The translations under genes were made by a program, and so were the position numbers. Shown in pieces: positions 1-54,982 of a stretch of 54,982 bases of DNA. The notes beneath the pieces were generated by a model that worked only from the letters and a program-made list of their open reading frames with translations, searched no databases and was not told the DNA's origin. The DNA is from Eubacteriales bacterium (lineage in GTDB: Bacteria > Bacillota > Clostridia > Oscillospirales > UBA644). The number at the start of each line of letters is the position of its first letter. Positions within the stretch are counted from its first letter, which is position 1. The DNA lies in NCBI GenBank assembly GCA_045652445.1, contig JAZRUJ010000067.1, positions 1 through 54,982 on the forward strand. The letters run 5' to 3'.

Positions 1-165
1 GAAGACCGACTTCAGCTTCGGTCAGGTCCTTGACACGGGTATCGGGGTTGATGCCGGTTTCAGCGAGGATGACTTTGGAAGTGTTGATGCCGATGCCGTA
101 GATGTAGGTCAGGCCGATTTCGACCCGCTTGGCGTTGGGCAGATCCACACCGGAAATTCTTGCCA
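1..165 (-). CDS. rpsM: 30S ribosomal protein uS13, N-terminal part (gene runs off left edge)
   Basis: Hand translation from ATG at 165: [53 protein letters not shown], a typical S13 N-terminus. GGAGGT RBS just upstream. Position after rpmJ/infA fits the alpha operon. Confidence 0.93.
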
Positions 166-186
166 TTTAAATTACCTCCAATTCGA

Positions 187-300
187 TTAACCCTGGGTCT
201 GCTTATGCTTGGGATCGGAGCAAATAACCATAACTTTGCCTTTGCGCTTGATCACCTTGCACTTTTCGCACATGGGTTTGACAGAAGGACGTACCTTCAT
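187..300 (-). CDS. rpmJ: 50S ribosomal protein bL36 (Zn-ribbon form)
   Basis: Hand translation (below the ORF-track cutoff): [37 protein letters not shown], 37 aa. Canonical L36 with a CxxC...C..H motif, lying between infA and rpsM. Confidence 0.95.
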
Positions 301-336
301 AATGAACTACCTCCTTTAAATGAAGCGTGTTGCATT

Positions 337-582
337 TCAGTTCGTTCCAACGGGCTTGCGGGGACCGGCGTTCCGCCAGGTGATCCGACCTTTGGTCAGA
401 TCGTAGGGGGACATTTCTACGGTCACTTTATCGCCCAGAAGGATCCGAATATTGTTGTCTCTCAGTCGACCTGAGATATAAGCTGTGATTTTGTGTCCAT
501 TGGAAAGTTCAACGATGAACTTCGTATTGGGAAGGGTCTCAATAACGACGCCTTCAATTTCGATGACACCATCTTTTGCCAT
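337..582 (-). CDS. infA: translation initiation factor IF-1
   Basis: [22 protein letters not shown]...[21 protein letters not shown] matches the IF-1 S1-fold. It carries a short C-terminal extension. Confidence 0.93.
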
Positions 583-597
583 GAAAAACCTCCAGTA

Positions 598-1353
598 TCA
601 GGATTGAGATGTGAGTATTAACGGCTCGTCGTCGGTGACGGCAACGGTATGCTCGTAATGAGCGGACCATTTTCCGTCCTTGGTTACCACTGTCCATCCG
701 TTCCGGTCGATCTGCCAGACCTCGTGAGATCCTGCGTTGATCATCGGTTCGATGGCAATGGTCATGCCTTTTTGAAGACGTAACCCTTTGCCGCGGACTC
801 CGTAATTCGGAACGTCCGGTTCTTCGTGTAACTGTGTTCCCACGCCATGTCCGATATAATCCCGAACGACCGAAAAGCCGTTCTTGTGAGCGTAGGTGCT
901 GATGGCGTTTCCCACGTCTCCCAGGCGATAGCCGGGGCGGACGAACTGCAACCCTTCATAGAAGCATTGTTTGGTCACGTCGATCAGTTTCTGTGCTTCA
1001 GGGGAAACGTTGCCACAAGGGAACGTAGCCGCCGTATCGGAATGGTAGCCGTTGAGCAGAACACCGACATCAATACTCACGATATCTCCATCGGTGAGCA
1101 AACGCCCCGACGGGATTCCGTGAATGACTTCATCGTTAACCGATATACAAGCCACAGCCGGGAATCCGCCGTATCCCAAGAAAGAGGGAGTTGCGTTCTT
1201 GCTCTTTAAAAACTTGTGCATTACATCATTGATATGTTTCGTGGTCACGCCGGGACGAACTGCTTCGCCTCCGATCCGGAGGACTTCTGCGGCAAGCTCG
1301 CCGGCACGACGCATCATATCAATTTCCCGCTGTGACTTCAATGTAACAGACAT
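598..1353 (-). CDS. map: type I methionine aminopeptidase
   Basis: 251 aa with typical MetAP metal-ligand regions (DIVSIDVG, HGVG, EPMIN). Conserved position between adk and infA. Confidence 0.93.
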   Translation of the reverse strand: MSVTLKSQREIDMMRRAGELAAEVLRIGGEAVRPGVTTKHINDVMHKFLKSKNATPSFLGYGGFPAVACISVNDEVIHGIPSGRLLTDGDIVSIDVGVLLNGYHSDTAATFPCGNVSPEAQKLIDVTKQCFYEGLQFVRPGYRLGDVGNAISTYAHKNGFSVVRDYIGHGVGTQLHEEPDVPNYGVRGKGLRLQKGMTIAIEPMINAGSHEVWQIDRNGWTVVTKDGKWSAHYEHTVAVTDDEPLILTSQS

Positions 1354-1367
1354 TACATCAACCTCTC

Positions 1368-2012
1368 TTACAGTACGAGGGCCTTTTCCATCAGGGCGGT
1401 GGTGTCAGCCAGTTCTTCCTGACCTTCCACAAGTCTGAGTTTATTCTGCTGAGCGTAGTAGTTTTTCAGAGGCGCGGTCTGCTTTTCATAAACCGCGAGA
1501 CGGTCGCGAACGACCTCTTCTCTGTCGTCTTTGCGAACGGTGAGAGCAGCACCGCACTTGGCACAGTCGTCGCCTTTGGAAGAAGGCTTATAAACGACGT
1601 GATAGGTTGCTCCGCAAGCGGGGCAAGTGCGACGACCACCCATTCTTACGACGATTTTTTCAGGATCCACTTCCAGGCTGACAGCCAGATCAATGCCGAT
1701 GCCCATTTCAGTGAGCATAACGTCGAGGGCTTCTGCCTGAGGAATGGTCCGGGGGAAACCGTCCAGAATGAAACCGTTAGCACAGTCAGGCTGTTGGAAC
1801 CGTTCCTTAACCAAGGCGATAACGTCTTCGTCAGATACCAATCCGCCAGACTGCATGACCTTTTCCACTTTTTGACCGAGGGGGGTCTGTTCTGCAACCG
1901 CGGCCCGAAGGATGGCTCCGGTGGAGATTTGAGGAATGTTATATTTCTCAGAAATGATCTCCGCCTGAGTCCCTTTTCCGGCACCGGGAGCACCTAAAAG
2001 AATCAATCTCAT
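1368..2012 (-). CDS. adk: adenylate kinase (Zn-lid type)
   Basis: P-loop GAPGAGKGTQ, and lid cysteines CPACG...CAKCG. Follows secY. Confidence 0.95.
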   Translation of the reverse strand: MRLILLGAPGAGKGTQAEIISEKYNIPQISTGAILRAAVAEQTPLGQKVEKVMQSGGLVSDEDVIALVKERFQQPDCANGFILDGFPRTIPQAEALDVMLTEMGIGIDLAVSLEVDPEKIVVRMGGRRTCPACGATYHVVYKPSSKGDDCAKCGAALTVRKDDREEVVRDRLAVYEKQTAPLKNYYAQQNKLRLVEGQEELADTTALMEKALVL

Positions 2013-2024
2013 AGGGGTCCTCCA

Positions 2025-3338
2025 TTAGTCGAGTACGCTGGGCATATTCCGCTGAATCATCTGAGCTTCCAGAACCTTGACCGTTTCAAGGGCAACGGAA
2101 ACGAGAATCATCATAGAAGTACCACCCAAAGCGATGTTGGAAAGATCGTTGGGGAATGCCTTTTGCAGAATGTAGGGGAAGATTGCGATAACGCCCAGAT
2201 AGATCGCACCGAACAGGGTGATCTTGTTGACCGTATTCATAATAAAGTCAACCGTGGGGCGACCGGGACGGATCCCGGGAATGGTACCGCCGTTTTCCCG
2301 CAACTGCTTGGCAATGTCGGAAGCGTTGTACTGAATTGCGATATAGAAATAGTTAAACGCAATGATCAGAGCAAAGCTGATAAGCATGTAAGCAATGCTG
2401 GTCTGACCGAAATATTTTTCCGCCCAAGTAGCAAACCAGTGATCGCTGGGCAAGAATGCTGCGATGGTAGCGGGGAGAGAGGTGATGGCGAAGGCGAAGA
2501 TGATGGGCATAACGCCGGTCATACAAACCTTGATGGGAAGCTGCTGCTTCTGTCCGCCATAAACTTTACGTCCCACTTGACGTTTTGCGTACTGTACGGT
2601 GATTCGGCGTTCTGCACTGTCCATAAAGACAATCAGACCGAACATGGCAACTGCCAAAATGACCACGATGATCGCCAACCACCAAGCACCGCCTTCGGAG
2701 AAAGCGTTGATGACGTAGGTCAGAAGATCGGGAGCCCGGGAAACGATGGAAGCAAACAGAATCATGGAGATCCCGTTGCCGATTCCCTTTTCGTCGATGG
2801 ATTCACCCAACCACTGAACCATGGAAGAACCGGCGGTCAGGGTCAGAATGATACAAGCACCAACCAGGAACAGTTCCCAGGAGAACTTGCTGACGTCTAC
2901 GATGGTGATCGCACCGGCAGTCCGCAGGATTTGGAAGTATCCGAACCCTTGCAGGAGAGCGATAGCGATGGTGGTGTAGCGGGTGATCTTGTTCAGCTTC
3001 TTGCGGCCTTTCTTTTCGGCACTGTCGTCTTTTGCAAGACGTTCGAAATAAGGAATGGCTACGGTCAGAAGCTGGATAATAATGCTTGCGTTAATGTAGG
3101 GTTGAATGGTCAGTGCGAAGAGCGTACCGACGGACAACGCATTACCGGAAAGCATATTCATATACCCGAGAAGGGTATTTCCGCTGGTGAAATACGAAGA
3201 AATTGCAGCAGCGTCGAGGAAAGGAACAGGAATACTGGAGCCGATCCGGAAGAGAACGATGATCATCAGCGTGAAAAGGATCTTCTTTCTCAGATCAGCG
3301 ATTTTCCATGCGTTCCGGAGGGTCGTGAGGATTCCCAT
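2025..3338 (-). CDS. secY: preprotein translocase subunit SecY
   Basis: 437-aa polytopic membrane protein with typical SecY sequence. Located after rplO. Confidence 0.95.
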   Translation of the reverse strand: MGILTTLRNAWKIADLRKKILFTLMIIVLFRIGSSIPVPFLDAAAISSYFTSGNTLLGYMNMLSGNALSVGTLFALTIQPYINASIIIQLLTVAIPYFERLAKDDSAEKKGRKKLNKITRYTTIAIALLQGFGYFQILRTAGAITIVDVSKFSWELFLVGACIILTLTAGSSMVQWLGESIDEKGIGNGISMILFASIVSRAPDLLTYVINAFSEGGAWWLAIIVVILAVAMFGLIVFMDSAERRITVQYAKRQVGRKVYGGQKQQLPIKVCMTGVMPIIFAFAITSLPATIAAFLPSDHWFATWAEKYFGQTSIAYMLISFALIIAFNYFYIAIQYNASDIAKQLRENGGTIPGIRPGRPTVDFIMNTVNKITLFGAIYLGVIAIFPYILQKAFPNDLSNIALGGTSMMILVSVALETVKVLEAQMIQRNMPSVLD

Positions 3339-3341
3339 ACC

Positions 3342-3788
3342 TTACAGCACCTCAGCTTTCCCGCCTGCGGCTTCAATCTTTTGAACTGCAGAAGCAGAGA
3401 ACTTCGCAGCCTTTACGGTGAGACCCTTCACTTCGAGTTCACCGTCACCGAGGAACTTCACAGGAGCAGCCACATCAGAGATGAGACCCTTCTTCAACAG
3501 TTCTTCGGAAGTAATTACGGCGTTTTCAGCAAAATCGTTGAGAGCGCCGACGTTAACGACCTGATAGGTCTTAGTGAAGCGGAAGTTGTTAAAACCACGC
3601 TTCGGAAGTCTTCTGTAAATGGGCATCTGACCGCCTTCAAAGCCAACACGGACACCGCCGCCGGAGCGAGCGTTTTGACCCTTGTGACCTTTGCCTGCGG
3701 TTTTGCCATTACCGCTACCGGCACCTCTACCCTTGCGTTTTGCAACTTTGGTAGAACCGTAAGCGGGAGCCAAATCAGACAATTTCAT
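3342..3788 (-). CDS. rplO: 50S ribosomal protein uL15
   Basis: [38 protein letters not shown], a Gly/Lys-rich L15 N-terminus. spc operon order. Confidence 0.95.
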
Positions 3789-3804
3789 CTGTGCTACCTC
3801 CTTT

Positions 3805-3972
3805 TCAGTCTTCTACTTTGATAAGATAAGAGATCTGAGCGATCTTGCCTTTGGTAGCAGCATTGTCGGGCTGCTCGCAAACGTCACCGATCTTTTTGAG
3901 ATTCATAGACTTTGCAGTCTTGACGTGATCGGGATGTCTGCCGATCAAGCTCTTTACGAGGGTAATTTTCAT
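3805..3972 (-). CDS. rpmD: 50S ribosomal protein uL30
   Basis: [29 protein letters not shown] is L30-like. The ORF-track start at 4029 overlaps rpsE. The ATG at 3972 lies 8 nt after a GGAGG, while the ATG at 3978 is too close to it. Confidence 0.88.
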
Positions 3973-3985
3973 CGTCATTACCTCC

Positions 3986-4489
3986 TCAACCCAGGATTTC
4001 CTGAACGGTCTTGCCGCGGGTTTCCGCAACTTCAGCAGCAGTCCGCAGGGACTTCAAACCGCAGAGGGTAGCGTTGGCAAGGTTCTGGGGGTTACGGGAA
4101 CGCAGGGCTTTGGTACGGACGTCTTTAACGCCGGCAGCCTGCAAAATATCACGGACAGCACCGCCTGCGATAACCCCGGTACCGGGAGCAGCGGGCTTCA
4201 TGATAACCTGAGAAGCGCCGAACGTAGCGACGACTTCGTGGGGAATGGTCGTGCCCTTCAGGGAAACACGAATCAGATTCTTTTTGGCGTCTTCGATGCC
4301 TTTGTTGACAGCATCGGGAATTTCAACGGATTTGCCCAGTCCGATACCGACAATGCCGTTGCCGTCGCCGACAACCATCAGAGCGGTGAACTTAAATTTC
4401 CGGCCGCCCTTAACGGTCTTGGAAACGCGGCTCAGGCAGATCATTTTTTCCGTCAACGACAAGGTGGACGCATCAATTCTTTCGTTCAT
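3986..4489 (-). CDS. rpsE: 30S ribosomal protein uS5
   Basis: 167 aa with [25 protein letters not shown], an S5 signature. Confidence 0.95.
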
Positions 4490-4514
4490 AATTTCTGTTA
4501 TCCTCCTTGAAAAC

Positions 4515-4874
4515 TTAGAAGTTCAGGCCAGCTTCTCTGGCACCTTCGGCTAATTCCTTCACACGTCCGTGATACAGGTAACCGCCACGATCAAAGACAA
4601 CGTCCTTGATTCCTTTTTCCAGAGCGAGCTTTGCGATGGTTTCGCCGACCTTCTTCGCTGCGGCTTTGTTTCCGCCGTATTCAGAGAAGTTTTTACCAAC
4701 GGTAGAAGCAGCAACCAAAGTGGTGCCGGTCGTATCGTCGATAATCTGGGCGTAGATATTTTTCAAAGATCTGTAAACATTCAGACGGGGGCAATCAGCC
4801 GTACCGGAGATCTTACCGCGGACACGGGCGTGACGCTTCTTTCTGAGGATGTTAGCATCTTTTCTGCTGATCAT
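4515..4874 (-). CDS. rplR: 50S ribosomal protein uL18
   Basis: 119 aa ending [25 protein letters not shown], a typical L18 C-terminus. Confidence 0.95.
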
Positions 4875-4920
4875 GTTGTGTTATCCTCCTATATGATTGA
4901 GTGATTAAGCGGCGGGTTGA

Positions 4921-5469
4921 TTATTTACCCTTACCAGCCTTACCTTCCTTCTGGCGGACATATTCGCCCTGATAGCGAACACCCTTGCCATGGTAGGGTT
5001 CGGGGGGTTTGATACCGCGGATTTCAGCTGCGACCTGTCCGACCCGTTGCTTATCGGCACCGGAAACGACGATCAGGTTGGGCTGAGGAACTTCCAGGCT
5101 GATGCCTTCGGTTTCTTCAACGGATACGGGGTGAGAGAAGCCCAGGGTCAGGTTGACTGCTTTACCCTGTTTTGCTGCTCTGTAACCCACACCCTGGATT
5201 TCCAGGGTCTTGGAATAACCGGCGGTGACGCCTTCAATCATATTGGCGATCAGAGTTCTGGTCAAACCGTGCAGAGAACGATTCATTTTTTCATCGTTGG
5301 GACGGGTAACCAAAACAGTTTCACCTTCCACAGTTACGGTCATTGCGGGATGGATATCTCTTTCGAGAGTTCCCTTGGGACCCTTAACGGTGATGTGGTT
5401 GGTTTCGGGCACCAATGTTACGGTAACACCGGCGGGTATATTTATAGGCTTTCTACCAATTCTTGACAT
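4921..5469 (-). CDS. rplF: 50S ribosomal protein uL6
   Basis: [17 protein letters not shown] is a typical L6 start. 182 aa. Confidence 0.95.
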
Positions 5470-5527
5470 TGCGTGACTTTCCTTTCACTATAGTTTGTCA
5501 TCTTGCCTTTTCAGGGGAAAACACAAC

Positions 5528-5926
5528 TTACCAAACGTAAACGAGAACTTCACCGCCGACATTCAGACGACGAGCAGCCTTATCGGTCATAATTCCCTTG
5601 GAAGTAGACACGATGGCGATACCCATACCGCGAATGACTTTGGGCATTTCTTCGCAAGAAGCGTAAACCCGAAGGCCGGGCTTGGAAACGCGTTTGATTC
5701 CCTGGATGACTTTTGCTTTGTTCTGGCCGTATTTCAGGGTGATGTTGATCATACCCTGTTTGCCGTCTTCGGTCACGGAGAACGCTTTGATGTAACCTTC
5801 GTCCACAAGAATCTGGGCAATTGCCTTCTTCATGTTGGAAGCGGGAACTTCAACACTTGCGTGTTTTGCATCGTTAGCGTTCCGGATACGAGTGAGCATA
5901 TCGGCTACGGGATCGGTAATATGCAT
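5528..5926 (-). CDS. rpsH: 30S ribosomal protein uS8
   Basis: [14 protein letters not shown]8 signature. 132 aa. Confidence 0.95.
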
Positions 5927-5957
5927 AATAAAACCTCCTTATTCCTTCTTTACCTGA

Positions 5958-6143
5958 TTACCAGCTGGCCTTACGAACGCCGGGGATCTGACCCTTGTAG
6001 GCCAGTTCACGGAAGCAAATACGGCAGATACCGTACTTTCTCAGGTAAGCATGAGGTCTTCCGCAGATCTTGCATCTGTTGTAAGCACGGACAGAGTACT
6101 TTGCAGGTCTCTGCTGTTTTGCGATCATAGACTTCTTAGCCAT
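5958..6143 (-). CDS. rpsN: 30S ribosomal protein uS14, type Z (zinc-binding, 61 aa)
   Basis: [12 protein letters not shown]...[38 protein letters not shown], with a CxxC...CxxC motif. Confidence 0.95.
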
Positions 6144-6158
6144 AAGTTCTCTTCCTCC

Positions 6159-6698
6159 TTATTTGCTGAAAGGTGCACCCATCAGAGAAAGAAGGTCTTT
6201 TGCTTCTTCGTCGGTGGTTGCAGTGGTGACGAACATGATGTCCATACCGCGAATGGTATCGATCTTTTCATATTCGATTTCGGGGAAGATCAGCTGTTCC
6301 TTCAGACCGAAGGCATAGTTGCCGCGGCCGTCGAAGGCGTTGGGATTGATCCCACGGAAGTCTCTAACACGGGGCAGAGCCACGTTGAAGAGACGGTCTA
6401 CGAATTCGTACATTCTTTCACCGCGGAGAGTAACCTTAACGCCGATGGGCATACCCTGACGAACTTTGAAGTTAGCCACGGATTTACGAGCCTTACAAGC
6501 GATAGCTTTCTGACCGGTGATGGTTGCAAGATCGGTGGAGACAGATTCGATGATCTTGGAGTTGTCTTTTGCGTCGCCGCAAGCAACGTTGATCACGACT
6601 TTGTCCAGTTTGGGGATCTGCATGACGCTCTTGTAGTTGTATTTGTTCATCAAGGCAGGAGCGACTTCTTTTTTGTAAAGATCTTTCAGATTAGACAT
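6159..6698 (-). CDS. rplE: 50S ribosomal protein uL5
   Basis: 179 aa. [34 protein letters not shown] is typical L5. Confidence 0.95.
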
Positions 6699-6712
6699 CG
6701 TTTAACTCCTCC

Positions 6713-7027
6713 TTAAAATTCTTTCTGGCACTTCTTGCAGTAACGGACTTTTTTGCCGTCAACTACTTTGATGCCGGTACGGACAGCCTTGTCGCATTTG
6801 GGGCAAACAGCTTGGACCTTGCAGGCGTAAAGAGCACCTTCAGTCTTAATGATGCCGCCCTGCTGATGCTGACCACGGGGCTTCAGGTGCTTGGAAACCA
6901 TGTTCACACCTTCAACCATTACTTTACCTTCAGAAGGAGCAGTGGCGACGACTTTGCCACGCTGGCCCTTGCAACGGCCGGAAATAACTTCAACGTTATC
7001 GCCTTTTTTAATGTGCAACGTATTCAT
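6713..7027 (-). CDS. rplX: 50S ribosomal protein uL24 (C4 zinc-ribbon C-terminus)
   Basis: KGDNVEVISGRCKGQRGKV KOW motif. C-terminal CPKCDK...CKKCQK. Confidence 0.94.
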   Translation of the reverse strand: MNTLHIKKGDNVEVISGRCKGQRGKVVATAPSEGKVMVEGVNMVSKHLKPRGQHQQGGIIKTEGALYACKVQAVCPKCDKAVRTGIKVVDGKKVRYCKKCQKEF

Positions 7028-7042
7028 CGTTCACGTCCTCCT

Positions 7043-7411
7043 TTACAGTACTTCGGGAGCCAGAGAAAGGATCTTGGTGAATTCCTTTTCTCTCAGTTCA
7101 CGAGCGATGGGCCCAAAGATACGGGTCCCTCTGGGGTTTTTATCTTCTTTAATAATAACTGCTGCGTTTTCATCGAAGCGGATGTAGGAGCCGTCAGCAC
7201 GACGAACACCGCTCTTAGAACGAACGACAACAGCCTTAACGACTTCACCCTTCTTCACGTTACCGCCGGGAATGGCTTTCTTCACGGAGCAGACGATGAC
7301 GTCGCCAATGTTGGCATATCTTCTCCCGGTTCCGCCAAGGACACGGATGCACATCAATTCTTTTGCACCGGTGTTGTCGGCAACCTGCAGGAAAGTTTGC
7401 TGTTGAATCAT
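7043..7411 (-). CDS. rplN: 50S ribosomal protein uL14
   Basis: [27 protein letters not shown] is canonical L14. Confidence 0.96.
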
Positions 7412-7425
7412 ACTCTAACTCTCCT

Positions 7426-7680
7426 TTATTTCGCTTTTTCGATGATCTCAACGAATCTCCATCTCTTGTCTTTGGACAAAGGACGGGTTTCCATAATGAG
7501 GATCTTATCACCGATATGGCACTCGTTATTTTCGTCATGAACCTTCAATTTGGAGGTTCTCTTCATAACTTTACCGTACATAGGATGACGAACGTTTTCT
7601 TTGATTGCAACGACAACGGTCTTATCCATTTTGTCGGAAACAACGAGACCGGTTCTGGTTTTTCTCAAATCTCTTTCCAT
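7426..7680 (-). CDS. rpsQ: 30S ribosomal protein uS17
   Basis: 84 aa. [27 protein letters not shown] is typical S17. Confidence 0.95.
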
Positions 7681-7697
7681 TGTTCTGCCTCCTACTC

Positions 7698-7892
7698 TCA
7701 GCCTTTGATTTCGTTTTCACGAATAACGGTCTTCACCCGAGCGATATCCTTACGGACATCAGCGATGCGGATGGGGTTTTCGAGCTGGTTTGTAGCGTGC
7801 TGAAAACGAAGAGCGAACAGTTCCGCTTTCAGGTCAGCCAGCTTCTTTTCCAGATCGGCGGGAGCCATGGCTCTGAGTTCTTTTGCGGTCAT
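7698..7892 (-). CDS. rpmC: 50S ribosomal protein uL29
   Basis: 64 aa. [27 protein letters not shown] is typical L29. Confidence 0.94.
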
Positions 7893-8332
7893 TAGTTAGC
7901 ACCTCCGTCAACGATAGCATCCAGATCGGCTTTGTTATAGAACTTGCATTTTACGGGAAGTTTGTGAGTTGCAAGACGCATAGCTTCACGAGCAACTTCT
8001 TCGGAAACGCCAGCCATTTCAAACATAACGCGACCGGGCTTAACTACTGCAACCCAGTATTCGGGAGAACCCTTACCGGAACCCATTCGGGTTTCAGCGG
8101 GCTTCTCGGTAACCGGCTTGTCGGGGAAAATCTTAACCCATACTTTACCACCACGTTTGGTGTAACGGGTCATAGCAATACGGGCAGCTTCAATCTGATT
8201 GCTGGTAATCCATGCGGGTTCGGTAGTGACAAGACCAAATTCACCGCTGGTGATACGGTTGCCGCGATAGGCCTTACCCTTCATGCGTCCGCGATGAACG
8301 CGTCTGTACTTAACCCTTTTTGGCATTAACAT
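7892..8332 (-). CDS. rplP: 50S ribosomal protein uL16
   Basis: [19 protein letters not shown] is a canonical L16 start. It overlaps the rpsC end by 23 nt. Confidence 0.95.
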
Positions 8333-8990
8333 GGCGTTTGTCCTCCTTTACCACGGATTTCTTAAGGATTTCGCCCTTATAGATCCAAACTTTGATACCG
8401 ATCCGGCCGTAGGTGGTTTTTGCTTCAGCAAAACCGTAGTCGATGTCAGCACGCAGGGTCTGCAGGGGAATGGTTCCTTCATGATAGTGTTCGGTACGTG
8501 CAATTTCTGCACCGCCCAGACGGCCGCTTGCGTTCACCTTAATACCTTTAGCACCGGCTTTCATGGTGCTGTCGATGGCTTTACGCATAGCACGACGGAA
8601 AGAAACGCGTTTTTCCAGGTCCGCAGCAATACGTTCTGCAACCAGAGTAGCGTTCATGTCGGGGCGTTTTTCTTCGACGATGGTGAGAGCAACGGGCTTG
8701 CCGATCAGCTTCTCAACAGCGAGGCGAAGTTTTTCAATATCCTGACCGCCCTTACCGATGACAACACCGGGACGAGCACAGTGGATAAAGATGCGGACAC
8801 GCTTGGAGGCGTCACGTTCGATTTCAATCTGGGGAACGCCAGCCTGAGCGATCTGCTTTTTAATGAATTTTCTGATTTTATCGTCTTCTACGACCAGGTC
8901 GCCGAAATCTTCGTCACGGACGAACCAACGGGAATCCCAATCTTTGATGACGCCTACACGGAAACCGTGAGGATTAACTTTTTGTCCCAT
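8310..8990 (-). CDS. rpsC: 30S ribosomal protein uS3
   Basis: [23 protein letters not shown] is a canonical S3 start. A KH domain follows. Confidence 0.96.
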
Positions 8991-9002
8991 ATTGACCCTC
9001 CC

Positions 9003-9338
9003 TTATTCTTTCTCAGCGAGAACGATGGTAACCTGAGACGTTCTCTTGAGGATAGTATCGGCGGAACCACGTGCACGAGGCATCATCCGCTTCATGGTGG
9101 GGCCGGGGCCCACGTAGCATTCCTTGACGTACAGCTTGGAAACATCCATACCATGGTTGTTTTCAGCGTTAGCAGCCGCGGATTTGAGCAGCTTCAGGCA
9201 AGGAGCACTGGCAGCCTTCGGCGTATGGGTGAGGATCGCAGCAGCGGTCCCAAGGGGTTTATTCCGGATCAGGTCCAGAACGATCTTGACCTTTCTGGGG
9301 GTGATACGGAGACCTCTCAAATAAGCTCTAGCTTCCAT
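9003..9338 (-). CDS. rplV: 50S ribosomal protein uL22
   Basis: 111 aa. LRITPRKVKIVLDLIRNK is typical L22. Confidence 0.95.
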   Translation of the reverse strand: MEARAYLRGLRITPRKVKIVLDLIRNKPLGTAAAILTHTPKAASAPCLKLLKSAAANAENNHGMDVSKLYVKECYVGPGPTMKRMMPRARGSADTILKRTSQVTIVLAEKE

Positions 9339-9357
9339 ATTATTTCAGTAACCTCCG

Positions 9358-9639
9358 TTATTTCGATGTGTTCGACGCTTTGGAACCGGAGTGACCTTTG
9401 AAGGTACGAGTGGGAGCAAATTCGCCCAACTTGTGACCAACCATGTCTTCGGTAACATAAACGGGAACGTGCTTTCTGCCATCGTGAACCGCAAAGGTGT
9501 GGCCTACGAAGTCAGGGAAAATGGTGGAGGAGCGAGACCAGGTCTTCAGAACTCTCTTTTCACCTTTTTCATTCATGTCGAGAACTTTCTTCATCAGAGA
9601 CGCTTCGACGTAAGGTCCTTTTTTAACACTTCTACCCAT
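9358..9639 (-). CDS. rpsS: 30S ribosomal protein uS19
   Basis: [11 protein letters not shown]...[37 protein letters not shown] is canonical S19. Confidence 0.96.
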
Positions 9640-9653
9640 CTGTCACACCTCCA

Positions 9654-10487
9654 TTATTTCGAGTTTCTACGTTTTACGATGAACTTATCGGACTTGTTCT
9701 TCTTCTTGCGGGTCTTGTAGCCCAGAGCGGGTTTACCCCAAGGAGTAACAGGACCGGAACGACCGATGGGAGCACGGCCTTCACCACCACCGTGGGGGTG
9801 ATCGCAGGGGTTCATAACAGAACCGCGAACGGTAGGACGAATGCCCATATGACGTTTTTTACCGGCTTTACCGAGGTTAATGTTTTCATGGTCCTGATTG
9901 CCTACAGTACCGATGGTAGCCTTGCAACGCAGGGAAACGAGGCGAACTTCACCGGAGGGAAGGCGGACCTGAGCGTATCCGTTTTCTTTTGCCATCAGCT
10001 GTGCAGCAGCACCGGCGGAACGGACCAACTGAGCACCCTTACCGGGATGCAGCTCAACGTTGTGGATATAGGTACCCGTGGGAATGTTTTCCAGGGGCAG
10101 GCAGTTACCGACTTTAATATCGGAAGCAGCACCGGAGTAAACAACGTCGCCAACCTTCAGGTTCTGAGGAGCAACGATGTAAGCCTTGGTACCGTCTTCG
10201 TACTGAACGAGAGCGATGTTAGCGGTGCGGTTGGGGTCATATTCGATGGTCATGACCGTTGCAGCAGCATCAACCATGTTTCTCTTGAAGTCGATAATTC
10301 TGTACTTCCTGCGGTTTCCGCCGCCGCGATGACGGACGGTGATGCGACCGTAGCTGTTACGACCGGAATATTTCTTCAGAGTAGTGAGAAGAGAGCGTTC
10401 CGGTTTATTGGTGGTGATCTCCTCGAAAGTGGAGACAACCATCGTTCTACGAGACGGAGTTGTAGGTTTAAATCTTCTGGTAGGCAT
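9654..10487 (-). CDS. rplB: 50S ribosomal protein uL2
   Basis: L2 signatures [16 protein letters not shown] and [14 protein letters not shown]. The ORF-track GTG at 10496 abuts the GAGGAGA RBS. The ATG at 10487 has 9-nt spacing and is preferred. Confidence 0.93.
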
Positions 10488-10503
10488 TCTTGTCACTCTC
10501 CTC

Positions 10504-10800
10504 TTACATCAAGCCGTCGAAGAATTCGATGGTCTTGGAGTCTGCGGTCAGGGTGACGATGGCTTTCTTGAAAGAAGCGGTGGTGCCACGGGTGTAGCCC
10601 ATTCTCTTCTTCTTGCCGTCGCAGTTAATCACGTTAACGGCAGCAACCTTGACCTTGAACAGTTCTTCAACTGCTTTTGCGATTTCGATTTTGTTAGCGT
10701 CTTTCGCAACCTTGAACGTGTACTTCTTCTGATTACGAGCCAGATCCATACTGTTTTCGGTGATGACGGGAGTGAGGATGATATCCTGTGCGAATTTCAT
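10504..10800 (-). CDS. rplW: 50S ribosomal protein uL23
   Basis: 98 aa. [41 protein letters not shown] is typical L23. Confidence 0.95.
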
Positions 10801-11420
10801 CAGTTGTACACCTCCTCAACTTTGTTGACAGCCTCTTTGGTAATGATGAACTTGTCGTGCTTGACAATGTCATATACGTTCAGAGTGTTCACGCAAGCGG
10901 TCTTTACGCCTTCGATATTCCGAGCGGATTTGATCACGACTGCGTCGGGAGCGGGCATAACCACCAGGGCTTTGTCAGCTACGTTCAGAGCCTTCAGAAC
11001 GTTGACCATGTTCTTGGTCTTGATTCCGTCAAATGCCAGAGAATCAACGACGATCAGATTACCTTCTGCAACTTTAGCGGACAGAGCAGACTTCATAGCA
11101 ACTCTCTTTGCCTTCTTGTTGACAGAGTATCTGTACTTGCGGGGCTTGGGACCGAGAGCGATACCGCCATGGGTCCACTGGGGAGAACGGGTAGAACCCT
11201 GACGGGCACGGCCGGTTCCCTTTTGGCGCCAGGGCTTCTTGCCGCCGCCGCTGACTTCGGAACGAGTCAGGGTGGACTGAGTACCGTGACGCTGATTAGC
11301 CAGATAGTTCTTCACCATTTCGTGCATCAGAGGAACATTGATCTGTGCACCGAAAATGCTGTCGGAAAGTTCCATTTCGCCGGCTTCGTTGCCGAGCATA
11401 TCGTAAACTTTAATCTTCAT
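10800..11420 (-). CDS. rplD: 50S ribosomal protein uL4
   Basis: 206 aa. [26 protein letters not shown] is the L4 signature. Confidence 0.95.
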
Positions 11421-11437
11421 TTCACTTTCCTCCTATC

Positions 11438-12070
11438 TTATTTCTTGATGGCGGTCTTAACAACGACCAAACCACCGTTGGGGCCGGGAATGGCACCCTT
11501 GATAGCGATGAGATTGTTTTCTGCATCAACCTTAACAACGCTCAGGTTCTGAATGGTAACCTGTTCGCTGCCCATGTGACCGGGCATACCCTTACCCTTC
11601 ATAACTTTGGAAGGAGTAGAGTTTGCACCCATAGAACCTTGGTGTCTGTGGTAACCGGAGGTACCGTGGGTCATGCGTTGTCTGTGGAAACCGAGGCGTT
11701 TGATGGTGCCTTGGTAACCCTTACCTTTGGAGATGCCGGTAACGTCAACCACGTCGCCGGAAGCAAAGACGTCAGCCTTAATTACATCACCGACGTTCAT
11801 GGATTCGCTGTTGTCCAACTTGAATTCCTTCAGAACGCGTTTGTAAGCGACTTCTGCCTTGTCATAGTGACCTTTGAGGGGTTTGACAACCAGTTTTTCA
11901 CGGATGTCTTCAAAACCCAATTGTACGGCGTTGTAGCCGTCGTTGTCTACCGTCTTCTTCTGAATGACGGTGCAGGGGCCGGCTTCCACAACCGTTACGG
12001 GAACAACGTTACCGTTTTCCGTAAAGAGCTGGGTCATACCGATCTTTCTGCCGATAATTCCTTTTTCCAT
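11438..12070 (-). CDS. rplC: 50S ribosomal protein uL3
   Basis: 210 aa. [11 protein letters not shown] and [10 protein letters not shown] are L3 motifs. AAAGGAGAA RBS. Confidence 0.95.
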
Positions 12071-12207
12071 TTTGAAATTCTCCTTTCGGTTATTGGTTGA
12101 TCCCGGAAAGGGAGATCAACGTGACCGTATACCATATTATAATGGTACGGAATGACTTCTTTCCGCTGAGGCAAGTCATTGTTTCCTCGTGCATGGCTGA
12201 ATTGAAA

Positions 12208-12516
12208 TTAAAGTTTAACTTCGATTTCTACGCCTGCGGGAAGATCGACGCTCATGAGAGCTTCAACGACCTTCTGAGAGGGCTTGAGGATGTCGATAAC
12301 ACGCTTATGAGTGCGGGTTTCGAACTGTTCGCGGGAGTCCTTATATTTATGGACTGCACGCAGGATTGTGATGATTTCGCGTTCGGTGGGCAGAGGAACA
12401 GGTCCGGAAACCTTAGCTCCCATGCGAGTTGCGGTTGCGACGATCTTTTCACAAGCCTGATCGACCAGGTGATGGTCGTAGGATTTCAGCCGAATTCTCA
12501 TTTTTTCAGTTGCCAT
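12208..12516 (-). CDS. rpsJ: 30S ribosomal protein uS10
   Basis: [26 protein letters not shown]...SGPVPLPT is canonical S10. AGGAGG RBS at 12525-12530. Confidence 0.96.
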
Positions 12517-12849
12517 TGCTTTCGCCTCCTTAAGTATTTGGGAAGAGTATGATCGGACAAGTTATCCGATCAAGACTTGGGCGATGAAAAACCGAACACT
12601 GCACCGTGTGTTTCATGGTTCGGACATAAAAATCGGATCAGGGCAAGCTGATCCAATCGACCGAACAGAATGCACCCTTTGGTGCGATCCGTCAGAAACA
12701 AGTGCTGAGAGGTAAAGATCTTTGCCTTACATCAACTAAGTTCGGTTTCATCCAATTTGAAATCGGATACGGCTCCCTCGGAACTACCTGCCGCCCAAAT
12801 GCGGATTTCAGCAACCTCCGAGATCATAGCCTCTTTGCCATGCTTTGCT
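12517..12849 (-). promoter_or_regulatory. long structured 5' leader of the S10 operon with terminator-like hairpins
   Basis: About 325 nt between the predicted -10 box and rpsJ. On the minus strand, GGATCAG-6nt-CTGATCC is followed by GATTTTTAT (plus coords 12626-12654). CCGAAC...GTTCGG is followed by TTTTT (12587-12623), and a third competing GTTCGG lies at 12661-12666. Further hairpins lie at 12551-12571 and 12672-12685. Confidence 0.5.
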
Positions 12850-12878
12850 ATTATACCATACACGACTCCGCGTGTCAA
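12850..12878 (-). promoter_or_regulatory. sigma-70 type promoter of the S10 operon
   Basis: The minus strand reads TTGACA (12878-12873), a 17-nt spacer, then TATAAT (12855-12850). Both hexamers match the consensus perfectly. Confidence 0.75.
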
Positions 12879-12970
12879 GTATTATAACAAAAAAAGTATT
12901 GAACTTTTTGTAAACTTTTCCATTTTCTTTGGACGTCGTAATTTTTTTCTTCTTTTCCCTCCTTTTCCTG

Positions 12971-12999
12971 TTGACATTTCCGTTTTTTTCGTGTAAAAT
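12971..12999 (+). promoter_or_regulatory. sigma-70 type promoter of the DUF1292 gene (divergent from the S10 promoter)
   Basis: TTGACA (12971-12976), 17-nt spacer, TAAAAT (12994-12999), about 40 nt upstream of the ATG at 13040. Confidence 0.65.
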
Positions 13000-13039
13000 A
13001 GAGACAGAAATAAAAATCCAAGAAATGAGGTAACCTATC

Positions 13040-13399
13040 ATGGCTGAAAGAGACGATATTCTCGCATTGACCGACGAAGAAGGCAATGAAGTCAATTTTG
13101 AAATCATCGACGCATTGGAACACGAAGGCAAAACCTACGTTCTTTTGACTCCTGCCGAAGCCGGCGAAGAAGACGAAGTGGAAGTAGTTATGCTCCGCGT
13201 TGAAGATGACGGAGAAGAAGACATCCTCGTCACCGTAGACGACGAAGACGAATTCAACACCGTTGCCGCTCTTTTTGATGCAAAAGCCGAAGAATACGAC
13301 CTGGCTGCAGAAGACGGTTGTTCCTGCGGTTGCGGTGATGACTGCCAATGCACCGAAGAAGACAACTGCGGTTGCGATTGCTGGAAAGACAAGAAGTAA
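13040..13399 (+). CDS. DUF1292 (UPF0473)-like acidic protein with Cys-rich C-terminal tail
   Basis: ILALTDEEGNEVNFEIIDALEHEGKTYVLLTP and a following acidic region match my recollection of DUF1292. The tail is CSCGCGDDCQCTEEDNCGCDCW. GAGGT RBS. Confidence 0.75.
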   Translation: MAERDDILALTDEEGNEVNFEIIDALEHEGKTYVLLTPAEAGEEDEVEVVMLRVEDDGEEDILVTVDDEDEFNTVAALFDAKAEEYDLAAEDGCSCGCGDDCQCTEEDNCGCDCWKDKK

Positions 13400-13452
13400 A
13401 CAATTTCTTCCGTTAATATATCACGCGTACGCGTATATATTATAATAGGAAG

Positions 13453-13736
13453 ACAAAAGACAGTCTTCAATTACTTCCTGCGAAATACGACCCTTATGAT
13501 TTTTCAGTTAAAACCTACACCTTTACTAAGGGAATCACTCTTCCCCTGTGGGTTTGCAGGCCTCCCGCCCCGGACTGCCATCGAGCCTCCGGCAAGCGGA
13601 CGTTGGAAGCACAAAGCATGGGAGTGGATTTTACCCGCCCTGCTGTCAAGCAGGTTTACGAAGTCATAACGTCTCCCGAGACGCAACGGAACACGGTTTT
13701 GCGGGAGTTCCCCGAGCTTTTTGCTCGGGGGTTTTT
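13453..13736 (+). ncRNA. candidate structured non-coding RNA of unassigned class, ending in an intrinsic terminator
   Basis: GC-rich island (about 13540-13710) within AT-rich intergenic DNA. Several local hairpins, e.g. CCTGCT-gtca-AGCAGG and CGTCT-cccg-AGACG. Possible TATAAT at 13441-13446. Strong plus-strand terminator at 13710-13736. No plus-strand gene lies downstream. The 5' end is uncertain. Confidence 0.4.
13710..13736 (+). terminator. intrinsic terminator
   Basis: CCCCGAGC-ttttt-GCTCGGGG followed by GTTTTT. Confidence 0.8.
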
Positions 13737-13742
13737 CTTAAT

Positions 13743-13778
13743 AAAAAAATACCGACGTTTTTCGTCGGTATTTTATTT
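13743..13778. terminator. bidirectional intrinsic terminator (ends uvrC)
   Basis: ATACCGACG-ttttt-CGTCGGTAT flanked by an A-run and a T-run. Immediately 3' of the uvrC stop codon (13779-13781). Confidence 0.8.
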
Positions 13779-15554
13779 TTAATTTTCTTCAAACCATTGT
13801 ATAATCTTGTGGGCAAGGTCCGAATGAATCCCTTTGACGGCACACAATTCCTCTTTGGTTGCTTTGCGGATTTTGTCAATGGATTTGAAGTGCAAGAACA
13901 ACGCCTTGGCTTTGGCTTTGCCCACCCCGGGAATGGATTCCAGTTGGGATTGTTGCATCGCCTTTTGCCGGAGATTTTTGTGATAAGAAATGGCGACCCG
14001 GTGAACTTCTTCCTGTAACCGTCCGCAAAACGCAAAGACTTCGGGAACGGGAGCAAAGGGTTTTTCCGTTCCGTCGGAAAAGACCAAGGACTTGGTTCGG
14101 TGACGGCTGTCTTTTTTCAGTCCCAACACGGGCAAAGAAATTCCCTCTTCTTTCAGGACTTGTTCCACCGCGTGAATTTGGGCAAGCCCCCCGTCGCACA
14201 GAATCACGTTAGGCAGCGGAGAAAAACCTTCGTCCCCTTCTTTAAATCGGGCGATGCGGCGTTGCACCGCTTCTCTCATATAATCGGTGTCGCCTCGCCC
14301 CAAAACCTGTTTAATTCGGTATTTTTTATATTTTTTTCGATCACAAACGCCGTCTTTGACCGAAATACTGCCGCAAACCACGTCACTTCCCGCGGTTTGA
14401 CTGATGTCGTAAACTTCCATCAAATCCACGTTTGAAAGCCCGGAAAATTCCCGAAAGGCGTCCAGTTGCCGTTGAATTCGGGCGGTTTTTCCTTCGTATT
14501 GCAGCATTCTTTCCCCTGCATTACGGTCGGCAAGAGCACGAAGCCGCAGATCTTGTTCGTAGGAGGGAACGGTAATCTTTCCTTTCAACCATTGGTTCAA
14601 AAGATTCGTCCACTCGTATTCTTCAGGGAGATAAATTTTGCCGGGAGGCAGGGTATCTTCCGTGTAAAACCGTTCCAAATACTGACGGAGAAGATCGGGG
14701 GTAAAGGGTTCTTCAAACACGTCGCACCGTTCTCCCACCACGTAGCCGTTCCGGAGACGAAGAAGAAAAATACAGCATTTCCCCTCCCCCGCCTTATATC
14801 CGAAATAATCCGCATGGCGGTTTTGAGACAACACGGGACGCTGTTTTTTGGAAATCATGGCAAGGGCATTTCGGCGATCCCGCAACAATGCCGCCCGTTC
14901 AAAGTCCAACCGTTGTGCAGCCTGTTCCATTTCTGCGGTAAGTTCGGATTCTACCACGTCGGTTTTCCCCTCCAGAACGGAGCAAATGGAATCGTAGGCT
15001 TTTTTCAGTTCTTCCGGGTCGGCTTTTCCTGCACAAACGCCGTTACAACGCCCCATGTCGTATTCCAGACAGGGTTTTGTCCGGGGTTTATACTTGCAGG
15101 AAGGCAATTTATAGGCGGTATTGAGATATCCTACAATATGGGATACGTTTTGCAATTTTGCAAACGGTCCAAAACAACGGGCACCGGCCGGCCGGGTATA
15201 CTCCGCCCGAACCATAGGACACCCATCTACCACCGAAACACAGATAAAGGGATATCCATGCCCCGATTTAAGTTTGATATTATAAAAGGGGTTGTGCTGC
15301 TTAATCAGACTGCATTCGGTGATCAACGCGTCCAATTCGTTTTCGCACAAAATCACGGAAAACCGATCCACCCGTTCTATCATGCGTTCTACTTTCGGTT
15401 CGTGGGGAACGTTGCGAAAATAGGAGGCGACCCGATTCCGGAGCTTGACCGCTTTTCCCACATATATGACTACCCCCGAGGTGTCATACATAGTATACAC
15501 CCCGGGAGAATCCGGTAATTCATTTGCTTTTTTTAATAATTCGGCACGTGTCAT
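13779..15554 (-). CDS. uvrC: excinuclease ABC subunit C
   Basis: 591 aa. GIY-YIG start (PGVYTMYDTSGVVIYVGKA), UVR domain, C-terminal HhH (IPGVGKAKAKAL). Confidence 0.94.
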   Translation of the reverse strand: MTRAELLKKANELPDSPGVYTMYDTSGVVIYVGKAVKLRNRVASYFRNVPHEPKVERMIERVDRFSVILCENELDALITECSLIKQHNPFYNIKLKSGHGYPFICVSVVDGCPMVRAEYTRPAGARCFGPFAKLQNVSHIVGYLNTAYKLPSCKYKPRTKPCLEYDMGRCNGVCAGKADPEELKKAYDSICSVLEGKTDVVESELTAEMEQAAQRLDFERAALLRDRRNALAMISKKQRPVLSQNRHADYFGYKAGEGKCCIFLLRLRNGYVVGERCDVFEEPFTPDLLRQYLERFYTEDTLPPGKIYLPEEYEWTNLLNQWLKGKITVPSYEQDLRLRALADRNAGERMLQYEGKTARIQRQLDAFREFSGLSNVDLMEVYDISQTAGSDVVCGSISVKDGVCDRKKYKKYRIKQVLGRGDTDYMREAVQRRIARFKEGDEGFSPLPNVILCDGGLAQIHAVEQVLKEEGISLPVLGLKKDSRHRTKSLVFSDGTEKPFAPVPEVFAFCGRLQEEVHRVAISYHKNLRQKAMQQSQLESIPGVGKAKAKALFLHFKSIDKIRKATKEELCAVKGIHSDLAHKIIQWFEEN

Positions 15555-15820
15555 TATTCCATGACAAAGTTGCTCTGAATCAGAGCGACCAGACCTTCAA
15601 TGGCTTCCTGTTCGTCGGGACCGTTGGCAATCAGCTGGATTTCCGTATCCTTGGTGATGCCCAGAGAAAGGATCCCCAGCAAGGATTTTGCGTTAACACG
15701 ACGATCGTCTTTTTCTACGGAAATGGAAGACTTATATTCGTTTGCTTTCTGGGTGAAATAGGTAGCGGGACGGGCATGAAGGCCCACAGGGTTGGTTACT
15801 TTCACGGTTTTGTTCAGCAT
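15554..15820 (-). CDS. ptsH: phosphocarrier protein HPr
   Basis: 88 aa. GLHARPA (His15 site) and NAKSLLGILSLG (Ser46 site). The TAA stop shares one base with the uvrC ATG (TAATG). Confidence 0.9.
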   Translation of the reverse strand: MLNKTVKVTNPVGLHARPATYFTQKANEYKSSISVEKDDRRVNAKSLLGILSLGITKDTEIQLIANGPDEQEAIEGLVALIQSNFVME

Positions 15821-15892
15821 TTTCGTTTCTCCTGTGTTCGATAATAAATTTTGTAAGTTTACAGGGATAGATTATTATATATCGACAAGTAT

Positions 15893-15921
15893 ATTATACA
15901 ACGAAACCAAAAAAAAGTCAA
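15893..15921 (-). promoter_or_regulatory. sigma-70 type promoter for ptsH-uvrC
   Basis: The minus strand reads TTGACT (15921-15916), a 17-nt spacer, then TATAAT (15898-15893). Confidence 0.7.
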
Positions 15922-16131
15922 CAAAAAAATGATACAAAAAAACCTTATTAATTTCTTGGTTTTCTGTTATTTTGCACGATTTTTGGCAAAATTCGCCTCG
16001 TTTTTCTTCCTGTTTTCCCCTTGGAATGCAAATTCTGAACGGGATATTTGCTTTTTCGGGAGAGAAAATGTAAGAGAAAGATCTTCATTTTTTTTGAATG
16101 ATCTTATTCTTACAGAAAGGAGAAAAGTCCA

Positions 16132-17232
16132 ATGCAGCACAAACGAGGCATACCTTATTATATGCAGAAATTTCGTTTTTTTGTAGCCTTGATGTTGGTC
16201 CTCGCCGCCGGCTCGGGATCCATGACGCAAAAAACGGTGACCACCGCCGCAAAAAGCGACCCCATCTCCCCAACGGAACAAGCTTACGTTTTGCCGGTAG
16301 CAAAAACAGATCCTTCCACGGTAAAGACCGTCATTCCCGGTGGGGATGCGGTAGCGGTCCGCCTCATTTCCCAAGGGGTTATCGTTTTGGGATTTACCGA
16401 TCAGGACAAAGACAATCCGGCACGGACGGCAGGACTAAAAAAAGGGGATCGAATTTTACAAGTAGGAGAGATTGAGATCACCTGCAACGAAGATTTGGCA
16501 GACGCCTTAACGCTTCAGGGCGGAAATGCCGTAACGGTGCGGTATTTGCGGGGAGAAAAAACACACGAAACCACCGTATGTCCCCGCAAAAATCAAGACG
16601 GCACCTGGCAAATGGGTGTTTTGATCAAAGATTCCACCGCCGGCATCGGCACTTTGACCTATATTATTCCCGGAACGGGAGAATACGGTTGTTTGGGACA
16701 TGGAATCACCGATCCGGATACCGATACTTTATTTTGTGTCGGACGGGGGGATTTATTCCCTGCTCAGATTACGAATTTGCGAAAAGGCGAATGCGGAACG
16801 CCCGGAGAATTGCAGGGATCTTTCGGATCCCCCGCTTGGGGCAATTGCGTCAAAAATTGTGAAACGGGATTGTTCGGTCAGCTGGACGTGACCCTATTTG
16901 CCCATCGGGAAACGGTGGACGTTGCAACAAAACAAGAAGTGCGAGAAGGTTCCGCCACCATTCGTTGTACCCTAGACGACGGGGGCATTCAGGAATACGA
17001 CATCGAAATCGTCCGCATCTACCGGGCGTTTGGCGGGCCCACGAAAAATATGCTGATCCGGGTCACCGATTCGGCGTTATTGGAAAAGACGGGAGGTATC
17101 GTTCAGGGAATGTCCGGCTCTCCCATCTTCCAAAACGGAAAACTGGTCGGGGCGGTCACCCACGTATTAATCAACGACCCAACTTCCGGCTACGGAATTT
17201 TTATCGAAAACATGCTAAACAAAGCCGCATAA
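16132..17232 (+). CDS. spoIVB: SpoIVB peptidase (S55 serine peptidase with PDZ domain)
   Basis: Signal anchor, PDZ (GLKKGDRILQVGEIEI), and S55 motifs GIGTLTYIIPGTGEYGCLGHGI and GMSGSPIF. AGGAG RBS 8 nt upstream. Confidence 0.88.
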   Translation: MQHKRGIPYYMQKFRFFVALMLVLAAGSGSMTQKTVTTAAKSDPISPTEQAYVLPVAKTDPSTVKTVIPGGDAVAVRLISQGVIVLGFTDQDKDNPARTAGLKKGDRILQVGEIEITCNEDLADALTLQGGNAVTVRYLRGEKTHETTVCPRKNQDGTWQMGVLIKDSTAGIGTLTYIIPGTGEYGCLGHGITDPDTDTLFCVGRGDLFPAQITNLRKGECGTPGELQGSFGSPAWGNCVKNCETGLFGQLDVTLFAHRETVDVATKQEVREGSATIRCTLDDGGIQEYDIEIVRIYRAFGGPTKNMLIRVTDSALLEKTGGIVQGMSGSPIFQNGKLVGAVTHVLINDPTSGYGIFIENMLNKAA

Positions 17233-17240
17233 CAAAAAAA

Positions 17241-17266
17241 GAGGACGGAAAATCCGTCCTCTTTCC
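17241..17266 (+). terminator. intrinsic terminator after spoIVB (short T-run)
   Basis: GAGGACGGA-aaa-TCCGTCCTC followed by TTTCC. Confidence 0.55.
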
Positions 17267-17295
17267 TTGACTTTTCCAAAAACCTATGTTATAAT
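17267..17295 (+). promoter_or_regulatory. sigma-70 type promoter
   Basis: TTGACT (17267-17272), 17-nt spacer, TATAAT (17290-17295). Confidence 0.7.
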
Positions 17296-17322
17296 GAACA
17301 AAAAATTAAACGAGGTCCCATT

Positions 17323-18348
17323 ATGCAAACGAAAATCAAAGAGCGGCTTTGGTTCCTTTTGGGCGTTGCCATCTGCTTTACCGTTGCCGCCCTTTCTATT
17401 TTTGTGGAACGGCTCATTCCGGGAGAAATTCTGGGAGCGTCCATTATCGCCCTGTTTTTGGGGACGATCATCAACAGCTTTTTCCATCCCGCGTGGATGA
17501 AACCGGCGTTGAAATTTACGTCGAAAAAAGTCCTGAAGATCGCCATTATTCTTTTGGGCGCATCTCTGTCGGTCAAGACCATTCTTACGGTAGGCAAGAT
17601 GACCTTTTTCGTAATGATCTTCACCTTTGCCATGTGTTTCGGCGGCGGATTTTTCTTGCGGAAAATCTTTGGACTCAACTGGAAATTAAGCAATTTGATT
17701 TCCGCAGGAACGGGAATTTGCGGCGGCTCTGCCGTGGCGGCAATTGCTCCGGTCATTGACGCGGACGACAAAGATATCGCCTTTGCCATGTCTTCCACCT
17801 TTTTATTTGACATGGTGATGGTTGCAATTTATCCCATCATGGGAAGACTTTTGGGCATGACGGATATTGCCTACGGCATTTGGGCGGGAACGTCGGTCAA
17901 CGACACCGCCAGCGTCGTCGCCTCCGGCTATGCCTTCTCCGAAGTGGCGGGAGATTTTGCCACCATGGTCAAACTGACCCGCACCATCGCCATTATTCCT
18001 ACAGTCCTGGTCTTTGCTTACATCGGAATGCGGATCAAGAAGAAAGAATTACAAGCCGCAAGCGGAAATCAAAAAGTAAATCTTATGAAGATCGTCCCCT
18101 GGTTTATCGGTGGATTTTTGATTTTGGCAATTCTTAACAGCCTGGGTTGGATTCCCGCCGTAGCTTCCGGTCTTTTGAAAAACACCAGCAAATTCCTGAT
18201 GGTCTCCGCCCTGGCAGCCATCGGACTGAACACAAGCCTGCTGGACTTTAAAAAAGCGGGGGTTGCTCCCGTCCTGTACGGAATCACCATTGACACCCTG
18301 GTCACCCTCACCGCCCTGGGCGTGATTTGGTGCATGGGATTAATGTAA
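17323..18348 (+). CDS. YeiH/UPF0324 family membrane protein (putative sulfate exporter family)
   Basis: 341-aa polytopic protein. The motif ISAGTGICGGSAVAAIAPVI is typical of YeiH-like proteins. Confidence 0.78.
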   Translation: MQTKIKERLWFLLGVAICFTVAALSIFVERLIPGEILGASIIALFLGTIINSFFHPAWMKPALKFTSKKVLKIAIILLGASLSVKTILTVGKMTFFVMIFTFAMCFGGGFFLRKIFGLNWKLSNLISAGTGICGGSAVAAIAPVIDADDKDIAFAMSSTFLFDMVMVAIYPIMGRLLGMTDIAYGIWAGTSVNDTASVVASGYAFSEVAGDFATMVKLTRTIAIIPTVLVFAYIGMRIKKKELQAASGNQKVNLMKIVPWFIGGFLILAILNSLGWIPAVASGLLKNTSKFLMVSALAAIGLNTSLLDFKKAGVAPVLYGITIDTLVTLTALGVIWCMGLM

Positions 18349-18359
18349 TGAAAAATTTT

Positions 18360-18400
18360 GAGAGAATCGGCAATCTGTCGATTCTCTCTTTTTATTTTTT
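18360..18400. terminator. intrinsic terminator (bidirectional context)
   Basis: GAGAGAATCG-9nt-CGATTCTCTC followed by TTTTTATTTTTT. Confidence 0.8.
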
Positions 18401-18686
18401 ATTCTTCTTCCCTCTTTGCCTCTTCCAGCATCCAGCGTTTGACGCCGGCGGGGGTTAAGGCGATTTGAAGCCCCGTAAAATCTAAAATTCGGTCCCCTTG
18501 CCGAGAAACGATTTTTCCGTGAAGGTTGGTAATTTCCGCAAAATCCTGTTCCGTAAGGTCGCTTAACATGGTCGTCAGGTCTTTGGTATCAAAGCCGTCG
18601 GCTTCCATTTCCCTTTGCAATTCGGGAAGCGTTCCGATTCCTTCCGCCAACAGATCTACCACTTTTTCTTCCGGGGTCATATACAA
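18399..18686 (-). CDS. hypothetical small acidic protein
   Basis: 95-aa ORF with coding-like composition. No family recognised. Confidence 0.5.
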   Translation of the reverse strand: MYMTPEEKVVDLLAEGIGTLPELQREMEADGFDTKDLTTMLSDLTEQDFAEITNLHGKIVSRQGDRILDFTGLQIALTPAGVKRWMLEEAKREEE

Positions 18687-18788
18687 AATCCTCTTTCGGT
18701 TTTTCTTTTATTGTACCACGGCAACGAAAAAATGTCAAGAGAAAAAGACCGTATTCCATGATAAATACGGTCTTTTCGTCGTTTTTGC

Positions 18789-19013
18789 TTACCGATCCAG
18801 AGCGTCGCTGACTTCGTTTCGCATGGGACGAAACAGCAGAGAAATTGCCCAAACACCGGCAATACCCACCAGGGTAAAGACGATTTTGGTCAAAATCGAA
18901 TCCGATCCGCCCAACAGCCAGGAGACGAAATCGAAGCCAAACAGCCCGATACTCCCCCAGTTTAAAGCCCCAACGGTGACCAGCAAGATTGCAAGTTTGT
19001 CCAAAAATGACAT
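18789..19013 (-). CDS. DUF378 family small membrane protein
   Basis: MSFLDKLAILLVTVGALNWGSIGLFGFDFVSWLLG matches the DUF378 (YuzA-like) pattern. The ATG at 19013 lies 10 nt after a GGAGG, and the upstream ATG at 19034 lacks an RBS. Confidence 0.75.
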   Translation of the reverse strand: MSFLDKLAILLVTVGALNWGSIGLFGFDFVSWLLGGSDSILTKIVFTLVGIAGVWAISLLFRPMRNEVSDALDR

Positions 19014-19116
19014 GATGCAGATTCCTCCGTCCATAAATTAAACATGAAAAGACGATTCTTTTCGCATACAGTTTGTCCGAAAATTCACCAATTATACCGT
19101 CCTGTAAAAAAATCCG

Positions 19117-19145
19117 TTGACAAAAAGAAGAAAATGAGGTATAAT
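19117..19145 (+). promoter_or_regulatory. sigma-70 type promoter
   Basis: TTGACA (19117-19122), 17-nt spacer, TATAAT (19140-19145). Confidence 0.72.
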
Positions 19146-19209
19146 AAAACTGTCAAAATTTAAAATCATATTTTAGCGTCGCTTTTTCGCGACCATAAGG
19201 AGTTTGTTC

Positions 19210-19671
19210 ATGAATCCCATTGAAGTTGCCCGTAATTTGTTTCTCCTCCGCCGGGAGCACAGCATGACCGCAGAAGAATTGGCGGACGCCCTGGAAGTGA
19301 CCCCGGAATTGGTCTGTGAATGGGAATGTGCAAAAACCTCTCCCACCCTGGAACAAATCAACCGTTTGGCAAAGGTGTACGGGGTTTCCGTCTCCGATAT
19401 TATCGTTTCTCCCAAAACCTCCCACCTGCCGAAAAGCGAATTCCCCAAACCCGCACCGGTAAAAAAGGAAACGACGCCGAAAACCCAAACTCCGGTGGAC
19501 GAAGAACCCATCCCTCCCAGGAAATCGTCTCAGGCGTGGGAAATTGTGGTGATTATTCTGTTGCTCCTGATCATCGCCGCCTCGGTAACCTTCCTGATCA
19601 AACCCGAATGGTTCCCCTTAAAATCCCTGTTTGGGGCTTGGGTAAACCTGATGTTGCCTCGTCTGTTATAA
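19210..19671 (+). CDS. XRE-family HTH protein with Pro-rich linker and C-terminal transmembrane segment
   Basis: N-terminal HTH_3-like region (LRREHSMTAEELADALEVTPELVCEWECAKTSPTLEQINRLAKVYGVSVSDI), a PKP-rich linker, and TM helix WEIVVIILLLLIIAASVTFLI. AAGGAG RBS 7 nt before the ATG at 19210. Confidence 0.75.
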   Translation: MNPIEVARNLFLLRREHSMTAEELADALEVTPELVCEWECAKTSPTLEQINRLAKVYGVSVSDIIVSPKTSHLPKSEFPKPAPVKKETTPKTQTPVDEEPIPPRKSSQAWEIVVIILLLLIIAASVTFLIKPEWFPLKSLFGAWVNLMLPRLL

Positions 19672-19681
19672 TTTTTTCCTT

Positions 19682-19712
19682 TCTCCGCAGAGATTTTCTG
19701 CGGAGAAATTTT
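19682..19712 (+). terminator. intrinsic terminator
   Basis: TCTCCGCAGA-loop-TCTGCGGAGA followed by AATTTT. Confidence 0.6.
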
Positions 19713-19734
19713 GCAATTTATTCACATACGACCC

Positions 19735-19763
19735 TTGCATTTCATAAGAAAATGTGTTATACT
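19735..19763 (+). promoter_or_regulatory. sigma-70 type promoter for tRNA-Val
   Basis: TTGCAT (19735-19740), 17-nt spacer, TATACT (19758-19763). Confidence 0.65.
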
Positions 19764-19781
19764 ATTATAGCAATTTCATAG

Positions 19782-19858
19782 GGGGATATAGCTCAGCTGG
19801 TTAGAGCGTTCGCTTCACATGCGAGAGGTCATGGGTTCGAGCCCCTTTATCCCCACCA
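19782..19858 (+). tRNA. tRNA-Val (anticodon CAC), CCA encoded
   Basis: Manual cloverleaf. Acceptor GGGGATA/TATCCCC and D-arm GCTC...GAGC. Anticodon stem TTCGC/GCGAG with loop TT-CAC-AT. T-arm ATGGG-TTCGAGC-CCCTT with one U-U mismatch. Discriminator A followed by CCA. Confidence 0.88.
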
Positions 19859-19863
19859 AAAAA

Positions 19864-19891
19864 ATGACAGGTTTTAACCTGTCATTTTTTA
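19864..19891 (+). terminator. intrinsic terminator
   Basis: ATGACAGGT-ttta-ACCTGTCAT followed by TTTTTT. Confidence 0.85.
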
Positions 19892-19929
19892 TATTCTTTC
19901 CTCTCTTAAAAAAGTTCCGATTTTCGCCC

Positions 19930-19958
19930 TTGCATCTGTAAAAAAAACAATGTATAAT
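19930..19958 (+). promoter_or_regulatory. sigma-70 type promoter
   Basis: TTGCAT (19930-19935), 17-nt spacer, TATAAT (19953-19958). Confidence 0.68.
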
Positions 19959-20015
19959 AAAAAAAAGGGAGGGGCAGAAAAATAAAAAAGTCCCCTAAAA
20001 AAAACGGAGGGTATT

Positions 20016-22967
20016 ATGTTACGGGTTGTAAATCTTACCAAAGTCTACAAGTCCAAGCACGGTGTCGACACTCGGGCCTTGGACGGGGTAACGTTGCAAT
20101 TTCCTGAAAAAGGAATGGTCTTCCTTTTGGGGAAATCGGGAAGCGGGAAATCCACCCTGTTGAACGTTTGCGGAGGATTGGATAATCCCACGTCCGGGGA
20201 AATTATTGTGAAGGGAAGAAGCAGTAAGAACTTTTCCCAAAGCGATTTTGACTCCTACCGCAACACCTTTATCGGCTTTATTTTCCAAGAATACAATATT
20301 CTTAACGAATTTTCCGTGGAAGATAATATTGCCCTTGCATTGGAATTACAAGGAAAATCCAAAGATAAAAAAGCCATCGCCAAGCTGTTGGACGACGTGG
20401 ATCTGACCGGCTTTGCCAAGCGGAAGCCCAACACCCTTTCCGGCGGACAAAAGCAACGAATCGCCATCGCCCGGGCATTGATCAAAAACCCCGAGATTAT
20501 CATGGCGGACGAACCGACGGGTGCCTTGGACTCCAACACCGGGAAACAGGTTTTCGACACCCTGAAGAAACTGTCCCGGGACAAATTGGTCATCGTCGTT
20601 TCCCACGACCGGGAATTTGCGGAACAGTACGGGGATCGAATCATTGAACTGAAAGACGGAAAAGTATTATCCGACGTTTCCAAAACGCAACAGAAACAAC
20701 AGGCATTGACCCAAAACATTAACGCCGTAGGGAACGTCTTGAGCATGAAGAACGGGGCTGACCTGACCGAGGCAGATTTTGAACAGATCAAGACCTTTTT
20801 GAAACATTCCTCCGGAGACGTGGTCATCGCCACCGGGGAAAAAGAAGTTTCCAACTTTAAAAAAGTCAGCAGGATCAATGACGCGGGAGAACAGGAAGTT
20901 TTTTCCGACACCGACGAATCCAACCTGGAACAAAAGACCTACACCAAAGAAGAAAGCAAATTCATTCGCTCCAAACTCCCCGGACGCCATGCGGCAAAAA
21001 TTGGGCTTTCCGGATTAAAAAGCAAACCTTTCCGGTTGTTTATGACCATTTTGTTGTGTACCGTTTCTTTCGTCATGTTTGGGCTTCTGTCTACCCTGAA
21101 TTTCTACGACAGCGAACAGACCTTCCGAGAAACGCTGACCTTGGCTCAACCGGAATTCTTGAAAGCAGATAAAAGCTACCAGGCAACGATTACGTGGTTC
21201 TCTTTCGGGCAAGAAGAAAATTCTTATGAAGCCCTTTACAAAACTCGCTTCACCGAAGAGGATCTGACGGCCCTGAAAGAACAAACCGGGGACCGTATCT
21301 TCGGCGGGATTTCCACCTACCTGACCTTAAATACGCGGAATACGTCCCGCTATTGGGTTCCTCGCATTGGAACCATAGGATATTTGCCGGAGGGACACCC
21401 CCTGCGGGAGAGAATTTCCGGAGAATACCCCGACAAAAAGAATGAAATTGTCCTTTCTTCCTATTTCGCAGATCTGACCGTGGCGTGTCAAATCTATGAC
21501 GCCGACGGAAAAGCCGTTGACATCGCCAATCCCCAAGATCTGATCGGCAAAAAGATTTCCTTGGACGGTGTTACCTACACAATCTCCGGATTGTTTGATT
21601 GCGGAACCGTTGACGGAAAATACGACGTGCTGAAAGACTCCTCGGAACAGGACAACCGACTGCAGATGGAATTGGAATACTACCTGTCTGACGGACTGTT
21701 CCTGTTTGCCTTTGTCAACGATGAGGGCATGAACGCCGCGGTAAAACGCTATGAAAACTACAAGGGCGGCGAACTCTACTATTATCGTTCCGCTGCATCC
21801 GATTTGGTCTTGCCCGGCGAAGAGGCATCCTATCCCGAATGGGGCAACTCCTATTACATTTCCCAAGAGGAAGTTTCTTCTGCCTGGGTTTATTATCCTT
21901 TGGCAGAAAAAACCAAACCGGCAGACGACGAAATCATCGTTTCCGCCGCAACTTATTACAATGCTCTCTCCGAACTGATCTACCGTCAGATCAACGCCCT
22001 GCAAGAACAGGAACGGTATGACGAAGCGGAAAAACTCTATCCTCTCACGGAAGCCTGTTCCGCTCTGGCATACGGCAGAAAGTGGGTGGAAATTGAGGGT
22101 GGAAAAGGTGAAGAGATTATTCTTACCGCCGCAGAAAAAGACGCCTATCGTCAAAAACTTTCCGACTTTGAAAAGAATAACGTGGACGGATTGACCCTTT
22201 CTCTCAAGCTATTCAGTTCTTCTTCCCAGAGTACCATCGGCGACGCCAAAGAATACCGGGTGATCGGATTCTATGATTTGGGCGAAGATAACCAAGAATA
22301 CCTGGTTCTTTCCGACGCTCAAGCATCCACTCTGTGGGAAGAACAGAAAATGCAGGTAGAATACTATGAAGAAATTTCTTCCGTTTACGTAGAACCCGAA
22401 AACGCTCGATACGACTATCTCTATCTGCCCTACGACCACTCCCAGGAACAACAGAATCTGTACTGGGATATGTACCATTCGGAAGAATACAAAGAAGACG
22501 GAAGCAGAGTCATGCTGGTTGGCTCTTTTGTGGAAGATCTCCGGTTTGCCGACGAAATCGTCAAGACCCTGTCTATTGTCTTCCTGTACGTTGGCTTGGT
22601 CCTGTTGGTATTTGCTGTCCTTCTCTTCTCCAACTTTATCGCCACCTCCATTTCGCAGAAAAAGCGGGATATCGGCATTCTCCGGGCAGTCGGGGCAAGA
22701 AGTTTTGACGTATTCAAAATCTTTTTCTCCGAATCGTTCTTTATCGCGGCTCTCTGCAGTGTGTTTGCCATTGTGGGTTGCCTTGTGGCTTGTCGCTTTA
22801 TCAACCTGGCTCTGGCAAAAAGCCTGGGGGCGTCGTTGGTGGTCTTCGGCATTCCCTCCATCTCCATTCTGTTGGGAGTCGCCTTGCTTACTGCCGTAAT
22901 CTCCACCTTCCTGCCGGTCTACAACGCCGCCAAGAAAAAACCCGTCGATTCCATTCGGGCATTATAA
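20016..22967 (+). CDS. MacB-type ABC transporter, fused ATPase-permease with about 490-aa extracytoplasmic domain
   Basis: N-terminal NBD with Walker A GKSGSGKST, signature LSGGQKQR and Walker B IIMADEPT. TM1 lies near nt 21030-21105. A long hydrophilic region spans 21106-22568. The C-terminus carries an FtsX-like three-TM bundle containing KKRDIGILRAVGA. Confidence 0.85.
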   Translation: MLRVVNLTKVYKSKHGVDTRALDGVTLQFPEKGMVFLLGKSGSGKSTLLNVCGGLDNPTSGEIIVKGRSSKNFSQSDFDSYRNTFIGFIFQEYNILNEFSVEDNIALALELQGKSKDKKAIAKLLDDVDLTGFAKRKPNTLSGGQKQRIAIARALIKNPEIIMADEPTGALDSNTGKQVFDTLKKLSRDKLVIVVSHDREFAEQYGDRIIELKDGKVLSDVSKTQQKQQALTQNINAVGNVLSMKNGADLTEADFEQIKTFLKHSSGDVVIATGEKEVSNFKKVSRINDAGEQEVFSDTDESNLEQKTYTKEESKFIRSKLPGRHAAKIGLSGLKSKPFRLFMTILLCTVSFVMFGLLSTLNFYDSEQTFRETLTLAQPEFLKADKSYQATITWFSFGQEENSYEALYKTRFTEEDLTALKEQTGDRIFGGISTYLTLNTRNTSRYWVPRIGTIGYLPEGHPLRERISGEYPDKKNEIVLSSYFADLTVACQIYDADGKAVDIANPQDLIGKKISLDGVTYTISGLFDCGTVDGKYDVLKDSSEQDNRLQMELEYYLSDGLFLFAFVNDEGMNAAVKRYENYKGGELYYYRSAASDLVLPGEEASYPEWGNSYYISQEEVSSAWVYYPLAEKTKPADDEIIVSAATYYNALSELIYRQINALQEQERYDEAEKLYPLTEACSALAYGRKWVEIEGGKGEEIILTAAEKDAYRQKLSDFEKNNVDGLTLSLKLFSSSSQSTIGDAKEYRVIGFYDLGEDNQEYLVLSDAQASTLWEEQKMQVEYYEEISSVYVEPENARYDYLYLPYDHSQEQQNLYWDMYHSEEYKEDGSRVMLVGSFVEDLRFADEIVKTLSIVFLYVGLVLLVFAVLLFSNFIATSISQKKRDIGILRAVGARSFDVFKIFFSESFFIAALCSVFAIVGCLVACRFINLALAKSLGASLVVFGIPSISILLGVALLTAVISTFLPVYNAAKKKPVDSIRAL

Positions 22968-22982
22968 AAAAGGAAACAAAAA

Positions 22983-23020
22983 GGCTCGGAAGATTTTTCT
23001 TCCGAGCCGATTTTATTTTA
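22983..23020. terminator. bidirectional intrinsic terminator
   Basis: GGCTCGGAAG-6nt-CTTCCGAGCC with T-runs on both strands. Lies between the convergent ABC gene and thrB. Confidence 0.82.
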
Positions 23021-23021
23021 T

Positions 23022-23912
23022 TTATCCTTCCGTTACGGTAGCACCGTAGCGGTCGATTTCGGGGGAAAGAACTTTCCAGCCTTTGACCGTTTCGTTGCGA
23101 AGCCGTGCCGAGAGACGTCCGGCAAAATTCCGGTCGTCGGTCAATGCCAACAGTGTGGGGCCGGCCCCGCTGATGCAAAAGGCGATGGCACCCGATTCCA
23201 TGGCAAGGCGATGCACCGTTTCATATTCGGGAATCAGCGAAAACCGGTAGGGCTGATGGAGACGGTCGTTTAACGCCCGGGAGATTACGCTCTTATTTCC
23301 GGTTTCCAAGGCTTTCAGCAAAACGGCACCGTGGGAAATGTTATATACCGCGTCGGCACGGGTATACATTTCCGGCAGAGCCTTCCGAGCCTTGTGGGTG
23401 GACAGTTCAAAGGTGGGGATACAGACCACAAACCGCAGCCCCTCTGCCATTTGATAGGTCACCGTATCGGGAACGCCGTCGTTCATCATGGAGGCGGTCA
23501 AGCCACCGTAAAAGGCGGGAGCCAGATTGTCCGGATGCCCCTCGATTCGGGTTGCCAATTCCAGCATTTTTCGGTTATCAAAGGGATATCCCGCTTCCGC
23601 ATTGGCGGCAACCACCCCGGCAACAATCATGGCAGCAGAAGAACCCAGCCCCCGGGAAACGGGAATTTGGGTCTCCAGCATTTCCATACGAAGCCCAGTA
23701 TATGGGACACCGGCTTCTTGCAAGGTCATTTCGTAGGCACGAACCGAAAGATTTTTCGGATTGCAATATTTTTCCGCACAACCGATAATCTCCAATCCTT
23801 CGTCGATGGCTTCAAAGGTGTAGGTATTGTACAGCCCCAAAGCACAGCCAAAAGAATCGAAGCCCGGCCCTAAATTGGCGGTGGTTGCGGGAACACGAAC
23901 GGTACGTTTCAT
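23022..23912 (-). CDS. thrB: homoserine kinase
   Basis: 296 aa. VPATTANLGPGFDS GHMP-kinase motif and GLGSSAA. Confidence 0.93.
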   Translation of the reverse strand: MKRTVRVPATTANLGPGFDSFGCALGLYNTYTFEAIDEGLEIIGCAEKYCNPKNLSVRAYEMTLQEAGVPYTGLRMEMLETQIPVSRGLGSSAAMIVAGVVAANAEAGYPFDNRKMLELATRIEGHPDNLAPAFYGGLTASMMNDGVPDTVTYQMAEGLRFVVCIPTFELSTHKARKALPEMYTRADAVYNISHGAVLLKALETGNKSVISRALNDRLHQPYRFSLIPEYETVHRLAMESGAIAFCISGAGPTLLALTDDRNFAGRLSARLRNETVKGWKVLSPEIDRYGATVTEG

Positions 23913-25381
23913 GCTTCTACCTTCTTTAATACGTAATCAAGAATGGAATCTTTGGGAATTACGTCGGTGTGAAGAACGGCTTTTTCTTTCAGTCCGGAAA
24001 GTCCGGCGGGAATGGGAACGTTGGTCCGGTCGTGCAACTGTTTCATAACCTTAAATTCATCTTCGTCCGGCGTATGCCCCAACCCGGTCAAAACCGATAC
24101 GGGGAATTTATAGGGAGATGCGGTGGAAAGAACGATGACCGCACCTTGCAGTTTTTCTGCCTTAAATTGATTTGCCACGTTGACCGCAACGGCGGTGTGG
24201 GTATCACAAAGATAACCGTAGGTTTCGTAGGTTTCTCCGATGGTGGAAAGGGTTTCTTCTTCGGAACAGCATCCGGCAAAGAACACGTCTTTCAATTTTG
24301 CCAAAACCGAAGCGTCTACGGTGTATTCGCCGATTTTGTTCAAATCGTTCATGTATCCGGCAATCATTTCACAATTTCCGCCGGAAGCCAGATACAGCAT
24401 CCGTTCCAGATTGCTGGACACCAAAATATCCATGGAGGGAGAATTGGTACGGTGGAAGACCCGGCGGCGGTCATACCGACCGGTATTCAAAAATTCCGTC
24501 AAAACGTCGTTTTGGTTGGAGGCACAAATCAGTTTATTTATGGGAAGCCCCAGGCATTTTGCAAAATATCCCGCCAAAATGTCTCCGAAATTCCCCGTGG
24601 GGACCACAAAATTGACGCCGTCACCCATGGCGATTTCTCCGGCGGCAACCAAATCGCAATAGGATTTATAGTAGTATACGATTTGCGGAGCCAGACGTCC
24701 GATATTGATGGAGTTGGCACTGGAAAGCATAATCCCGTATTGTTTCAAGTCTTTCCCCGCACAGGCGGCAAAGGTGTTCTTTACCCCGGTCTGGGCGTCG
24801 TCAAAATTTCCGTCGATGGCACAAACGGTAACGTTATTTCCCTCTTGAGTCACCATTTGGGCTTTCTGCACCGCAGAAACTCCGCCGTTGGGATAGAACA
24901 CGATAATGCCGGTTCCGTCCACGTCGTGGAACCCCTCCAGGGCGGCTTTCCCCGTATCCCCGCTGGTGGCGGTAAGAATCATAATTTTTTCGGTGATGCC
25001 CAACTTCTTCTTGGCTTCGGTAATCAGCACCGGCAACATGGACAAAGCCACGTCTTTGAACGCCGAGGTGGGGCCGCGGAACAGTTCCAACACGTAATCC
25101 TGACCCACTTTCACGGTAGGAGTCACGTCGTCGGTCTCAAACTTTCCGCCGTATGCCCGATGCACCATTTCCGCCATTTCGGCTTCGGTAAATTCGTCAA
25201 ATAACGTCTGCAAAATCACCGCAGCCATTTCTTCGAAAGACTTGTCCGCCAACTGCTGGGGGGTGACTTTCAAAGAATCCAAATTCACAGGCAGGTACAA
25301 TCCCCCGTCGGGAGCAATCCCTTGCAGAATGGCTTCCAGGGAATTTACGGTATGGTAAGAACGGGTGCTTTGGTACAACAT
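23909..25381 (-). CDS. thrC: threonine synthase (long form)
   Basis: MLYQSTRS start, PLP site FKD, about 490 aa. The ATG at 25381 lies 8 nt after a GGAGG. The ORF-track GTG at 25396 overlaps that RBS. 4-nt overlap with thrB. Confidence 0.92.
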   Translation of the reverse strand: MLYQSTRSYHTVNSLEAILQGIAPDGGLYLPVNLDSLKVTPQQLADKSFEEMAAVILQTLFDEFTEAEMAEMVHRAYGGKFETDDVTPTVKVGQDYVLELFRGPTSAFKDVALSMLPVLITEAKKKLGITEKIMILTATSGDTGKAALEGFHDVDGTGIIVFYPNGGVSAVQKAQMVTQEGNNVTVCAIDGNFDDAQTGVKNTFAACAGKDLKQYGIMLSSANSINIGRLAPQIVYYYKSYCDLVAAGEIAMGDGVNFVVPTGNFGDILAGYFAKCLGLPINKLICASNQNDVLTEFLNTGRYDRRRVFHRTNSPSMDILVSSNLERMLYLASGGNCEMIAGYMNDLNKIGEYTVDASVLAKLKDVFFAGCCSEEETLSTIGETYETYGYLCDTHTAVAVNVANQFKAEKLQGAVIVLSTASPYKFPVSVLTGLGHTPDEDEFKVMKQLHDRTNVPIPAGLSGLKEKAVLHTDVIPKDSILDYVLKKVEA

Positions 25382-25431
25382 GGTCAAATCCTCCACAGGA
25401 ACAATAATATCATAAGTATAAATAATATCTA

Positions 25432-25460
25432 ATTATAGCACCGATTCCCCATTTTGTCAA
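25432..25460 (-). promoter_or_regulatory. sigma-70 type promoter for thrC-thrB
   Basis: The minus strand reads TTGACA (25460-25455), a 17-nt spacer ending in TGC, then TATAAT (25437-25432). Confidence 0.72.
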
Positions 25461-25530
25461 TGACAGAACCGGAAAAGGGGGGATAAAATTGTTTCAAAAA
25501 TATGAAATTTGATTTTTTTTGAAAAAACTC

Positions 25531-25559
25531 TTGCATTTTTCAAAACAATGTGCTATAAT
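25531..25559 (+). promoter_or_regulatory. sigma-70 type promoter for rpmE
   Basis: TTGCAT (25531-25536), 17-nt spacer with TGc extended -10, TATAAT (25554-25559). Confidence 0.72.
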
Positions 25560-25617
25560 AAAATGCAATGTAATCAACTTGTGCCTTTTCGGCACACTCG
25601 GAAAGGAATGAAAATAG

Positions 25618-25818
25618 ATGAAGGACGGAATTCATCCCGTTTACAAAGACACAACCATCACTTGTGTTTGCGGTAACGTAATCCACACCCGCTCCACCAA
25701 AGACGACATCCGTGTTGAAATTTGCTCCGCCTGCCATCCTTATTACACCGGCAAGCAGAAGCTGGTTGATACCGGCGGCCGCGTAGACCGTTTCAAGAAG
25801 AGATTCAACCTGAAGTAA
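25618..25818 (+). CDS. rpmE: 50S ribosomal protein bL31, type A (Zn-binding)
   Basis: [27 protein letters not shown]...[15 protein letters not shown] is canonical L31 with Cys motifs. Confidence 0.95.
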
Positions 25819-25846
25819 TTCAGAGCTTTTCAAGAAAACAATCAAA

Positions 25847-25880
25847 GGACGAATCCTATAGGATTCTTCCTTTTTTCTTT
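25847..25880. terminator. intrinsic terminator between convergent genes
   Basis: GGACGAATCC-tata-GGATTCTTCC followed by TTTTTTCTTTTT. Confidence 0.8.
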
Positions 25881-26837
25881 TTATTCTTGGATTTCCTGCT
25901 TGACCGTCATCGCTTTTTTCTTTCGATGTCGCCGAATGGGGATAAAGATGGCGAGGAACACCACCGTCCCGGGAATTATTACGAAAAATCCCACGTAAGG
26001 CAACGCAGAAACCAGCACCACGAACAGATTCCGGAAAAAGATGCCGATATCCGCCATAGCGTCGGCAAGATTCGTCCCGATCTCTTCCCAAATCGTGGGT
26101 TCCGCGACGGGAATGGGTTCGGTGGATTCAGTAACGTAGAGCGAGACGGTGGCGTATTCCACCTGATTATCGTATTTCCGTAAAGTAGATTCACAGGATT
26201 CGATTTGATAACGAACGTTGGACAGGCGATCTTGCAACGAAATAATATCGCTCACCGATTTTGCCGACTCCAACAACGCCAAAAGACTGGTTTCTTCCGC
26301 CCGTAGGGCTTTCAGGCGGGATTGGGTATCCACGTACTGCAAGGTAACGTCGCTCATCTGCTCGGTCTTCCGGGTAACCGCCCCTAACGAGTCAATCAAT
26401 TCCAGGACACTATCGGTCTCTCCCACGGGGATCCGCAGAGTCATAGACGCATAGCGAGAAGTTTTGGTAGGCGTATTTTCCGACGACCGTTCCACGTATC
26501 CCCCGCTGGCAAGAACACCTTCCCGTACCCGGGTGAGAAATTCGTCAAACCGGTCGCTTCTCGCTTCCAAATCCACAGTGCGGATCAGTTTCCGATCGTC
26601 GCTGACCGTTGAATCGCTGCCGGAAGCAAGATTTCCCGACGAATCCGGAGATTCGCTTACAAAGGAGTCCGGGGAAGCCACGCTGTCTTTTCCGGGAGAC
26701 TCAAAAAATTCCTCTCCGCCCAAAGGAAAATCCTCCGAAACATTCTCTCTGCCCCCGGGAACCCCGGCACTACACCCCGCAAGCAGAGCAAAAACCAACA
26801 CCGCGGACAAAAACACAAACAGGACTTTTCGAGTCAT
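25881..26837 (-). CDS. DUF4349-like lipoprotein
   Basis: Lipobox LLAGC after MTRKVLFVFLSAVLVFA. The central region with coiled-coil (QYVDTQSRLKALRAEETSLLALLE...LQDRLSNVRYQIE) and two C-terminal TM helices resembles DUF4349. Start chosen at the ATG at 26837. Confidence 0.72.
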   Translation of the reverse strand: MTRKVLFVFLSAVLVFALLAGCSAGVPGGRENVSEDFPLGGEEFFESPGKDSVASPDSFVSESPDSSGNLASGSDSTVSDDRKLIRTVDLEARSDRFDEFLTRVREGVLASGGYVERSSENTPTKTSRYASMTLRIPVGETDSVLELIDSLGAVTRKTEQMSDVTLQYVDTQSRLKALRAEETSLLALLESAKSVSDIISLQDRLSNVRYQIESCESTLRKYDNQVEYATVSLYVTESTEPIPVAEPTIWEEIGTNLADAMADIGIFFRNLFVVLVSALPYVGFFVIIPGTVVFLAIFIPIRRHRKKKAMTVKQEIQE

Positions 26838-26930
26838 ACACTCAACCCCTTTTTTTTTCAGTATAGCATAAAAAAACCCGGCTAACAAGATTTTTTCAAA
26901 AAAATCTATAAAAAATTTGCAATTTCCCCC

Positions 26931-26959
26931 TTGACAATCGTCTGAAAATGTATTATAAT
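26931..26959 (+). promoter_or_regulatory. sigma-70 type promoter for tRNA-Gly
   Basis: TTGACA (26931-26936), 17-nt spacer, TATAAT (26954-26959). Confidence 0.75.
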
Positions 26960-26976
26960 AGTCAGGTAATTAACAA

Positions 26977-27050
26977 GCAGGTGTAGTTCAATGGTAGAAC
27001 TCCAGCCTTCCAAGCTGGCCACGGGGGTTCGATTCCCCTCACCTGCTCCA
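26977..27050 (+). tRNA. tRNA-Gly (anticodon UCC), CCA encoded
   Basis: Manual cloverleaf. Acceptor GCAGGTG/CACCTGC and D-arm GTTC...GAAC. Anticodon stem CCAGC/GCTGG with loop CT-TCC-AA. T-arm GGGGG-TTCGATT-CCCCT. Discriminator T followed by CCA. Confidence 0.92.
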
Positions 27051-27534
27051 TTTTTTTTATAAAATTTAGGATTCGTTACTGCGAATCCATTTTTTTGTGC
27101 AAAAAACGGAATCGAACGCCGAGGGGGTGAATGACAGTCCGGGGGACTGTCAGAGCCGAGGCCGCCCTGTCCGCAGACAGGGGCGATTCCCCTCACCTGC
27201 TCCATTTTTTATAAAATTTAGGATTCGTTACTGCGAATCCATTTTTTTGTGCAAAAAACGGAATCGAACGCCCTTCGGGGAACCAGCCCTTTTGCGGTGC
27301 CCAAAAAAACCGTCGCATCCGTAGGTGCTTGCTTTTTTCGACCGCTGCACCACAACCGTCTCGCTTCTTCCGCCCCCGGCGGTGCTTCGGCGGTTGTGCC
27401 CACCTGCTCCATTTTTTATAAAATTTAGGATTCGTTACTGCGAATCCATTTTTTTTGTGCAAAAAACGGAATCGAACGCCCTTCGGGGAACCAGCCCTTT
27501 TGCGGTGCTTCGGTGGTTGTGCCCACCTGCTCCA
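27040..27534 (+). repeat. tRNA-Gly 3'-end / terminator-module direct repeat array (three units plus terminal core)
   Basis: CACCTGCTCCA occurs at 27040-27050, 27194-27204, 27401-27411 and 27524-27534. A 68-70-nt module follows the first three copies (27051-27120, 27205-27272, 27412-27480) and differs only in T-run lengths. Variable inserts lie at 27121-27193, 27273-27400 and 27481-27523. Confidence 0.9.
27069..27096 (+). terminator. intrinsic terminator after tRNA-Gly (first of three identical copies)
   Basis: GGATTCG-ttactg-CGAATCC followed by A and T7. The same element recurs at about 27221-27248 and 27428-27456. Confidence 0.75.
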
Positions 27535-27566
27535 TTGTTTGAAATCAAAAGATGGATTCCTTTTTT
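27532..27566 (+). terminator. distinct hairpin plus T-run after the last repeat core
   Basis: CCAT-tg-TTTGA-aa-TCAAA-ag-ATGG, then ATTCC and TTTTTT. Confidence 0.55.
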
Positions 27567-27585
27567 ATTCCCAAATAGTTTCCTC

Positions 27586-27614
27586 TTGCATTTTTTATAA
27601 AAATATGGTATGAT
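27586..27614 (+). promoter_or_regulatory. sigma-70 type promoter (extended -10)
   Basis: TTGCAT (27586-27591), 17-nt spacer, TGgTATGAT (27606-27614). Confidence 0.7.
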
Positions 27615-27655
27615 ATAAGATATATGGTTAAACCATTGTTGAAAGGAGTCAGTTC

Positions 27656-28390
27656 ATGGAATTTAGCGTGAATCATCCGATTCTGTTCGTCCTTGTGGGT
27701 ATCATTGTGGCGGCAGTTTTGGGGCAATCAATCTTCTTTTTGGTCAAGGCCTGGAAACGGGGCGTTGCCATTGGAATGGACAAGAAAAAACTGCGGAGCA
27801 TTGCGGTAACGGCGGGGGTTTTTACCATCGCACCGGCGGTTGCCATCGTCATCAGTGTTATCGCTCTTTCGAAAAAATTGGGGCTGGCACTCCCTTGGCT
27901 GCGGTTGAGCGTGGTAGGCTCCCTGTCTTATGAAGCCATTGCGGCGGAAAATACGTCTCTTGCCATGGGACTTTCCGGAAGCACTGCTCCCAATGCTTCT
28001 CAATTTGTTACCATTGTTTTAGTTATGACCCTGTCGATTATGGTGGGGATTTGGCTGGTTCCCGTAATCTGCAAACGATTGCAAAACGGCATGGGAAAGT
28101 TGGAACAGCGGGATAAAAAATGGGCGGACGTTTTTCAATCCGCCATGTTTATCGGTATGATTGCCGCTTTTGTAGGGTTTGTGTTCTGCGATGTTTCCGG
28201 GGCTTTTTCCGGAAAATTGGAAGGGCTGATTCCCGTATTGGTTATGGCGGTTTCCGCGGTGGTTATGGCAGTTTGCGGACTTGTGGCAACCAAATTTAAA
28301 AAGATTCATTGGATTGCCGACTATGCTCTGCCCGTGTCTCTTTTGGTGGGTATGGCTAGTGCGATTCCCATCACCGAATGGTTGTCGTAA
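27656..28390 (+). CDS. polytopic membrane protein, DUF5058-like
   Basis: 244 aa with about 6 TM segments. The motif LPWLRLSVVGSLSYE matches my recollection of DUF5058. AAGGAG RBS. Confidence 0.6.
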   Translation: MEFSVNHPILFVLVGIIVAAVLGQSIFFLVKAWKRGVAIGMDKKKLRSIAVTAGVFTIAPAVAIVISVIALSKKLGLALPWLRLSVVGSLSYEAIAAENTSLAMGLSGSTAPNASQFVTIVLVMTLSIMVGIWLVPVICKRLQNGMGKLEQRDKKWADVFQSAMFIGMIAAFVGFVFCDVSGAFSGKLEGLIPVLVMAVSAVVMAVCGLVATKFKKIHWIADYALPVSLLVGMASAIPITEWLS

Positions 28391-28403
28391 GGAGGGATAG
28401 ACG

Positions 28404-29069
28404 ATGAAAAAACCGTTAACTTATATGGATCAAGTTCACCGTTGGGGACGGATCTGGAATCTGTCCATGATGGTTATTTTGTTGGCGTTTCCGGTGGCGG
28501 TTGCCCTGATTTTCCGAGCAACTCCCGATTGGAACGGATTTTGGAAAGGCTTACTTGCCACGGCTCCCATGTATTGGGCGGTAGGGGTGATTGAAACCAT
28601 TACCTTTATCCCCATGTTAGGTGCGGGCGGTTCCTATTTGTCCTTCGTTACGGGGAATATTTCCAACCTGAAATTGCCCTGTGCCTTGAATGCGTTGGAA
28701 CAGGCGAAGGTAAAGGCAAACTCGGAGGAGGGGGAAGTGGTTTCCACCATCGCCATTGCGGTGTCCTCCATTGTGACTACGTTGATTGTCATTCTGGGCG
28801 TGGTTTTGATTGTTCCCTTGTCTCCGGTATTGGCATCTCCCGTACTGACTCCCGCTTTTGACCAGATGATTCCCGCTCTGTTCGGGGGATTGGGCGTTGT
28901 TTTCGTTTCTCGAAACTGGAAACTTGCCGTAGCTCCCGTGGCATTGATGCTGATTCTCTTTATCGCCGTTCCTGCCCTGAATGCGGATACGGTGGGGATT
29001 ATGGTCCCGGTAAGCGTGGTTTTCACCCTGATTATCAGCCGAATCATGTATAAGAAAAATTGGTTGTAA
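28404..29069 (+). CDS. polytopic membrane protein, uncharacterised
   Basis: 221 aa with about 5-6 TM segments. 13 nt downstream of the previous gene, with a GGAGGG RBS. Likely a partner subunit. Confidence 0.6.
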   Translation: MKKPLTYMDQVHRWGRIWNLSMMVILLAFPVAVALIFRATPDWNGFWKGLLATAPMYWAVGVIETITFIPMLGAGGSYLSFVTGNISNLKLPCALNALEQAKVKANSEEGEVVSTIAIAVSSIVTTLIVILGVVLIVPLSPVLASPVLTPAFDQMIPALFGGLGVVFVSRNWKLAVAPVALMLILFIAVPALNADTVGIMVPVSVVFTLIISRIMYKKNWL

Positions 29070-29088
29070 GAGAAGGGCTGGGTAAGTT

Positions 29089-30525
29089 ATGATTGCTCTT
29101 TATATTGTTTTGGGATTGATTGCCTTGTTCTTGGCGGTCATTCTCCTTCGGGCGGCGATGTTCCGCCCCAAGACCATGCCGGTGACCGAAGCGGAACCGG
29201 TGGAATTTGACGGCGATAAGGCTGTTTCGGCTCTGCAACAATTGGTACGTTGCAAAACAATTTCTTATTACGATTCCTCCTTAGAAGACGACGAAGAATT
29301 TGAAAAGTTGATTGGGCTTTTGCCGGAATTGTACCCCAACGTATTCCAAACTTGCTCCTTTGACCGTCTCCCCGACCGGGCGTTGCTCTTTTGCTGGAAA
29401 GGAAAATCTTCCGCCCACCCCTCGGTAATGATGGCACACTACGACGTGGTACCGGTCAACGAAGACCATTGGGACAAAGATCCCTTCTGCGGCGATATTG
29501 AAGAGGGCGTTATGTGGGGCAGAGGGACGTTGGATACAAAAGTAACCATGAACGGCGTTCTATCGGCGGCGGACACCCTGATCGCCGGCGGTTTTGTCCC
29601 GGAAAACGATCTGTATTTTGCCTTTTCCGGAGGCGAAGAAGTCAACGGCAAAGGGGCCTCCAACATTGTGGATTGGTTTGAAGAACGCAAAATTGACCTG
29701 GGGCTTGTGGTGGACGAGGGGGGCGGCGTTGTGGAAAACGTGTTCCCCGGAGTAAAAGCACCCTGCGGCGTTGTGGGGATCGCAGAAAAGGGCATGATGA
29801 ATGCCATTTTCACCGTCAAATCCCAAGGAGGACACGCCTCGGCTCCCAAACCCCATACGCCGGTAGGGATTCTCTCCCGGGCTTGCTGCAAATTGGAAGC
29901 AAATCCCTTTCCTATGCACGTGACCAAGCCGGCGGCGGAAATGTTTGACACCCTGGGACGGCACTCTACCTTTTTGTATAAGATTATCTTTGCAAACTTC
30001 GGAATTTTCCAGGGGATTTTGGATTTGTTGGGACGAAAGACCGGCGGAGAGATCAACGCACTTCTTCGCACCACCGTTGCTTTTACCCAAATGGAAGGCA
30101 GTACCGCCCCCAACGTAATTCCGCCCCAAGCCACCATGGTTGCCAATCTGCGGTTGAATCCCGCGGATACGGTAGATTCTGCAAAGGCACGGTTGGAAAA
30201 GGTGATTGACGACGAAAACGTCGTGGTCACCGTAGGAAGCCATATGAATCCCAGCCGCATTTCCCAAACCGATTGCGAGGCTTGGAAGAAAGTGGAAAAA
30301 GCCGTGGCGGAAACCTGGACGGGGTGCTTGGTCGCTCCCTATTTGATGGTACAATGCTCCGACTGTCGCCATTACGGACGGATCTCCGATAAAGTGTATC
30401 GGTTCTCTGCCATGGATCTGACGGCGGAAGAACGTGCCACCATTCACGGAAACAACGAACGGATTCGCCTGGACGCCGTGAAACGGGCGGTAGAATTTTA
30501 TCTGCGTCTGATGAAACAATGCTAA
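29089..30525 (+). CDS. M20 family metallopeptidase (carboxypeptidase-like) with N-terminal membrane anchor
   Basis: 478 aa. N-terminal TM IALYIVLGLIALFLAVILL, then M20 motifs MMAHYDVVPV, WGRGTLDTK and GGEEV. Confidence 0.82.
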   Translation: MIALYIVLGLIALFLAVILLRAAMFRPKTMPVTEAEPVEFDGDKAVSALQQLVRCKTISYYDSSLEDDEEFEKLIGLLPELYPNVFQTCSFDRLPDRALLFCWKGKSSAHPSVMMAHYDVVPVNEDHWDKDPFCGDIEEGVMWGRGTLDTKVTMNGVLSAADTLIAGGFVPENDLYFAFSGGEEVNGKGASNIVDWFEERKIDLGLVVDEGGGVVENVFPGVKAPCGVVGIAEKGMMNAIFTVKSQGGHASAPKPHTPVGILSRACCKLEANPFPMHVTKPAAEMFDTLGRHSTFLYKIIFANFGIFQGILDLLGRKTGGEINALLRTTVAFTQMEGSTAPNVIPPQATMVANLRLNPADTVDSAKARLEKVIDDENVVVTVGSHMNPSRISQTDCEAWKKVEKAVAETWTGCLVAPYLMVQCSDCRHYGRISDKVYRFSAMDLTAEERATIHGNNERIRLDAVKRAVEFYLRLMKQC

Positions 30526-30531
30526 AATAAA

Positions 30532-30562
30532 AACCGGAAACAGAATTTGTTTCCGGTTTTTT
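30532..30562. terminator. bidirectional intrinsic terminator
   Basis: AACCGGAAAC-7nt-GTTTCCGGTT followed by TTTT, with an A-run on the other side. Confidence 0.8.
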
Positions 30563-30573
30563 GTTGTCTTAAC

Positions 30574-31824
30574 TTATTGCAATTCTGCCAACATGGATTC
30601 TGCCCAATCGCCGTTTTCAAAGACTTTCACGCGGGTTCCGTCGCCCCGAATCCCGGTGATGGTCATATCGTCGGCTCCGATCATGAAATCCACGTGAATC
30701 AAAGAATCGTTGATCCCACGGTCGGTCAGTTCTTTGCGGGTCATTTTGTCGAATCCGGGGTAGAGATTGGTAAAGCCCGAACCCAACGCCACGTGACAAG
30801 AAGCGTTTTCGTCAAACAGGGTATTGTAGAACAAGATTCCCGATTGATTGATGGGAGAAGATTTGGGTACCAATGCCAATTCTCCCAGCATTTTCGCTCC
30901 CTCGTCCATGCTCATCAACTGATCCAGCATCGCCTGACCTTTTTCCGCTTCCCAGGAAACGGCTTTGCCTTGGTCGAAGGTGATGGAGAAGTTTTCAATC
31001 AACTGACCATTATAGGACAGAGGCTTGGTGGAGACCAATTTCCCGGAAGCGGCACCCGCTTTGGGAGAGGTGAAAATTTCTTCTGTGGGAAGATTGGGGT
31101 TAAAGAAATGTCCGTTCAAAAAGGCTTCGCCCCCGCCCATCCATTGTACCCCGGGAATCAACCCGGCGATAAAGTTGGTGCCGTTGGAAGAGGTATATTC
31201 CATGGCGGTAAAGGCGTTTTTGTTCAGCCAATCACATTTGGCACGGAAGGCTTCGTTGATCTTTTTCCATTCTTTCACCGGATCGGTATCGGCGGAAACG
31301 TGAACCGATTTGAGAATGGCATCCCACAGTTTTTCCACAGCGGCTCCCGCGGTCAGGTCGGGGAAAATTTTCTTTGCCCACGCCTTGGAAGGTACTGCGG
31401 CAATGGTCCAAGCATGGCGGTTGTCCATCTGATCCCGATAGGGTTTGAACACCTTGACCCGGGCAGACTGAACGGCACGGATCTTTTCTTGGCTGATGCC
31501 CCGCAACAGGTCGGGGTCGGAAGAATCCAGGAAGATCCGGCAGGGTAAACGTTCCGCCATATCCTTTGCTTTTTCCTTTTCCCAACGGGCAACTTCCGCC
31601 ATTACGTCGGTCATACGATGGGTATAATGCAGCCGGGTGATTTCATCGTGGCTCCATTCCACCGAAACGTGGGAAGCACCGCAACGATAGGCTTCTTTTA
31701 CCACTTCCGTAGCAAGATCGGCGTGTTCCACCGCGGAATAAAGAACCACCCGGTTTCCCCGCTGAACGTTGGCACCCACCCGAACCACCAGCCGGGCGTA
31801 TTTTTTCAACATCGTTTTATTCAT
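30574..31824 (-). CDS. M29 family aminopeptidase (AmpS/PepS-like)
   Basis: 416 aa. LKKYARLVVRVGANVQRGNRVVL and the overall layout are typical of thermophilic-metalloprotease M29 enzymes. Confidence 0.82.
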   Translation of the reverse strand: MNKTMLKKYARLVVRVGANVQRGNRVVLYSAVEHADLATEVVKEAYRCGASHVSVEWSHDEITRLHYTHRMTDVMAEVARWEKEKAKDMAERLPCRIFLDSSDPDLLRGISQEKIRAVQSARVKVFKPYRDQMDNRHAWTIAAVPSKAWAKKIFPDLTAGAAVEKLWDAILKSVHVSADTDPVKEWKKINEAFRAKCDWLNKNAFTAMEYTSSNGTNFIAGLIPGVQWMGGGEAFLNGHFFNPNLPTEEIFTSPKAGAASGKLVSTKPLSYNGQLIENFSITFDQGKAVSWEAEKGQAMLDQLMSMDEGAKMLGELALVPKSSPINQSGILFYNTLFDENASCHVALGSGFTNLYPGFDKMTRKELTDRGINDSLIHVDFMIGADDMTITGIRGDGTRVKVFENGDWAESMLAELQ

Positions 31825-31839
31825 TGTAAATCCCTCCTG

Positions 31840-33120
31840 TTAATTCCACAAAATCCCGTCTTCCGACAGGGTAAAATCTGCTTGATAAAAAGCCGTAATT
31901 GCTTGTACCATCCAAGCAACGTCCCGGCTTCCCGCCGTTTCCCGGGCGGAATGCATGGCAAGCTGAGCAAGACCGATATCTACGCCCCGAACCGGAACTT
32001 GTGCTTCGGACAGATTGCCCAAGGTACTGCCGCCCCGCTTGTCGGAACGGTTGCAATAAACTTGGGTGGGAACTCCGGCTTTATTACAAATTTCTCCAAA
32101 CACCGCCCCGGAAAAACCGTCGGACATATACCGCTGGGACGCGTTGTACTTGATCACGACGCCGCCGTTCATTACGGGAGCGGAAGCACCGTCGTACAAT
32201 TCGGGATGGTTGGGGTGCAACGCGTGGGCGTTGTCCGCCGAGACGAAAAACGACCGAGCCAAGGCACTTTGCAAAATTCCCTCATCGGGCAAGATCTTGG
32301 AAAGCACGTCTTTCAGCAACGTTCCCGAAGCCCCGGCATAGGAAAGAGAGCCGGTTTCTTCATTGTCAAACAGAGCAAAGACAGGAATCACGTTTGCGGG
32401 AGTTTTTGCCGTCAAAAAGCCTTCCAAACAGGTATAAACGCATTCCAAATCGTCCAGACGGGGAGAAGTGATAAACTCCCCTTTTTGCCCGAACACAAAA
32501 CCTTTGTCGGGAGCCACGAGAGACAGATCCCAGCCCACAAGGGCAGAGGATTCTACGCCCAATTCCTGGGCAATCATGCCAGCGAAATCACTTTCACTTT
32601 CCCCGAACAAGGGAACAAGGTCACATTTGGGATCCAGGGTCAACCCGTCGTTCATGGGACGGAGATGGGGAGCCGTATTGGGAATGACCGCCACAGGACG
32701 GTCAAGATAAAGCAGTTTTGCACAAATCCCTTCGTCGGTGCGAACCATGACCCGCCCCGCAAGTCCCAGGGGAACGTCCATCCAGGTGGACAAAATGCTT
32801 CCCCCGTAGGGTTCGGTGTTCAGACGGGTCACCGTTCCCTTCAAAACTCCGCCGGGCTTGAGCCGGAAACAGGGAGAATCCCCATGAGCAGCGGTGATAC
32901 GGAAACAAACGGAAGCCGGATCGATGGTTTCGGGAATCCGGCATGCAATCAGGGCAGAGCCGTTGCGAACCGTGTACCAATTTCCCCCGCAGACCGGCAT
33001 AGGATTCGTCTGTAAAGCATGGGAAAATCCGGCGTTTTCCAGCATAGCCGCCACGTTATCGGCACAATGCCAGGGCGTAGGGGTGCGGTGAATCAGGTCC
33101 AAAAGTGTTTCTACGTTCAT
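31840..33120 (-). CDS. M18 family aminopeptidase
   Basis: 426 aa. TPWHCADNVAAMLENAGF, SPRLDDLECVY, FDNEETGS and MHSARE are typical M18 (aspartyl aminopeptidase-like) motifs. Confidence 0.85.
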   Translation of the reverse strand: MNVETLLDLIHRTPTPWHCADNVAAMLENAGFSHALQTNPMPVCGGNWYTVRNGSALIACRIPETIDPASVCFRITAAHGDSPCFRLKPGGVLKGTVTRLNTEPYGGSILSTWMDVPLGLAGRVMVRTDEGICAKLLYLDRPVAVIPNTAPHLRPMNDGLTLDPKCDLVPLFGESESDFAGMIAQELGVESSALVGWDLSLVAPDKGFVFGQKGEFITSPRLDDLECVYTCLEGFLTAKTPANVIPVFALFDNEETGSLSYAGASGTLLKDVLSKILPDEGILQSALARSFFVSADNAHALHPNHPELYDGASAPVMNGGVVIKYNASQRYMSDGFSGAVFGEICNKAGVPTQVYCNRSDKRGGSTLGNLSEAQVPVRGVDIGLAQLAMHSARETAGSRDVAWMVQAITAFYQADFTLSEDGILWN

Positions 33121-33135
33121 AGGAAAAAACCTCTC

Positions 33136-33681
33136 TTAATAATCAAACTTGTTTTTCCGGAGCCGACGGAGATAGGCAAAGGTTTCTTTTTCCCCCTGCT
33201 CCGCCAACATTACAAGCCAGGATTCCAGCAGGTCCGACGTTTGGGGGTCGATGACCCGGTTGGGCTTTGCTCGAAGAAAATAGTCCAAAGGATGCCGGTC
33301 GGTATAATTTTTACCTTGGTAAATCTTACTTGCCGCCACCCGGTCGCAAAACATTTCAAGAACGAACACAAAAGGCATTTTTACCGGCTCTCTGCGATGC
33401 GTTTGGGGGTTGTAATCGTACCAATATTCAAAGTGATGGCGGTTGCGTCCCTGATGGTGAAGCCATGCCAAGGAGTACCCCTTTTCCGCCCGGGCCTTTT
33501 CATTGGGAGAGCGAGTGCCTAACCAATTGTTTGCACCCTCCGAAAATTCCGTAGGGGTGTATTTGGACAGATCGTGCATCAATCCCCGCCAGATAATTCC
33601 CGCCTTAAAACAGTGGCCAATCACCTGATGGCGATGCTTTGTGATGGTATTGAAATGTTTGATGGCACCTGAAAGTTTCAT
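33136..33681 (-). CDS. conserved hypothetical protein with HDxSK motif (DUF5662-like)
   Basis: 181 aa. KHRHQVIGHCFKAGIIWRGLMHDLSKYTPTEF suggests an HD-like metal site. The family name is recalled, not verified. Confidence 0.5.
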   Translation of the reverse strand: MKLSGAIKHFNTITKHRHQVIGHCFKAGIIWRGLMHDLSKYTPTEFSEGANNWLGTRSPNEKARAEKGYSLAWLHHQGRNRHHFEYWYDYNPQTHRREPVKMPFVFVLEMFCDRVAASKIYQGKNYTDRHPLDYFLRAKPNRVIDPQTSDLLESWLVMLAEQGEKETFAYLRRLRKNKFDY

Positions 33682-33699
33682 AGAATTTTCCTTTGTCTG

Positions 33700-34428
33700 T
33701 TAGTTTTTATTTGGGGAATAGGGCAAATCGTAACTTTCCCCGTGGGGCATATGAACCCGCAACGTCAAGGGGTCGGCAGACGACAAATATGCTGCAAAAT
33801 CCTTGCCGTCCTGCACCCATTCCGGCACGTAAATCCCGCATTGAGGACGGTAGGGAACGTCGGCGTGGTAGTCTCCCCCGCAAGTGAGGATCTTGCCGTT
33901 TCGTTTGGCAATTTCATGCATCTCGTCCACATAAGGACCGCCATAATGAGAATGGGGGTGACAAGAAATTTCCACCCCGTCCAAATACTTCAGATCCTGA
34001 AGTCGAGGCGTGACTCGATAGGGATGTGCCTGAACAAGGATTCCCCCGGCGGCATGAACCTTTTGATAGATACGTTCCAACGGCTCGTAACAAATGCGAA
34101 GATTGTCAAAAATAAACGACTCGTCGACTCCGTAAACCAATAAATGCACCGAAGTATCCCATTCCGCCGTCAGTTCCAGCCCGTAAAAAACCCGAAAGCC
34201 CACGGAATCTCCGTATCCCTTCACTTTGCGGTATTCTTCCACGTACCGTTTCGCAAAACATTCCAAGGTGGGATATTTTTCTCCCCCCACGTATCCCATA
34301 TGATAGTGGTTGGTCAGAACAAAGCCGTCTACTCCGGCGGCTTTCGCCCGGTTGACCCCTTCTTCTCCCGAGATTCTACAGCAATTGCTAATCCCCGAGG
34401 AATGGGCGTGACCGTCCATTAGTATCAT
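33700..34428 (-). CDS. PHP-domain metal-dependent phosphoesterase
   Basis: MILMDGHAHSSGIS start (HxH), with later conserved His/Asp residues (AHPYR, GGDYH). Confidence 0.78.
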   Translation of the reverse strand: MILMDGHAHSSGISNCCRISGEEGVNRAKAAGVDGFVLTNHYHMGYVGGEKYPTLECFAKRYVEEYRKVKGYGDSVGFRVFYGLELTAEWDTSVHLLVYGVDESFIFDNLRICYEPLERIYQKVHAAGGILVQAHPYRVTPRLQDLKYLDGVEISCHPHSHYGGPYVDEMHEIAKRNGKILTCGGDYHADVPYRPQCGIYVPEWVQDGKDFAAYLSSADPLTLRVHMPHGESYDLPYSPNKN

Positions 34429-34466
34429 AGCCCCATCTCCTTACAACAAAACTTCTTCCGGCCTCT

Positions 34467-35348
34467 TTACGGGACGATTACGTAACCGGGATTGTCTGCG
34501 TCTTCCCCTGGCACGGTTTTCAGTTTTTCCGCCTTTCCCAGGGTGATGGCTCCGCCGTTTTTGGGAATTTTGGTCACTTCCCGATACAGGGAAACTTCCA
34601 GGACAACGCCCCAATCGTTAAAGAGAGGGTTGAGATAATACACCGTGTAGGTATACTCGTTCTCCGTTTCTTCGATTTTGGAAGACAACACTTTCAATCC
34701 GCTGATATTAAACCAACGGGAATAGTACCAATAATCCATGACCCGCTTGGCAACGCCCTTGGAAAGTGCCCCCACCGTACCGGATTTGTCCCGGTATACG
34801 GAGAGATAGTCGGTATCAAAAACCGTTGGTTTGAAACAAACCACCTTTTGTTCGTAGTCCTGTTCCGTACTGTCCTTGACTCCCCGGCGGACGTAAAGAC
34901 CGAAGTACAGTTCCGTCTCCACAAGAACCACACATTCTTTCACTTCTTCGGTGGCGGTGGTAAAATAAGCGGTGGTATTGGCGACGGCTTGTTGGGGCGT
35001 TTCCGCAGACGTCATAATCTTTCCATACCCCTCCAAAACTTCCGGGATAAGACGATAGGGGAATTTCTCCCCCATGTTGTGATAATACAGAAGCGTACTG
35101 TCGGGCAGAGATTCGTTGACTTCCCCCAAAGAATCGGTGGTTGCACCGAAATCGTGAACGAAGGGAACGCTCCCCTCGTTGGTTTGGGCATCGGTATCCG
35201 ATCCGGATTGGGAATCGGTCACAGTGTCGGTTTGTGGACGGTCAGAATCCGAAAAAACGTGGGAATCGGTCCCCGGATCCGGCAAAGGAGCACAGGCAGA
35301 GAAGGTCAAACTGACCAGCAACAGTCCTACGAGAATTCGTTTTTTCAT
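34467..35348 (-). CDS. hypothetical lipoprotein
   Basis: MKKRILVGLLLVSLTFSAC lipobox, then an Asp/Ser/Thr-rich linker. No family recognised. Confidence 0.6.
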   Translation of the reverse strand: MKKRILVGLLLVSLTFSACAPLPDPGTDSHVFSDSDRPQTDTVTDSQSGSDTDAQTNEGSVPFVHDFGATTDSLGEVNESLPDSTLLYYHNMGEKFPYRLIPEVLEGYGKIMTSAETPQQAVANTTAYFTTATEEVKECVVLVETELYFGLYVRRGVKDSTEQDYEQKVVCFKPTVFDTDYLSVYRDKSGTVGALSKGVAKRVMDYWYYSRWFNISGLKVLSSKIEETENEYTYTVYYLNPLFNDWGVVLEVSLYREVTKIPKNGGAITLGKAEKLKTVPGEDADNPGYVIVP

Positions 35349-35369
35349 ACAAGTACTCCTCTCAAAAAT

Positions 35370-35582
35370 TCAATGATTTTCATCCCCGGGATTCATCCAA
35401 TGCCTGTTGCAGCATCTGGGGATATCGGTCATAATGCAGTCACAACCCAGTTCCATGAGCATCCGCATTTCGTCGGCGTCGTTGATCGTCCAATATTGCA
35501 CCGCAATATTCCGGCGGTGGAAACGGGACAGAATGGGTCTCAACGTCAAGGGCAAGTCAACCCCGGCAACGTCGTATTCCAA
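35370..35582 (-). pseudogene. C-terminal remnant of a glycerophosphodiester phosphodiesterase (GDPD) gene
   Basis: IAVQYWTINDADEMRMLMELGCDCIMTDIP matches the GDPD C-terminal strand-helix. The roughly 170 N-terminal residues of the TIM barrel are absent. Only 55 nt separate it from the next gene. Confidence 0.55.
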
Positions 35583-35637
35583 AGGAATTTGCAGACAGAC
35601 GAAATCGTTAAAACATGGAGTTGTTCCCTTATCTTTT

Positions 35638-35937
35638 TTATTGTCTTTCTTTATTTTTACAATGCTTTGAAATGGCTTTTACAATCCCCCAAACACCCCA
35701 ACAAACACCGCAACATACGGAAAATGCAAAGGCGAGAAGGGCAAGCAACAGGCACCCCAAGGCAGTCCACCCCTCCGTCAAGGGAACGAAAATCAAAAAC
35801 CCAACCCCGGCACAGAAAAAAACTGCCACGGGCAAGAGGCGTATCCACAACCGCTTTCCGAGAAAACATAACAACAGCTGTAAAACCGATACGACGGCGA
35901 AAATCCCCATTAAAACGAGATTGTCAACAGAGAACAT
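35638..35937 (-). CDS. small membrane protein (3 TM)
   Basis: 99-aa hydrophobic protein with a Cys-rich third helix. Overlaps the upstream gene end by 14 nt. Confidence 0.5.
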   Translation of the reverse strand: MFSVDNLVLMGIFAVVSVLQLLLCFLGKRLWIRLLPVAVFFCAGVGFLIFVPLTEGWTALGCLLLALLAFAFSVCCGVCWGVWGIVKAISKHCKNKERQ

Positions 35938-36409
35938 TTCCGAACTCCTTTCCCAACCGGTTTTTGATGAATTCTATTTTTTCAACGTCTTGTTTTTCTT
36001 TTACGTTCAACCGATATCCGTCTTTTGCCGAGGCGGAATAAACGCACAAATACTGCGACAGCGATAACAGTTTAAAGGATACTCCCTCCTCATCCACCGT
36101 AGCAATTGCGTCCATGGAAATTCCCGCAAAGGGTTCCAATTCTTCCAGAGAAGCATAGGAATATCGAAACCCGTTCTTTTCAAAGGTATGCTCGTGCAGA
36201 TCTGTCAGGCGATATCCCTTGTCCTCAAGGGTTTTCCGAAACTCCACCCACTGTTCCTGAAGAAACCTTTGGGGGATCAAAATATCAATGTCGTCCGCAT
36301 AAAACTTGTGTCCGGTCAAATATTCCAAACCCAAAGAACCGTACAAAAGAGGCGTTATGGAAAAAGACTCTCCCAACAACGCGGCGTTTTCCAAAAAGGC
36401 TTGTATCAT
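35924..36409 (-). CDS. nucleotidyltransferase-fold protein (Pol-beta superfamily)
   Basis: LLYGSLGLEYL...ADDIDILI fits the GS-x-n-DxD NTase motif. The ATG at 36409 forms an ATGA overlap with the rlmD stop. Confidence 0.55.
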   Translation of the reverse strand: MIQAFLENAALLGESFSITPLLYGSLGLEYLTGHKFYADDIDILIPQRFLQEQWVEFRKTLEDKGYRLTDLHEHTFEKNGFRYSYASLEELEPFAGISMDAIATVDEEGVSFKLLSLSQYLCVYSASAKDGYRLNVKEKQDVEKIEFIKNRLGKEFGNVLC

Positions 36410-37761
36410 TTCCCGTTTCGCTCCAAACACACCAAACTTTCCACGTGGCCCGTGCAGGGGAACATGTCGTAGGGGGTGACGGCGGAAGGGGTGTAGGCGT
36501 CGGACAAAAGCGTCAGATCCCGGGCTTGGGTGGAGGGGTTGCAGGAAATATAGATGATTTTTTTCGGGGCAATTTGCTTCAGGGCGTTGATGGCGTCGGC
36601 AGACAATCCCTTGCGAGGGGGGTCCACGATGACGGCGGTGGGTCTTTCGGCAAGCGTGTCGATGATTTCCAAGGTCTTGGACGCGTCGGCGGCAAAGAAT
36701 TGAGCGTTTTCAATGCCGTTCAATCTGGCGTTTTCTTTGGCGTCCTCGATGGCTTCGGGGATTACTTCGATGCCAATCAATTTTTTCACGTTTTTTGCAC
36801 AGGTAAGCCCGATGGTGCCGATGCCGCAATACAGATCCAGAAGAATATCGTCGGGAGAAAGGTGGGCTGCTGCGGCGGCGTAAATAGCTTCGGCCTGGGG
36901 CGTGTTGATTTGATAGAACGACCGGGGGGAAATGGAAAATCGAACCCCGTTCATGGTGTCGAAAATTCGCGGATCTCCCCACAACAGAGAGAATCGGTCT
37001 CCGAAGATTACGTTGGTCTTTCTGGAATTAAAGTTCAGCCAAAGGCTTTTTACTTGGGGAAATTGAGCCAGCCGTTTCAAAAGATCTTCCTTGGCGGGAA
37101 GGTCGTTCTCGCCTTCGCCGTTGACGGTCAGACACACCATGGTTTCCCCCGTGTGATGCCCCCGGCGGAGAAACAGGTGGCGAATCAGCCCCTTGCCGGA
37201 AGCTTCGTCGTAGGCAGAAACGCCGTTGGTTTTTATCCATTCTTCCACCGTCCGAACTATGGGGGCAAAGGTTTCGTTGCCTGCGGCACAGTCCGAAACC
37301 GGGACTACCCGATGGGAATGGAGGGAATAAAATCCGAATTTTCCGTCGGCAGACAAGGGCAACTGCAACTTATTCCGATATCCGGTATTTTCCGGCGATG
37401 CCACGCAGTCGTTGACGGTGACAGGGTGGGGGTAATTCAATTTATATGCCTGTTTGACCGAATGGGTTTTATATCCCAATTCCGCCTCGTAAGAAACGTG
37501 ATGAAAGGCACAGCCCCCGCACTTTTCCGCCACGGGACAAACGGGCGTGATACGGTGGGAAGAAGGGGTTACGATGCGATGCAAAATGGCGACGGCGTAG
37601 TTTTTCAAAACCTTGATAATGAGGCATTCTGCCACGTCCCCCACGGCGGCGGCACGGACGAAGACCGGGAAAAATCTTCCCCCTTGTTCCACGTGTCCGA
37701 TTCCGGCACCGTCAAAGGTCATGTCGGTAATTTCTACCGTAACCAAATCATTTTTCCGCAT
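36406..37761 (-). CDS. rlmD: 23S rRNA (uracil-C5)-methyltransferase RlmD/RumA family
   Basis: TRAM domain start, Fe-S cysteines CPVAEKCGGC, SAM motif LDLYCGIGTIG, and catalytic SCNP. The ATG at 37761 has a GGGAGAG RBS. Confidence 0.88.
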   Translation of the reverse strand: MRKNDLVTVEITDMTFDGAGIGHVEQGGRFFPVFVRAAAVGDVAECLIIKVLKNYAVAILHRIVTPSSHRITPVCPVAEKCGGCAFHHVSYEAELGYKTHSVKQAYKLNYPHPVTVNDCVASPENTGYRNKLQLPLSADGKFGFYSLHSHRVVPVSDCAAGNETFAPIVRTVEEWIKTNGVSAYDEASGKGLIRHLFLRRGHHTGETMVCLTVNGEGENDLPAKEDLLKRLAQFPQVKSLWLNFNSRKTNVIFGDRFSLLWGDPRIFDTMNGVRFSISPRSFYQINTPQAEAIYAAAAAHLSPDDILLDLYCGIGTIGLTCAKNVKKLIGIEVIPEAIEDAKENARLNGIENAQFFAADASKTLEIIDTLAERPTAVIVDPPRKGLSADAINALKQIAPKKIIYISCNPSTQARDLTLLSDAYTPSAVTPYDMFPCTGHVESLVCLERNGK

Positions 37762-37793
37762 GAACCTACACTCTCCCATTTTATATTATTTAT

Positions 37794-37822
37794 ATTCTAT
37801 CATAAGTATAAGAGAATGTCAA
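37794..37822 (-). promoter_or_regulatory. sigma-70 type promoter for rlmD operon
   Basis: The minus strand reads TTGACA (37822-37817), a 17-nt spacer, then TAGAAT (37799-37794). Confidence 0.65.
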
Positions 37823-37825
37823 TAG

Positions 37826-37867
37826 TTTTTAAGGAAAAAGGCACTTTCCCAAGTGGGAAAGTGCCTT
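37826..37867 (-). terminator. intrinsic terminator (strong 13-bp stem)
   Basis: AAGGCACTTTCCC-aagt-GGGAAAGTGCCTT. On the minus strand it is followed by TTTCCTT. Confidence 0.7.
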
Positions 37868-37882
37868 TGCGTAAACTTGGAA

Positions 37883-38041
37883 TTATTCTGCTTTTTCCAG
37901 ATAGATGACGTCGTTTTCGCCCAAAACGAAAGATGTGGGATTCCAATCGACTTTGGTCATAAAGTGATCGTGGTCGATGAGGTATACGTCGTAGCCGGAA
38001 AGATCGGTGGCAATTTCTTGTGCCTTGCGGCGTTTCTTCAA
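37883..38041 (-). CDS. orphan 52-codon ORF (TTG start, no RBS), possible gene remnant
   Basis: Hand translation: (M)KKRRKAQEIATDLSGYDVYLIDHDHFMTKVDWNPTSFVLGENDVIYLEKAE. It lies immediately upstream of the strong terminator. No Shine-Dalgarno sequence was seen. Confidence 0.25.
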   Translation of the reverse strand: MKKRRKAQEIATDLSGYDVYLIDHDHFMTKVDWNPTSFVLGENDVIYLEKAE

Positions 38042-38171
38042 TTATAACACAGTTTTACGGAAAAGTAAAGAGTTCGAAAGAAAAAAATAAGAATCCGAAA
38101 GAAAAAGTTTCGTTTTTCCTGCAAAAATCCGAACATTTCCCGAAATCTGCAAACTTTTTCCGAAACGGGGG

Positions 38172-38201
38172 TTGACAAGTCTCTCTGTATTAGAGTATAA
38201 T
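38172..38201 (+). promoter_or_regulatory. sigma-70 type promoter for asnA-glnN
   Basis: TTGACA (38172-38177), 18-nt spacer, TATAAT (38196-38201). Confidence 0.68.
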
Positions 38202-38245
38202 AAAATATTATAAAACGCATCAACGATCCGAAAGGACTTTGTATC

Positions 38246-39253
38246 ATGAGTAAAACCTTTATCCCTCAAAACTACCGTGCCGATCTGGATCTGTACGACA
38301 CCCAGACCGCCATCGGAAGCATCAAGGAGATCTTCATCGGTCACTTGAGCCGGGCTTTGCATCTGCGTCGGGTTACCGCTCCCCTGTTTGTCGACCCGAA
38401 AATGGGGCTGAACGACGACCTGAACGGTGTGGAACGTCCCGTCTCTTTTGACGTTCCCTCGGCGGGAAAAGACGGTCAGGTAGTTCACTCCCTGGCGAAA
38501 TGGAAGCGTATGGCTCTGCACCAATACGGATTCCGGGTGGGCAGAGGATTGTACACCGACATGAACGCCATTCGCAGAGACGAAGATCTGGACAACCTTC
38601 ACTCCATTTACGTGGACCAATGGGACTGGGAAAAGGTCATTACCGACGATTGCCGGACGGAAGAATATCTGAAGACCACCGTCCAATCCATCGTTAACGC
38701 CATTGTGGCAACGTCTCACGATCTGCGGGTACGATTCCCCCAGATCAAAACGGCGTTGACCCCCGACGTAACCTTTGTAACCTCCCAGGAATTGGAAGAT
38801 CTGTATCCGAACATGACGTCCAAAGAACGGGAAAACGCCTTTACCAAAGAACATAAGACCGTATTTATCATGAAGATCGGGGACGTTCTCCAATCGGGCA
38901 AGAAGCACGACGGCAGAGCACCCGACTACGACGACTGGCAATTAAACGGCGATATTCTCTTCTGGCACGAACCTTTGAACTGTGCCGTGGAAATTTCTTC
39001 CATGGGAATCCGTGTAGATGCAAAAGCCATGGACGAACAGTTGAAGAAATCCGGTTGCGACAATCGCAGAGAATACCCCTTCCACAAAATGGTTTTGGAA
39101 AACCGTCTCCCCCTCACCATTGGAGGCGGGATCGGTCAATCCCGGCTTTGCATGTTGCTTTTGGGCAAGATCCACGTGGGTGAAGTTCAGGTTTCCCTGT
39201 GGGACGACGAAACCCTGCGGATCTGCAAAGAAAACGGGGTAGAAATTCTGTAA
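38246..39253 (+). CDS. asnA: aspartate-ammonia ligase (asparagine synthetase A)
   Basis: VHSLAKWKR, YVDQWDWEKV and GGGIGQSRLCMLLL match E. coli AsnA closely. Confidence 0.93.
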   Translation: MSKTFIPQNYRADLDLYDTQTAIGSIKEIFIGHLSRALHLRRVTAPLFVDPKMGLNDDLNGVERPVSFDVPSAGKDGQVVHSLAKWKRMALHQYGFRVGRGLYTDMNAIRRDEDLDNLHSIYVDQWDWEKVITDDCRTEEYLKTTVQSIVNAIVATSHDLRVRFPQIKTALTPDVTFVTSQELEDLYPNMTSKERENAFTKEHKTVFIMKIGDVLQSGKKHDGRAPDYDDWQLNGDILFWHEPLNCAVEISSMGIRVDAKAMDEQLKKSGCDNRREYPFHKMVLENRLPLTIGGGIGQSRLCMLLLGKIHVGEVQVSLWDDETLRICKENGVEIL

Positions 39254-39285
39254 ACAAACGATATTTTACATATGGAGGAATCACT

Positions 39286-41376
39286 ATGGAACATATTCCC
39301 GAACGTTTCGGTTCGAAAGTATTTAACGACGCCGCCATGGAACGGTATCTTCCCGGCGAAATTTATCAAGAACTGAAAAAGACCGTTCAGGAAGGCCTTC
39401 CTTTGGACAAAAAGATTGCCGACTCCGTGGCAGAAGGCATGAAAAATTGGGCATTGGACAACGGGGCAACCCATTATTGCCATTGGTTCCAGCCCATGAC
39501 CGGCACCACGGCGGAAAAGCACGACTCCTTTATCAATCCCATTGGCGAAGGGAAAATTGCTCTGGAATTCCGGGGCAAAGAATTGATCAAGGGGGAATCC
39601 GACGCATCTTCTTTCCCCAACGGCGGACTTCGTTCCACCTTTGAAGCCCGGGGATATACTGCGTGGGATCCCACGTCTTACGCCTTCATCAAAGATCATA
39701 CCCTCTGCATTCCCACCGCATTCTGCTCTTACGGTGGGCAGGTTTTGGATAAAAAGACCCCGTTGCTCCGTTCCGTGGAAGCCCTGAACGTTCAGGCGAT
39801 GCGGATCTTACGTCTGTTCGGAAACACCACCGCGACCCGGGTGGAAACCACCGTGGGGGCAGAACAGGAATATTTCCTGATCGACGAATCCATGTACGAG
39901 AAGCGGAAAGACCTGATCCTCTGTGGCCGAACCCTGTTTGGTGCAAAGCCCCCCAAAGGTCAGGAATTAAACGACCATTATTTCGGCACTATCAAACCCC
40001 GGGTCTCTCAATTTATGGCAGCGTTGAATGAAGAACTGTGGAAATTGGGCATTCCCGCCAAGACCGAACATAACGAAGCCGCACCCTCCCAGCACGAACT
40101 TGCTCCGGTCTTTGAATCGGCAAACCTTGCCACCGATCACAACCAGATCACCATGGCAATTATGAAAAAATTGGCTCCTCAATTTGGATACGCTTGTCTT
40201 TTGCACGAAAAACCCTTTCACGGGGTCAACGGCAGCGGCAAGCACAACAACTGGGCAATTTCCACCAACGAAGGGGAAAATCTGCTCAAGCCCGGCAAAA
40301 AACCTGCGGAAAACAAACAGTTTTTGCTCTTTTTGACCGCCGTAATTGCCGCCATGGACAAACATCAGGATCTGATGCGGATCTCCGCCGCCTCCGCAAA
40401 CAACGACAACCGTTTGGGTGGCCACGAAGCACCTCCCGCCATCATTTCCATGTATTTGGGCAGCGAACTTTGTGAAATTCTCGACACCATCGAACACGGG
40501 GACAAATACGATCCCCACGGCAAAGTAGTCATGGAATCCGGTGTTGACGTTCTGCCCCGGTTCTCTCAGGATACCACCGACCGGAACCGCACCTCCCCCA
40601 TGGCGTTTACCGGGAATAAATTTGAATTCCGTATGCTGGGCTCTTCCGCTTCCGTTGCGGAAACCAACATCATCATGAATACCGTCGTTGCCGATACCTT
40701 GTGCGATTTTGCCGACGAACTGGAACAGGCTGTAGATTTTGACGCCGCCCTCGATCAGCTGCTCCGCAAAACCATTCGCAAACACCGCCGGATTCTTTTC
40801 AACGGAGACAACTACTCCGAAGAATGGGTGAAAGAAGCCGAAAAGAGAGGACTTCTCAACATTCCCTCCACCAACCTGGCTCTGCCCCATCTGACCGACG
40901 AAAAGAACGTGAAACTCTTTGAAAAGCATCACGTATTCACCGAACAGGAATTGATTTCCCGCCGGGAAATTCTCTTAAGCGAATACGCGAAGGTTCTCAA
41001 TATTGAAGGACAGACCTTGGCAGAAATGGTTCGCCGGGAAATTCTTCCTGCGGTCATGAAGTACACCACTTCCCTGTCCAGCTCCGTGTTGCTGAAAAAA
41101 CAGTTGACAATCGATCCCGAACCGGAATTGGGGTTGGTTACCCGTCTTTCCGCCCTTGCCAAAGAATTGGCAGAACAAACTGCCGGTCTGGAACAGGATC
41201 TTCAAACGGCAAAAGCCACCAACGATTCCGCCCAGGCAAAAGCCGACGTGTACCGGAACGTGGTTTTCGCCCGGATGGGTGTCATTCGCACCATTATCGA
41301 CAAGATCGAACCGGACGTAGACGCCGCAATTTGGCCCTACCCCACCTATACGGACATTCTGTTCTATTGTGATTAA
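39286..41376 (+). CDS. glnN: glutamine synthetase type III
   Basis: About 696 aa. MEHIPERFGSKVFND start and ATHYCHWFQPMTG are typical of GSIII. GGAGG RBS at 39274-39278. The ORF-track start at 39199 overlaps asnA. Confidence 0.88.
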   Translation: MEHIPERFGSKVFNDAAMERYLPGEIYQELKKTVQEGLPLDKKIADSVAEGMKNWALDNGATHYCHWFQPMTGTTAEKHDSFINPIGEGKIALEFRGKELIKGESDASSFPNGGLRSTFEARGYTAWDPTSYAFIKDHTLCIPTAFCSYGGQVLDKKTPLLRSVEALNVQAMRILRLFGNTTATRVETTVGAEQEYFLIDESMYEKRKDLILCGRTLFGAKPPKGQELNDHYFGTIKPRVSQFMAALNEELWKLGIPAKTEHNEAAPSQHELAPVFESANLATDHNQITMAIMKKLAPQFGYACLLHEKPFHGVNGSGKHNNWAISTNEGENLLKPGKKPAENKQFLLFLTAVIAAMDKHQDLMRISAASANNDNRLGGHEAPPAIISMYLGSELCEILDTIEHGDKYDPHGKVVMESGVDVLPRFSQDTTDRNRTSPMAFTGNKFEFRMLGSSASVAETNIIMNTVVADTLCDFADELEQAVDFDAALDQLLRKTIRKHRRILFNGDNYSEEWVKEAEKRGLLNIPSTNLALPHLTDEKNVKLFEKHHVFTEQELISRREILLSEYAKVLNIEGQTLAEMVRREILPAVMKYTTSLSSSVLLKKQLTIDPEPELGLVTRLSALAKELAEQTAGLEQDLQTAKATNDSAQAKADVYRNVVFARMGVIRTIIDKIEPDVDAAIWPYPTYTDILFYCD

Positions 41377-41405
41377 CCTTTCCATCCCGCAAAAGGAGGA
41401 TTCCT

Positions 41406-42170
41406 ATGAACTATAAAATCGGAAAACGGTATTTTTCTTCCAACGGAATCCTTATTCCCGCCATTCTTATGATTGTAGTCGGGAGCCCTTTCCTCTATAG
41501 CTTTTTGATGGCAATGTTTTCCCAAGGGAAAGGATCGTGGCTCGAACTTTTCTCTGCATTTGCATCCAATCCCGAAGAAGCTCTCGCTCTTTCTTGGATA
41601 TTCGTTCTTTGCTTGGGACTTCCTCTCTGCGGAATTCTGATGCTTGTGTTCCGACTCATACGCAGAGTTTCCGACGAAGGTTACGAACAAGCCATCGCAC
41701 AATACCCTCAAGACCTGGTCCTTCGGGCGCGAAAAGCCCTTTCATTTCCCGAAACCGAAGAATTGAAAGCACCTGCCATGATTTTTGAAGACTTTCAATA
41801 TCACGACGTGGGGGAAGTGAAGAAAAACCAAGGTTTGGTACGAACGGATTTGTACCAAAAATCCGCAGTGCTTTTGGCCGAACAGAATCTGAACGTCTAC
41901 TCCCTCACCTTCCGTACCGTCAAGCAGGAAGAATCGGTCAACGTCGAATCGATTCCCTATCGAGACGTAGTTTCGGTTACCTTTGCCCAAACAAACGAAT
42001 TTTTGCGGTCGAATCCCATTTGTATCAAAACCGTGGAAATCGCCACCGCATCGGGAAAGGTTATCAAACTTCCCTACCGTTGCAATGACAAGGCGGAACA
42101 AGACGTGAAAACCATTCGACAAGCAGTACAAGAGAAAAAATCCGCTACGGAGAATGGTGCAGTATGCTGA
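41406..42170 (+). CDS. hypothetical membrane protein (2 N-terminal TM plus soluble domain)
   Basis: 254 aa with a GGAGG RBS. No family recognised. Confidence 0.55.
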   Translation: MNYKIGKRYFSSNGILIPAILMIVVGSPFLYSFLMAMFSQGKGSWLELFSAFASNPEEALALSWIFVLCLGLPLCGILMLVFRLIRRVSDEGYEQAIAQYPQDLVLRARKALSFPETEELKAPAMIFEDFQYHDVGEVKKNQGLVRTDLYQKSAVLLAEQNLNVYSLTFRTVKQEESVNVESIPYRDVVSVTFAQTNEFLRSNPICIKTVEIATASGKVIKLPYRCNDKAEQDVKTIRQAVQEKKSATENGAVC

Positions 42171-42331
42171 AGTATTATAAAATCACCCGGATCGAGGGGG
42201 AATACGCCTATTTGCAGGACGAATCCTCCCCCGACACCGAGGAACTGTTTTTGGCGTTGGCATTGTTGCCCTTGGGGTGCGACGTTACAACTCGCCTGAA
42301 ATGGGAGAATTTTGTTTACGAAATTTTGTAA
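42164..42331 (+). CDS. DUF3006-like small protein
   Basis: Hand translation, 55 aa: MLKYYKITRIEGEYAYLQDESSPDTEELFLALALLPLGCDVTTRLKWENFVYEIL. It fits the DUF3006 pattern (xIxRIEGxxAxL...LP...GD). The start overlaps the upstream stop (ATGCTGA). Confidence 0.55.
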   Translation: MLKYYKITRIEGEYAYLQDESSPDTEELFLALALLPLGCDVTTRLKWENFVYEIL

Positions 42332-42370
42332 CCCCCTTTGTTTGATTGTTTACGTGAGAAGGTGTAACGC

Positions 42371-43318
42371 TTGAAGCGGTTAATGTTTATCTACAATCCC
42401 AAGGCAGGGAAAGGAAAAATCCGAACTCTGCTGGCGGATATTGTGGAGATCTTTGACCGGGCAGGTTTTGAAGTAACCGTCCGCCCCACCCGGCGGAAAG
42501 GAGATACAGCCCGGTTCATTTACAAAAAAGGCGAGTCCTTTGACCGCGTCGTGGTCTGCGGCGGAGACGGAACGCTGAACGAAGCTCTTTCGGGGCTTCG
42601 CCAACGGGCAGAAAAAGGATTAGAATTGCCGGTCTTGGGGTATCTTCCCACAGGATCGACCAATGATTTTGCCGCAAGCCTCGGCATTCCCGCCGACCCG
42701 GTCCGTGCCGCAAAGATCGCCGCCGACGGAAAGGTTTTCTCCTGCGATTGCGGAGACTTTAACGGCAATCCCTTTGCCTACGTTGCCGCCTTCGGTGCCT
42801 TTACCAAAGTTTCCTATGCTACCCCCCAACAGACGAAAAATTCCCTGGGGCATTTTGCCTACGTTTTGGAGGGAATCAAATCTTTGCCCCAGATCAAAGG
42901 CATTCCCGTCACCGTTCAGACCGACGAAGAAACCTTTTCCGGGAATTATTTGTACGGCATGGTCTCCAACTCCAACTCCGTAGGGGGATTTAACGGCATC
43001 TACGGAAAAACCCCCGTCTCCTTGGACGACGGATTTTTGGAGGTTCTGCTGATTAAGGAACCCAAAACCTTGGCAGACCAAAGCGAATTGATGTCCGATC
43101 TTTTGCGGGTAAACTTAAATTCCCGGCACATCGTCTTCCGCAAGGCAAAAAAAGCAGTATTTATTTGCGAAAACGAGTTGGCATGGACCTTGGACGGAGA
43201 ATTTGGCGGAACCCCTCAAAGGGCGGAAATCGTCGCAATTCCCGACGCCTACAACATCGTCATTCCCCCGGAAGAAGCAAAATTGCCTCTCAACGCCTTG
43301 TCGGAAACCAAGGCATAA
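42371..43318 (+). CDS. diacylglycerol/lipid kinase family protein (YegS/DagK-like)
   Basis: FIYNPKAGKGK, VVCGGDGTLNE and LPTGSTNDFA motifs. TTG start 6 nt after AAGGTG. Confidence 0.85.
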   Translation: MKRLMFIYNPKAGKGKIRTLLADIVEIFDRAGFEVTVRPTRRKGDTARFIYKKGESFDRVVVCGGDGTLNEALSGLRQRAEKGLELPVLGYLPTGSTNDFAASLGIPADPVRAAKIAADGKVFSCDCGDFNGNPFAYVAAFGAFTKVSYATPQQTKNSLGHFAYVLEGIKSLPQIKGIPVTVQTDEETFSGNYLYGMVSNSNSVGGFNGIYGKTPVSLDDGFLEVLLIKEPKTLADQSELMSDLLRVNLNSRHIVFRKAKKAVFICENELAWTLDGEFGGTPQRAEIVAIPDAYNIVIPPEEAKLPLNALSETKA

Positions 43319-43335
43319 CACGAAATAAAAAATTG

Positions 43336-43368
43336 CGTCCCTTTGATTTCTCAAAGGGACGTTTTTTT
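43336..43368. terminator. bidirectional intrinsic terminator
   Basis: CGTCCCTTTGA-tttc-TCAAAGGGACG followed by T7, with an A-run on the other side. Confidence 0.85.
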
Positions 43369-44290
43369 AGTCTTGTTTTTTGTGTCTCAGCAAAGCAATC
43401 GCCGTCAGCCCGCCGCAGAACAACAGGGCAATTCCACCGGAAATCAAGCCCAGGGTCAAGGGGGTGAAACAGATCTTTTTCGGAGTTTCGTCGGTATGCT
43501 CCGTAGAAGAAGCCGTCCATTGGGACGTCATCTCCGTAGCATCGTCAGTATCCGTCACGTCGGTAACGTCCGTCTCGTCCGAAACCGTATGGGTAGACGA
43601 ATCGGAAATGGGGAAGTTGGTTTCCGTATCGGTCACGTTCTCGCTGTCGGTCACGTTAGATTGGGTGTTGGAATTCGGTTTTTTGGTGGAGGTCGCCGGA
43701 GGAGTAGAAGATACGGGAGGAGCCGGTTCCGAAGAAACGGGAGGTTCCGGTTCGGAAGACACCGGCGGTTCGGGATTCACCGGCGGTTCGGGATTCACAG
43801 GAGTTTGCTGCAAATTTACCGTCAACGGTGCGGGTGCAGCACAATCCACAGGGGTATTGTTAAAGGTTACAAACTTTTGCACGCTCACAGAAATCGTTAC
43901 CGATGTAGCATTGGGATCAACAATCCGAAAAGGCATGGTAATCACAACGCCGGCAGCCGTAATATCGGACACGCCGCCCCCGGCAATCGTAAGACTTCCC
44001 GTGCTGTTCCCGGTAGAACTGGGAGCCGCGTAGATCATAGGCTTGGAAGTCATATCCGGGTCAGCCGTCAGCTGAACTGCGTTTTTATCGTAAGATACGT
44101 TAAACGTAAAGCCCCCCCACGTCAAATTATCAGGGAATGCAAGGCTGACGGTAAATTTCCCATCGGCAATTACTCCGTGGGAGAGGGTCAAAGCTCCGGC
44201 GGCAGAGGAGGGACGGACAAACGACAGCCCCGCAGTCATCACCATTGCAATACAGACAAAGAACGTAAAAATTCTCTTCATCATAATCAT
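43367..44290 (-). CDS. membrane-anchored cohesin-domain protein (putative anchoring scaffoldin)
   Basis: Signal peptide, then a cohesin-like beta-sandwich (GKFTVSLAFPDNLTWGGFTFNVSYDKNAVQLTA...GVVITMPFRIVD). A PxxPEP linker follows, including two perfect 18-nt tandem units at 43760-43795. Next comes a Thr/Asp-rich region, then C-terminal TM LGLISGGIALLFCGGLTAIALL with RHKKQD. Confidence 0.72.
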   Translation of the reverse strand: MIMMKRIFTFFVCIAMVMTAGLSFVRPSSAAGALTLSHGVIADGKFTVSLAFPDNLTWGGFTFNVSYDKNAVQLTADPDMTSKPMIYAAPSSTGNSTGSLTIAGGGVSDITAAGVVITMPFRIVDPNATSVTISVSVQKFVTFNNTPVDCAAPAPLTVNLQQTPVNPEPPVNPEPPVSSEPEPPVSSEPAPPVSSTPPATSTKKPNSNTQSNVTDSENVTDTETNFPISDSSTHTVSDETDVTDVTDTDDATEMTSQWTASSTEHTDETPKKICFTPLTLGLISGGIALLFCGGLTAIALLRHKKQD

Positions 44291-44302
44291 TGTAATCCTT
44301 TC

Positions 44303-45049
44303 TTATCCTTCTACCGGGAAAATACTGTTTAAACCTACTACTCGTTGTAAAATCAGCATAGCATCGTAAATAGAGATTTCGGATTCTCCCGAAACTTTCG
44401 CAGAATTGATATGATATTCATCAAAGCTTTCCGTTCCGACGATATACTGCAACACTAACATCGCATCGTAAATATCCACGCCGTCCCCGGTCAAATCCCC
44501 ATATCGAAAAGGATTGTTTGCATTGGACAGATGCACCACGGGGGTAGATTCGGGGGAAAAGGCGGTGTAGTCCTGCAGTTTTTTGCCTTTGCTGTCGGTC
44601 AGGTGGGAAACGCACAGGTGATACCCCATCTTGGCTTTCGCCAAATCTTTGACGGTAAAGGCGAAAACGACGATGGCTCCGTCGGTAGTAGTAACTTTAT
44701 AATTGGGGGTTGCCACGGAGGCGATAAAATTTACGTATCCGAGAGCGTTGGCAGATGCCACGTCCCGGCTTCCGGTCATAATGTCCACGTTTTTTCTTCG
44801 GGCGGCACCGATTTTCCCGCCGTCGGTCACCGAAATCAAGGTCAGAGCCGTGGTATCAAACTGAATCCCCAGATCCAGGGAAGTCCAATTCAAACCGTAG
44901 GTATAAACCTCAACCGTCAAATGATTTTTGGCTTCGTTAAACTGGGGTCGCATATACAAAGACGGGACTGCAGGGGCGGCGGAGGTGAAACAAGGAACCA
45001 AGGTGAGAATCAAAACCGTCGTTAAAATGACGGACAGTATTTTTTTCAT
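44303..45049 (-). CDS. secreted cohesin-dockerin adaptor protein
   Basis: Signal peptide MKKILSVILTTVLILTLVPCFTSA. Cohesin-like domain (LTVEVYTYGLNWTSLDLGIQFDTTALTLISV...GAIVVFAFTVKD). C-terminal dockerin repeats are GDLTGDGVDIYDAMLVLQYIVG and a degenerate SGESEISIYDAMLILQRVVG. Confidence 0.72.
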   Translation of the reverse strand: MKKILSVILTTVLILTLVPCFTSAAPAVPSLYMRPQFNEAKNHLTVEVYTYGLNWTSLDLGIQFDTTALTLISVTDGGKIGAARRKNVDIMTGSRDVASANALGYVNFIASVATPNYKVTTTDGAIVVFAFTVKDLAKAKMGYHLCVSHLTDSKGKKLQDYTAFSPESTPVVHLSNANNPFRYGDLTGDGVDIYDAMLVLQYIVGTESFDEYHINSAKVSGESEISIYDAMLILQRVVGLNSIFPVEG

Positions 45050-45050
45050 C

Positions 45051-46427
45051 TTATCCCTCCCCAATTGCCGATGCAGAGGGCAACCCCTTGCCGGTCAAAT
45101 AATCAATCATCGCCTGAGCGTCGTTGCGGTCTACCGTTCCGTTGCCGTCCAGATCGGCTCCTTCCCGTTGACGACGGGTCAAATGAGAGCCGGACGCAAT
45201 CCCTTGCAAAAGAACCGTTACGTCACCGGCGGTCAAGACCCCGTCTTTATCCAGATCTCCTCGGGGGAGTCGAATCATGGAAAAAGATCGGGATTGATCC
45301 CCTACCGTGACGGTGGCGGTATATTGCCCCTCTTCCGGGGCAGAATAACGCAACGTATAAGACGAAGGCTGCAACACTTGATAAACCATGTTTTCATTGA
45401 GCCAAGAAACGGTCATTTCCGTCATATCCGGCGTAACCCCGTCATAAAAATAGAAGCGGTCTTCCGGCAAAGAAACCTGCAATACCGATAAGGTATATCC
45501 CAAATGAATCCACCCGGTCTTTGCCGTTCCGTTGGCAGTATAAGTCGTCTTCCCCCACCCGGCGGAAACTTGGGTAATGGTCAAAAGGGTCCCGTGGGGA
45601 ATAGACGTAAGAACCCCGCTGTTGGTGTTGGGCTGGGAACGAAGATTCAATCCGGACGTTCCCGTATTGACCCGAACCTGCCCCGCCTGATACTCGGGAA
45701 CTTCTTCTGCGGGGGGCGTATACGTCCCCGTAGATTCGGGATAATTCACCGGAAGATGAACGTACTGAATTCCGCAGGACTTGTATTTTTGAGTCAGTTC
45801 TTCCCAGGTCCAATACCAGCAGTCCACCTGACAGGCGACCCCGGTATTGGCGTGATAGACGTATAACCCGTTGTCGTCGGTGGAAAGAACGATAAAGGAA
45901 TGCTTGTTGGTTGCTCGGACGTTTGCACCGGTTTTTACGTTTTTAAACAGGTTTTTCACGTTGGCAACGGTCATTTGGGTAGGAGACAAAGACCCCAAAG
46001 AATAAAACTTGTCCGCATTTTGAGGGTGGGAATACTCCCGATCCACAAAGCCGAACAGTTTGTAAAACATATAGTGGGCAAATGCCATACATTGGGAAGA
46101 ATACAAACGAACTTCTTCCCCGTTTTTTTCCGGGTCGTAGTAGGTATTGATACAATCGCAATCGTCGTTGTAATTACAGGTGGCGTGACAAGTGCAGGCT
46201 TTCCCCGTGTCGGAAAAATAAGAACCCACGGGGTACTCGGAGAAAACAACGTCCAACCGCCGGGCAACGGCGGCGTTATCGGTAAAGGTACCCCCGTTTC
46301 CCTTGATTTGCTTGATAACCCCTTGAGACGGATAAGAAAAATAGGGAGAAAACAACGCAAGACCCACCACGGACAGCACCACGAGAATGCTGACGGCGGC
46401 ATAAAAAATCCGAACCCGGCAAGTCAC
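45051..46427 (-). CDS. dockerin-bearing protein with Cys-His hydrolase-like domain and SH3b domain
   Basis: GTG start and an N-terminal hydrophobic segment. A Cys cluster CTCHATCNYNDDCDC precedes SSQCMAFAHYMF...NKHSFIVLS...YHAN, which is CHAP/NlpC-like. The SH3b-like region is GLNLRSQPNTNSGVLTSIPHGTLLTITQVSAGWGK. The canonical dockerin is GDLDKDGVLTAGDVTVLLQ...ADLDGNGTVDRNDAQAMIDYL. Confidence 0.68.
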   Translation of the reverse strand: MTCRVRIFYAAVSILVVLSVVGLALFSPYFSYPSQGVIKQIKGNGGTFTDNAAVARRLDVVFSEYPVGSYFSDTGKACTCHATCNYNDDCDCINTYYDPEKNGEEVRLYSSQCMAFAHYMFYKLFGFVDREYSHPQNADKFYSLGSLSPTQMTVANVKNLFKNVKTGANVRATNKHSFIVLSTDDNGLYVYHANTGVACQVDCWYWTWEELTQKYKSCGIQYVHLPVNYPESTGTYTPPAEEVPEYQAGQVRVNTGTSGLNLRSQPNTNSGVLTSIPHGTLLTITQVSAGWGKTTYTANGTAKTGWIHLGYTLSVLQVSLPEDRFYFYDGVTPDMTEMTVSWLNENMVYQVLQPSSYTLRYSAPEEGQYTATVTVGDQSRSFSMIRLPRGDLDKDGVLTAGDVTVLLQGIASGSHLTRRQREGADLDGNGTVDRNDAQAMIDYLTGKGLPSASAIGEG

Positions 46428-46467
46428 GGCAAATTTCCCCCTCTCTTAAATTTATAATACACTTTTC

Positions 46468-46496
46468 ATTATAACAAGCAAACTCTCCCCTGTCAA
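46468..46496 (-). promoter_or_regulatory. sigma-70 type promoter of the cohesin-dockerin operon
   Basis: The minus strand reads TTGACA (46496-46491), a 17-nt spacer, then TATAAT (46473-46468). Confidence 0.72.
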
Positions 46497-46555
46497 CAAA
46501 GTTCGGACAAAAGTCATAGTTTTTTGCCGATTTTCACCGAATTTGGAGGAAGAAT

Positions 46556-47350
46556 ATGGAACGCTGTCGCCCCCCGTCGACTCCCCGCTCAATTCCCTTA
46601 TTTCGGGTCATTCAAATGCTTCGGGAGGCACAGATCGGTGCCTTTGCCGCCCAAGCGGCGTTTTTTGTACTGCTTTCTGCCATGCCTTTTTTGGTATTTT
46701 TAACAGCGATTATGCGATACGTTCCTTGGAGCGAGGGGGATCTTGCCCGGCTTCTTCCTGCCGGAATCGGGAAAGAATTGCTGAATCTGTTACCTGATTC
46801 CTCCCCCTCGGCGGCAGTCATTTCTCTGTCGGCGGCAACGGCGTTGTGGTCGGCGTCCCGTGGAATTGTGGCGTTAACCCGAGGATTAAACAAAATGTAC
46901 GGGCTGACCGAGGGACGCAGTTACGTATTGCTTCGATTTTTCGCCTTGGCAGAAACGCTGATTTTGGAAATTGCCCTGATTTGTACCCTGGGTGGTGCGG
47001 TGCAGGGAAATTTGTTAACCTCCGAAGAAAACGCCCCCTCTCTTTTGCGGGAAATTTTACGAACCGGGGGCGGATTTCTTCTGTTGACAGTGTTTTTCGT
47101 GTTTTTATACACCCTTTTGCCCGACCATTCCACGGGAATTTTGCCCCAGCTCCCCGGAGCCTTGGGGGCGGCTGCCGGATGGATTGCCTTTACGGAGGGG
47201 TACTCTTTTTACGTGGAGAAGGTGGCAAATTTTCCTCAAATTTACGGAGCTTTATCCAACGTCGCCATGCTGATGCTGTGGCTGTGGCTTTGTTTGTGCA
47301 TTCTGTTTTTAGGAGCGTTTGTCAACCGCATTCTCCGGGAAATGGGATAG
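46556..47350 (+). CDS. YihY/BrkB family membrane protein
   Basis: 264 aa. AFAAQAAFFVLLSAMPFLVFL and a following 5-6 TM pattern are typical of YihY. GGAGG RBS. Confidence 0.75.
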   Translation: MERCRPPSTPRSIPLFRVIQMLREAQIGAFAAQAAFFVLLSAMPFLVFLTAIMRYVPWSEGDLARLLPAGIGKELLNLLPDSSPSAAVISLSAATALWSASRGIVALTRGLNKMYGLTEGRSYVLLRFFALAETLILEIALICTLGGAVQGNLLTSEENAPSLLREILRTGGGFLLLTVFFVFLYTLLPDHSTGILPQLPGALGAAAGWIAFTEGYSFYVEKVANFPQIYGALSNVAMLMLWLWLCLCILFLGAFVNRILREMG

Positions 47351-47392
47351 CGTTTTGTTTTTTCATTGACGGTATAATTCGATTATGACAAA

Positions 47393-47429
47393 CAAAAAAG
47401 ACGGAAGAAATCTTCCGTCTTTTTTATTT
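47393..47429. terminator. bidirectional intrinsic terminator
   Basis: GACGGAAG-aaat-CTTCCGTC flanked by A6 and by T5AT4. Confidence 0.82.
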
Positions 47430-48464
47430 TTATAAAGAATCGGCAATGTCAAAAATCAGCCGTTCGGTCTTCTCCCAGCCCAGGCAGGGATCGGTGATGG
47501 ATTGACCGAAAACGTATTCCCCTTGGTCGACCTTTTGGGCACCGTCTACCAGATAACTTTCGATCATCAAGCCTTTGACCAGCTTGCGGATATCGTCACT
47601 CTGGCGGCAAGAATGAAGAATGTCTTTGGAGATCCGGATCTGTTCCTGCCACATTTTGCCGGAGTTGGAATGGTTGGTATCCACGATCACGCCGGGATTG
47701 GCAAGACCGGATTTTGCATACAGTTCATTCAGGCGACGCAGGTCTTCGTAGTGGTAGTTGGAGATCGCTTTTCCACTCACATCCACAAATCCCCGAAGAA
47801 TGGCGTGGGTAAGGGGGTTTCCTTCGCTCTTTACTTCCCAACCGCGATAAATAAAGGTGTGGGAATGCTGACCGGCGGTGATGGCGTTCATCATAATGGA
47901 AAGATCGCCTCCGGTGGGATTCTTCATCCCTACGGGGATATCCAATCCGCTGGCAGTCAAGCGGTGTTGCTGGTTTTCCACGGAACGAGCCCCTACGGCA
48001 ACGTAGGAAAGAATATCGGACAAATACCGGTAATTGTCCGGGTATAGCATTTCGTCGGCACAGGAAAGACCGTAATCTTTCAAGGCACTCATATGTACAT
48101 CTCGAATGGCAACGATGCCCTTCAGCATATCCGCGTCTACCGTGGGATCGGGCTGATGCAGCATGCCCTTGTAACCGTCCCCGGTGGTACGGGGCTTGTT
48201 GGTGTAGATGCGGGGAATAATGATAATTTTATCTTTCACTTGGTCTTGCACTCTGCGAAGACGGGAAACGTATTCCAAAACCGGTTCTTTCTGATCGGCA
48301 GAGCAGGGACCGATCACCAGGAGAAATTTATCGCTTTTGCCGGTGAACACGTCGGCAATTTCCTGATCCCGGGCGGATTTTACCGCCGCCATTTCTTCGG
48401 TGAGAGGGTATTGTGCTTTGATGTCCATGGGAATGGGAAGTTTCCGAAGGAAGTTCATATTCAT
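47430..48464 (-). CDS. aroG: 3-deoxy-7-phosphoheptulonate (DAHP) synthase, class I alpha-like
   Basis: LLVIGPCSADQ, NKPRTTGDGYKGML and GQSITDPCLGWEKT align with E. coli AroG motifs. Confidence 0.88.
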   Translation of the reverse strand: MNMNFLRKLPIPMDIKAQYPLTEEMAAVKSARDQEIADVFTGKSDKFLLVIGPCSADQKEPVLEYVSRLRRVQDQVKDKIIIIPRIYTNKPRTTGDGYKGMLHQPDPTVDADMLKGIVAIRDVHMSALKDYGLSCADEMLYPDNYRYLSDILSYVAVGARSVENQQHRLTASGLDIPVGMKNPTGGDLSIMMNAITAGQHSHTFIYRGWEVKSEGNPLTHAILRGFVDVSGKAISNYHYEDLRRLNELYAKSGLANPGVIVDTNHSNSGKMWQEQIRISKDILHSCRQSDDIRKLVKGLMIESYLVDGAQKVDQGEYVFGQSITDPCLGWEKTERLIFDIADSL

Positions 48465-48479
48465 AATTATTGTTCTCCG

Positions 48480-49343
48480 CTATTTTTTATCAAATTTTGC
48501 CCGGCGTGCGGTGGAAAGACGCATCATTTCCCGAAGTCCATCTCTGTCATCGGCGGCAAGATATTCCCTCATTCGATCCATTTGGGCGGTAAAGGCGTCC
48601 ATTTGTTGCAATAAGGCTTCTTTGTTGAGCAAAAACAGTTCGCTCCACATTTCGTCGTTGATCCGGGCAATCCGGGTCAGATCCCGGAAGGAGTCCCCGG
48701 TATATTTAACCAGCCGGTCGTCGTCGCTTGCACACATCAAAGAGACCGCCACACAGTGGGTCAACTGGGACAAAAAGGCGATCATGCAATCGTGTTCTTC
48801 GGGGGAAAGACGGGAGATGCGGGCAAAGCCCAGTTCTGCCCCCAGGTCTTCACAAAGACGAATGGCGTCTTCGGAATTTTCTTCCGTAGGCACAACGATG
48901 TAGTTTGCACCGTGGAAAATGGTGTCGTCGGCGTTTTCAATGCCCCCCACTTCTTTCCCTGCCATGGGGTGTACCGAAACGAATTCCACCCCCTCCGGCA
49001 GATGGGAGACTACCGGCTGAATAATACAGGACTTGACACCGGTCACGTCGGTAACCACCGTGCCGGGGCGAATCAGATGCCCGTACTGTTCCACCCACTT
49101 CAAAAGAACGGTTGGATAGAGGGCAAATACGATCATTTCCGCCCGGGAAATTAAATCCTGGTCAATTTCGCAAGAACCTTCGTCGATCATTCCGTGTTCA
49201 AAGGCATAATCCAAGGTATCCTGGCGACGGGCAAACCCGTAAATACAGCGAAAGCCTTTCTTTTTTAAAGCCATGGCGTAGCTTCCGCCCAAAAGACCCA
49301 AACCCACAATCAAAATGCGGGTATCTCGATGCAACTGAATCAT
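48480..49343 (-). CDS. tyrA: prephenate dehydrogenase
   Basis: ILIVGLGLLGGSYAMAL Rossmann motif and HPMAG. Confidence 0.88.
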   Translation of the reverse strand: MIQLHRDTRILIVGLGLLGGSYAMALKKKGFRCIYGFARRQDTLDYAFEHGMIDEGSCEIDQDLISRAEMIVFALYPTVLLKWVEQYGHLIRPGTVVTDVTGVKSCIIQPVVSHLPEGVEFVSVHPMAGKEVGGIENADDTIFHGANYIVVPTEENSEDAIRLCEDLGAELGFARISRLSPEEHDCMIAFLSQLTHCVAVSLMCASDDDRLVKYTGDSFRDLTRIARINDEMWSELFLLNKEALLQQMDAFTAQMDRMREYLAADDRDGLREMMRLSTARRAKFDKK

Positions 49344-50530
49344 AATTCTTCCAACCTAACGTCTACTTTTTTCAATACGTCAAAGAAATTGGGGAAACTC
49401 TTCCCCACCGCCTCGGCACCGTGAATTGTTCCGCCGTAACGGATCGCCAAAATTGCCAAGGACATCACCACCCGATGGTCGTTATGCCCGTCTAAGGGCG
49501 TTTTTGGGGGAGAAAGAGGAGTTTTTTCGATTTCGATACAATTTTCGTCTACGCGGATTTTGGCTCCGAATTTTGCCAATTCTTCCGCCATAACCGTTCC
49601 CCGGTCACTTTCTTTTATTTTCAGCCGACGGGTATCGGTCAAACGGCAGCCGTGATACAGGGCGGCAACCGTCATTAAAATGGGGGCAAGGTCAGGACAG
49701 TCGAGAATGGAAATTTCGCAAAAGCCTTTCCGCAATTTGTCAAACAACTCGTTCCAAACCCGGTCGCCTTGCTCCGTTTCGGCGTTTCTGCCGGTGAGCG
49801 TCACCTTGCCGGAAAAATCCAAAGCACCCAAAAAGGCGGCGTTAGACTCGTCTCCCTCCACCCTGGCGTCAGCGGGGAGATAGGTCTGGTTTCCGGGAAT
49901 GACAAAGGTAGTCTCGTTTTCCCGCAAAACCGAGATGCCGAATTGCTTCAGGGCGGACAGGGTCAACCGCAAATAAGAAGCACTTTCCAGGGGGGTGGTG
50001 CAGAGAATCCGACTATCCCCCGAAAGAAGCGGTAAAACAAACAAAAGCCCCGTAATAAACTGGCTGCTGACATTTCCGGGGAGGGAAAAATCCCCAGGGG
50101 TCAACGTGCCGGAAACGGAAACTGTGCTGGAACTTCTCGCCAAAGAAAGGTCCGGCAAAGATTCGTACACCGACAAGGGGCGTTCCATCAGCCGTTGGCT
50201 TCCCGATAAAACTCCGCCACCGGACAAAAGGCAAAGAGGCAGAAAAAACCGCAACGTGCTTCCGCTTTCCCGACAGGGCAAAACGGGATTTTTTGCAAAG
50301 ACGCCTCCCGTTCCGTGGACGGTGACGGTAGAACCCCGTCGCTCGGTTTTGATCCCGAGGGCGGAAAGACAATCCAACGTTGCCAAAATATCTTCGGAAA
50401 ACGCCACGTTTTCAATCACGCTGATTCCCTTTGCAAGTCCGGCACAAATCAAAAGCCGGTGTGCCATACTTTTGGAGGGCGGCACCGAAACTTCTCCCCG
50501 AGGGGAAGAAGGATAAATCGTACAAATCAT
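49340..50530 (-). CDS. aroA: 3-phosphoshikimate 1-carboxyvinyltransferase (EPSP synthase)
   Basis: 396 aa from the ATG at 50530 (MICTIYPSSPRGEVSVPPSKSMAHR), which forms an ATGA overlap with the aroQ stop. The upstream 160 codons of the ORF-track ORF overlap aroQ and are discarded. Confidence 0.88.
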   Translation of the reverse strand: MICTIYPSSPRGEVSVPPSKSMAHRLLICAGLAKGISVIENVAFSEDILATLDCLSALGIKTERRGSTVTVHGTGGVFAKNPVLPCRESGSTLRFFLPLCLLSGGGVLSGSQRLMERPLSVYESLPDLSLARSSSTVSVSGTLTPGDFSLPGNVSSQFITGLLFVLPLLSGDSRILCTTPLESASYLRLTLSALKQFGISVLRENETTFVIPGNQTYLPADARVEGDESNAAFLGALDFSGKVTLTGRNAETEQGDRVWNELFDKLRKGFCEISILDCPDLAPILMTVAALYHGCRLTDTRRLKIKESDRGTVMAEELAKFGAKIRVDENCIEIEKTPLSPPKTPLDGHNDHRVVMSLAILAIRYGGTIHGAEAVGKSFPNFFDVLKKVDVRLEEL

Positions 50531-50964
50531 GCCTTTTCTCCGTGTTTTAATAACAGATCCACCGCTTCCAAATATCCGTCGGTTCCGTGTCCAACAACCG
50601 AGGCGATACAAGCGGGGCGAATATAACTGACCGAACGGAAGGATTCTCGCCGGGACACGTCGGAAATGTGAACCTCCACCGTGGGAATGCCCACCGCTTT
50701 CAACGCGTCCAAAAGAGCGATACTGGTGTGAGTATAGGCTCCGGGATTGAACACAATTCCGTCGATATTGCCGTAGGCTTGTTGAATCTGATCCACCAGA
50801 TCCCCCTCGTGATTGGATTGATAAAAGACCACTTCCACCGCCTTTTCGTGGCAATATCCCTGTATTTTCTCCAGCAAAGCGGCATAATTTTCCGTCCCGT
50901 AGATCCCCGGTTCCCGAAGTCCCAGAAGATTCAAATTCGGTCCGTTCAATACCAACAGTTTCAT
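50527..50964 (-). CDS. aroQ: type II 3-dehydroquinate dehydratase
   Basis: MKLLVLNGPNLNLLGLREPGIYG is a canonical AroQ start. Confidence 0.93.
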   Translation of the reverse strand: MKLLVLNGPNLNLLGLREPGIYGTENYAALLEKIQGYCHEKAVEVVFYQSNHEGDLVDQIQQAYGNIDGIVFNPGAYTHTSIALLDALKAVGIPTVEVHISDVSRRESFRSVSYIRPACIASVVGHGTDGYLEAVDLLLKHGEKA

Positions 50965-52226
50965 GCAAAAAAGTCCTTTCGAATGGTTTCAACCGTGTGT
51001 TGCACCACTTCATCTACGGGAATATGGCGATCGCAGACGGTACAGTAGGTATCGTACCGTTCTTCGTATCGTTGCTTGACCGCTTCGGCGGACAACGCCA
51101 AGGGACGGTCGGGGGTGGGAAGAAGATGTTCCAATGCCCGATCCAGGAAATACAAAATTCCCGTCCGCTTCAAACTCCGCACGTTTTCCCGACGGAGAAT
51201 GGCTCCGCCGCCGGTGGCAATCACAGCTCCGGTGGTTTCGTTGCCGATGCGGCGAAGGATTTTGGATTCCAATTCCCGGAATCCTTCTTCCCCCACCTGG
51301 GCAAAGATTTGGGGAATTTCTTTTCCCGCTTCTTTCACGATTTCTTCGTCGGTGTCAATAAACGGTCTGCCCAAAACTTTTGCCAGGGCTTTCCCCACGG
51401 TGGATTTGCCGCTGCCGGGCATTCCCACCAAAACGATATTTTCTTTTTGGGCGGCAATTTCTTTGTAAATTTCCTCGGTCTGTTCGTCCATACCGTCAAA
51501 ATCTCCATCCAGGAAAATGCGGCAGGCTTTTCCCGCCTGTGCCACCAGCATATACAAGCCGGCTCCCCCGGGAATGTCACGTTCTTTGGCGTCTAACACC
51601 AAGTTTGTCCGCAGGGGATTATAGACCACGTCCACCACCCCGGACAGATTGGGAAACCGAGAAATATCAATGGGCGTTCCCGCTCGATCGGGGGTCCCGT
51701 CCGCATAAGGATACATTCCGCAAGGAGTGGTATTAATGATCACGTCTGCATCGGAATGCAACTCGTAGGCTTGGTCGAAGGTCACGTCCGGATTGTCTTG
51801 TTGCCGACCTGCAACCACCACCAAAGCGGCGTTGTTTCCCTTTGCTACCGCTTGGGCGGTGTGGGAAGTTCCTCCGGTGCCTAAGATCAGAACCTTTTTC
51901 CCCGCAAGAGAAATACCGATATGGCGGATCAAGGCGTCCATGCCGTAATAGTCGGTGTTATATCCGTACAATTCTCCGTTCCGGTTGACCACCGTGTTGA
52001 CGGCTCCGATGGACAGAGCATCTTCGTCCACGTGGGACAACATGGGAATGACCACTTGCTTATAAGGAATGGTCACGTTGATGCCCCGAAATTCCCGGCG
52101 GGCAATAAAGTCCGCCACTTCATGGGGGGCAAGTTCGGTCACTTTATAATCATAATCGGCACACCGATTGTGAATTTCTTTGGAAAAACTATGGGGCAAA
52201 TGTTCCCCGATCACTCCGTATTCCAT
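50961..52226 (-). CDS. aroE-aroK: fused shikimate dehydrogenase / shikimate kinase
   Basis: The N-terminal half is AroE-like (GINVTIPYKQ, GAVNTV, NTDYYG, GTGG). The C-terminal 170 aa are AroK-like (LVGMPGSGKSTVGKALA, DTDEEI). Confidence 0.85.
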   Translation of the reverse strand: MEYGVIGEHLPHSFSKEIHNRCADYDYKVTELAPHEVADFIARREFRGINVTIPYKQVVIPMLSHVDEDALSIGAVNTVVNRNGELYGYNTDYYGMDALIRHIGISLAGKKVLILGTGGTSHTAQAVAKGNNAALVVVAGRQQDNPDVTFDQAYELHSDADVIINTTPCGMYPYADGTPDRAGTPIDISRFPNLSGVVDVVYNPLRTNLVLDAKERDIPGGAGLYMLVAQAGKACRIFLDGDFDGMDEQTEEIYKEIAAQKENIVLVGMPGSGKSTVGKALAKVLGRPFIDTDEEIVKEAGKEIPQIFAQVGEEGFRELESKILRRIGNETTGAVIATGGGAILRRENVRSLKRTGILYFLDRALEHLLPTPDRPLALSAEAVKQRYEERYDTYCTVCDRHIPVDEVVQHTVETIRKDFFA

Positions 52227-52227
52227 C

Positions 52228-53316
52228 TTATTCTCCTAAATAATCCGTTCCGAAACGCAAGGCTAACAAATCGCAAAGCCCCAAGGCGGCTACACTGTCT
52301 ACCACCACTCTTGCCCGATGGGCGATACAGGGGTCGTGACGTCCTGTCAGGGTGAAATCCACGTCGGCTCCGGAAGTAAAATCTACGGTAGGCTGGGTTT
52401 TAAAAATCGAGGGGGTGGGCTTGACGGCACACCGGAACAGCACCGGCATTCCGTTGGTAATTCCACCATTGATCCCCCCATTGGAATTGGTGACGGTAAC
52501 CACAGTATTTTCCTTCATACAAAAGGCGTCGTTGGCTTGGCTTCCCTTTTGGTCCACAAGGGCAAACCCGGCACCGAATTCTACTCCTTTGATGCCCGGC
52601 ACCGAAAAGAGCAAGTGGGAAAGGTTGCTTTCCACCGTGTCAAACCAAGGTTCGCCCACGCCGGCGGGAAGCCCCAAAACAACGGTTTCCAAAATTCCGC
52701 CCACGCTATCCCCCTCTTCCTTGGCGGAAAGAATGGCTTGTTTCATGGACGATTCTTTCTCCGGACACAAAACGGGAAAGGCTTTCCGGGAAAGAAGTTC
52801 AATATCGCTCTTATAATCTTCAAACCCACGGTCGTCAATTCCGGCACACCGAGAAAGATGGGTGCCGATCAAAATATTTTTCTTTTTCAACGCAGAAAGA
52901 GCAATGGCACCCGCCGCCACAAGACCGGCGGGGATCCGTCCGCTGAAATGACCGCCGCCCCGGGGGTCTTCGTTGCCGTGATATTTGGCATAGGCGGTAT
53001 AATCCGCATGACCGGGACGGGCTTTGCCGTAATGGGCATAATCCTGGCTATGCTGGGCCGTATTGGGAATACGGATACAAAGAGGAGTTCCGGTGGTTTT
53101 CCCCCGGTAAACGCCACTTTCAATCACAAAAGGATCTTGCTCCCGCCGTCCCGTAGACAACCCGTCGGAGGGTCTGCGGAGAGACAGTTGATGGGCAATC
53201 CATGCTTCGTCCACTTCCAGGCCGGGGGCAAGACCGTCGATGACGACCCCCACGCTGGCACCGTGGCTTTCCCCGAACAGCGTGACTGCCACCGAAGAAC
53301 CAAAGGTATTTTTCAT
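52228..53316 (-). CDS. aroC: chorismate synthase
   Basis: TLFGESHG start, RPGHADY and GRHDPC motifs. Confidence 0.93.
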   Translation of the reverse strand: MKNTFGSSVAVTLFGESHGASVGVVIDGLAPGLEVDEAWIAHQLSLRRPSDGLSTGRREQDPFVIESGVYRGKTTGTPLCIRIPNTAQHSQDYAHYGKARPGHADYTAYAKYHGNEDPRGGGHFSGRIPAGLVAAGAIALSALKKKNILIGTHLSRCAGIDDRGFEDYKSDIELLSRKAFPVLCPEKESSMKQAILSAKEEGDSVGGILETVVLGLPAGVGEPWFDTVESNLSHLLFSVPGIKGVEFGAGFALVDQKGSQANDAFCMKENTVVTVTNSNGGINGGITNGMPVLFRCAVKPTPSIFKTQPTVDFTSGADVDFTLTGRHDPCIAHRARVVVDSVAALGLCDLLALRFGTDYLGE

Positions 53317-53319
53317 CGT

Positions 53320-54324
53320 TTATAACACCTCCCGCATTTGTTGTGCCAAGGTTTCAAATTCCATATAATCCATGCGATATTCCCCGATGGCGGGGCAGGT
53401 AACGACGGTGATCCCGTCTGCAAGGCATTTCTTATCGTGTGCCATGGCGGAAAGAATTTCCTCAGGATTTTCGTGATATTCCGTAGGCAGATTCAAGGAT
53501 TTCAAAATCCTCGTCAACCGATTCCGCAATTCGGGGGCGGTCATGGGGATCATGCCCAAGGCAACACATTCCCCGTGGAGCAAAGAATATCCGCTAACCG
53601 TTTCTATGGCGTGACCCAAGGTATGACCGAAATTTAAAATCCGGCGAAGACCGTCTTCTTTTTCGTCTTTCTCCACCACGTCGGCTTTGGCTTTCAGAGA
53701 ACGGTAGATCACTTCTTCGATCTTTTGGTAGGCTTCGCCCTTTTCAAAAAGGTCGAACAGTTCTCCGTCCCGGATCATCGCCATCTTTACCGCTTCCGCC
53801 ATTCCGGCGGACACTTGGCGGGGATCTAACGTCTGCAACACGTCGGGGTCTACCAAAACCCCTTTCGGCTGATAAAAAGCACCTACGATATTTTTGTATC
53901 CCTGGTAGTCTACGGCAACTTTGCCGCCCACCGAAGAATCAATTTGGGATAACAACGTGGTAGGAATATTGTAAAAATCAATCCCTCTTAAATAGGACGC
54001 CGCCGCAAAGCCGCTCATGTCTCCGCAAACACCGCCCCCTACGGCAACCACGCAATCTCCCCGGGTAAAATTATGCTCCACCAAAGCATCCAAAAGGGTC
54101 ATCCAGGTTTGGACGGTTTTGCTTTGCTCCCCTTGTTGGAAGGAAATAAGAATGGGGGTTTTGCATTGTTTTGCCACCCTTTCGGCATATTGCTTGGGAA
54201 CGCCGGAGTCGGAGACGACCAACACTTTGCGATCCAGATCAAACCATTCTCCCACCCGGGAAAGGCAACCCCGTTCTATGACTACGTCGTAAGAACGGAC
54301 TCCCAAATCCACCGTTAAGGTCAT
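53320..54324 (-). CDS. aroB: 3-dehydroquinate synthase
   Basis: VAVGGGVCGDMSGFAAA and NFGHTLGHAIE motifs. Confidence 0.92.
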   Translation of the reverse strand: MTLTVDLGVRSYDVVIERGCLSRVGEWFDLDRKVLVVSDSGVPKQYAERVAKQCKTPILISFQQGEQSKTVQTWMTLLDALVEHNFTRGDCVVAVGGGVCGDMSGFAAASYLRGIDFYNIPTTLLSQIDSSVGGKVAVDYQGYKNIVGAFYQPKGVLVDPDVLQTLDPRQVSAGMAEAVKMAMIRDGELFDLFEKGEAYQKIEEVIYRSLKAKADVVEKDEKEDGLRRILNFGHTLGHAIETVSGYSLLHGECVALGMIPMTAPELRNRLTRILKSLNLPTEYHENPEEILSAMAHDKKCLADGITVVTCPAIGEYRMDYMEFETLAQQMREVL

Positions 54325-54327
54325 GGA

Positions 54328-54982
54328 TTATTCCTCCTTTAAGAGAATTTCCCGGTCGTATGCACCGGCAATTTTAATGGACGAACAAGCCTCTTTCAAC
54401 TGGGAAAGCATGGCTTTCCCCTGTTCGCCGTACAGAGAACCTTCCCCCTCCACGTAGAAATAATATTCCCAGTTGGCGTGTTTGGTGGGGCGGCTTTTCA
54501 GACACCGCAGATTGAACCCGTTTTCCCCGATAATGGAGACGGCTTTCCCCAAAGAGCCGGCTTCGTGCTTCACGGTAAAGAACATAACAAACTGTTTTTC
54601 CTTTCCGGTGGGGCGGTTTTCCCCTCGGGAAAAAACGGCGAAACGCGTGGTGTTATTGCTGCTTTCGTTGATATGCCGTTCCATCACCTGAAGCCCGTAA
54701 AGGCGAGCGGTTTCCATGCTTGCCACGGCGGCAAGATCGTGACGTCCCGCTTCCGCAACCCGGCTGGCGGCGATGGCAGTATTGGTGGCAGAGGTGGTCT
54801 TGAACCCTTTTTCCCGCAAATAGTTGGCACATTGAGACAATGCCTGGGGATGGGAAATTACTTCTTTAATCTCCTCCATTGACGTTCCGGGAACGGCGAG
54901 AAGATTCTGCACGATTTCCAGGTGGTAAATTCCGTTGATATAAAGACTTCCCTCAAAAGCACGGTCCACAACCTGGGTCACG
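54328..54982 (-). CDS. pheA: prephenate dehydratase, C-terminal part with ACT domain (gene runs off right edge)
   Basis: ISHPQALSQCANYL, TTRFAVF, and ACT region FFTVKHEAGSLGKAVSIIGENGFNLRCLKSRP. Confidence 0.88.
   Translation of the reverse strand, partial: VTQVVDRAFEGSLYINGIYHLEIVQNLLAVPGTSMEEIKEVISHPQALSQCANYLREKGFKTTSATNTAIAASRVAEAGRHDLAAVASMETARLYGLQVMERHINESSNNTTRFAVFSRGENRPTGKEKQFVMFFTVKHEAGSLGKAVSIIGENGFNLRCLKSRPTKHANWEYYFYVEGEGSLYGEQGKAMLSQLKEACSSIKIAGAYDREILLKEE

Follow-up and report, generated by a model that had tools for sequence, protein, structure and literature searches.

What does it mean that the 3′ end of a single tRNA gene is repeated four times in the same direction, with no gene in between? 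The window, that is the whole stretch of 54,982 nucleotides that we analysed, raises this question just downstream of its tRNA-Gly(UCC) gene. As described in a first-pass annotation made from the sequence alone, the last 11 nt of this gene, CACCTGCTCCA, occur exactly at 27040, 27194, 27401 and 27524, all on the + strand. When up to one mismatch is allowed, the window holds six matches against 0.62 expected, a number reached in none of 100 shuffles. The tRNA-end copies are separated by intervals of 123-207 nt that contain no genes, and delimit three units with the following features.

26931..26959, + strand: promoter of tRNA-Gly (TTGACA, 17 nt, TATAAT), consensus match 12/12
26977..27050, + strand: tRNA-Gly(UCC), intact, CCA encoded (ARAGORN; Rfam tRNA, 70.3 bits)
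27040-27050 (21-nt version 27030-27050), + strand: repeat copy 1, inside tRNA-Gly
27051-27204: unit U1, the last part of which is a displaced tRNA-end copy (repeat copy 2)
27051..27120, + strand: module copy 1, with T8, hairpin 27069-27088 and T7, then GTGCAAAAAACGGAATCGAACGCC
27107-27114, + strand: armA, CGGAATCG, antisense to the T-loop/T-stem, within module copy 1
27121..27184, + strand: E core of unit 1, with stem a (tandem G.A), internal loop, hairpins 1 and 2
27132-27152, + strand: hairpin 1 of the E core, loop GGG
27165-27171 and 27176-27182, + strand: hairpin 2 of the E core, CCCTGTC and GACAGGG around a CGCA loop
27184..27204, + strand: repeat copy 2 (armB and tail), CGATTCCCCTCACCTGCTCCA, 21 nt of tRNA from T-loop C56 to CCA
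27205-27411: unit U2, the last part of which is a displaced tRNA-end copy (repeat copy 3)
27205..27272, + strand: module copy 2, hairpin 27221-27240 (terminator scan), 100% identical to copy 1 over 68 nt
27273..27400, + strand: insert 2, 128 nt, with a terminator-like hairpin (27315-27328) and GCGGTGC direct repeats (27294-27300, 27379-27385)
27401..27411, + strand: repeat copy 3, 11 nt, exact match
27412-27534: unit U3, the last part of which is a displaced tRNA-end copy (repeat copy 4)
27412..27480, + strand: module copy 3, hairpin 27428-27447, one extra T
27481..27523, + strand: insert 3, 43 nt, equal to insert 2 without the 85 nt between its GCGGTGC repeats, with one C/T difference
27524..27534, + strand: repeat copy 4, 11 nt, exact match
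27535..27582, + strand: lineage-specific junction segment, imperfect hairpin and T6
27586..27614, + strand: promoter of the DUF5058 operon (TTGCAT, 17 nt, TATGAT), from alignment with L002, L003, L132 and L133

The architecture first described was largely recovered. Each of the first three copies is followed by a near-identical module of 68-70 nt that carries the terminator hairpin GGATTCGTTACTGCGAATCC and a T-run, and modules 1, 2 and 3 differ only in the length of their T-runs (T8/T6/T6 after the CCA, T7/T7/T8 after the hairpin). Terminator-like sites number seven in the array region against 1.4 expected, and across 185,579 representative genomes the module hairpin gave a single chance match, in an acidobacterial genome. 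The second copy, annotated as keeping 20 nt of the tRNA, shares 21 nt with it (27184-27204), while copies 3 and 4 share 11 nt only. The three inserts have the sizes first given (73, 128 and 43 nt), but they are not all unrelated, as had been proposed: insert 1 is a member of a conserved structured family, and insert 3 corresponds to insert 2 after the loss of 85 nt (the two are 95% identical over 39 nt). Inserts 2 and 3 have no relatives among the ~130 loci examined, and no relative carrying unit 2 or 3 was found among those compared. They show no fold signal on either strand (z-scores of about 0 to -1), which speaks against their being structured RNAs. We also considered them as decayed tRNA-Gly or tRNA-Ala pseudogenes, and the alignments were no better than those of shuffled sequences (p = 0.29, 0.90, 0.94 and 0.52).

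A covariance model, R1, was built for the conserved core of insert 1, which we call E. Its sole match in the window lies at 27099-27194 (69.6 bits, E-value 4.5e-15), so that the 55 kb hold one E copy. The core is found on at least 120 metagenome contigs. It adopts a strongly covarying three-way-junction fold with an asymmetric, 7-by-3 internal loop and invariant loops. Pairing in hairpin 1 and stem a reaches 97%, with 150 double-change cells, which none of 500 shuffles matched, and hairpin 2 is built from 20 distinct stems around a near-invariant CGCA loop that 90 of 100 distinct downstream sequences share. The segment 27121-27204 has a fold z-score of -2.5. Rfam 15 has no family matching the E core in the regions searched; the only overlap with the E region is a weak, partial hit to tmRNA_permuted (20.8 bits against 47 required) that is driven by the T-arm of the tRNA. 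By eye, we saw no resemblance in the core to hammerhead, HDV-like or group II domain V structures, we found no published description of the element in the literature, and its sequence is absent from the text supplements of a human-microbiome RNA catalogue. E is thus a widespread, apparently undescribed family of folded elements of ~150 bases in gut bacteria, and U1 is a genuine member of its tRNA/tmRNA-associated form.

Among the matches listed, all E copies are intergenic, and 87 of the 127 cores are away from tRNA genes, nested in other intergenic repeats. Relative to the neighbouring genes upstream, the core is on the same strand in 48 cases and on the opposite strand in 44, that is, without bias. 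Wobble pairs do not assign a strand either: in hairpin 1, G.U and A.C are equally rare, and the excess of 7 over 2 in hairpin 2 comes from one subfamily. No recurrent neighbour protein was found across E loci; the largest cluster of neighbouring ORFs comprises 12 loci and is probably spurious, since its representative ORF spans the E position itself. A crude motif scan of the window and of all loci revealed no Y1 transposase (RAYT), no integrase lies beside the tandem loci L027, L123 and L053, and no island genes adjoin the units examined. The core has two matches in 2.9 million viral contigs, both of the non-tRNA type, and none in phage and plasmid collections.

The remaining copies have a precise relationship with tRNA genes. 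Among the matches listed, 40 of 127 E copies have arms of the tRNA type, and 26 first units lie 60-82 nt 3′ of a tRNA or tmRNA gene on the same strand; ten kinds of gene are represented (Ala, Gly, Gln, Glu, Val, Ser, Leu, Phe, Pro and tmRNA). The polarity is marked, with 36 pairings in which this gene is upstream on the same strand against 5 in any other arrangement. The layout runs from the tRNA through a short terminator or spacer to a 7-9-nt antisense arm, the E core and a 20-22-nt sense copy of the tRNA end. A helix closes the core: its 5′ strand is antisense to the cognate T-loop and its 3′ strand opens the T-loop-to-CCA copy. In U1, this helix, P1, is formed by CGATTCC of copy 2 and GGAATCG of armA. 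The first-pass annotation had read GGCGTTCGATTCCG as an inverted T-arm-like sequence; in relatives this segment varies with the identity of the neighbouring tRNA, which makes it a key feature of the element. Indeed, the closing helix follows the T-loop sequence of each tRNA, with 16 distinct versions among 25, a count that comes from an anchored analysis, as an unconstrained search for the helix did no better than shuffles. The left boundary is constant: in 16 of 16 locus rows measured, and across tRNA types, the tRNA-derived repeat begins 20-22 nt from the CCA end (at most one mismatch). In 18 tRNA loci, the second copy lies 126-147 nt from the tRNA end.

Stacking is not specific to the window, since tandem units are also present at L027, L123 and the tRNA-Ala gene of L010. 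In the last, the proximal unit (77.1 bits against the model) has a different terminator, and the distal unit (65.7 bits), which is shared with L009, has by eye lost a loop G and its tRNA-like tail. The repeat may run through the native terminator (L123, 100%; L022, 96%; L027, 93%), and the terminator 5′ of E is not conserved along with E. The tail usually retains its CCA; it has been lost in L009, L015, L017 and the second unit of L053, and the tail carries substitutions in L020, L082 and L128. At the tRNA-Glu locus, the distal unit is truncated inside E in L110 and L119, and L018 has a variant of the core. Units with tRNA-like tails are also found behind the terminators of protein genes, with no adjoining cognate tRNA, in L033 and in the second unit of L053.

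Comparison with relatives provided the empty-site allele that the first-pass annotation had proposed to look for. In related genomes, the gene behind tRNA-Gly(UCC) is tRNA-Ala(CGC), and the tRNA-Gly promoter is kept in L009-L011. In L011 the two genes are separated by a 71-nt spacer without any element, while in L010 an ortholog of U1 is inserted between them and the sequence beyond its second tRNA-end copy matches the native spacer of L011. L009 retains only the tail of the module, the final 24 nt of module copy 1 being orthologous in L009 and L010. The cores of U1 and its L010 ortholog differ at eight positions, six of which form three compensatory pairs, and the front of the module is barely alignable between them. 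Orthologous modules have diverged in relatives, whereas those of the window are practically identical, a contrast that favours a recent duplication or gene conversion on the spot over three separate arrivals.

The same comparison corrects the view of the hairpin behind copy 4 as the ancestral tRNA terminator, as the ancestral neighbour is tRNA-Ala(CGC), 71-196 nt downstream in three relatives. The junction segment 27535..27582 that contains this hairpin has no counterpart in the relatives compared, and homology resumes at the promoter of the DUF5058 operon (27586..27614; L002, L003, L132 and L133). The window lacks tRNA-Ala and the ~8 kb that separate tRNA-Gly/Ala from DUF5058 in GCA_045542115.1. 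The gene 5′ of DUF5058 is different in each relative compared, and following synteny through DUF5058 leads to no tRNA locus. The flanking genes are housekeeping genes (DUF4349, threonine synthase, DUF5058, M20 peptidase), and none of the 25 phage families listed for the 52 ORFs of the window is an integrase or transposase family, in agreement with the initial statement that the window has no integrase.

The explanation that we favour, with moderate confidence, is that the array consists of three stacked non-coding mini-insertion units at tRNA-Gly(UCC) that have no recombinase of their own. We infer the following order of events. A mobile unit would enter the tRNA gene at a fixed point of the T-loop and supply a replacement 3′ end, so that the tRNA would remain intact, as with integrative islands, and the original 3′ end would stay as the distal repeat. 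Because the unit encodes no recombinase, an enzyme encoded elsewhere would have to act on it, and what it recognises is likely to be the folded core together with the helix between arm and T-loop, probably as single-stranded DNA. The stack may have grown both by further entry on the tRNA-proximal side and by unequal crossing-over between repeats, U3 being a putative copy of U2 minus 85 nt lost between two 7-nt repeats. U2 and U3, which have a repeat of 11 nt, lack an E core and show neither a fold signal nor relatives, are explained only as duplicated passengers. The transcript of the tRNA most likely stops at the terminator of the first module, and the distal units would therefore probably be mostly silent passengers. 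The annotation's stacked att scars are in part borne out by the empty (L011) and filled (L010) alleles, the recurrence at ten kinds of tRNA and tmRNA gene and the stacks elsewhere; the idea falls short in that growth is partly due to local duplication.

Could the units instead be genes for structured small RNAs? The E core with its tRNA-derived tail would then be a functional RNA, transcribed with the tRNA or by read-through and trimmed at the CCA, in which the core would be a protein-binding scaffold and the tail an acceptor-end mimic or decoy, or a 20-nt guide. The three-way junction with its invariant loops, 7-by-3 internal loop and strong covariation, the fold z-score and the usual retention of the CCA are all consistent with such a role. 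Moreover, the L010 element lies between tRNA-Gly and tRNA-Ala without a terminator hairpin and must therefore belong to the primary transcript of the operon, and one non-tRNA context resembles a free-standing gene, with a conserved -10-like box, the closing helix, the E core, a 25-nt tail and a terminator. We nonetheless regard this reading as unlikely. In most loci a terminator precedes the unit, only 4-20 nt from the arm, no consistent promoter was seen across loci, and core orientation is unbiased with respect to upstream genes. In addition, G.U pairs are very rare and as frequent as A.C, their counterpart on the other strand, which is unusual for a constraint acting on RNA only; tails have decayed at the several loci named above, and inserts 2 and 3 show no fold signal. 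The polycistronic small-RNA array first suggested for the window is neither favoured nor disproved by the sequence, in which a terminator comes after each CCA and no promoter is seen within the units.

Local events could also account for much of what is seen. A resident REP-like palindrome, E, would have landed once behind a terminator, and the stretch that begins in the T-loop and ends with E would have been duplicated in tandem by slippage or unequal crossing-over, aided by the inverted T-loop match, with no site-specific integration at all. Indeed, L027 and L123 consist of the series tRNA end, terminator, arm and E present twice, with no tRNA end after the final E; the tRNA-Glu distal units of L110 and L119 are truncated inside E; the window modules are identical and U3 derives from U2 by deletion; and most E copies among the matches listed lie away from tRNAs in mosaic repeats. 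As the repeats often span the native terminator, and the terminator 5′ of E is not conserved along with it, local duplication fits these sequences as well as, or better than, the import of whole units. As a complete alternative it appears doubtful to us, since it explains neither the constant T-loop edge across tRNA types nor the 5′ arm that matches each tRNA; besides, the proximal and distal units at the tRNA-Ala gene of L010 differ in terminator and E variant, and the match between the sequence beyond the second copy in L010 and the native spacer of L011 is an insertion pattern. It is far less probable still that the units are relics of large prophages or integrative conjugative elements, in other words of kilobase-scale islands at tRNA-Gly that have been internally deleted. 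A direct repeat starting in the T-loop is their classical signature (PMC4383910, PMC3146451), and the locus is a rearrangement hot spot, as indicated by the missing tRNA-Ala and ~8 kb, but independent deletions would not yield a spacing as constant as that of the 18 tRNA loci, island genes are absent beside the units examined, and the core is nearly absent from viral contigs and absent from the phage and plasmid collections. Least probable of all is an assembly artefact, in which strain variants with or without 85 nt, or with E or insert 2, would have been chained through the shared module. Inserts 2 and 3 do resemble alleles of one sequence flanked by the same module and core, and the window appears to be a complete contig of metagenome type; however, since the T-runs vary from one module to the next, no exact repeat shared by two units exceeds about 55-60 nt, and being shorter than common read lengths such repeats should be spanned by ordinary reads. 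Furthermore, the U1 ortholog in L010 comes from an independent assembly, and comparable stacks occur in several others.

If stacked mini-insertions are the correct reading, to which known systems are they closest? Tandem, tRNA-distal repeats are known from E. coli, where processing of the tyrT read-through transcript releases a small RNA. These 178-bp repeats and their RtT RNA (Egan and Landy 1978; Rossi 1981; Bosl and Kersten 1991; Rfam RtT) also lie directly 3′ of the tRNA, each with ~19 nt of its 3′ end including the CCA. The analogy is one of architecture only: there is no sequence or structure similarity, with no Rfam RtT match up to an E-value of 10 over 26700-27800, and unlike the E family, which is found behind many tRNA types, tyrT is a single enterobacterial locus with neither an antisense arm nor a conserved three-way junction. 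The annotation's alternative of a MITE-like, tRNA-targeting element is right about targeting, given the recurrence behind ten kinds of tRNA and tmRNA gene. The units are not classical MITEs, because their arms vary between loci and match the local tRNA; classical MITEs carry terminal inverted repeats that do not vary and duplicate a short target site, whereas here the repeat is 20-22 nt or longer.

Closer parallels come from folded DNA. In IS608, a short guide beside a hairpin base-pairs with the cleavage or target sequence. Like REP, BIME and REPIN sequences and the hairpin ends of the IS200/IS605 type (Nunvar 2010; Ton-Hoang 2012; Barabas 2008; Guynet 2009), E copies are short, intergenic and probably dispersed, often just 3′ of terminators, and have imperfect hairpins, conserved unpaired bases and mosaic nesting with no adjacent transposase gene; the guide pairing of IS608 also resembles the helix between arm and T-loop. 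These systems have a single hairpin and a 4-nt guide, while E has a three-way fold, an arm helix of 7-9 bp and a copy of the 3′ end of its target gene, with no Y1 transposase linked. Integron attC sites and the attP of the CTX phage are likewise folded single-stranded recombination sites (Bouvier 2005; MacDonald 2006; Val 2005). As in E, two inverted segments pair within the strand around a structured spacer, and stems are conserved by structure and not by sequence; they differ from E in using IntI or XerCD, no such enzyme being linked to E, and other targets, the proposed target of E being a tRNA T-loop in a gene that the element restores. Finally, islands that integrate at tRNA genes rebuild the gene and leave behind a fragment of its 3′ end (PMC4383910), and tandem islands of Dehalococcoides, inserted in the T-loop, are bounded by a 20-bp ssrA repeat (PMC3146451). 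The E units share with tRNA/tmRNA islands, including tandem arrays and integrase-less cis-mobilizable elements (PMC4383910, PMC3146451), a regenerated target with its displaced 3′ fragment in direct orientation, a block of ~20 nt of identity from T-loop to 3′ end, stacks at one tRNA gene, conserved sequence abutting the distal repeat and empty-site alleles. The structure appears compatible with a cis-mobilizable element or an accretion array, which would have att sites on both sides and be mobilised by the integrase of a resident element. Such islands are nonetheless kilobases long and carry an integrase, whereas the units of the window are geneless and of 123-207 nt; here one conserved core, a covarying three-way junction also found away from tRNA genes, serves ten kinds of tRNA and tmRNA gene with arms matched to each.

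One conventional sequence-specific integrase is not expected to serve ten such kinds of target, and arms matched to each locus call for a guide-like mechanism or else for many separate lineages. We put forward, tentatively and as an unlikely extension of the mini-insertion model, that the 7-9-nt arm is a programmable guide: E would find a matching T-loop by pairing within a folded single strand, insert there and restore the 3′ end. This would be comparable in principle to the pairing between guide and cleavage site in IS608, or to bridge RNAs. In a variant, the core and its 20-nt tRNA-identical tail would form a scaffold-plus-guide RNA, with an unlinked effector reading the universal GGTTC motif beside the match.

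tRNA and tmRNA genes are classic landing sites of mobile DNA, and to our knowledge the elements known there are large and bring their own sequence-specific integrase. The E family differs in being a geneless unit of ~150 nt, with one folded core found at the same T-loop position of ten kinds of tRNA and tmRNA gene and arms matched to each, and it raises a testable question, namely how the target is chosen and copied. On a conservative reading, a widespread, strongly covarying structured element for which we found no description joins the inventory of gut Clostridia, it explains short arrays of “tRNA fragments” that confuse tRNA annotation, and the array of the window flags a hot spot of rearrangement. 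Should the target be set by base pairing, E would be a compact and reprogrammable means of inserting DNA beside essential genes without damaging them, and the guide reading, if true, would define a novel class of mini-transposon that is directed by a guide, restores its target and relies on an unlinked enzyme.

The region behind the glycine tRNA gene is organised as the first-pass annotation had described it, with the tRNA end occurring four times on the same strand and the same module following copies 1-3. Over the whole window, CACCTGCTCCA has four exact copies, all on the + strand (27040, 27194, 27401 and 27524), and six matches when at most one mismatch is allowed, against 0.62 expected. 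A perfect TTGACA-17-TATAAT promoter lies upstream of the tRNA gene, which is followed by three units:

26977-27050, + strand, tRNA-Gly(UCC) gene (Rfam tRNA, 70.3 bits)
27051-27204, + strand, unit U1
27205-27411, + strand, unit U2
27412-27534, + strand, unit U3

The stretch shared with the tRNA end is 21 nt long in copy 2 and 11 nt in copies 3 and 4. The 68-70-nt modules vary in two T-runs only, and a terminator-like hairpin is present in each of the three. Of 52 long ORFs in the window, one matches phrog_11787, a phage-family DNA methyltransferase (E 7.6e-131); the window is otherwise housekeeping.

We found that the insert of U1 carries a conserved folded core (27121-27184), the E core, belonging to a dispersed family. 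The pattern TGAATGA-N4-CCGGGGG-N4-TCAGAG, taken from this core, is present in at least 120 metagenome contigs and in 2 of 2.9 million viral contigs, with no match in the phage and plasmid collections; no Rfam 15 family matches the core. The N4 positions flanking the hairpin loop are free in the pattern, yet they are complementary in 96-99 of the 99 distinct sequences listed. Among the matches listed, 97% of cells in hairpin 1 and stem a are paired, with 150 double-change cells, a level reached by none of 500 shuffles, while slid controls pair at 29-49%. Hairpin 2 shows 20 distinct stems around a CGCA loop that is found in 90 of 100 distinct downstream sequences from the same matches. The fold is a three-way junction: the closing helix (P1), hairpin 2 and an arm in which stem a leads through an internal loop (7-by-3, invariant) to a hairpin of 9 bp whose loop is GGG. 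Searched with a covariance model of the family, the window yields a single copy (27099-27194, 69.6 bits), the related locus L010 three and L009 one.

Several observations concern the core and its surroundings. In L018 (~20-130 and 200-330), a variant core closed by GGATTTGAA/TTCAAATCC has the hairpin-1 loop CCTTGGACGG instead of CCGGGGG, and another copy there terminates in an almost whole T-arm followed by CCA; the family is therefore wider than the search pattern. Further short sequences are nested in hairpin 2 in L104 (~2040-2090) and L125, and in L104 a gene of the TnpV family lies on the other strand, about 200 nt upstream. The module hairpins of the window (27069-27088, 27221-27240 and 27428-27447) share the stem GGATTCG/CGAATCC, a sequence that also closes the E elements lying behind tRNAs whose T-loop has GAATCC (L053, L064, L093, L128); this may be coincidental, or the stem may represent an empty closing helix. 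A weak Rfam match to permuted tmRNA at 27023-27131 (20.8 bits, where the threshold is 47) is explained by the ability of GGGGGTGAA, at the core start, to pair with the acceptor 3′ strand of tRNA-Gly; GGGGGTGAA could pair equally, at 8 of 9 positions, with the unit's own tail, and this pairing is not kept in other loci.

Part of the E copies are linked to tRNA genes. Among the matches listed, 40 of 127 copies have a tRNA-type 5′ arm, and 26 first units lie 60-82 nt behind a tRNA or tmRNA gene of the same strand (Ala, Gly, Gln, Glu, Val, Ser, Leu, Phe, Pro, tmRNA); three more matches, at 205-233 nt, are second or displaced units. Polarity is nearly absolute, with 36 pairings having the gene upstream on the same strand versus 5 in any other arrangement. 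The layout is constant: tRNA, terminator or short spacer, an arm antisense to its T-loop/T-stem, core, and a sense copy of the tRNA end. In 18 tRNA loci, the second copy of the last 12 nt of the tRNA starts 126-147 nt past the gene. Counted back from CCA, identity to the tRNA extends over 20-22 nt in 13 of 16 rows and, with one mismatch allowed, over 21-24 nt in all 16, which places the repeat boundary in the T-loop regardless of the tRNA. Pairing joins the 5′ arm to the initial 5-9 nt of the tRNA-end copy, and the arm's 16 distinct versions among 25 loci track the T-loop sequence of each tRNA. Past the CCA, the resemblance of the two copies lies anywhere between none and 100% identity; in some loci, therefore, the repeat takes in the native terminator.

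The first-pass annotation had proposed to look for the module and for an empty site in other genomes. The module hairpin gave a single chance match among 185,579 representative genomes; an empty-site allele was indeed found in one relative. Three related assemblies have the same promoter and tRNA-Gly(UCC), followed by tRNA-Ala(CGC). The Gly-Ala spacer is a plain 71 nt in L011, whereas L010 carries a U1 ortholog there, and its spacer beyond the second tRNA-end copy matches the native spacer of L011. In L009, just the end of the module is left (GTGCAAAAACCGGAATCGAG), with tRNA-Ala next. Thus empty, filled and deleted sites all exist. Between the U1 core of the window and its L010 ortholog, six of the eight differing positions form three compensatory pairs in two hairpins, while the module front is barely alignable. 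In L009 and L010, the E motif is also found behind tRNA-Ala, flanked by an inverted tRNA-Ala T-arm segment and a tRNA-Ala-like 3′ end. Missing from the window are tRNA-Ala(CGC) and the ~8 kb found between Gly/Ala and DUF5058 in GCA_045542115.1, where L009 and L002 are one contig; in this comparison, made over 27051-27655, the absent segment carries genes of sugar and nucleoside metabolism. Only near 27583, at the promoter of DUF5058, is the window homologous to relatives again. Synteny is kept on the DUF4349 side, while the neighbour on the DUF5058 side differs in every relative examined, which makes the locus a rearrangement hot spot.

Units also stack and decay. Tandem stacks were found in L027, L123 and behind tRNA-Ala of L010, where a new unit with a different terminator adjoins the tRNA and the unit shared with L009 is distal, has a lower model score and, by eye, has lost a loop G and the tRNA-like tail. 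Of five strains sampled at one tRNA-Glu locus, two have a distal unit that breaks off within the core, and in the other three more of it is deleted. The two repeated terminators of L027 after tRNA-Ser(GGA) (minus strand, ~5050-5250) differ only by an inverted loop, TTCAC versus GTGAA, in a 15-bp palindrome, which suggests a hairpin flip or strand switching during duplication. Behind tRNA-Leu(CAA) in L070 (minus strand), the tRNA terminator is followed by 250 nt of unrelated cargo made of short GATATATCAT-type hairpin repeats, then by 12 nt copied from the tRNA end and another terminator; units with tRNA-end borders therefore need not hold an E core.

The covariance-model scan detected no E core in the inserts of U2 and U3, which have no fold signal and no relatives among ~130 loci; they are not pseudogenes of tRNA-Gly or tRNA-Ala, to which they align no better than shuffles do. 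Insert 3 corresponds to insert 2 with one C/T change and without the 85 nt that two GCGGTGC repeats enclose (27294-27300 and 27379-27385), so that U2 and U3 are paralogs that differ by a deletion of the slippage type. Next to no difference is seen among the three modules while orthologous modules in relatives have diverged, a comparison that points to recent local duplication or gene conversion. We propose that the array consists of one E element (U1) and two duplicated passenger units.

Other cores lie away from tRNA genes. Certain units whose tail resembles a tRNA follow the terminator of a protein gene and have no cognate tRNA close by; the remaining 87 of the 127 cores listed are embedded within helices of different intergenic repeats, some copies of which have the core while others lack it. 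Across core loci, we found neither a recurrent neighbouring protein nor an orientation bias toward neighbouring genes. L039 (2950-3130) and some 20 loci like it (e.g. L026, L038, L043, L066, L090) resemble a free-standing small-RNA gene, with a conserved -10-like box, closing helix, core, moderately conserved 25-nt single-stranded tail and terminator, and no Rfam match. In many loci (e.g. L023, 6378-6400), the non-tRNA-type left arm is GGTAGCGAAGCG, which contains GCGAAGC, an unusually stable DNA mini-hairpin, and GTAG, the tetranucleotide that REP elements conserve. GTAG reappears at the core internal loop (GGTAGTGAAT); in L110 and L119, the truncated distal unit stops exactly before it.

A functional small RNA with a tRNA-like tail would account for the conserved core, the co-transcription of a unit with the tRNA operon in L010 and the free-standing loci, but it is improbable given the terminators upstream of units, the decaying tails and the lack of a visible promoter or orientation bias. 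Purely local duplication of a resident repeat, which fits the repeated terminators and the stacks whose last core lacks a tRNA end, is likewise unlikely, since it conflicts with the constant T-loop boundary, the arms matched to the tRNA and the L010/L011 comparison. That the units are degraded large islands is very unlikely in view of their constant size, and an assembly artefact is hardly credible since exact repeats are short and independent assemblies share the architecture.

The fixed T-loop boundary, regenerated tRNA, empty and filled alleles and proximal growth together form the signature of insertion into a specific site of a tRNA gene (PMC4383910). Since this signature comes with no integrase, either among the 25 phage families listed for 52 window ORFs or beside the other units examined, we propose that E is a non-autonomous element on which an unlinked enzyme would act; the recognition structure would be the folded core together with the arm/T-loop helix. 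Guide-directed targeting of T-loops by the arm is doubtful. Wobble pairs hardly occur and are balanced between the two strands; on this ground we lean towards a DNA-level, probably single-stranded structure, an RNA being less likely. The E. coli tyrT-distal repeats are presumably an architectural analogue only, and Rfam RtT gave no match. We found no paper and no Rfam family describing the gene-less E element, which is apparently undescribed. The nearest parallel is the tandem ssrA islands of Dehalococcoides, with 20-bp repeat borders and T-loop insertion (PMC3146451). We rate the E units as belonging with insertions targeted to tRNA genes, differing from those islands in being gene-less and ~150 nt long, in one conserved core serving ten kinds of tRNA/tmRNA gene, and in an arm matched to each tRNA.

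Follow-up and report, generated by a model that had tools for sequence, protein, structure and literature searches.

Within the stretch of DNA analysed here (54,982 nt in length, hereafter the 55-kb window), three minus-strand genes follow one another at close spacing, with a perfect sigma-70 promoter ahead of them and a bidirectional terminator behind:

46468..46496, minus strand: sigma-70 promoter, TTGACA-17-TATAAT with extended TG, matching at 12/12 positions
45051-46427, minus strand: g1, predicted secreted payload, 458 aa (signal sequence, papain-like domain, SH3b, Ig-like spacer, dockerin)
44303-45049, minus strand: g2, predicted monovalent adaptor, 248 aa from ATG (signal peptide, cohesin, dockerin)
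43367-44290, minus strand: g3, predicted membrane anchor, 307 aa (signal peptide, cohesin, stalk, C-terminal transmembrane helix)
43335..43362, both strands: bidirectional intrinsic terminator, common to g3 and a convergent diacylglycerol-kinase-family gene

The sequence bore out the operon coordinates, promoter, terminator and intergenic gaps of 1 nt (g1-g2) and 12 nt (g2-g3) given in a preliminary description of this DNA. Five exact copies of the promoter pattern occur in the window, that of g1 among them, and ten copies with no more than one mismatch (0.17 expected), so promoters of consensus type are a habit of this genome. The terminator scores as a hairpin on both strands, with a stem of 12 bp on the plus strand and 11 bp on the minus strand, each followed by a T-run. 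One promoter and one terminator frame all three genes, which are preceded by ribosome-binding sites: g1 starts at a GTG with GAGAGGGGGA upstream, while g2 is translationally coupled to g1, its GGAGG site lying inside the end of that gene. A TTG at 45064, given as the g2 start in a mechanically produced list of open reading frames, was rejected, as the ATG has the GGAGG site and its position is conserved in orthologs.

The product of g1 is divided as follows:

46326..46427, minus strand: residues 1-34, signal peptide or possibly uncleaved signal anchor, read from the sequence
45708..46322, minus strand: residues 36-240, predicted papain-like fold without a Pfam model (AlphaFold2, Foldseek, conservation)
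46089-46094, minus strand: candidate catalytic Gln112-Cys113
45900-45902, minus strand: candidate catalytic His176
45846-45848, minus strand: candidate catalytic Asn194
45495..45656, minus strand: residues 258-311, bacterial SH3 (SH3_3), likely cell-wall-binding (E 3.4e-9, 37.2 bits against a cut-off of 27)
45273..45482, minus strand: residues 316-385, probable Ig-like beta-sandwich spacer (faint Big_13 and Filamin matches only)
45096..45260, minus strand: residues 390-444, canonical two-repeat dockerin with asymmetric helices (Pfam Dockerin_1, PDB profile)

An Arg-rich n-region and about 22 hydrophobic residues form the N-terminus; this hydrophobic segment might serve as an uncleaved anchor, and AXA-type cleavage sites are clearer in g1 orthologs. 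The SH3_3 domain matches the SH3 domain of a cell wall hydrolase (PDB 2kq8) at E 0.005, and Big_3 occupies the spacer position in distant relatives. At the C-terminus, the canonical two-repeat dockerin described previously was recovered by Pfam (Dockerin_1, 31.7 bits against a cut-off of 22.9, E 1.8e-7), by direct reading of two 12-residue loops (D-x-D-x-D/N-G) and by a match to the double dockerin of PDB 8x39 (3.8e-9). Both SH3_3 and Dockerin_1 are present in 30/30 homologs of g1. A profile search found no glycoside hydrolase domain in g1, in keeping with the earlier statement that this dockerin-bearing payload is not a glycoside hydrolase.

The modules of g2 and g3 are more divergent:

44534..44968, minus strand: g2 residues 28-172, cohesin (Pfam, orthologs, fold)
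44342..44503, minus strand: g2 residues 183-236, atypical dockerin (PDB profile, orthologs, fold, alignment)
43805..44197, minus strand: g3 residues 32-162, divergent cohesin (Pfam, orthologs, hhalign, PDB profile)
43469..43804, minus strand: g3 residues 163-274, Pro/Thr/Ser/Asp-rich stalk (composition)
43598-43633, minus strand: g3 stalk motif TDTETNFPISDS, conserved across orthologs
43388..43468, minus strand: g3 residues 275-301, C-terminal transmembrane helix (hydrophobic, followed by an RHKKQD tail)

In the window copy, the g2 cohesin falls just under the Pfam threshold (24.0 bits against 24.1); it is matched in 7/12 orthologs, and its top 33 Foldseek matches in the PDB are all cohesins (best E 8e-6), although the structural model of g2 is of modest confidence (pLDDT 65.8). 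Similarly, the g2 dockerin scores 20.4 bits against a cut-off of 22.9 in the window copy, while 10/12 orthologs match (best 7.2e-9); the ScaB dockerin 4uyp_B is matched at 2.8e-6, and the fold search gave 38% identity and a TM of 0.72. The two helices of this dockerin are nearly identical (YDAMLxLQxxVG), its second repeat is degenerate in all orthologs, with Lys/Arg in place of Asp at loop position 1, and its first loop, in the window copy, has 11 residues, one short. As both calcium loops are non-canonical, ordinary Ca-dependent folding of this dockerin is not assured.

Scanned as a whole protein, g3 yielded no Pfam match. When its N-terminal domain was scanned alone, Pfam Cohesin was matched at E 3.4e-4, under the gathering threshold, and 8/12 orthologs match (best 1.8e-7). 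Comparison with the g2 cohesin profile using hhalign gave a probability of 97.5% (E 6.5e-12, 15% identity), and PDB profile matches were all to cohesins, headed by 7uvg at E 0.0023. The 112-residue stalk contains 21 Thr, 18 Pro, 17 Ser, 11 Glu and 10 Asp, and neither an LPXTG nor an (S/P)PXTG motif is present in the window copy of g3. Evidence from orthologs, folds, excised domains and composition therefore agrees with the domain plans previously proposed for g2 (signal peptide, cohesin-like domain, dockerin with degenerate second repeat) and g3 (signal peptide, cohesin-like domain, stalk, C-terminal anchor). By Pfam profiles alone, the g1 dockerin and SH3_3 scored above cut-off, the g2 and g3 modules fell below it in the window copy, and no CHAP or NlpC/P60 match was obtained.

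The cassette is conserved in around 12 distinct metagenome-assembled genomes from uncultured gut Clostridia. All related genomes whose contig extends far enough carry the three genes together; at every such locus with a g1 identity of 42% or more, their order and close coupling are unchanged. The flanking housekeeping genes are syntenic, and reading frames are intact and conserved at g1 identities from 43% to 100%.

We consider it probable that this operon encodes a self-contained, three-tier cohesin-dockerin system for surface display of a murein hydrolase. In such an assembly, g3 would, once exported, stay anchored in the membrane through its C-terminal helix, with the stalk of about 110 Pro/Thr/Ser/Asp-rich residues carrying its cohesin outward through the cell wall. 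The internally symmetric, atypical g2 dockerin would plug into this cohesin and the g2 cohesin would take the canonical dockerin of g1. The latter would be a secreted enzyme with a divergent papain-like (CHAP/NlpC-P60-like) cysteine hydrolase domain, a Gln-Cys...His...Asn active site and an adjoining SH3b wall-binding domain, so that the assembled complex would keep a murein hydrolase on the outer side of the producer's wall.

Our view of this genome spans 55 kb, and on a less likely reading the cassette is not self-contained but a single branch that plugs into a larger system of cellulosome, amylosome or ‘lyticome’ type, with further scaffoldins and dockerin proteins encoded elsewhere in the genome. 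Dockerins occur in 21/98 representatives of the g1 family, some more distant relatives carry a dockerin with no cohesin gene nearby, and several dockerin proteins run together around others (L037, L019, L020), including a lysozyme, an M14 carboxypeptidase and a g1-like protein in a row, all dockerin-tagged, at L037. Set against this, dockerin repeats within the window are confined to g1 and g2 and cohesin profile matches to g2 and g3, so the counts balance at two each, and the three genes are passed on as a unit, their coupling conserved.

The payload had been described as a putative peptidase or amidase. No Pfam model covers its N-terminal domain, for which AlphaFold2 nevertheless produced a confident model (pLDDT 93, pTM 0.90), placing Cys113 at a helix N-terminus, His176 where a strand begins and Asn194 right behind the next strand. 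Over 182 family members, conservation is 93-99% for the Gln-Cys, His and Asn set and 95-99% for Cys113, His176 and Asn194 by themselves; a Cys/His cluster that includes C78, H81 and C199 is also conserved. The top Foldseek matches—CHAP lysin Ly7917, C39, MepS, NlpC/P60 and phage endolysins—were weak and all papain-like, with none significant against solved or viral predicted structures (best E 0.066 and 0.019). It is this combination of confident model, weak papain-like/CHAP fold matches and conserved Cys-His-Asn that points to a peptidase or amidase, whereas membership of the CHAP family failed at the sequence level: a 32-sequence profile of the domain found no CHAP or NlpC/P60 chains in the PDB, and hhalign against a true CHAP domain gave a probability of only 7.8%. 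A search for phage relatives of the domain found none.

We infer the catalytic mechanism, peptidoglycan substrate and biological role of g1, which is most likely a peptidoglycan amidase or endopeptidase. It is unlikely that the assembly is as proposed with a different payload, such as a papain-like protease, transglutaminase or acyltransferase with substrates among the proteins of the host, the diet or the cell's own surface, or a non-catalytic binding module. The failed sequence-level assignments to CHAP and NlpC/P60 would allow this, as would the presence of proteases, deubiquitinases and transglutaminases, which share the papain-like fold, among the weak matches; one relative adjoins a Transglut_core-dockerin gene, and the g1 family also partners with the adhesin-typical Ricin lectins, LRR_5 and Flg_new. 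However, the dominant partner domain of the family is SH3_3 (24/98 representatives), with SLH, PG_binding_1 and ChW as further partners; CHAP lysins and endolysins are the best structural neighbours; the His/Asn block aligns with the H...E-x-N block of CHAP; and relatives adjoin genes for CHAP, GH24 lysozyme and M14 carboxypeptidase proteins that all bear dockerins. Catalysis, rather than mere binding, is argued for because Gln-Cys, His and Asn are almost invariant.

For the wiring of the proposed three tiers, we relied on partial Mantel correlations between modules across cassette orthologs, controlling for divergence of the catalytic domain. The strongest pair was the g2 dockerin with the g3 cohesin (r 0.74, p 1e-4). 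Between the close relatives L008 and L009, DNA identity is 76-90% through g1 and the g2 cohesin, drops to 65% over the greater part of the g2 dockerin and to 41-56% over the stretch running from that dockerin's end through the g3 cohesin and stalk, and recovers to 81-83% at the C-terminus of g3; the g2 dockerin and g3 cohesin have been swapped together as one block. These two modules have thus co-evolved, and their co-variation and joint swapping support an adaptor-to-anchor pairing, lending independent support to the payload-adaptor-anchor hierarchy put forward in the preliminary description. The g1 dockerin and g2 cohesin, which would form the other joint, co-vary at r 0.58 (p 0.007), a correlation that weakens under a broader phylogeny proxy (r 0.34, p 0.08) and does not exceed those that link the g1 Ig-like domain to either module. 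Two distinct specificities would fit the marked difference between the g1 and g2 dockerins and the mere 15% identity of the two cohesins.

The same parts might be wired otherwise, with g1 docking directly on g3 and g2 forming no bridge but self-associating into chains, its dockerin on the cohesin of another g2, or else competing for or regulating occupancy of the anchor. We regard this as improbable: the g1 dockerin shows no co-variation with the g3 cohesin (r 0.01, p 0.53) and stays similar across both g3 cohesin types, while the joint exchange in L008/L009 and the strongest correlation both tie g3 to the g2 dockerin. Such wiring would draw on the homology of the g2 and g3 cohesins, on a partial correlation of 0.32 (p 0.075) between the g2 dockerin and g2 cohesin, and on two-gene variants in more distant relatives, where the enzyme is paired directly with membrane-anchored cohesin genes and the adaptor is missing. 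That the matches are sub-threshold noise, from chance resemblance or decayed genes with no system behind them, is effectively refuted, for although 3/4 cohesin or dockerin Pfam scores in the window copy lie under gathering cut-offs, orthologs score above threshold, the fold search returned 33 consecutive cohesins, hhalign linked the two cohesins at E 6.5e-12 and the frames are intact and conserved.

Among known systems, the proposed three-tier cassette has precedents, so its novelty had been somewhat overstated, even though a dedicated three-gene operon sets it apart. In Ruminococcus flavefaciens, a dockerin-borne NlpC/P60 module binds the cell-anchored ScaE cohesin (PMC3573020; PDB 4EZY). RflaF_05439 (two NlpC/P60 modules plus X-dockerin; PMC3573020) resembles g1 in having a papain-like, cysteine-peptidase-type module recognisable by structure only and a C-terminal dockerin that reportedly docks on a surface-fixed protein of the producer with a single cohesin. 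It belongs, however, to a plant-fibre cellulosome with >200 dockerin proteins and sits directly on ScaE, whereas the cassette would interpose an adaptor; ScaE is sortase-linked (LPXTG), whereas g3 terminates in a membrane helix and lacks a sorting motif; and their genes form no dedicated operon, in contrast to the single conserved operon of g1-g2-g3. The g1 catalytic domain belongs to another family, without a Pfam model, and is joined by SH3b; 4EZY was absent among its top 50 fold matches.

The monovalent adaptor scaffoldin ScaC of R. flavefaciens (PDB 5lxv) shares the plan of g2 (signal peptide, one cohesin, C-terminal dockerin, ~250 aa), and its cohesin is the best PDB sequence match and second-best fold match of g2. 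ScaC switches specificity within a large cellulosome, whereas g2 serves a single payload as far as visible, and the g2 dockerin differs in its shortened first loop and degenerate second loop. In the fold search, the g2 cohesin is best matched by one from Clostridium perfringens, whose glycosidase/toxin pairs (PDB 2jh2, 2w1n), like the R. bromii amylosome (PMC4611034), use cohesin-dockerin pairing outside cellulose degradation, as here, but for glycoside hydrolases (GH84, GH33, GH13) and without a dedicated adaptor and anchor operon. ClcC/ClcD of Cellulosilyticum lentocellum (PMC13487519) is also highly reduced, with adjacent genes and single cohesin and dockerin modules, but pairs cellulases in two components, against the three tiers, membrane anchor and non-CAZyme payload of the cassette.

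On the enzyme side, CHAP-SH3b hydrolases (phage lysins such as Ly7917, PDB 5d76, and staphylococcal-type autolysins) likewise place SH3b after an N-terminal Cys-His papain-like domain and are the top structural neighbours of g1, yet show no sequence-level relationship to it; g1 has an extra Cys/His-rich insertion, and for retention its C-terminal dockerin would replace or supplement wall-binding. Earlier literature already discusses cell-wall hydrolases that carry dockerins, along with the ‘lyticome’ concept, with examples from an R. champanellensis cellulosomal lysozyme to dockerin-lysozymes and carboxypeptidases of the rumen metagenome (PMC6403190, PMC6487960). These share with the proposed display system the cohesin-dockerin assembly of enzymes against bacterial rather than plant walls, but are single enzymes on fibre-degrading cellulosomes or unlinked metagenome ORFs, and the ‘lyticome’ is a proposed concept with no defined locus, in contrast to this dedicated anchor-adaptor-enzyme operon without a glycoside hydrolase.

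If the proposed assembly is correct, this gut Clostridia bacterium would use plug-and-socket modules of the cellulosome type to display on its own surface a probable cell-wall-cutting enzyme in place of a plant-fibre enzyme, and the enzyme's targets could be the producer's own outer wall layers, neighbouring bacteria or wall debris.

The operon lies on the minus strand among housekeeping genes and comprises the following features, in transcriptional order:

46496-46468, minus strand: promoter, TTGACA-17-TATAAT with an extended TG, agreeing with the consensus at 12 of 12 positions
45051-46427, minus strand: g1, the dockerin-tagged payload, 458 aa, GTG start, with GAGAGGGGGA upstream of the GTG
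44303-45049, minus strand: g2, the adaptor, bearing a cohesin and a dockerin, 248 aa, ATG start
43367-44290, minus strand: g3, the cohesin-bearing membrane anchor, 307 aa, start preceded by AAAGGA
43335-43362, both strands: terminator hairpin, scored as a terminator in either direction

This agrees with the preliminary description, which placed three minus-strand genes at these coordinates, between a perfect promoter and a bidirectional terminator. A single base separates the g1 stop codon from the ATG of g2, the GGAGG site of g2 falling within the end of g1, and g3 starts 12 nt downstream of the g2 stop codon. The promoter is real, yet nothing special in this window: it is one of five exact TTGACA-17-TATAAT sites in the 55 kb (starts 12850, 19117, 25432, 26931 and 46468), and ten sites with at most one mismatch were found where 0.17 were expected, so that promoter usage here is unusually consensus-like. 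The flanking genes (BrkB-family, DAHP synthase, prephenate dehydrogenase, DAGK-family kinase and glutamine synthetase III) are syntenic in relatives and GC content is flat along the window at ~0.50; for these reasons we rejected a mobile element or island. Between the glutamine synthetase III and DAGK-family genes lies a predicted membrane protein of 254 aa (41406-42170, plus strand) that lacks a Pfam match. Rfam and tRNA scans found no RNA element in or beside the operon; the only Rfam/ARAGORN matches in the window were tRNA-Val(CAC) at 19782-19858 and tRNA-Gly(TCC) at 26977-27050, both on the plus strand.

The C-terminus of g1 matched Pfam Dockerin_1 (PF00404) at 31.7 bits (gathering score 22.9, E 1.8e-7), as well as the PDB dockerins 8x39, 2y3n and 1ohz, best of all the double-dockerin protein 8x39 (E 3.8e-9). 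Read directly from the sequence, its calcium loops, DLDKDGVLTAGD and DLDGNGTVDRND, are both canonical, EF-hand-like and 12 residues long, with D or N at positions 1, 3 and 5, D at position 12 and a helix after each, which bears out the canonical two-repeat dockerin originally proposed; the two helices are unlike each other. Residues 258-311 matched SH3_3 (PF08239) at 37.2 bits (cut-off 27), and the same domain was found in 30 of 30 g1 homologs.

The adaptor, described initially as a cohesin-like domain joined to a dockerin with a degenerate second repeat, falls just short of profile thresholds in the window copy (Cohesin, PF00963, residues 28-172: 24.0 bits, threshold 24.1; Dockerin_1: 20.4 bits, gathering score 22.9). 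Among its 12 orthologs, Cohesin was matched in seven and Dockerin_1 in ten (best dockerin E 7.2e-9), and the g2 dockerin aligned with the ScaB dockerin of A. cellulolyticus (PDB 4uyp_B) at E 2.8e-6. An AlphaFold2 model of g2 reached a pLDDT of 65.8 overall and ~70-90 in the cohesin region. In a Foldseek search the top 33 PDB matches were all cohesins (E 8e-6 to 3e-3), led by the C. perfringens cohesin 2jh2 and then the R. flavefaciens ScaC cohesin 5lxv, and the ScaB dockerin was also matched, at 38% identity. Residues 28-172 are a cohesin by profile in the orthologs and by fold, the nine-stranded jelly-roll of solved cohesins. Canonical calcium-binding loops were not found in both repeats of the g2 dockerin: loop 1, DLTGDG-VDIYD, has 11 residues in the window copy, one too few, and Thr at position 3, and loop 2, KVSGESEISIYD, has Lys at position 1, a position held by Lys or Arg, and by Asp in none of the 12 orthologs. 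The degeneracy of the second repeat is a shared feature of the orthologs. The two dockerin helices are near-identical in the window copy (YDAMLVLQYIVG and YDAMLILQRVVG) and shift in parallel elsewhere, as in L001, one of the loci around g1 homologs in related genomes (L-numbers), where they read YDALLIMQ..VQ and YDALLVMQ..VN. Such parallel change of both helices is the behaviour of internally symmetric dockerins.

Searched whole against Pfam and NCBIfam, g3 returned no usable match, only low-complexity noise (TonB, GltJ). Its N-terminal domain, once excised (residues 32-162), scored 21.3 bits against Pfam Cohesin (E 3.4e-4); Cohesin was also matched by eight of 12 orthologs (best E 1.8e-7), which we gathered from the loci around g1 homologs, a word-indexed homolog search with g3 having yielded three matches only. 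A profile of the domain matched cohesins and nothing else in the PDB, the best being 7uvg 'Coh5' (E 0.0023), the sole match of a single-sequence search (E 0.032), and hhalign paired it with the g2 cohesin profile at a probability of 97.5% (E 6.5e-12, 15% identity). By profile and homology, residues 32-162 are thus a predicted cohesin. A stalk of 112 residues (T21, P18, S17, E11, D10) and a 27-residue hydrophobic helix with an RHKKQD tail make up the rest of the protein, so that composition, profile and hhalign agree with the cohesin-like domain, Pro/Thr/Asp-rich stalk and C-terminal membrane helix first read from the sequence. Within the stalk, most orthologs conserve the motif TDTETNFPISDS (residues 220-231; window 43598-43633, minus strand), for which glycosylation, contact with the wall and processing are candidate roles.

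Anchoring scaffoldins of the ScaE type end in an LPXTG-type motif, a hydrophobic stretch and a basic tail. The window g3 shares the last two with them but lacks the sortase motif: FTPLTLG precedes the hydrophobic stretch, no LPXTG or (S/P)PXTG motif was found, and the window shows no sortase TLxTC signature. At the corresponding position (alignment A3, columns ~400-406), ahead of the hydrophobic stretch and basic tail, L009 and L010 carry PPSTG and L012 carries PISTG, which resemble the (S/P)PXTG sorting signals of clostridial sortases; the window and L001 copies carry TPLTLG or SPLTLA, and the motif is not conserved across the orthologs. Covalent wall anchoring may therefore occur in some lineages only. 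We rejected sortase anchoring for the window copy and, since the hydrophobic helix and tail are present and a sorting motif is absent or unconserved, read g3 as a putative type I membrane anchor rather than a demonstrated sortase substrate.

All g1 homologs were SH3_3 and dockerin proteins from metagenome-assembled genomes of uncultured Clostridia and Eubacteriales, mostly, where a source was named, from the ruminant gut. Wherever g1 was at least 42% identical and the contig long enough, g2 and g3 followed in the same order, at every locus; the co-occurrence of the three genes held in about 12 distinct genomes, with a g1-g2 junction that was either a 1-nt gap, as here, or a 4-nt overlap. Around g1 homologs of less than 40% identity the adaptor is gone and the principle is kept: directly after the enzyme, L018:7336-8568 encodes a signal peptide, a cohesin (34.2 bits), two cadherin-like domains and a transmembrane helix, and L024:2254-3978 a signal peptide, an F5/8-type-C domain, a cohesin (35.7 bits) and a transmembrane helix. 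L020, from 6311 onward, looks like the same two-gene variant. In two of three relatives examined (L001:8147-9121 and L004:8134-9156), g3 is absent from the public gene calls because of its low-complexity stalk, across which ORFs on the opposite strand were annotated instead; cohesin anchors like these probably go under-annotated and under-counted.

Binding between cohesins and dockerins is specific, of high affinity and usually calcium-dependent. We analysed pairing across 11 orthologous cassettes by partial Mantel correlation, controlling for how far the g1 catalytic domains have diverged. The g2 dockerin and g3 cohesin co-varied most strongly (partial r 0.74, p 1e-4), followed by the g1 dockerin and g2 cohesin (0.58, p 0.007; 0.34, p 0.08 under a broader phylogeny proxy). 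Loci L008 and L009, from two close relatives, provide a natural swap: identity is high in the catalytic domain (89%) and g2 cohesin (82%) and low in the g2 dockerin (54%) and g3 cohesin (35%). At the DNA level the two loci are mosaic relative to each other (L008:6948-7980, corresponding to window positions 43481-44503): g1 and the g2 cohesin are 76-90% identical, the greater part of the g2 dockerin 65%, and the stretch from the end of that dockerin through the g3 cohesin and stalk 41-56%, before identity returns to 81-83% at the g3 C-terminus. The stalk motif TDTETNFPISDS sits in this last segment, which has kept its identity although the cohesin was swapped. At least two types of g2 dockerin and g3 cohesin can be distinguished, one in the window, L006, L008 and L010 and the other in L001 and L009, and they cut across the g1 phylogeny. 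Given this co-variation and joint exchange, adaptor dockerin and anchor cohesin appear to travel as a unit, as expected of a binding pair, and their predicted pairing speaks for the step of the hierarchy that links adaptor to anchor. The step linking enzyme to adaptor would rest on elimination, the conserved translational coupling and the weaker correlation of the g1 dockerin with the g2 cohesin. One rival is a different wiring, with g1 docked directly on g3 and g2 self-associating or regulatory; the correlations bearing on these two proposals were 0.01 (p 0.53) between g1 dockerin and g3 cohesin and 0.32 (p 0.075) between the dockerin and cohesin of g2.

The payload domain proper, g1 residues 36-240, had no Pfam or NCBIfam match, and sequence profiles placed it in neither CHAP (PF05257) nor NlpC/P60 (PF00877). 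An exhaustive HMMER search of 1.84 billion proteins recovered 308 cluster representatives (clusters at 50% identity) at E <=1e-3; no Pfam model covered any of ten short family members, and a scan of 32 members at E up to 10 gave one weak CHAP match (E 0.068). Searched against the PDB, a profile of 32 family sequences found no papain-like chain, its top match, parvalbumin, being spurious, and hhalign against a true CHAP domain returned a probability of 7.8%, in a short alignment where His176 and Asn194 coincide with the H...E-x-N block of CHAP. The AlphaFold2 model, built with 30 aligned homologs, is confident (pLDDT 93, pTM 0.90). Foldseek gave no match at E <=1e-3, and the leading weak matches were papain-like throughout (E >=0.019, TM <=0.43). 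In the PDB the best was the CHAP lysin Ly7917 (E 0.066, probability 0.95), others being C39 peptidase domains, MepS and another NlpC/P60 protein, tegument deubiquitinases, calpain and Tae2; in BFVD they were endolysins and CHAP proteins (E ~0.02, probability up to 0.98). An endolysin link or phage origin was dropped, as neither tblastn against 50,697 phage genomes nor a scan of IMG/VR found a relative.

In the model a long helix starts at Cys113, a strand begins with His176, and Asn194 comes after the strand that follows it. Across 182 family members these residues are conserved at 95%, 99% and 96%, Gln112 at 93%, and Cys78, His81 and Cys199 at ~90% each. The latter belong to a conserved Cys/His cluster (residues 78-199; window 45831-46196, minus strand) that flanks a loop of no regular secondary structure and is a feature of this family absent from classical CHAP domains; a structural metal site and a set of disulfides are both candidate explanations. 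Conservation of Cys80, Cys84, Cys90 and Cys92 across the family is 59-76%. Our reading is of a putative new and divergent papain-like hydrolase family that would work in the manner of CHAP or NlpC/P60 and is classifiable as neither.

Partner domains and neighbouring genes point to the substrate. Among 98 family representatives, SH3_3 (24) and Dockerin_1 (21) were the commonest partners, with SLH, PG_binding_1 and ChW also present. A true CHAP-dockerin gene precedes the g1-like gene in L019, and in L020 there is a transglutaminase-core-dockerin gene upstream. In an uncultured Clostridia genome (L037:994-8165) three dockerin protein genes stand in a row, encoding a dockerin-Peptidase_M14 carboxypeptidase, a GH24 phage-type lysozyme-Big_3-dockerin and a g1-like domain-Ricin-Big_3-Big_2-dockerin; this trio appears to be a cluster of wall-active enzymes, each fitted for cohesin docking. 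Because of these partner domains and adjacent wall-enzyme dockerin genes, we infer peptidoglycan as the substrate of g1; a payload acting on something other than peptidoglycan is a rival reading.

Taken together, the domains, the conserved cassette and the co-variation of g2 dockerin with g3 cohesin support the anchor-adaptor-payload interpretation of the preliminary description. We consider it fairly probable that the operon specifies a three-tier display in which g3 would sit in the membrane, its stalk carrying the cohesin through the wall, g2 would bridge g3 and g1, and g1, held at the outer face, would act on murein through its SH3b and Cys-His-Asn domains; the producer's own wall, neighbouring cells and debris are all candidate targets. 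Another rival is that the cassette forms only one branch of a larger system whose other genes lie elsewhere; within the 55-kb window there is no other dockerin or cohesin.

Cellulosomes are built from dockerin-borne carbohydrate-active enzymes on scaffoldins. The locus does not fit that definition, nor, as originally noted, is its payload a glycoside hydrolase, Pfam finding no glycoside hydrolase or carbohydrate-binding domain in g1. In its plan the adaptor matches monovalent adaptors such as ScaC. Among published cases the nearest is RflaF_05439 of R. flavefaciens, with two NlpC/P60 modules and an X-dockerin; its dockerin is reported to bind the ScaE cohesin, which is sortase-anchored (PMC3573020). 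Lysozymes and carboxypeptidases that bear dockerins have been described from rumen metagenomes (PMC6487960), a minimal two-gene cohesin/dockerin pair with cellulases has been characterised in C. lentocellum (PMC13487519) and the idea of a 'lyticome' has been floated in a review (PMC6403190). New here are a dedicated and conserved three-tier operon devoid of any glycoside hydrolase, a membrane-helix anchor, a catalytic family that has no Pfam model and a co-swapped specificity block formed by the g2 dockerin and g3 cohesin. A bolder reading, to which we give a low probability, sees the cassette as a dedicated lyticome, a self-standing cohesin-dockerin nanomachine with the sole job of displaying a murein hydrolase of a new class beyond the wall of the producer, against neighbouring bacteria (contact-dependent lysis) or debris (scavenging), its g2 dockerin-g3 cohesin interface being under diversifying exchange between lineages and giving each strain a private docking specificity.

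If the three-tier display is correct, anchor, adaptor and enzyme would form a compact, vertically inherited operon for a non-carbohydrate enzyme in non-model gut Clostridia, and the so-far conceptual lyticome would gain a concrete, testable locus. The work also defines a family of extracellular Cys-His-Asn domains, lacking a Pfam model and often fused to SH3b or dockerin, and warns that cohesin anchors with low-complexity stalks are easily missed by gene calling. Close relatives ~80-90% identical in g1 and the g2 cohesin that carry two different types of g2 dockerin and g3 cohesin amount to a natural specificity experiment, pointing to specificity determinants usable in designer scaffolds.
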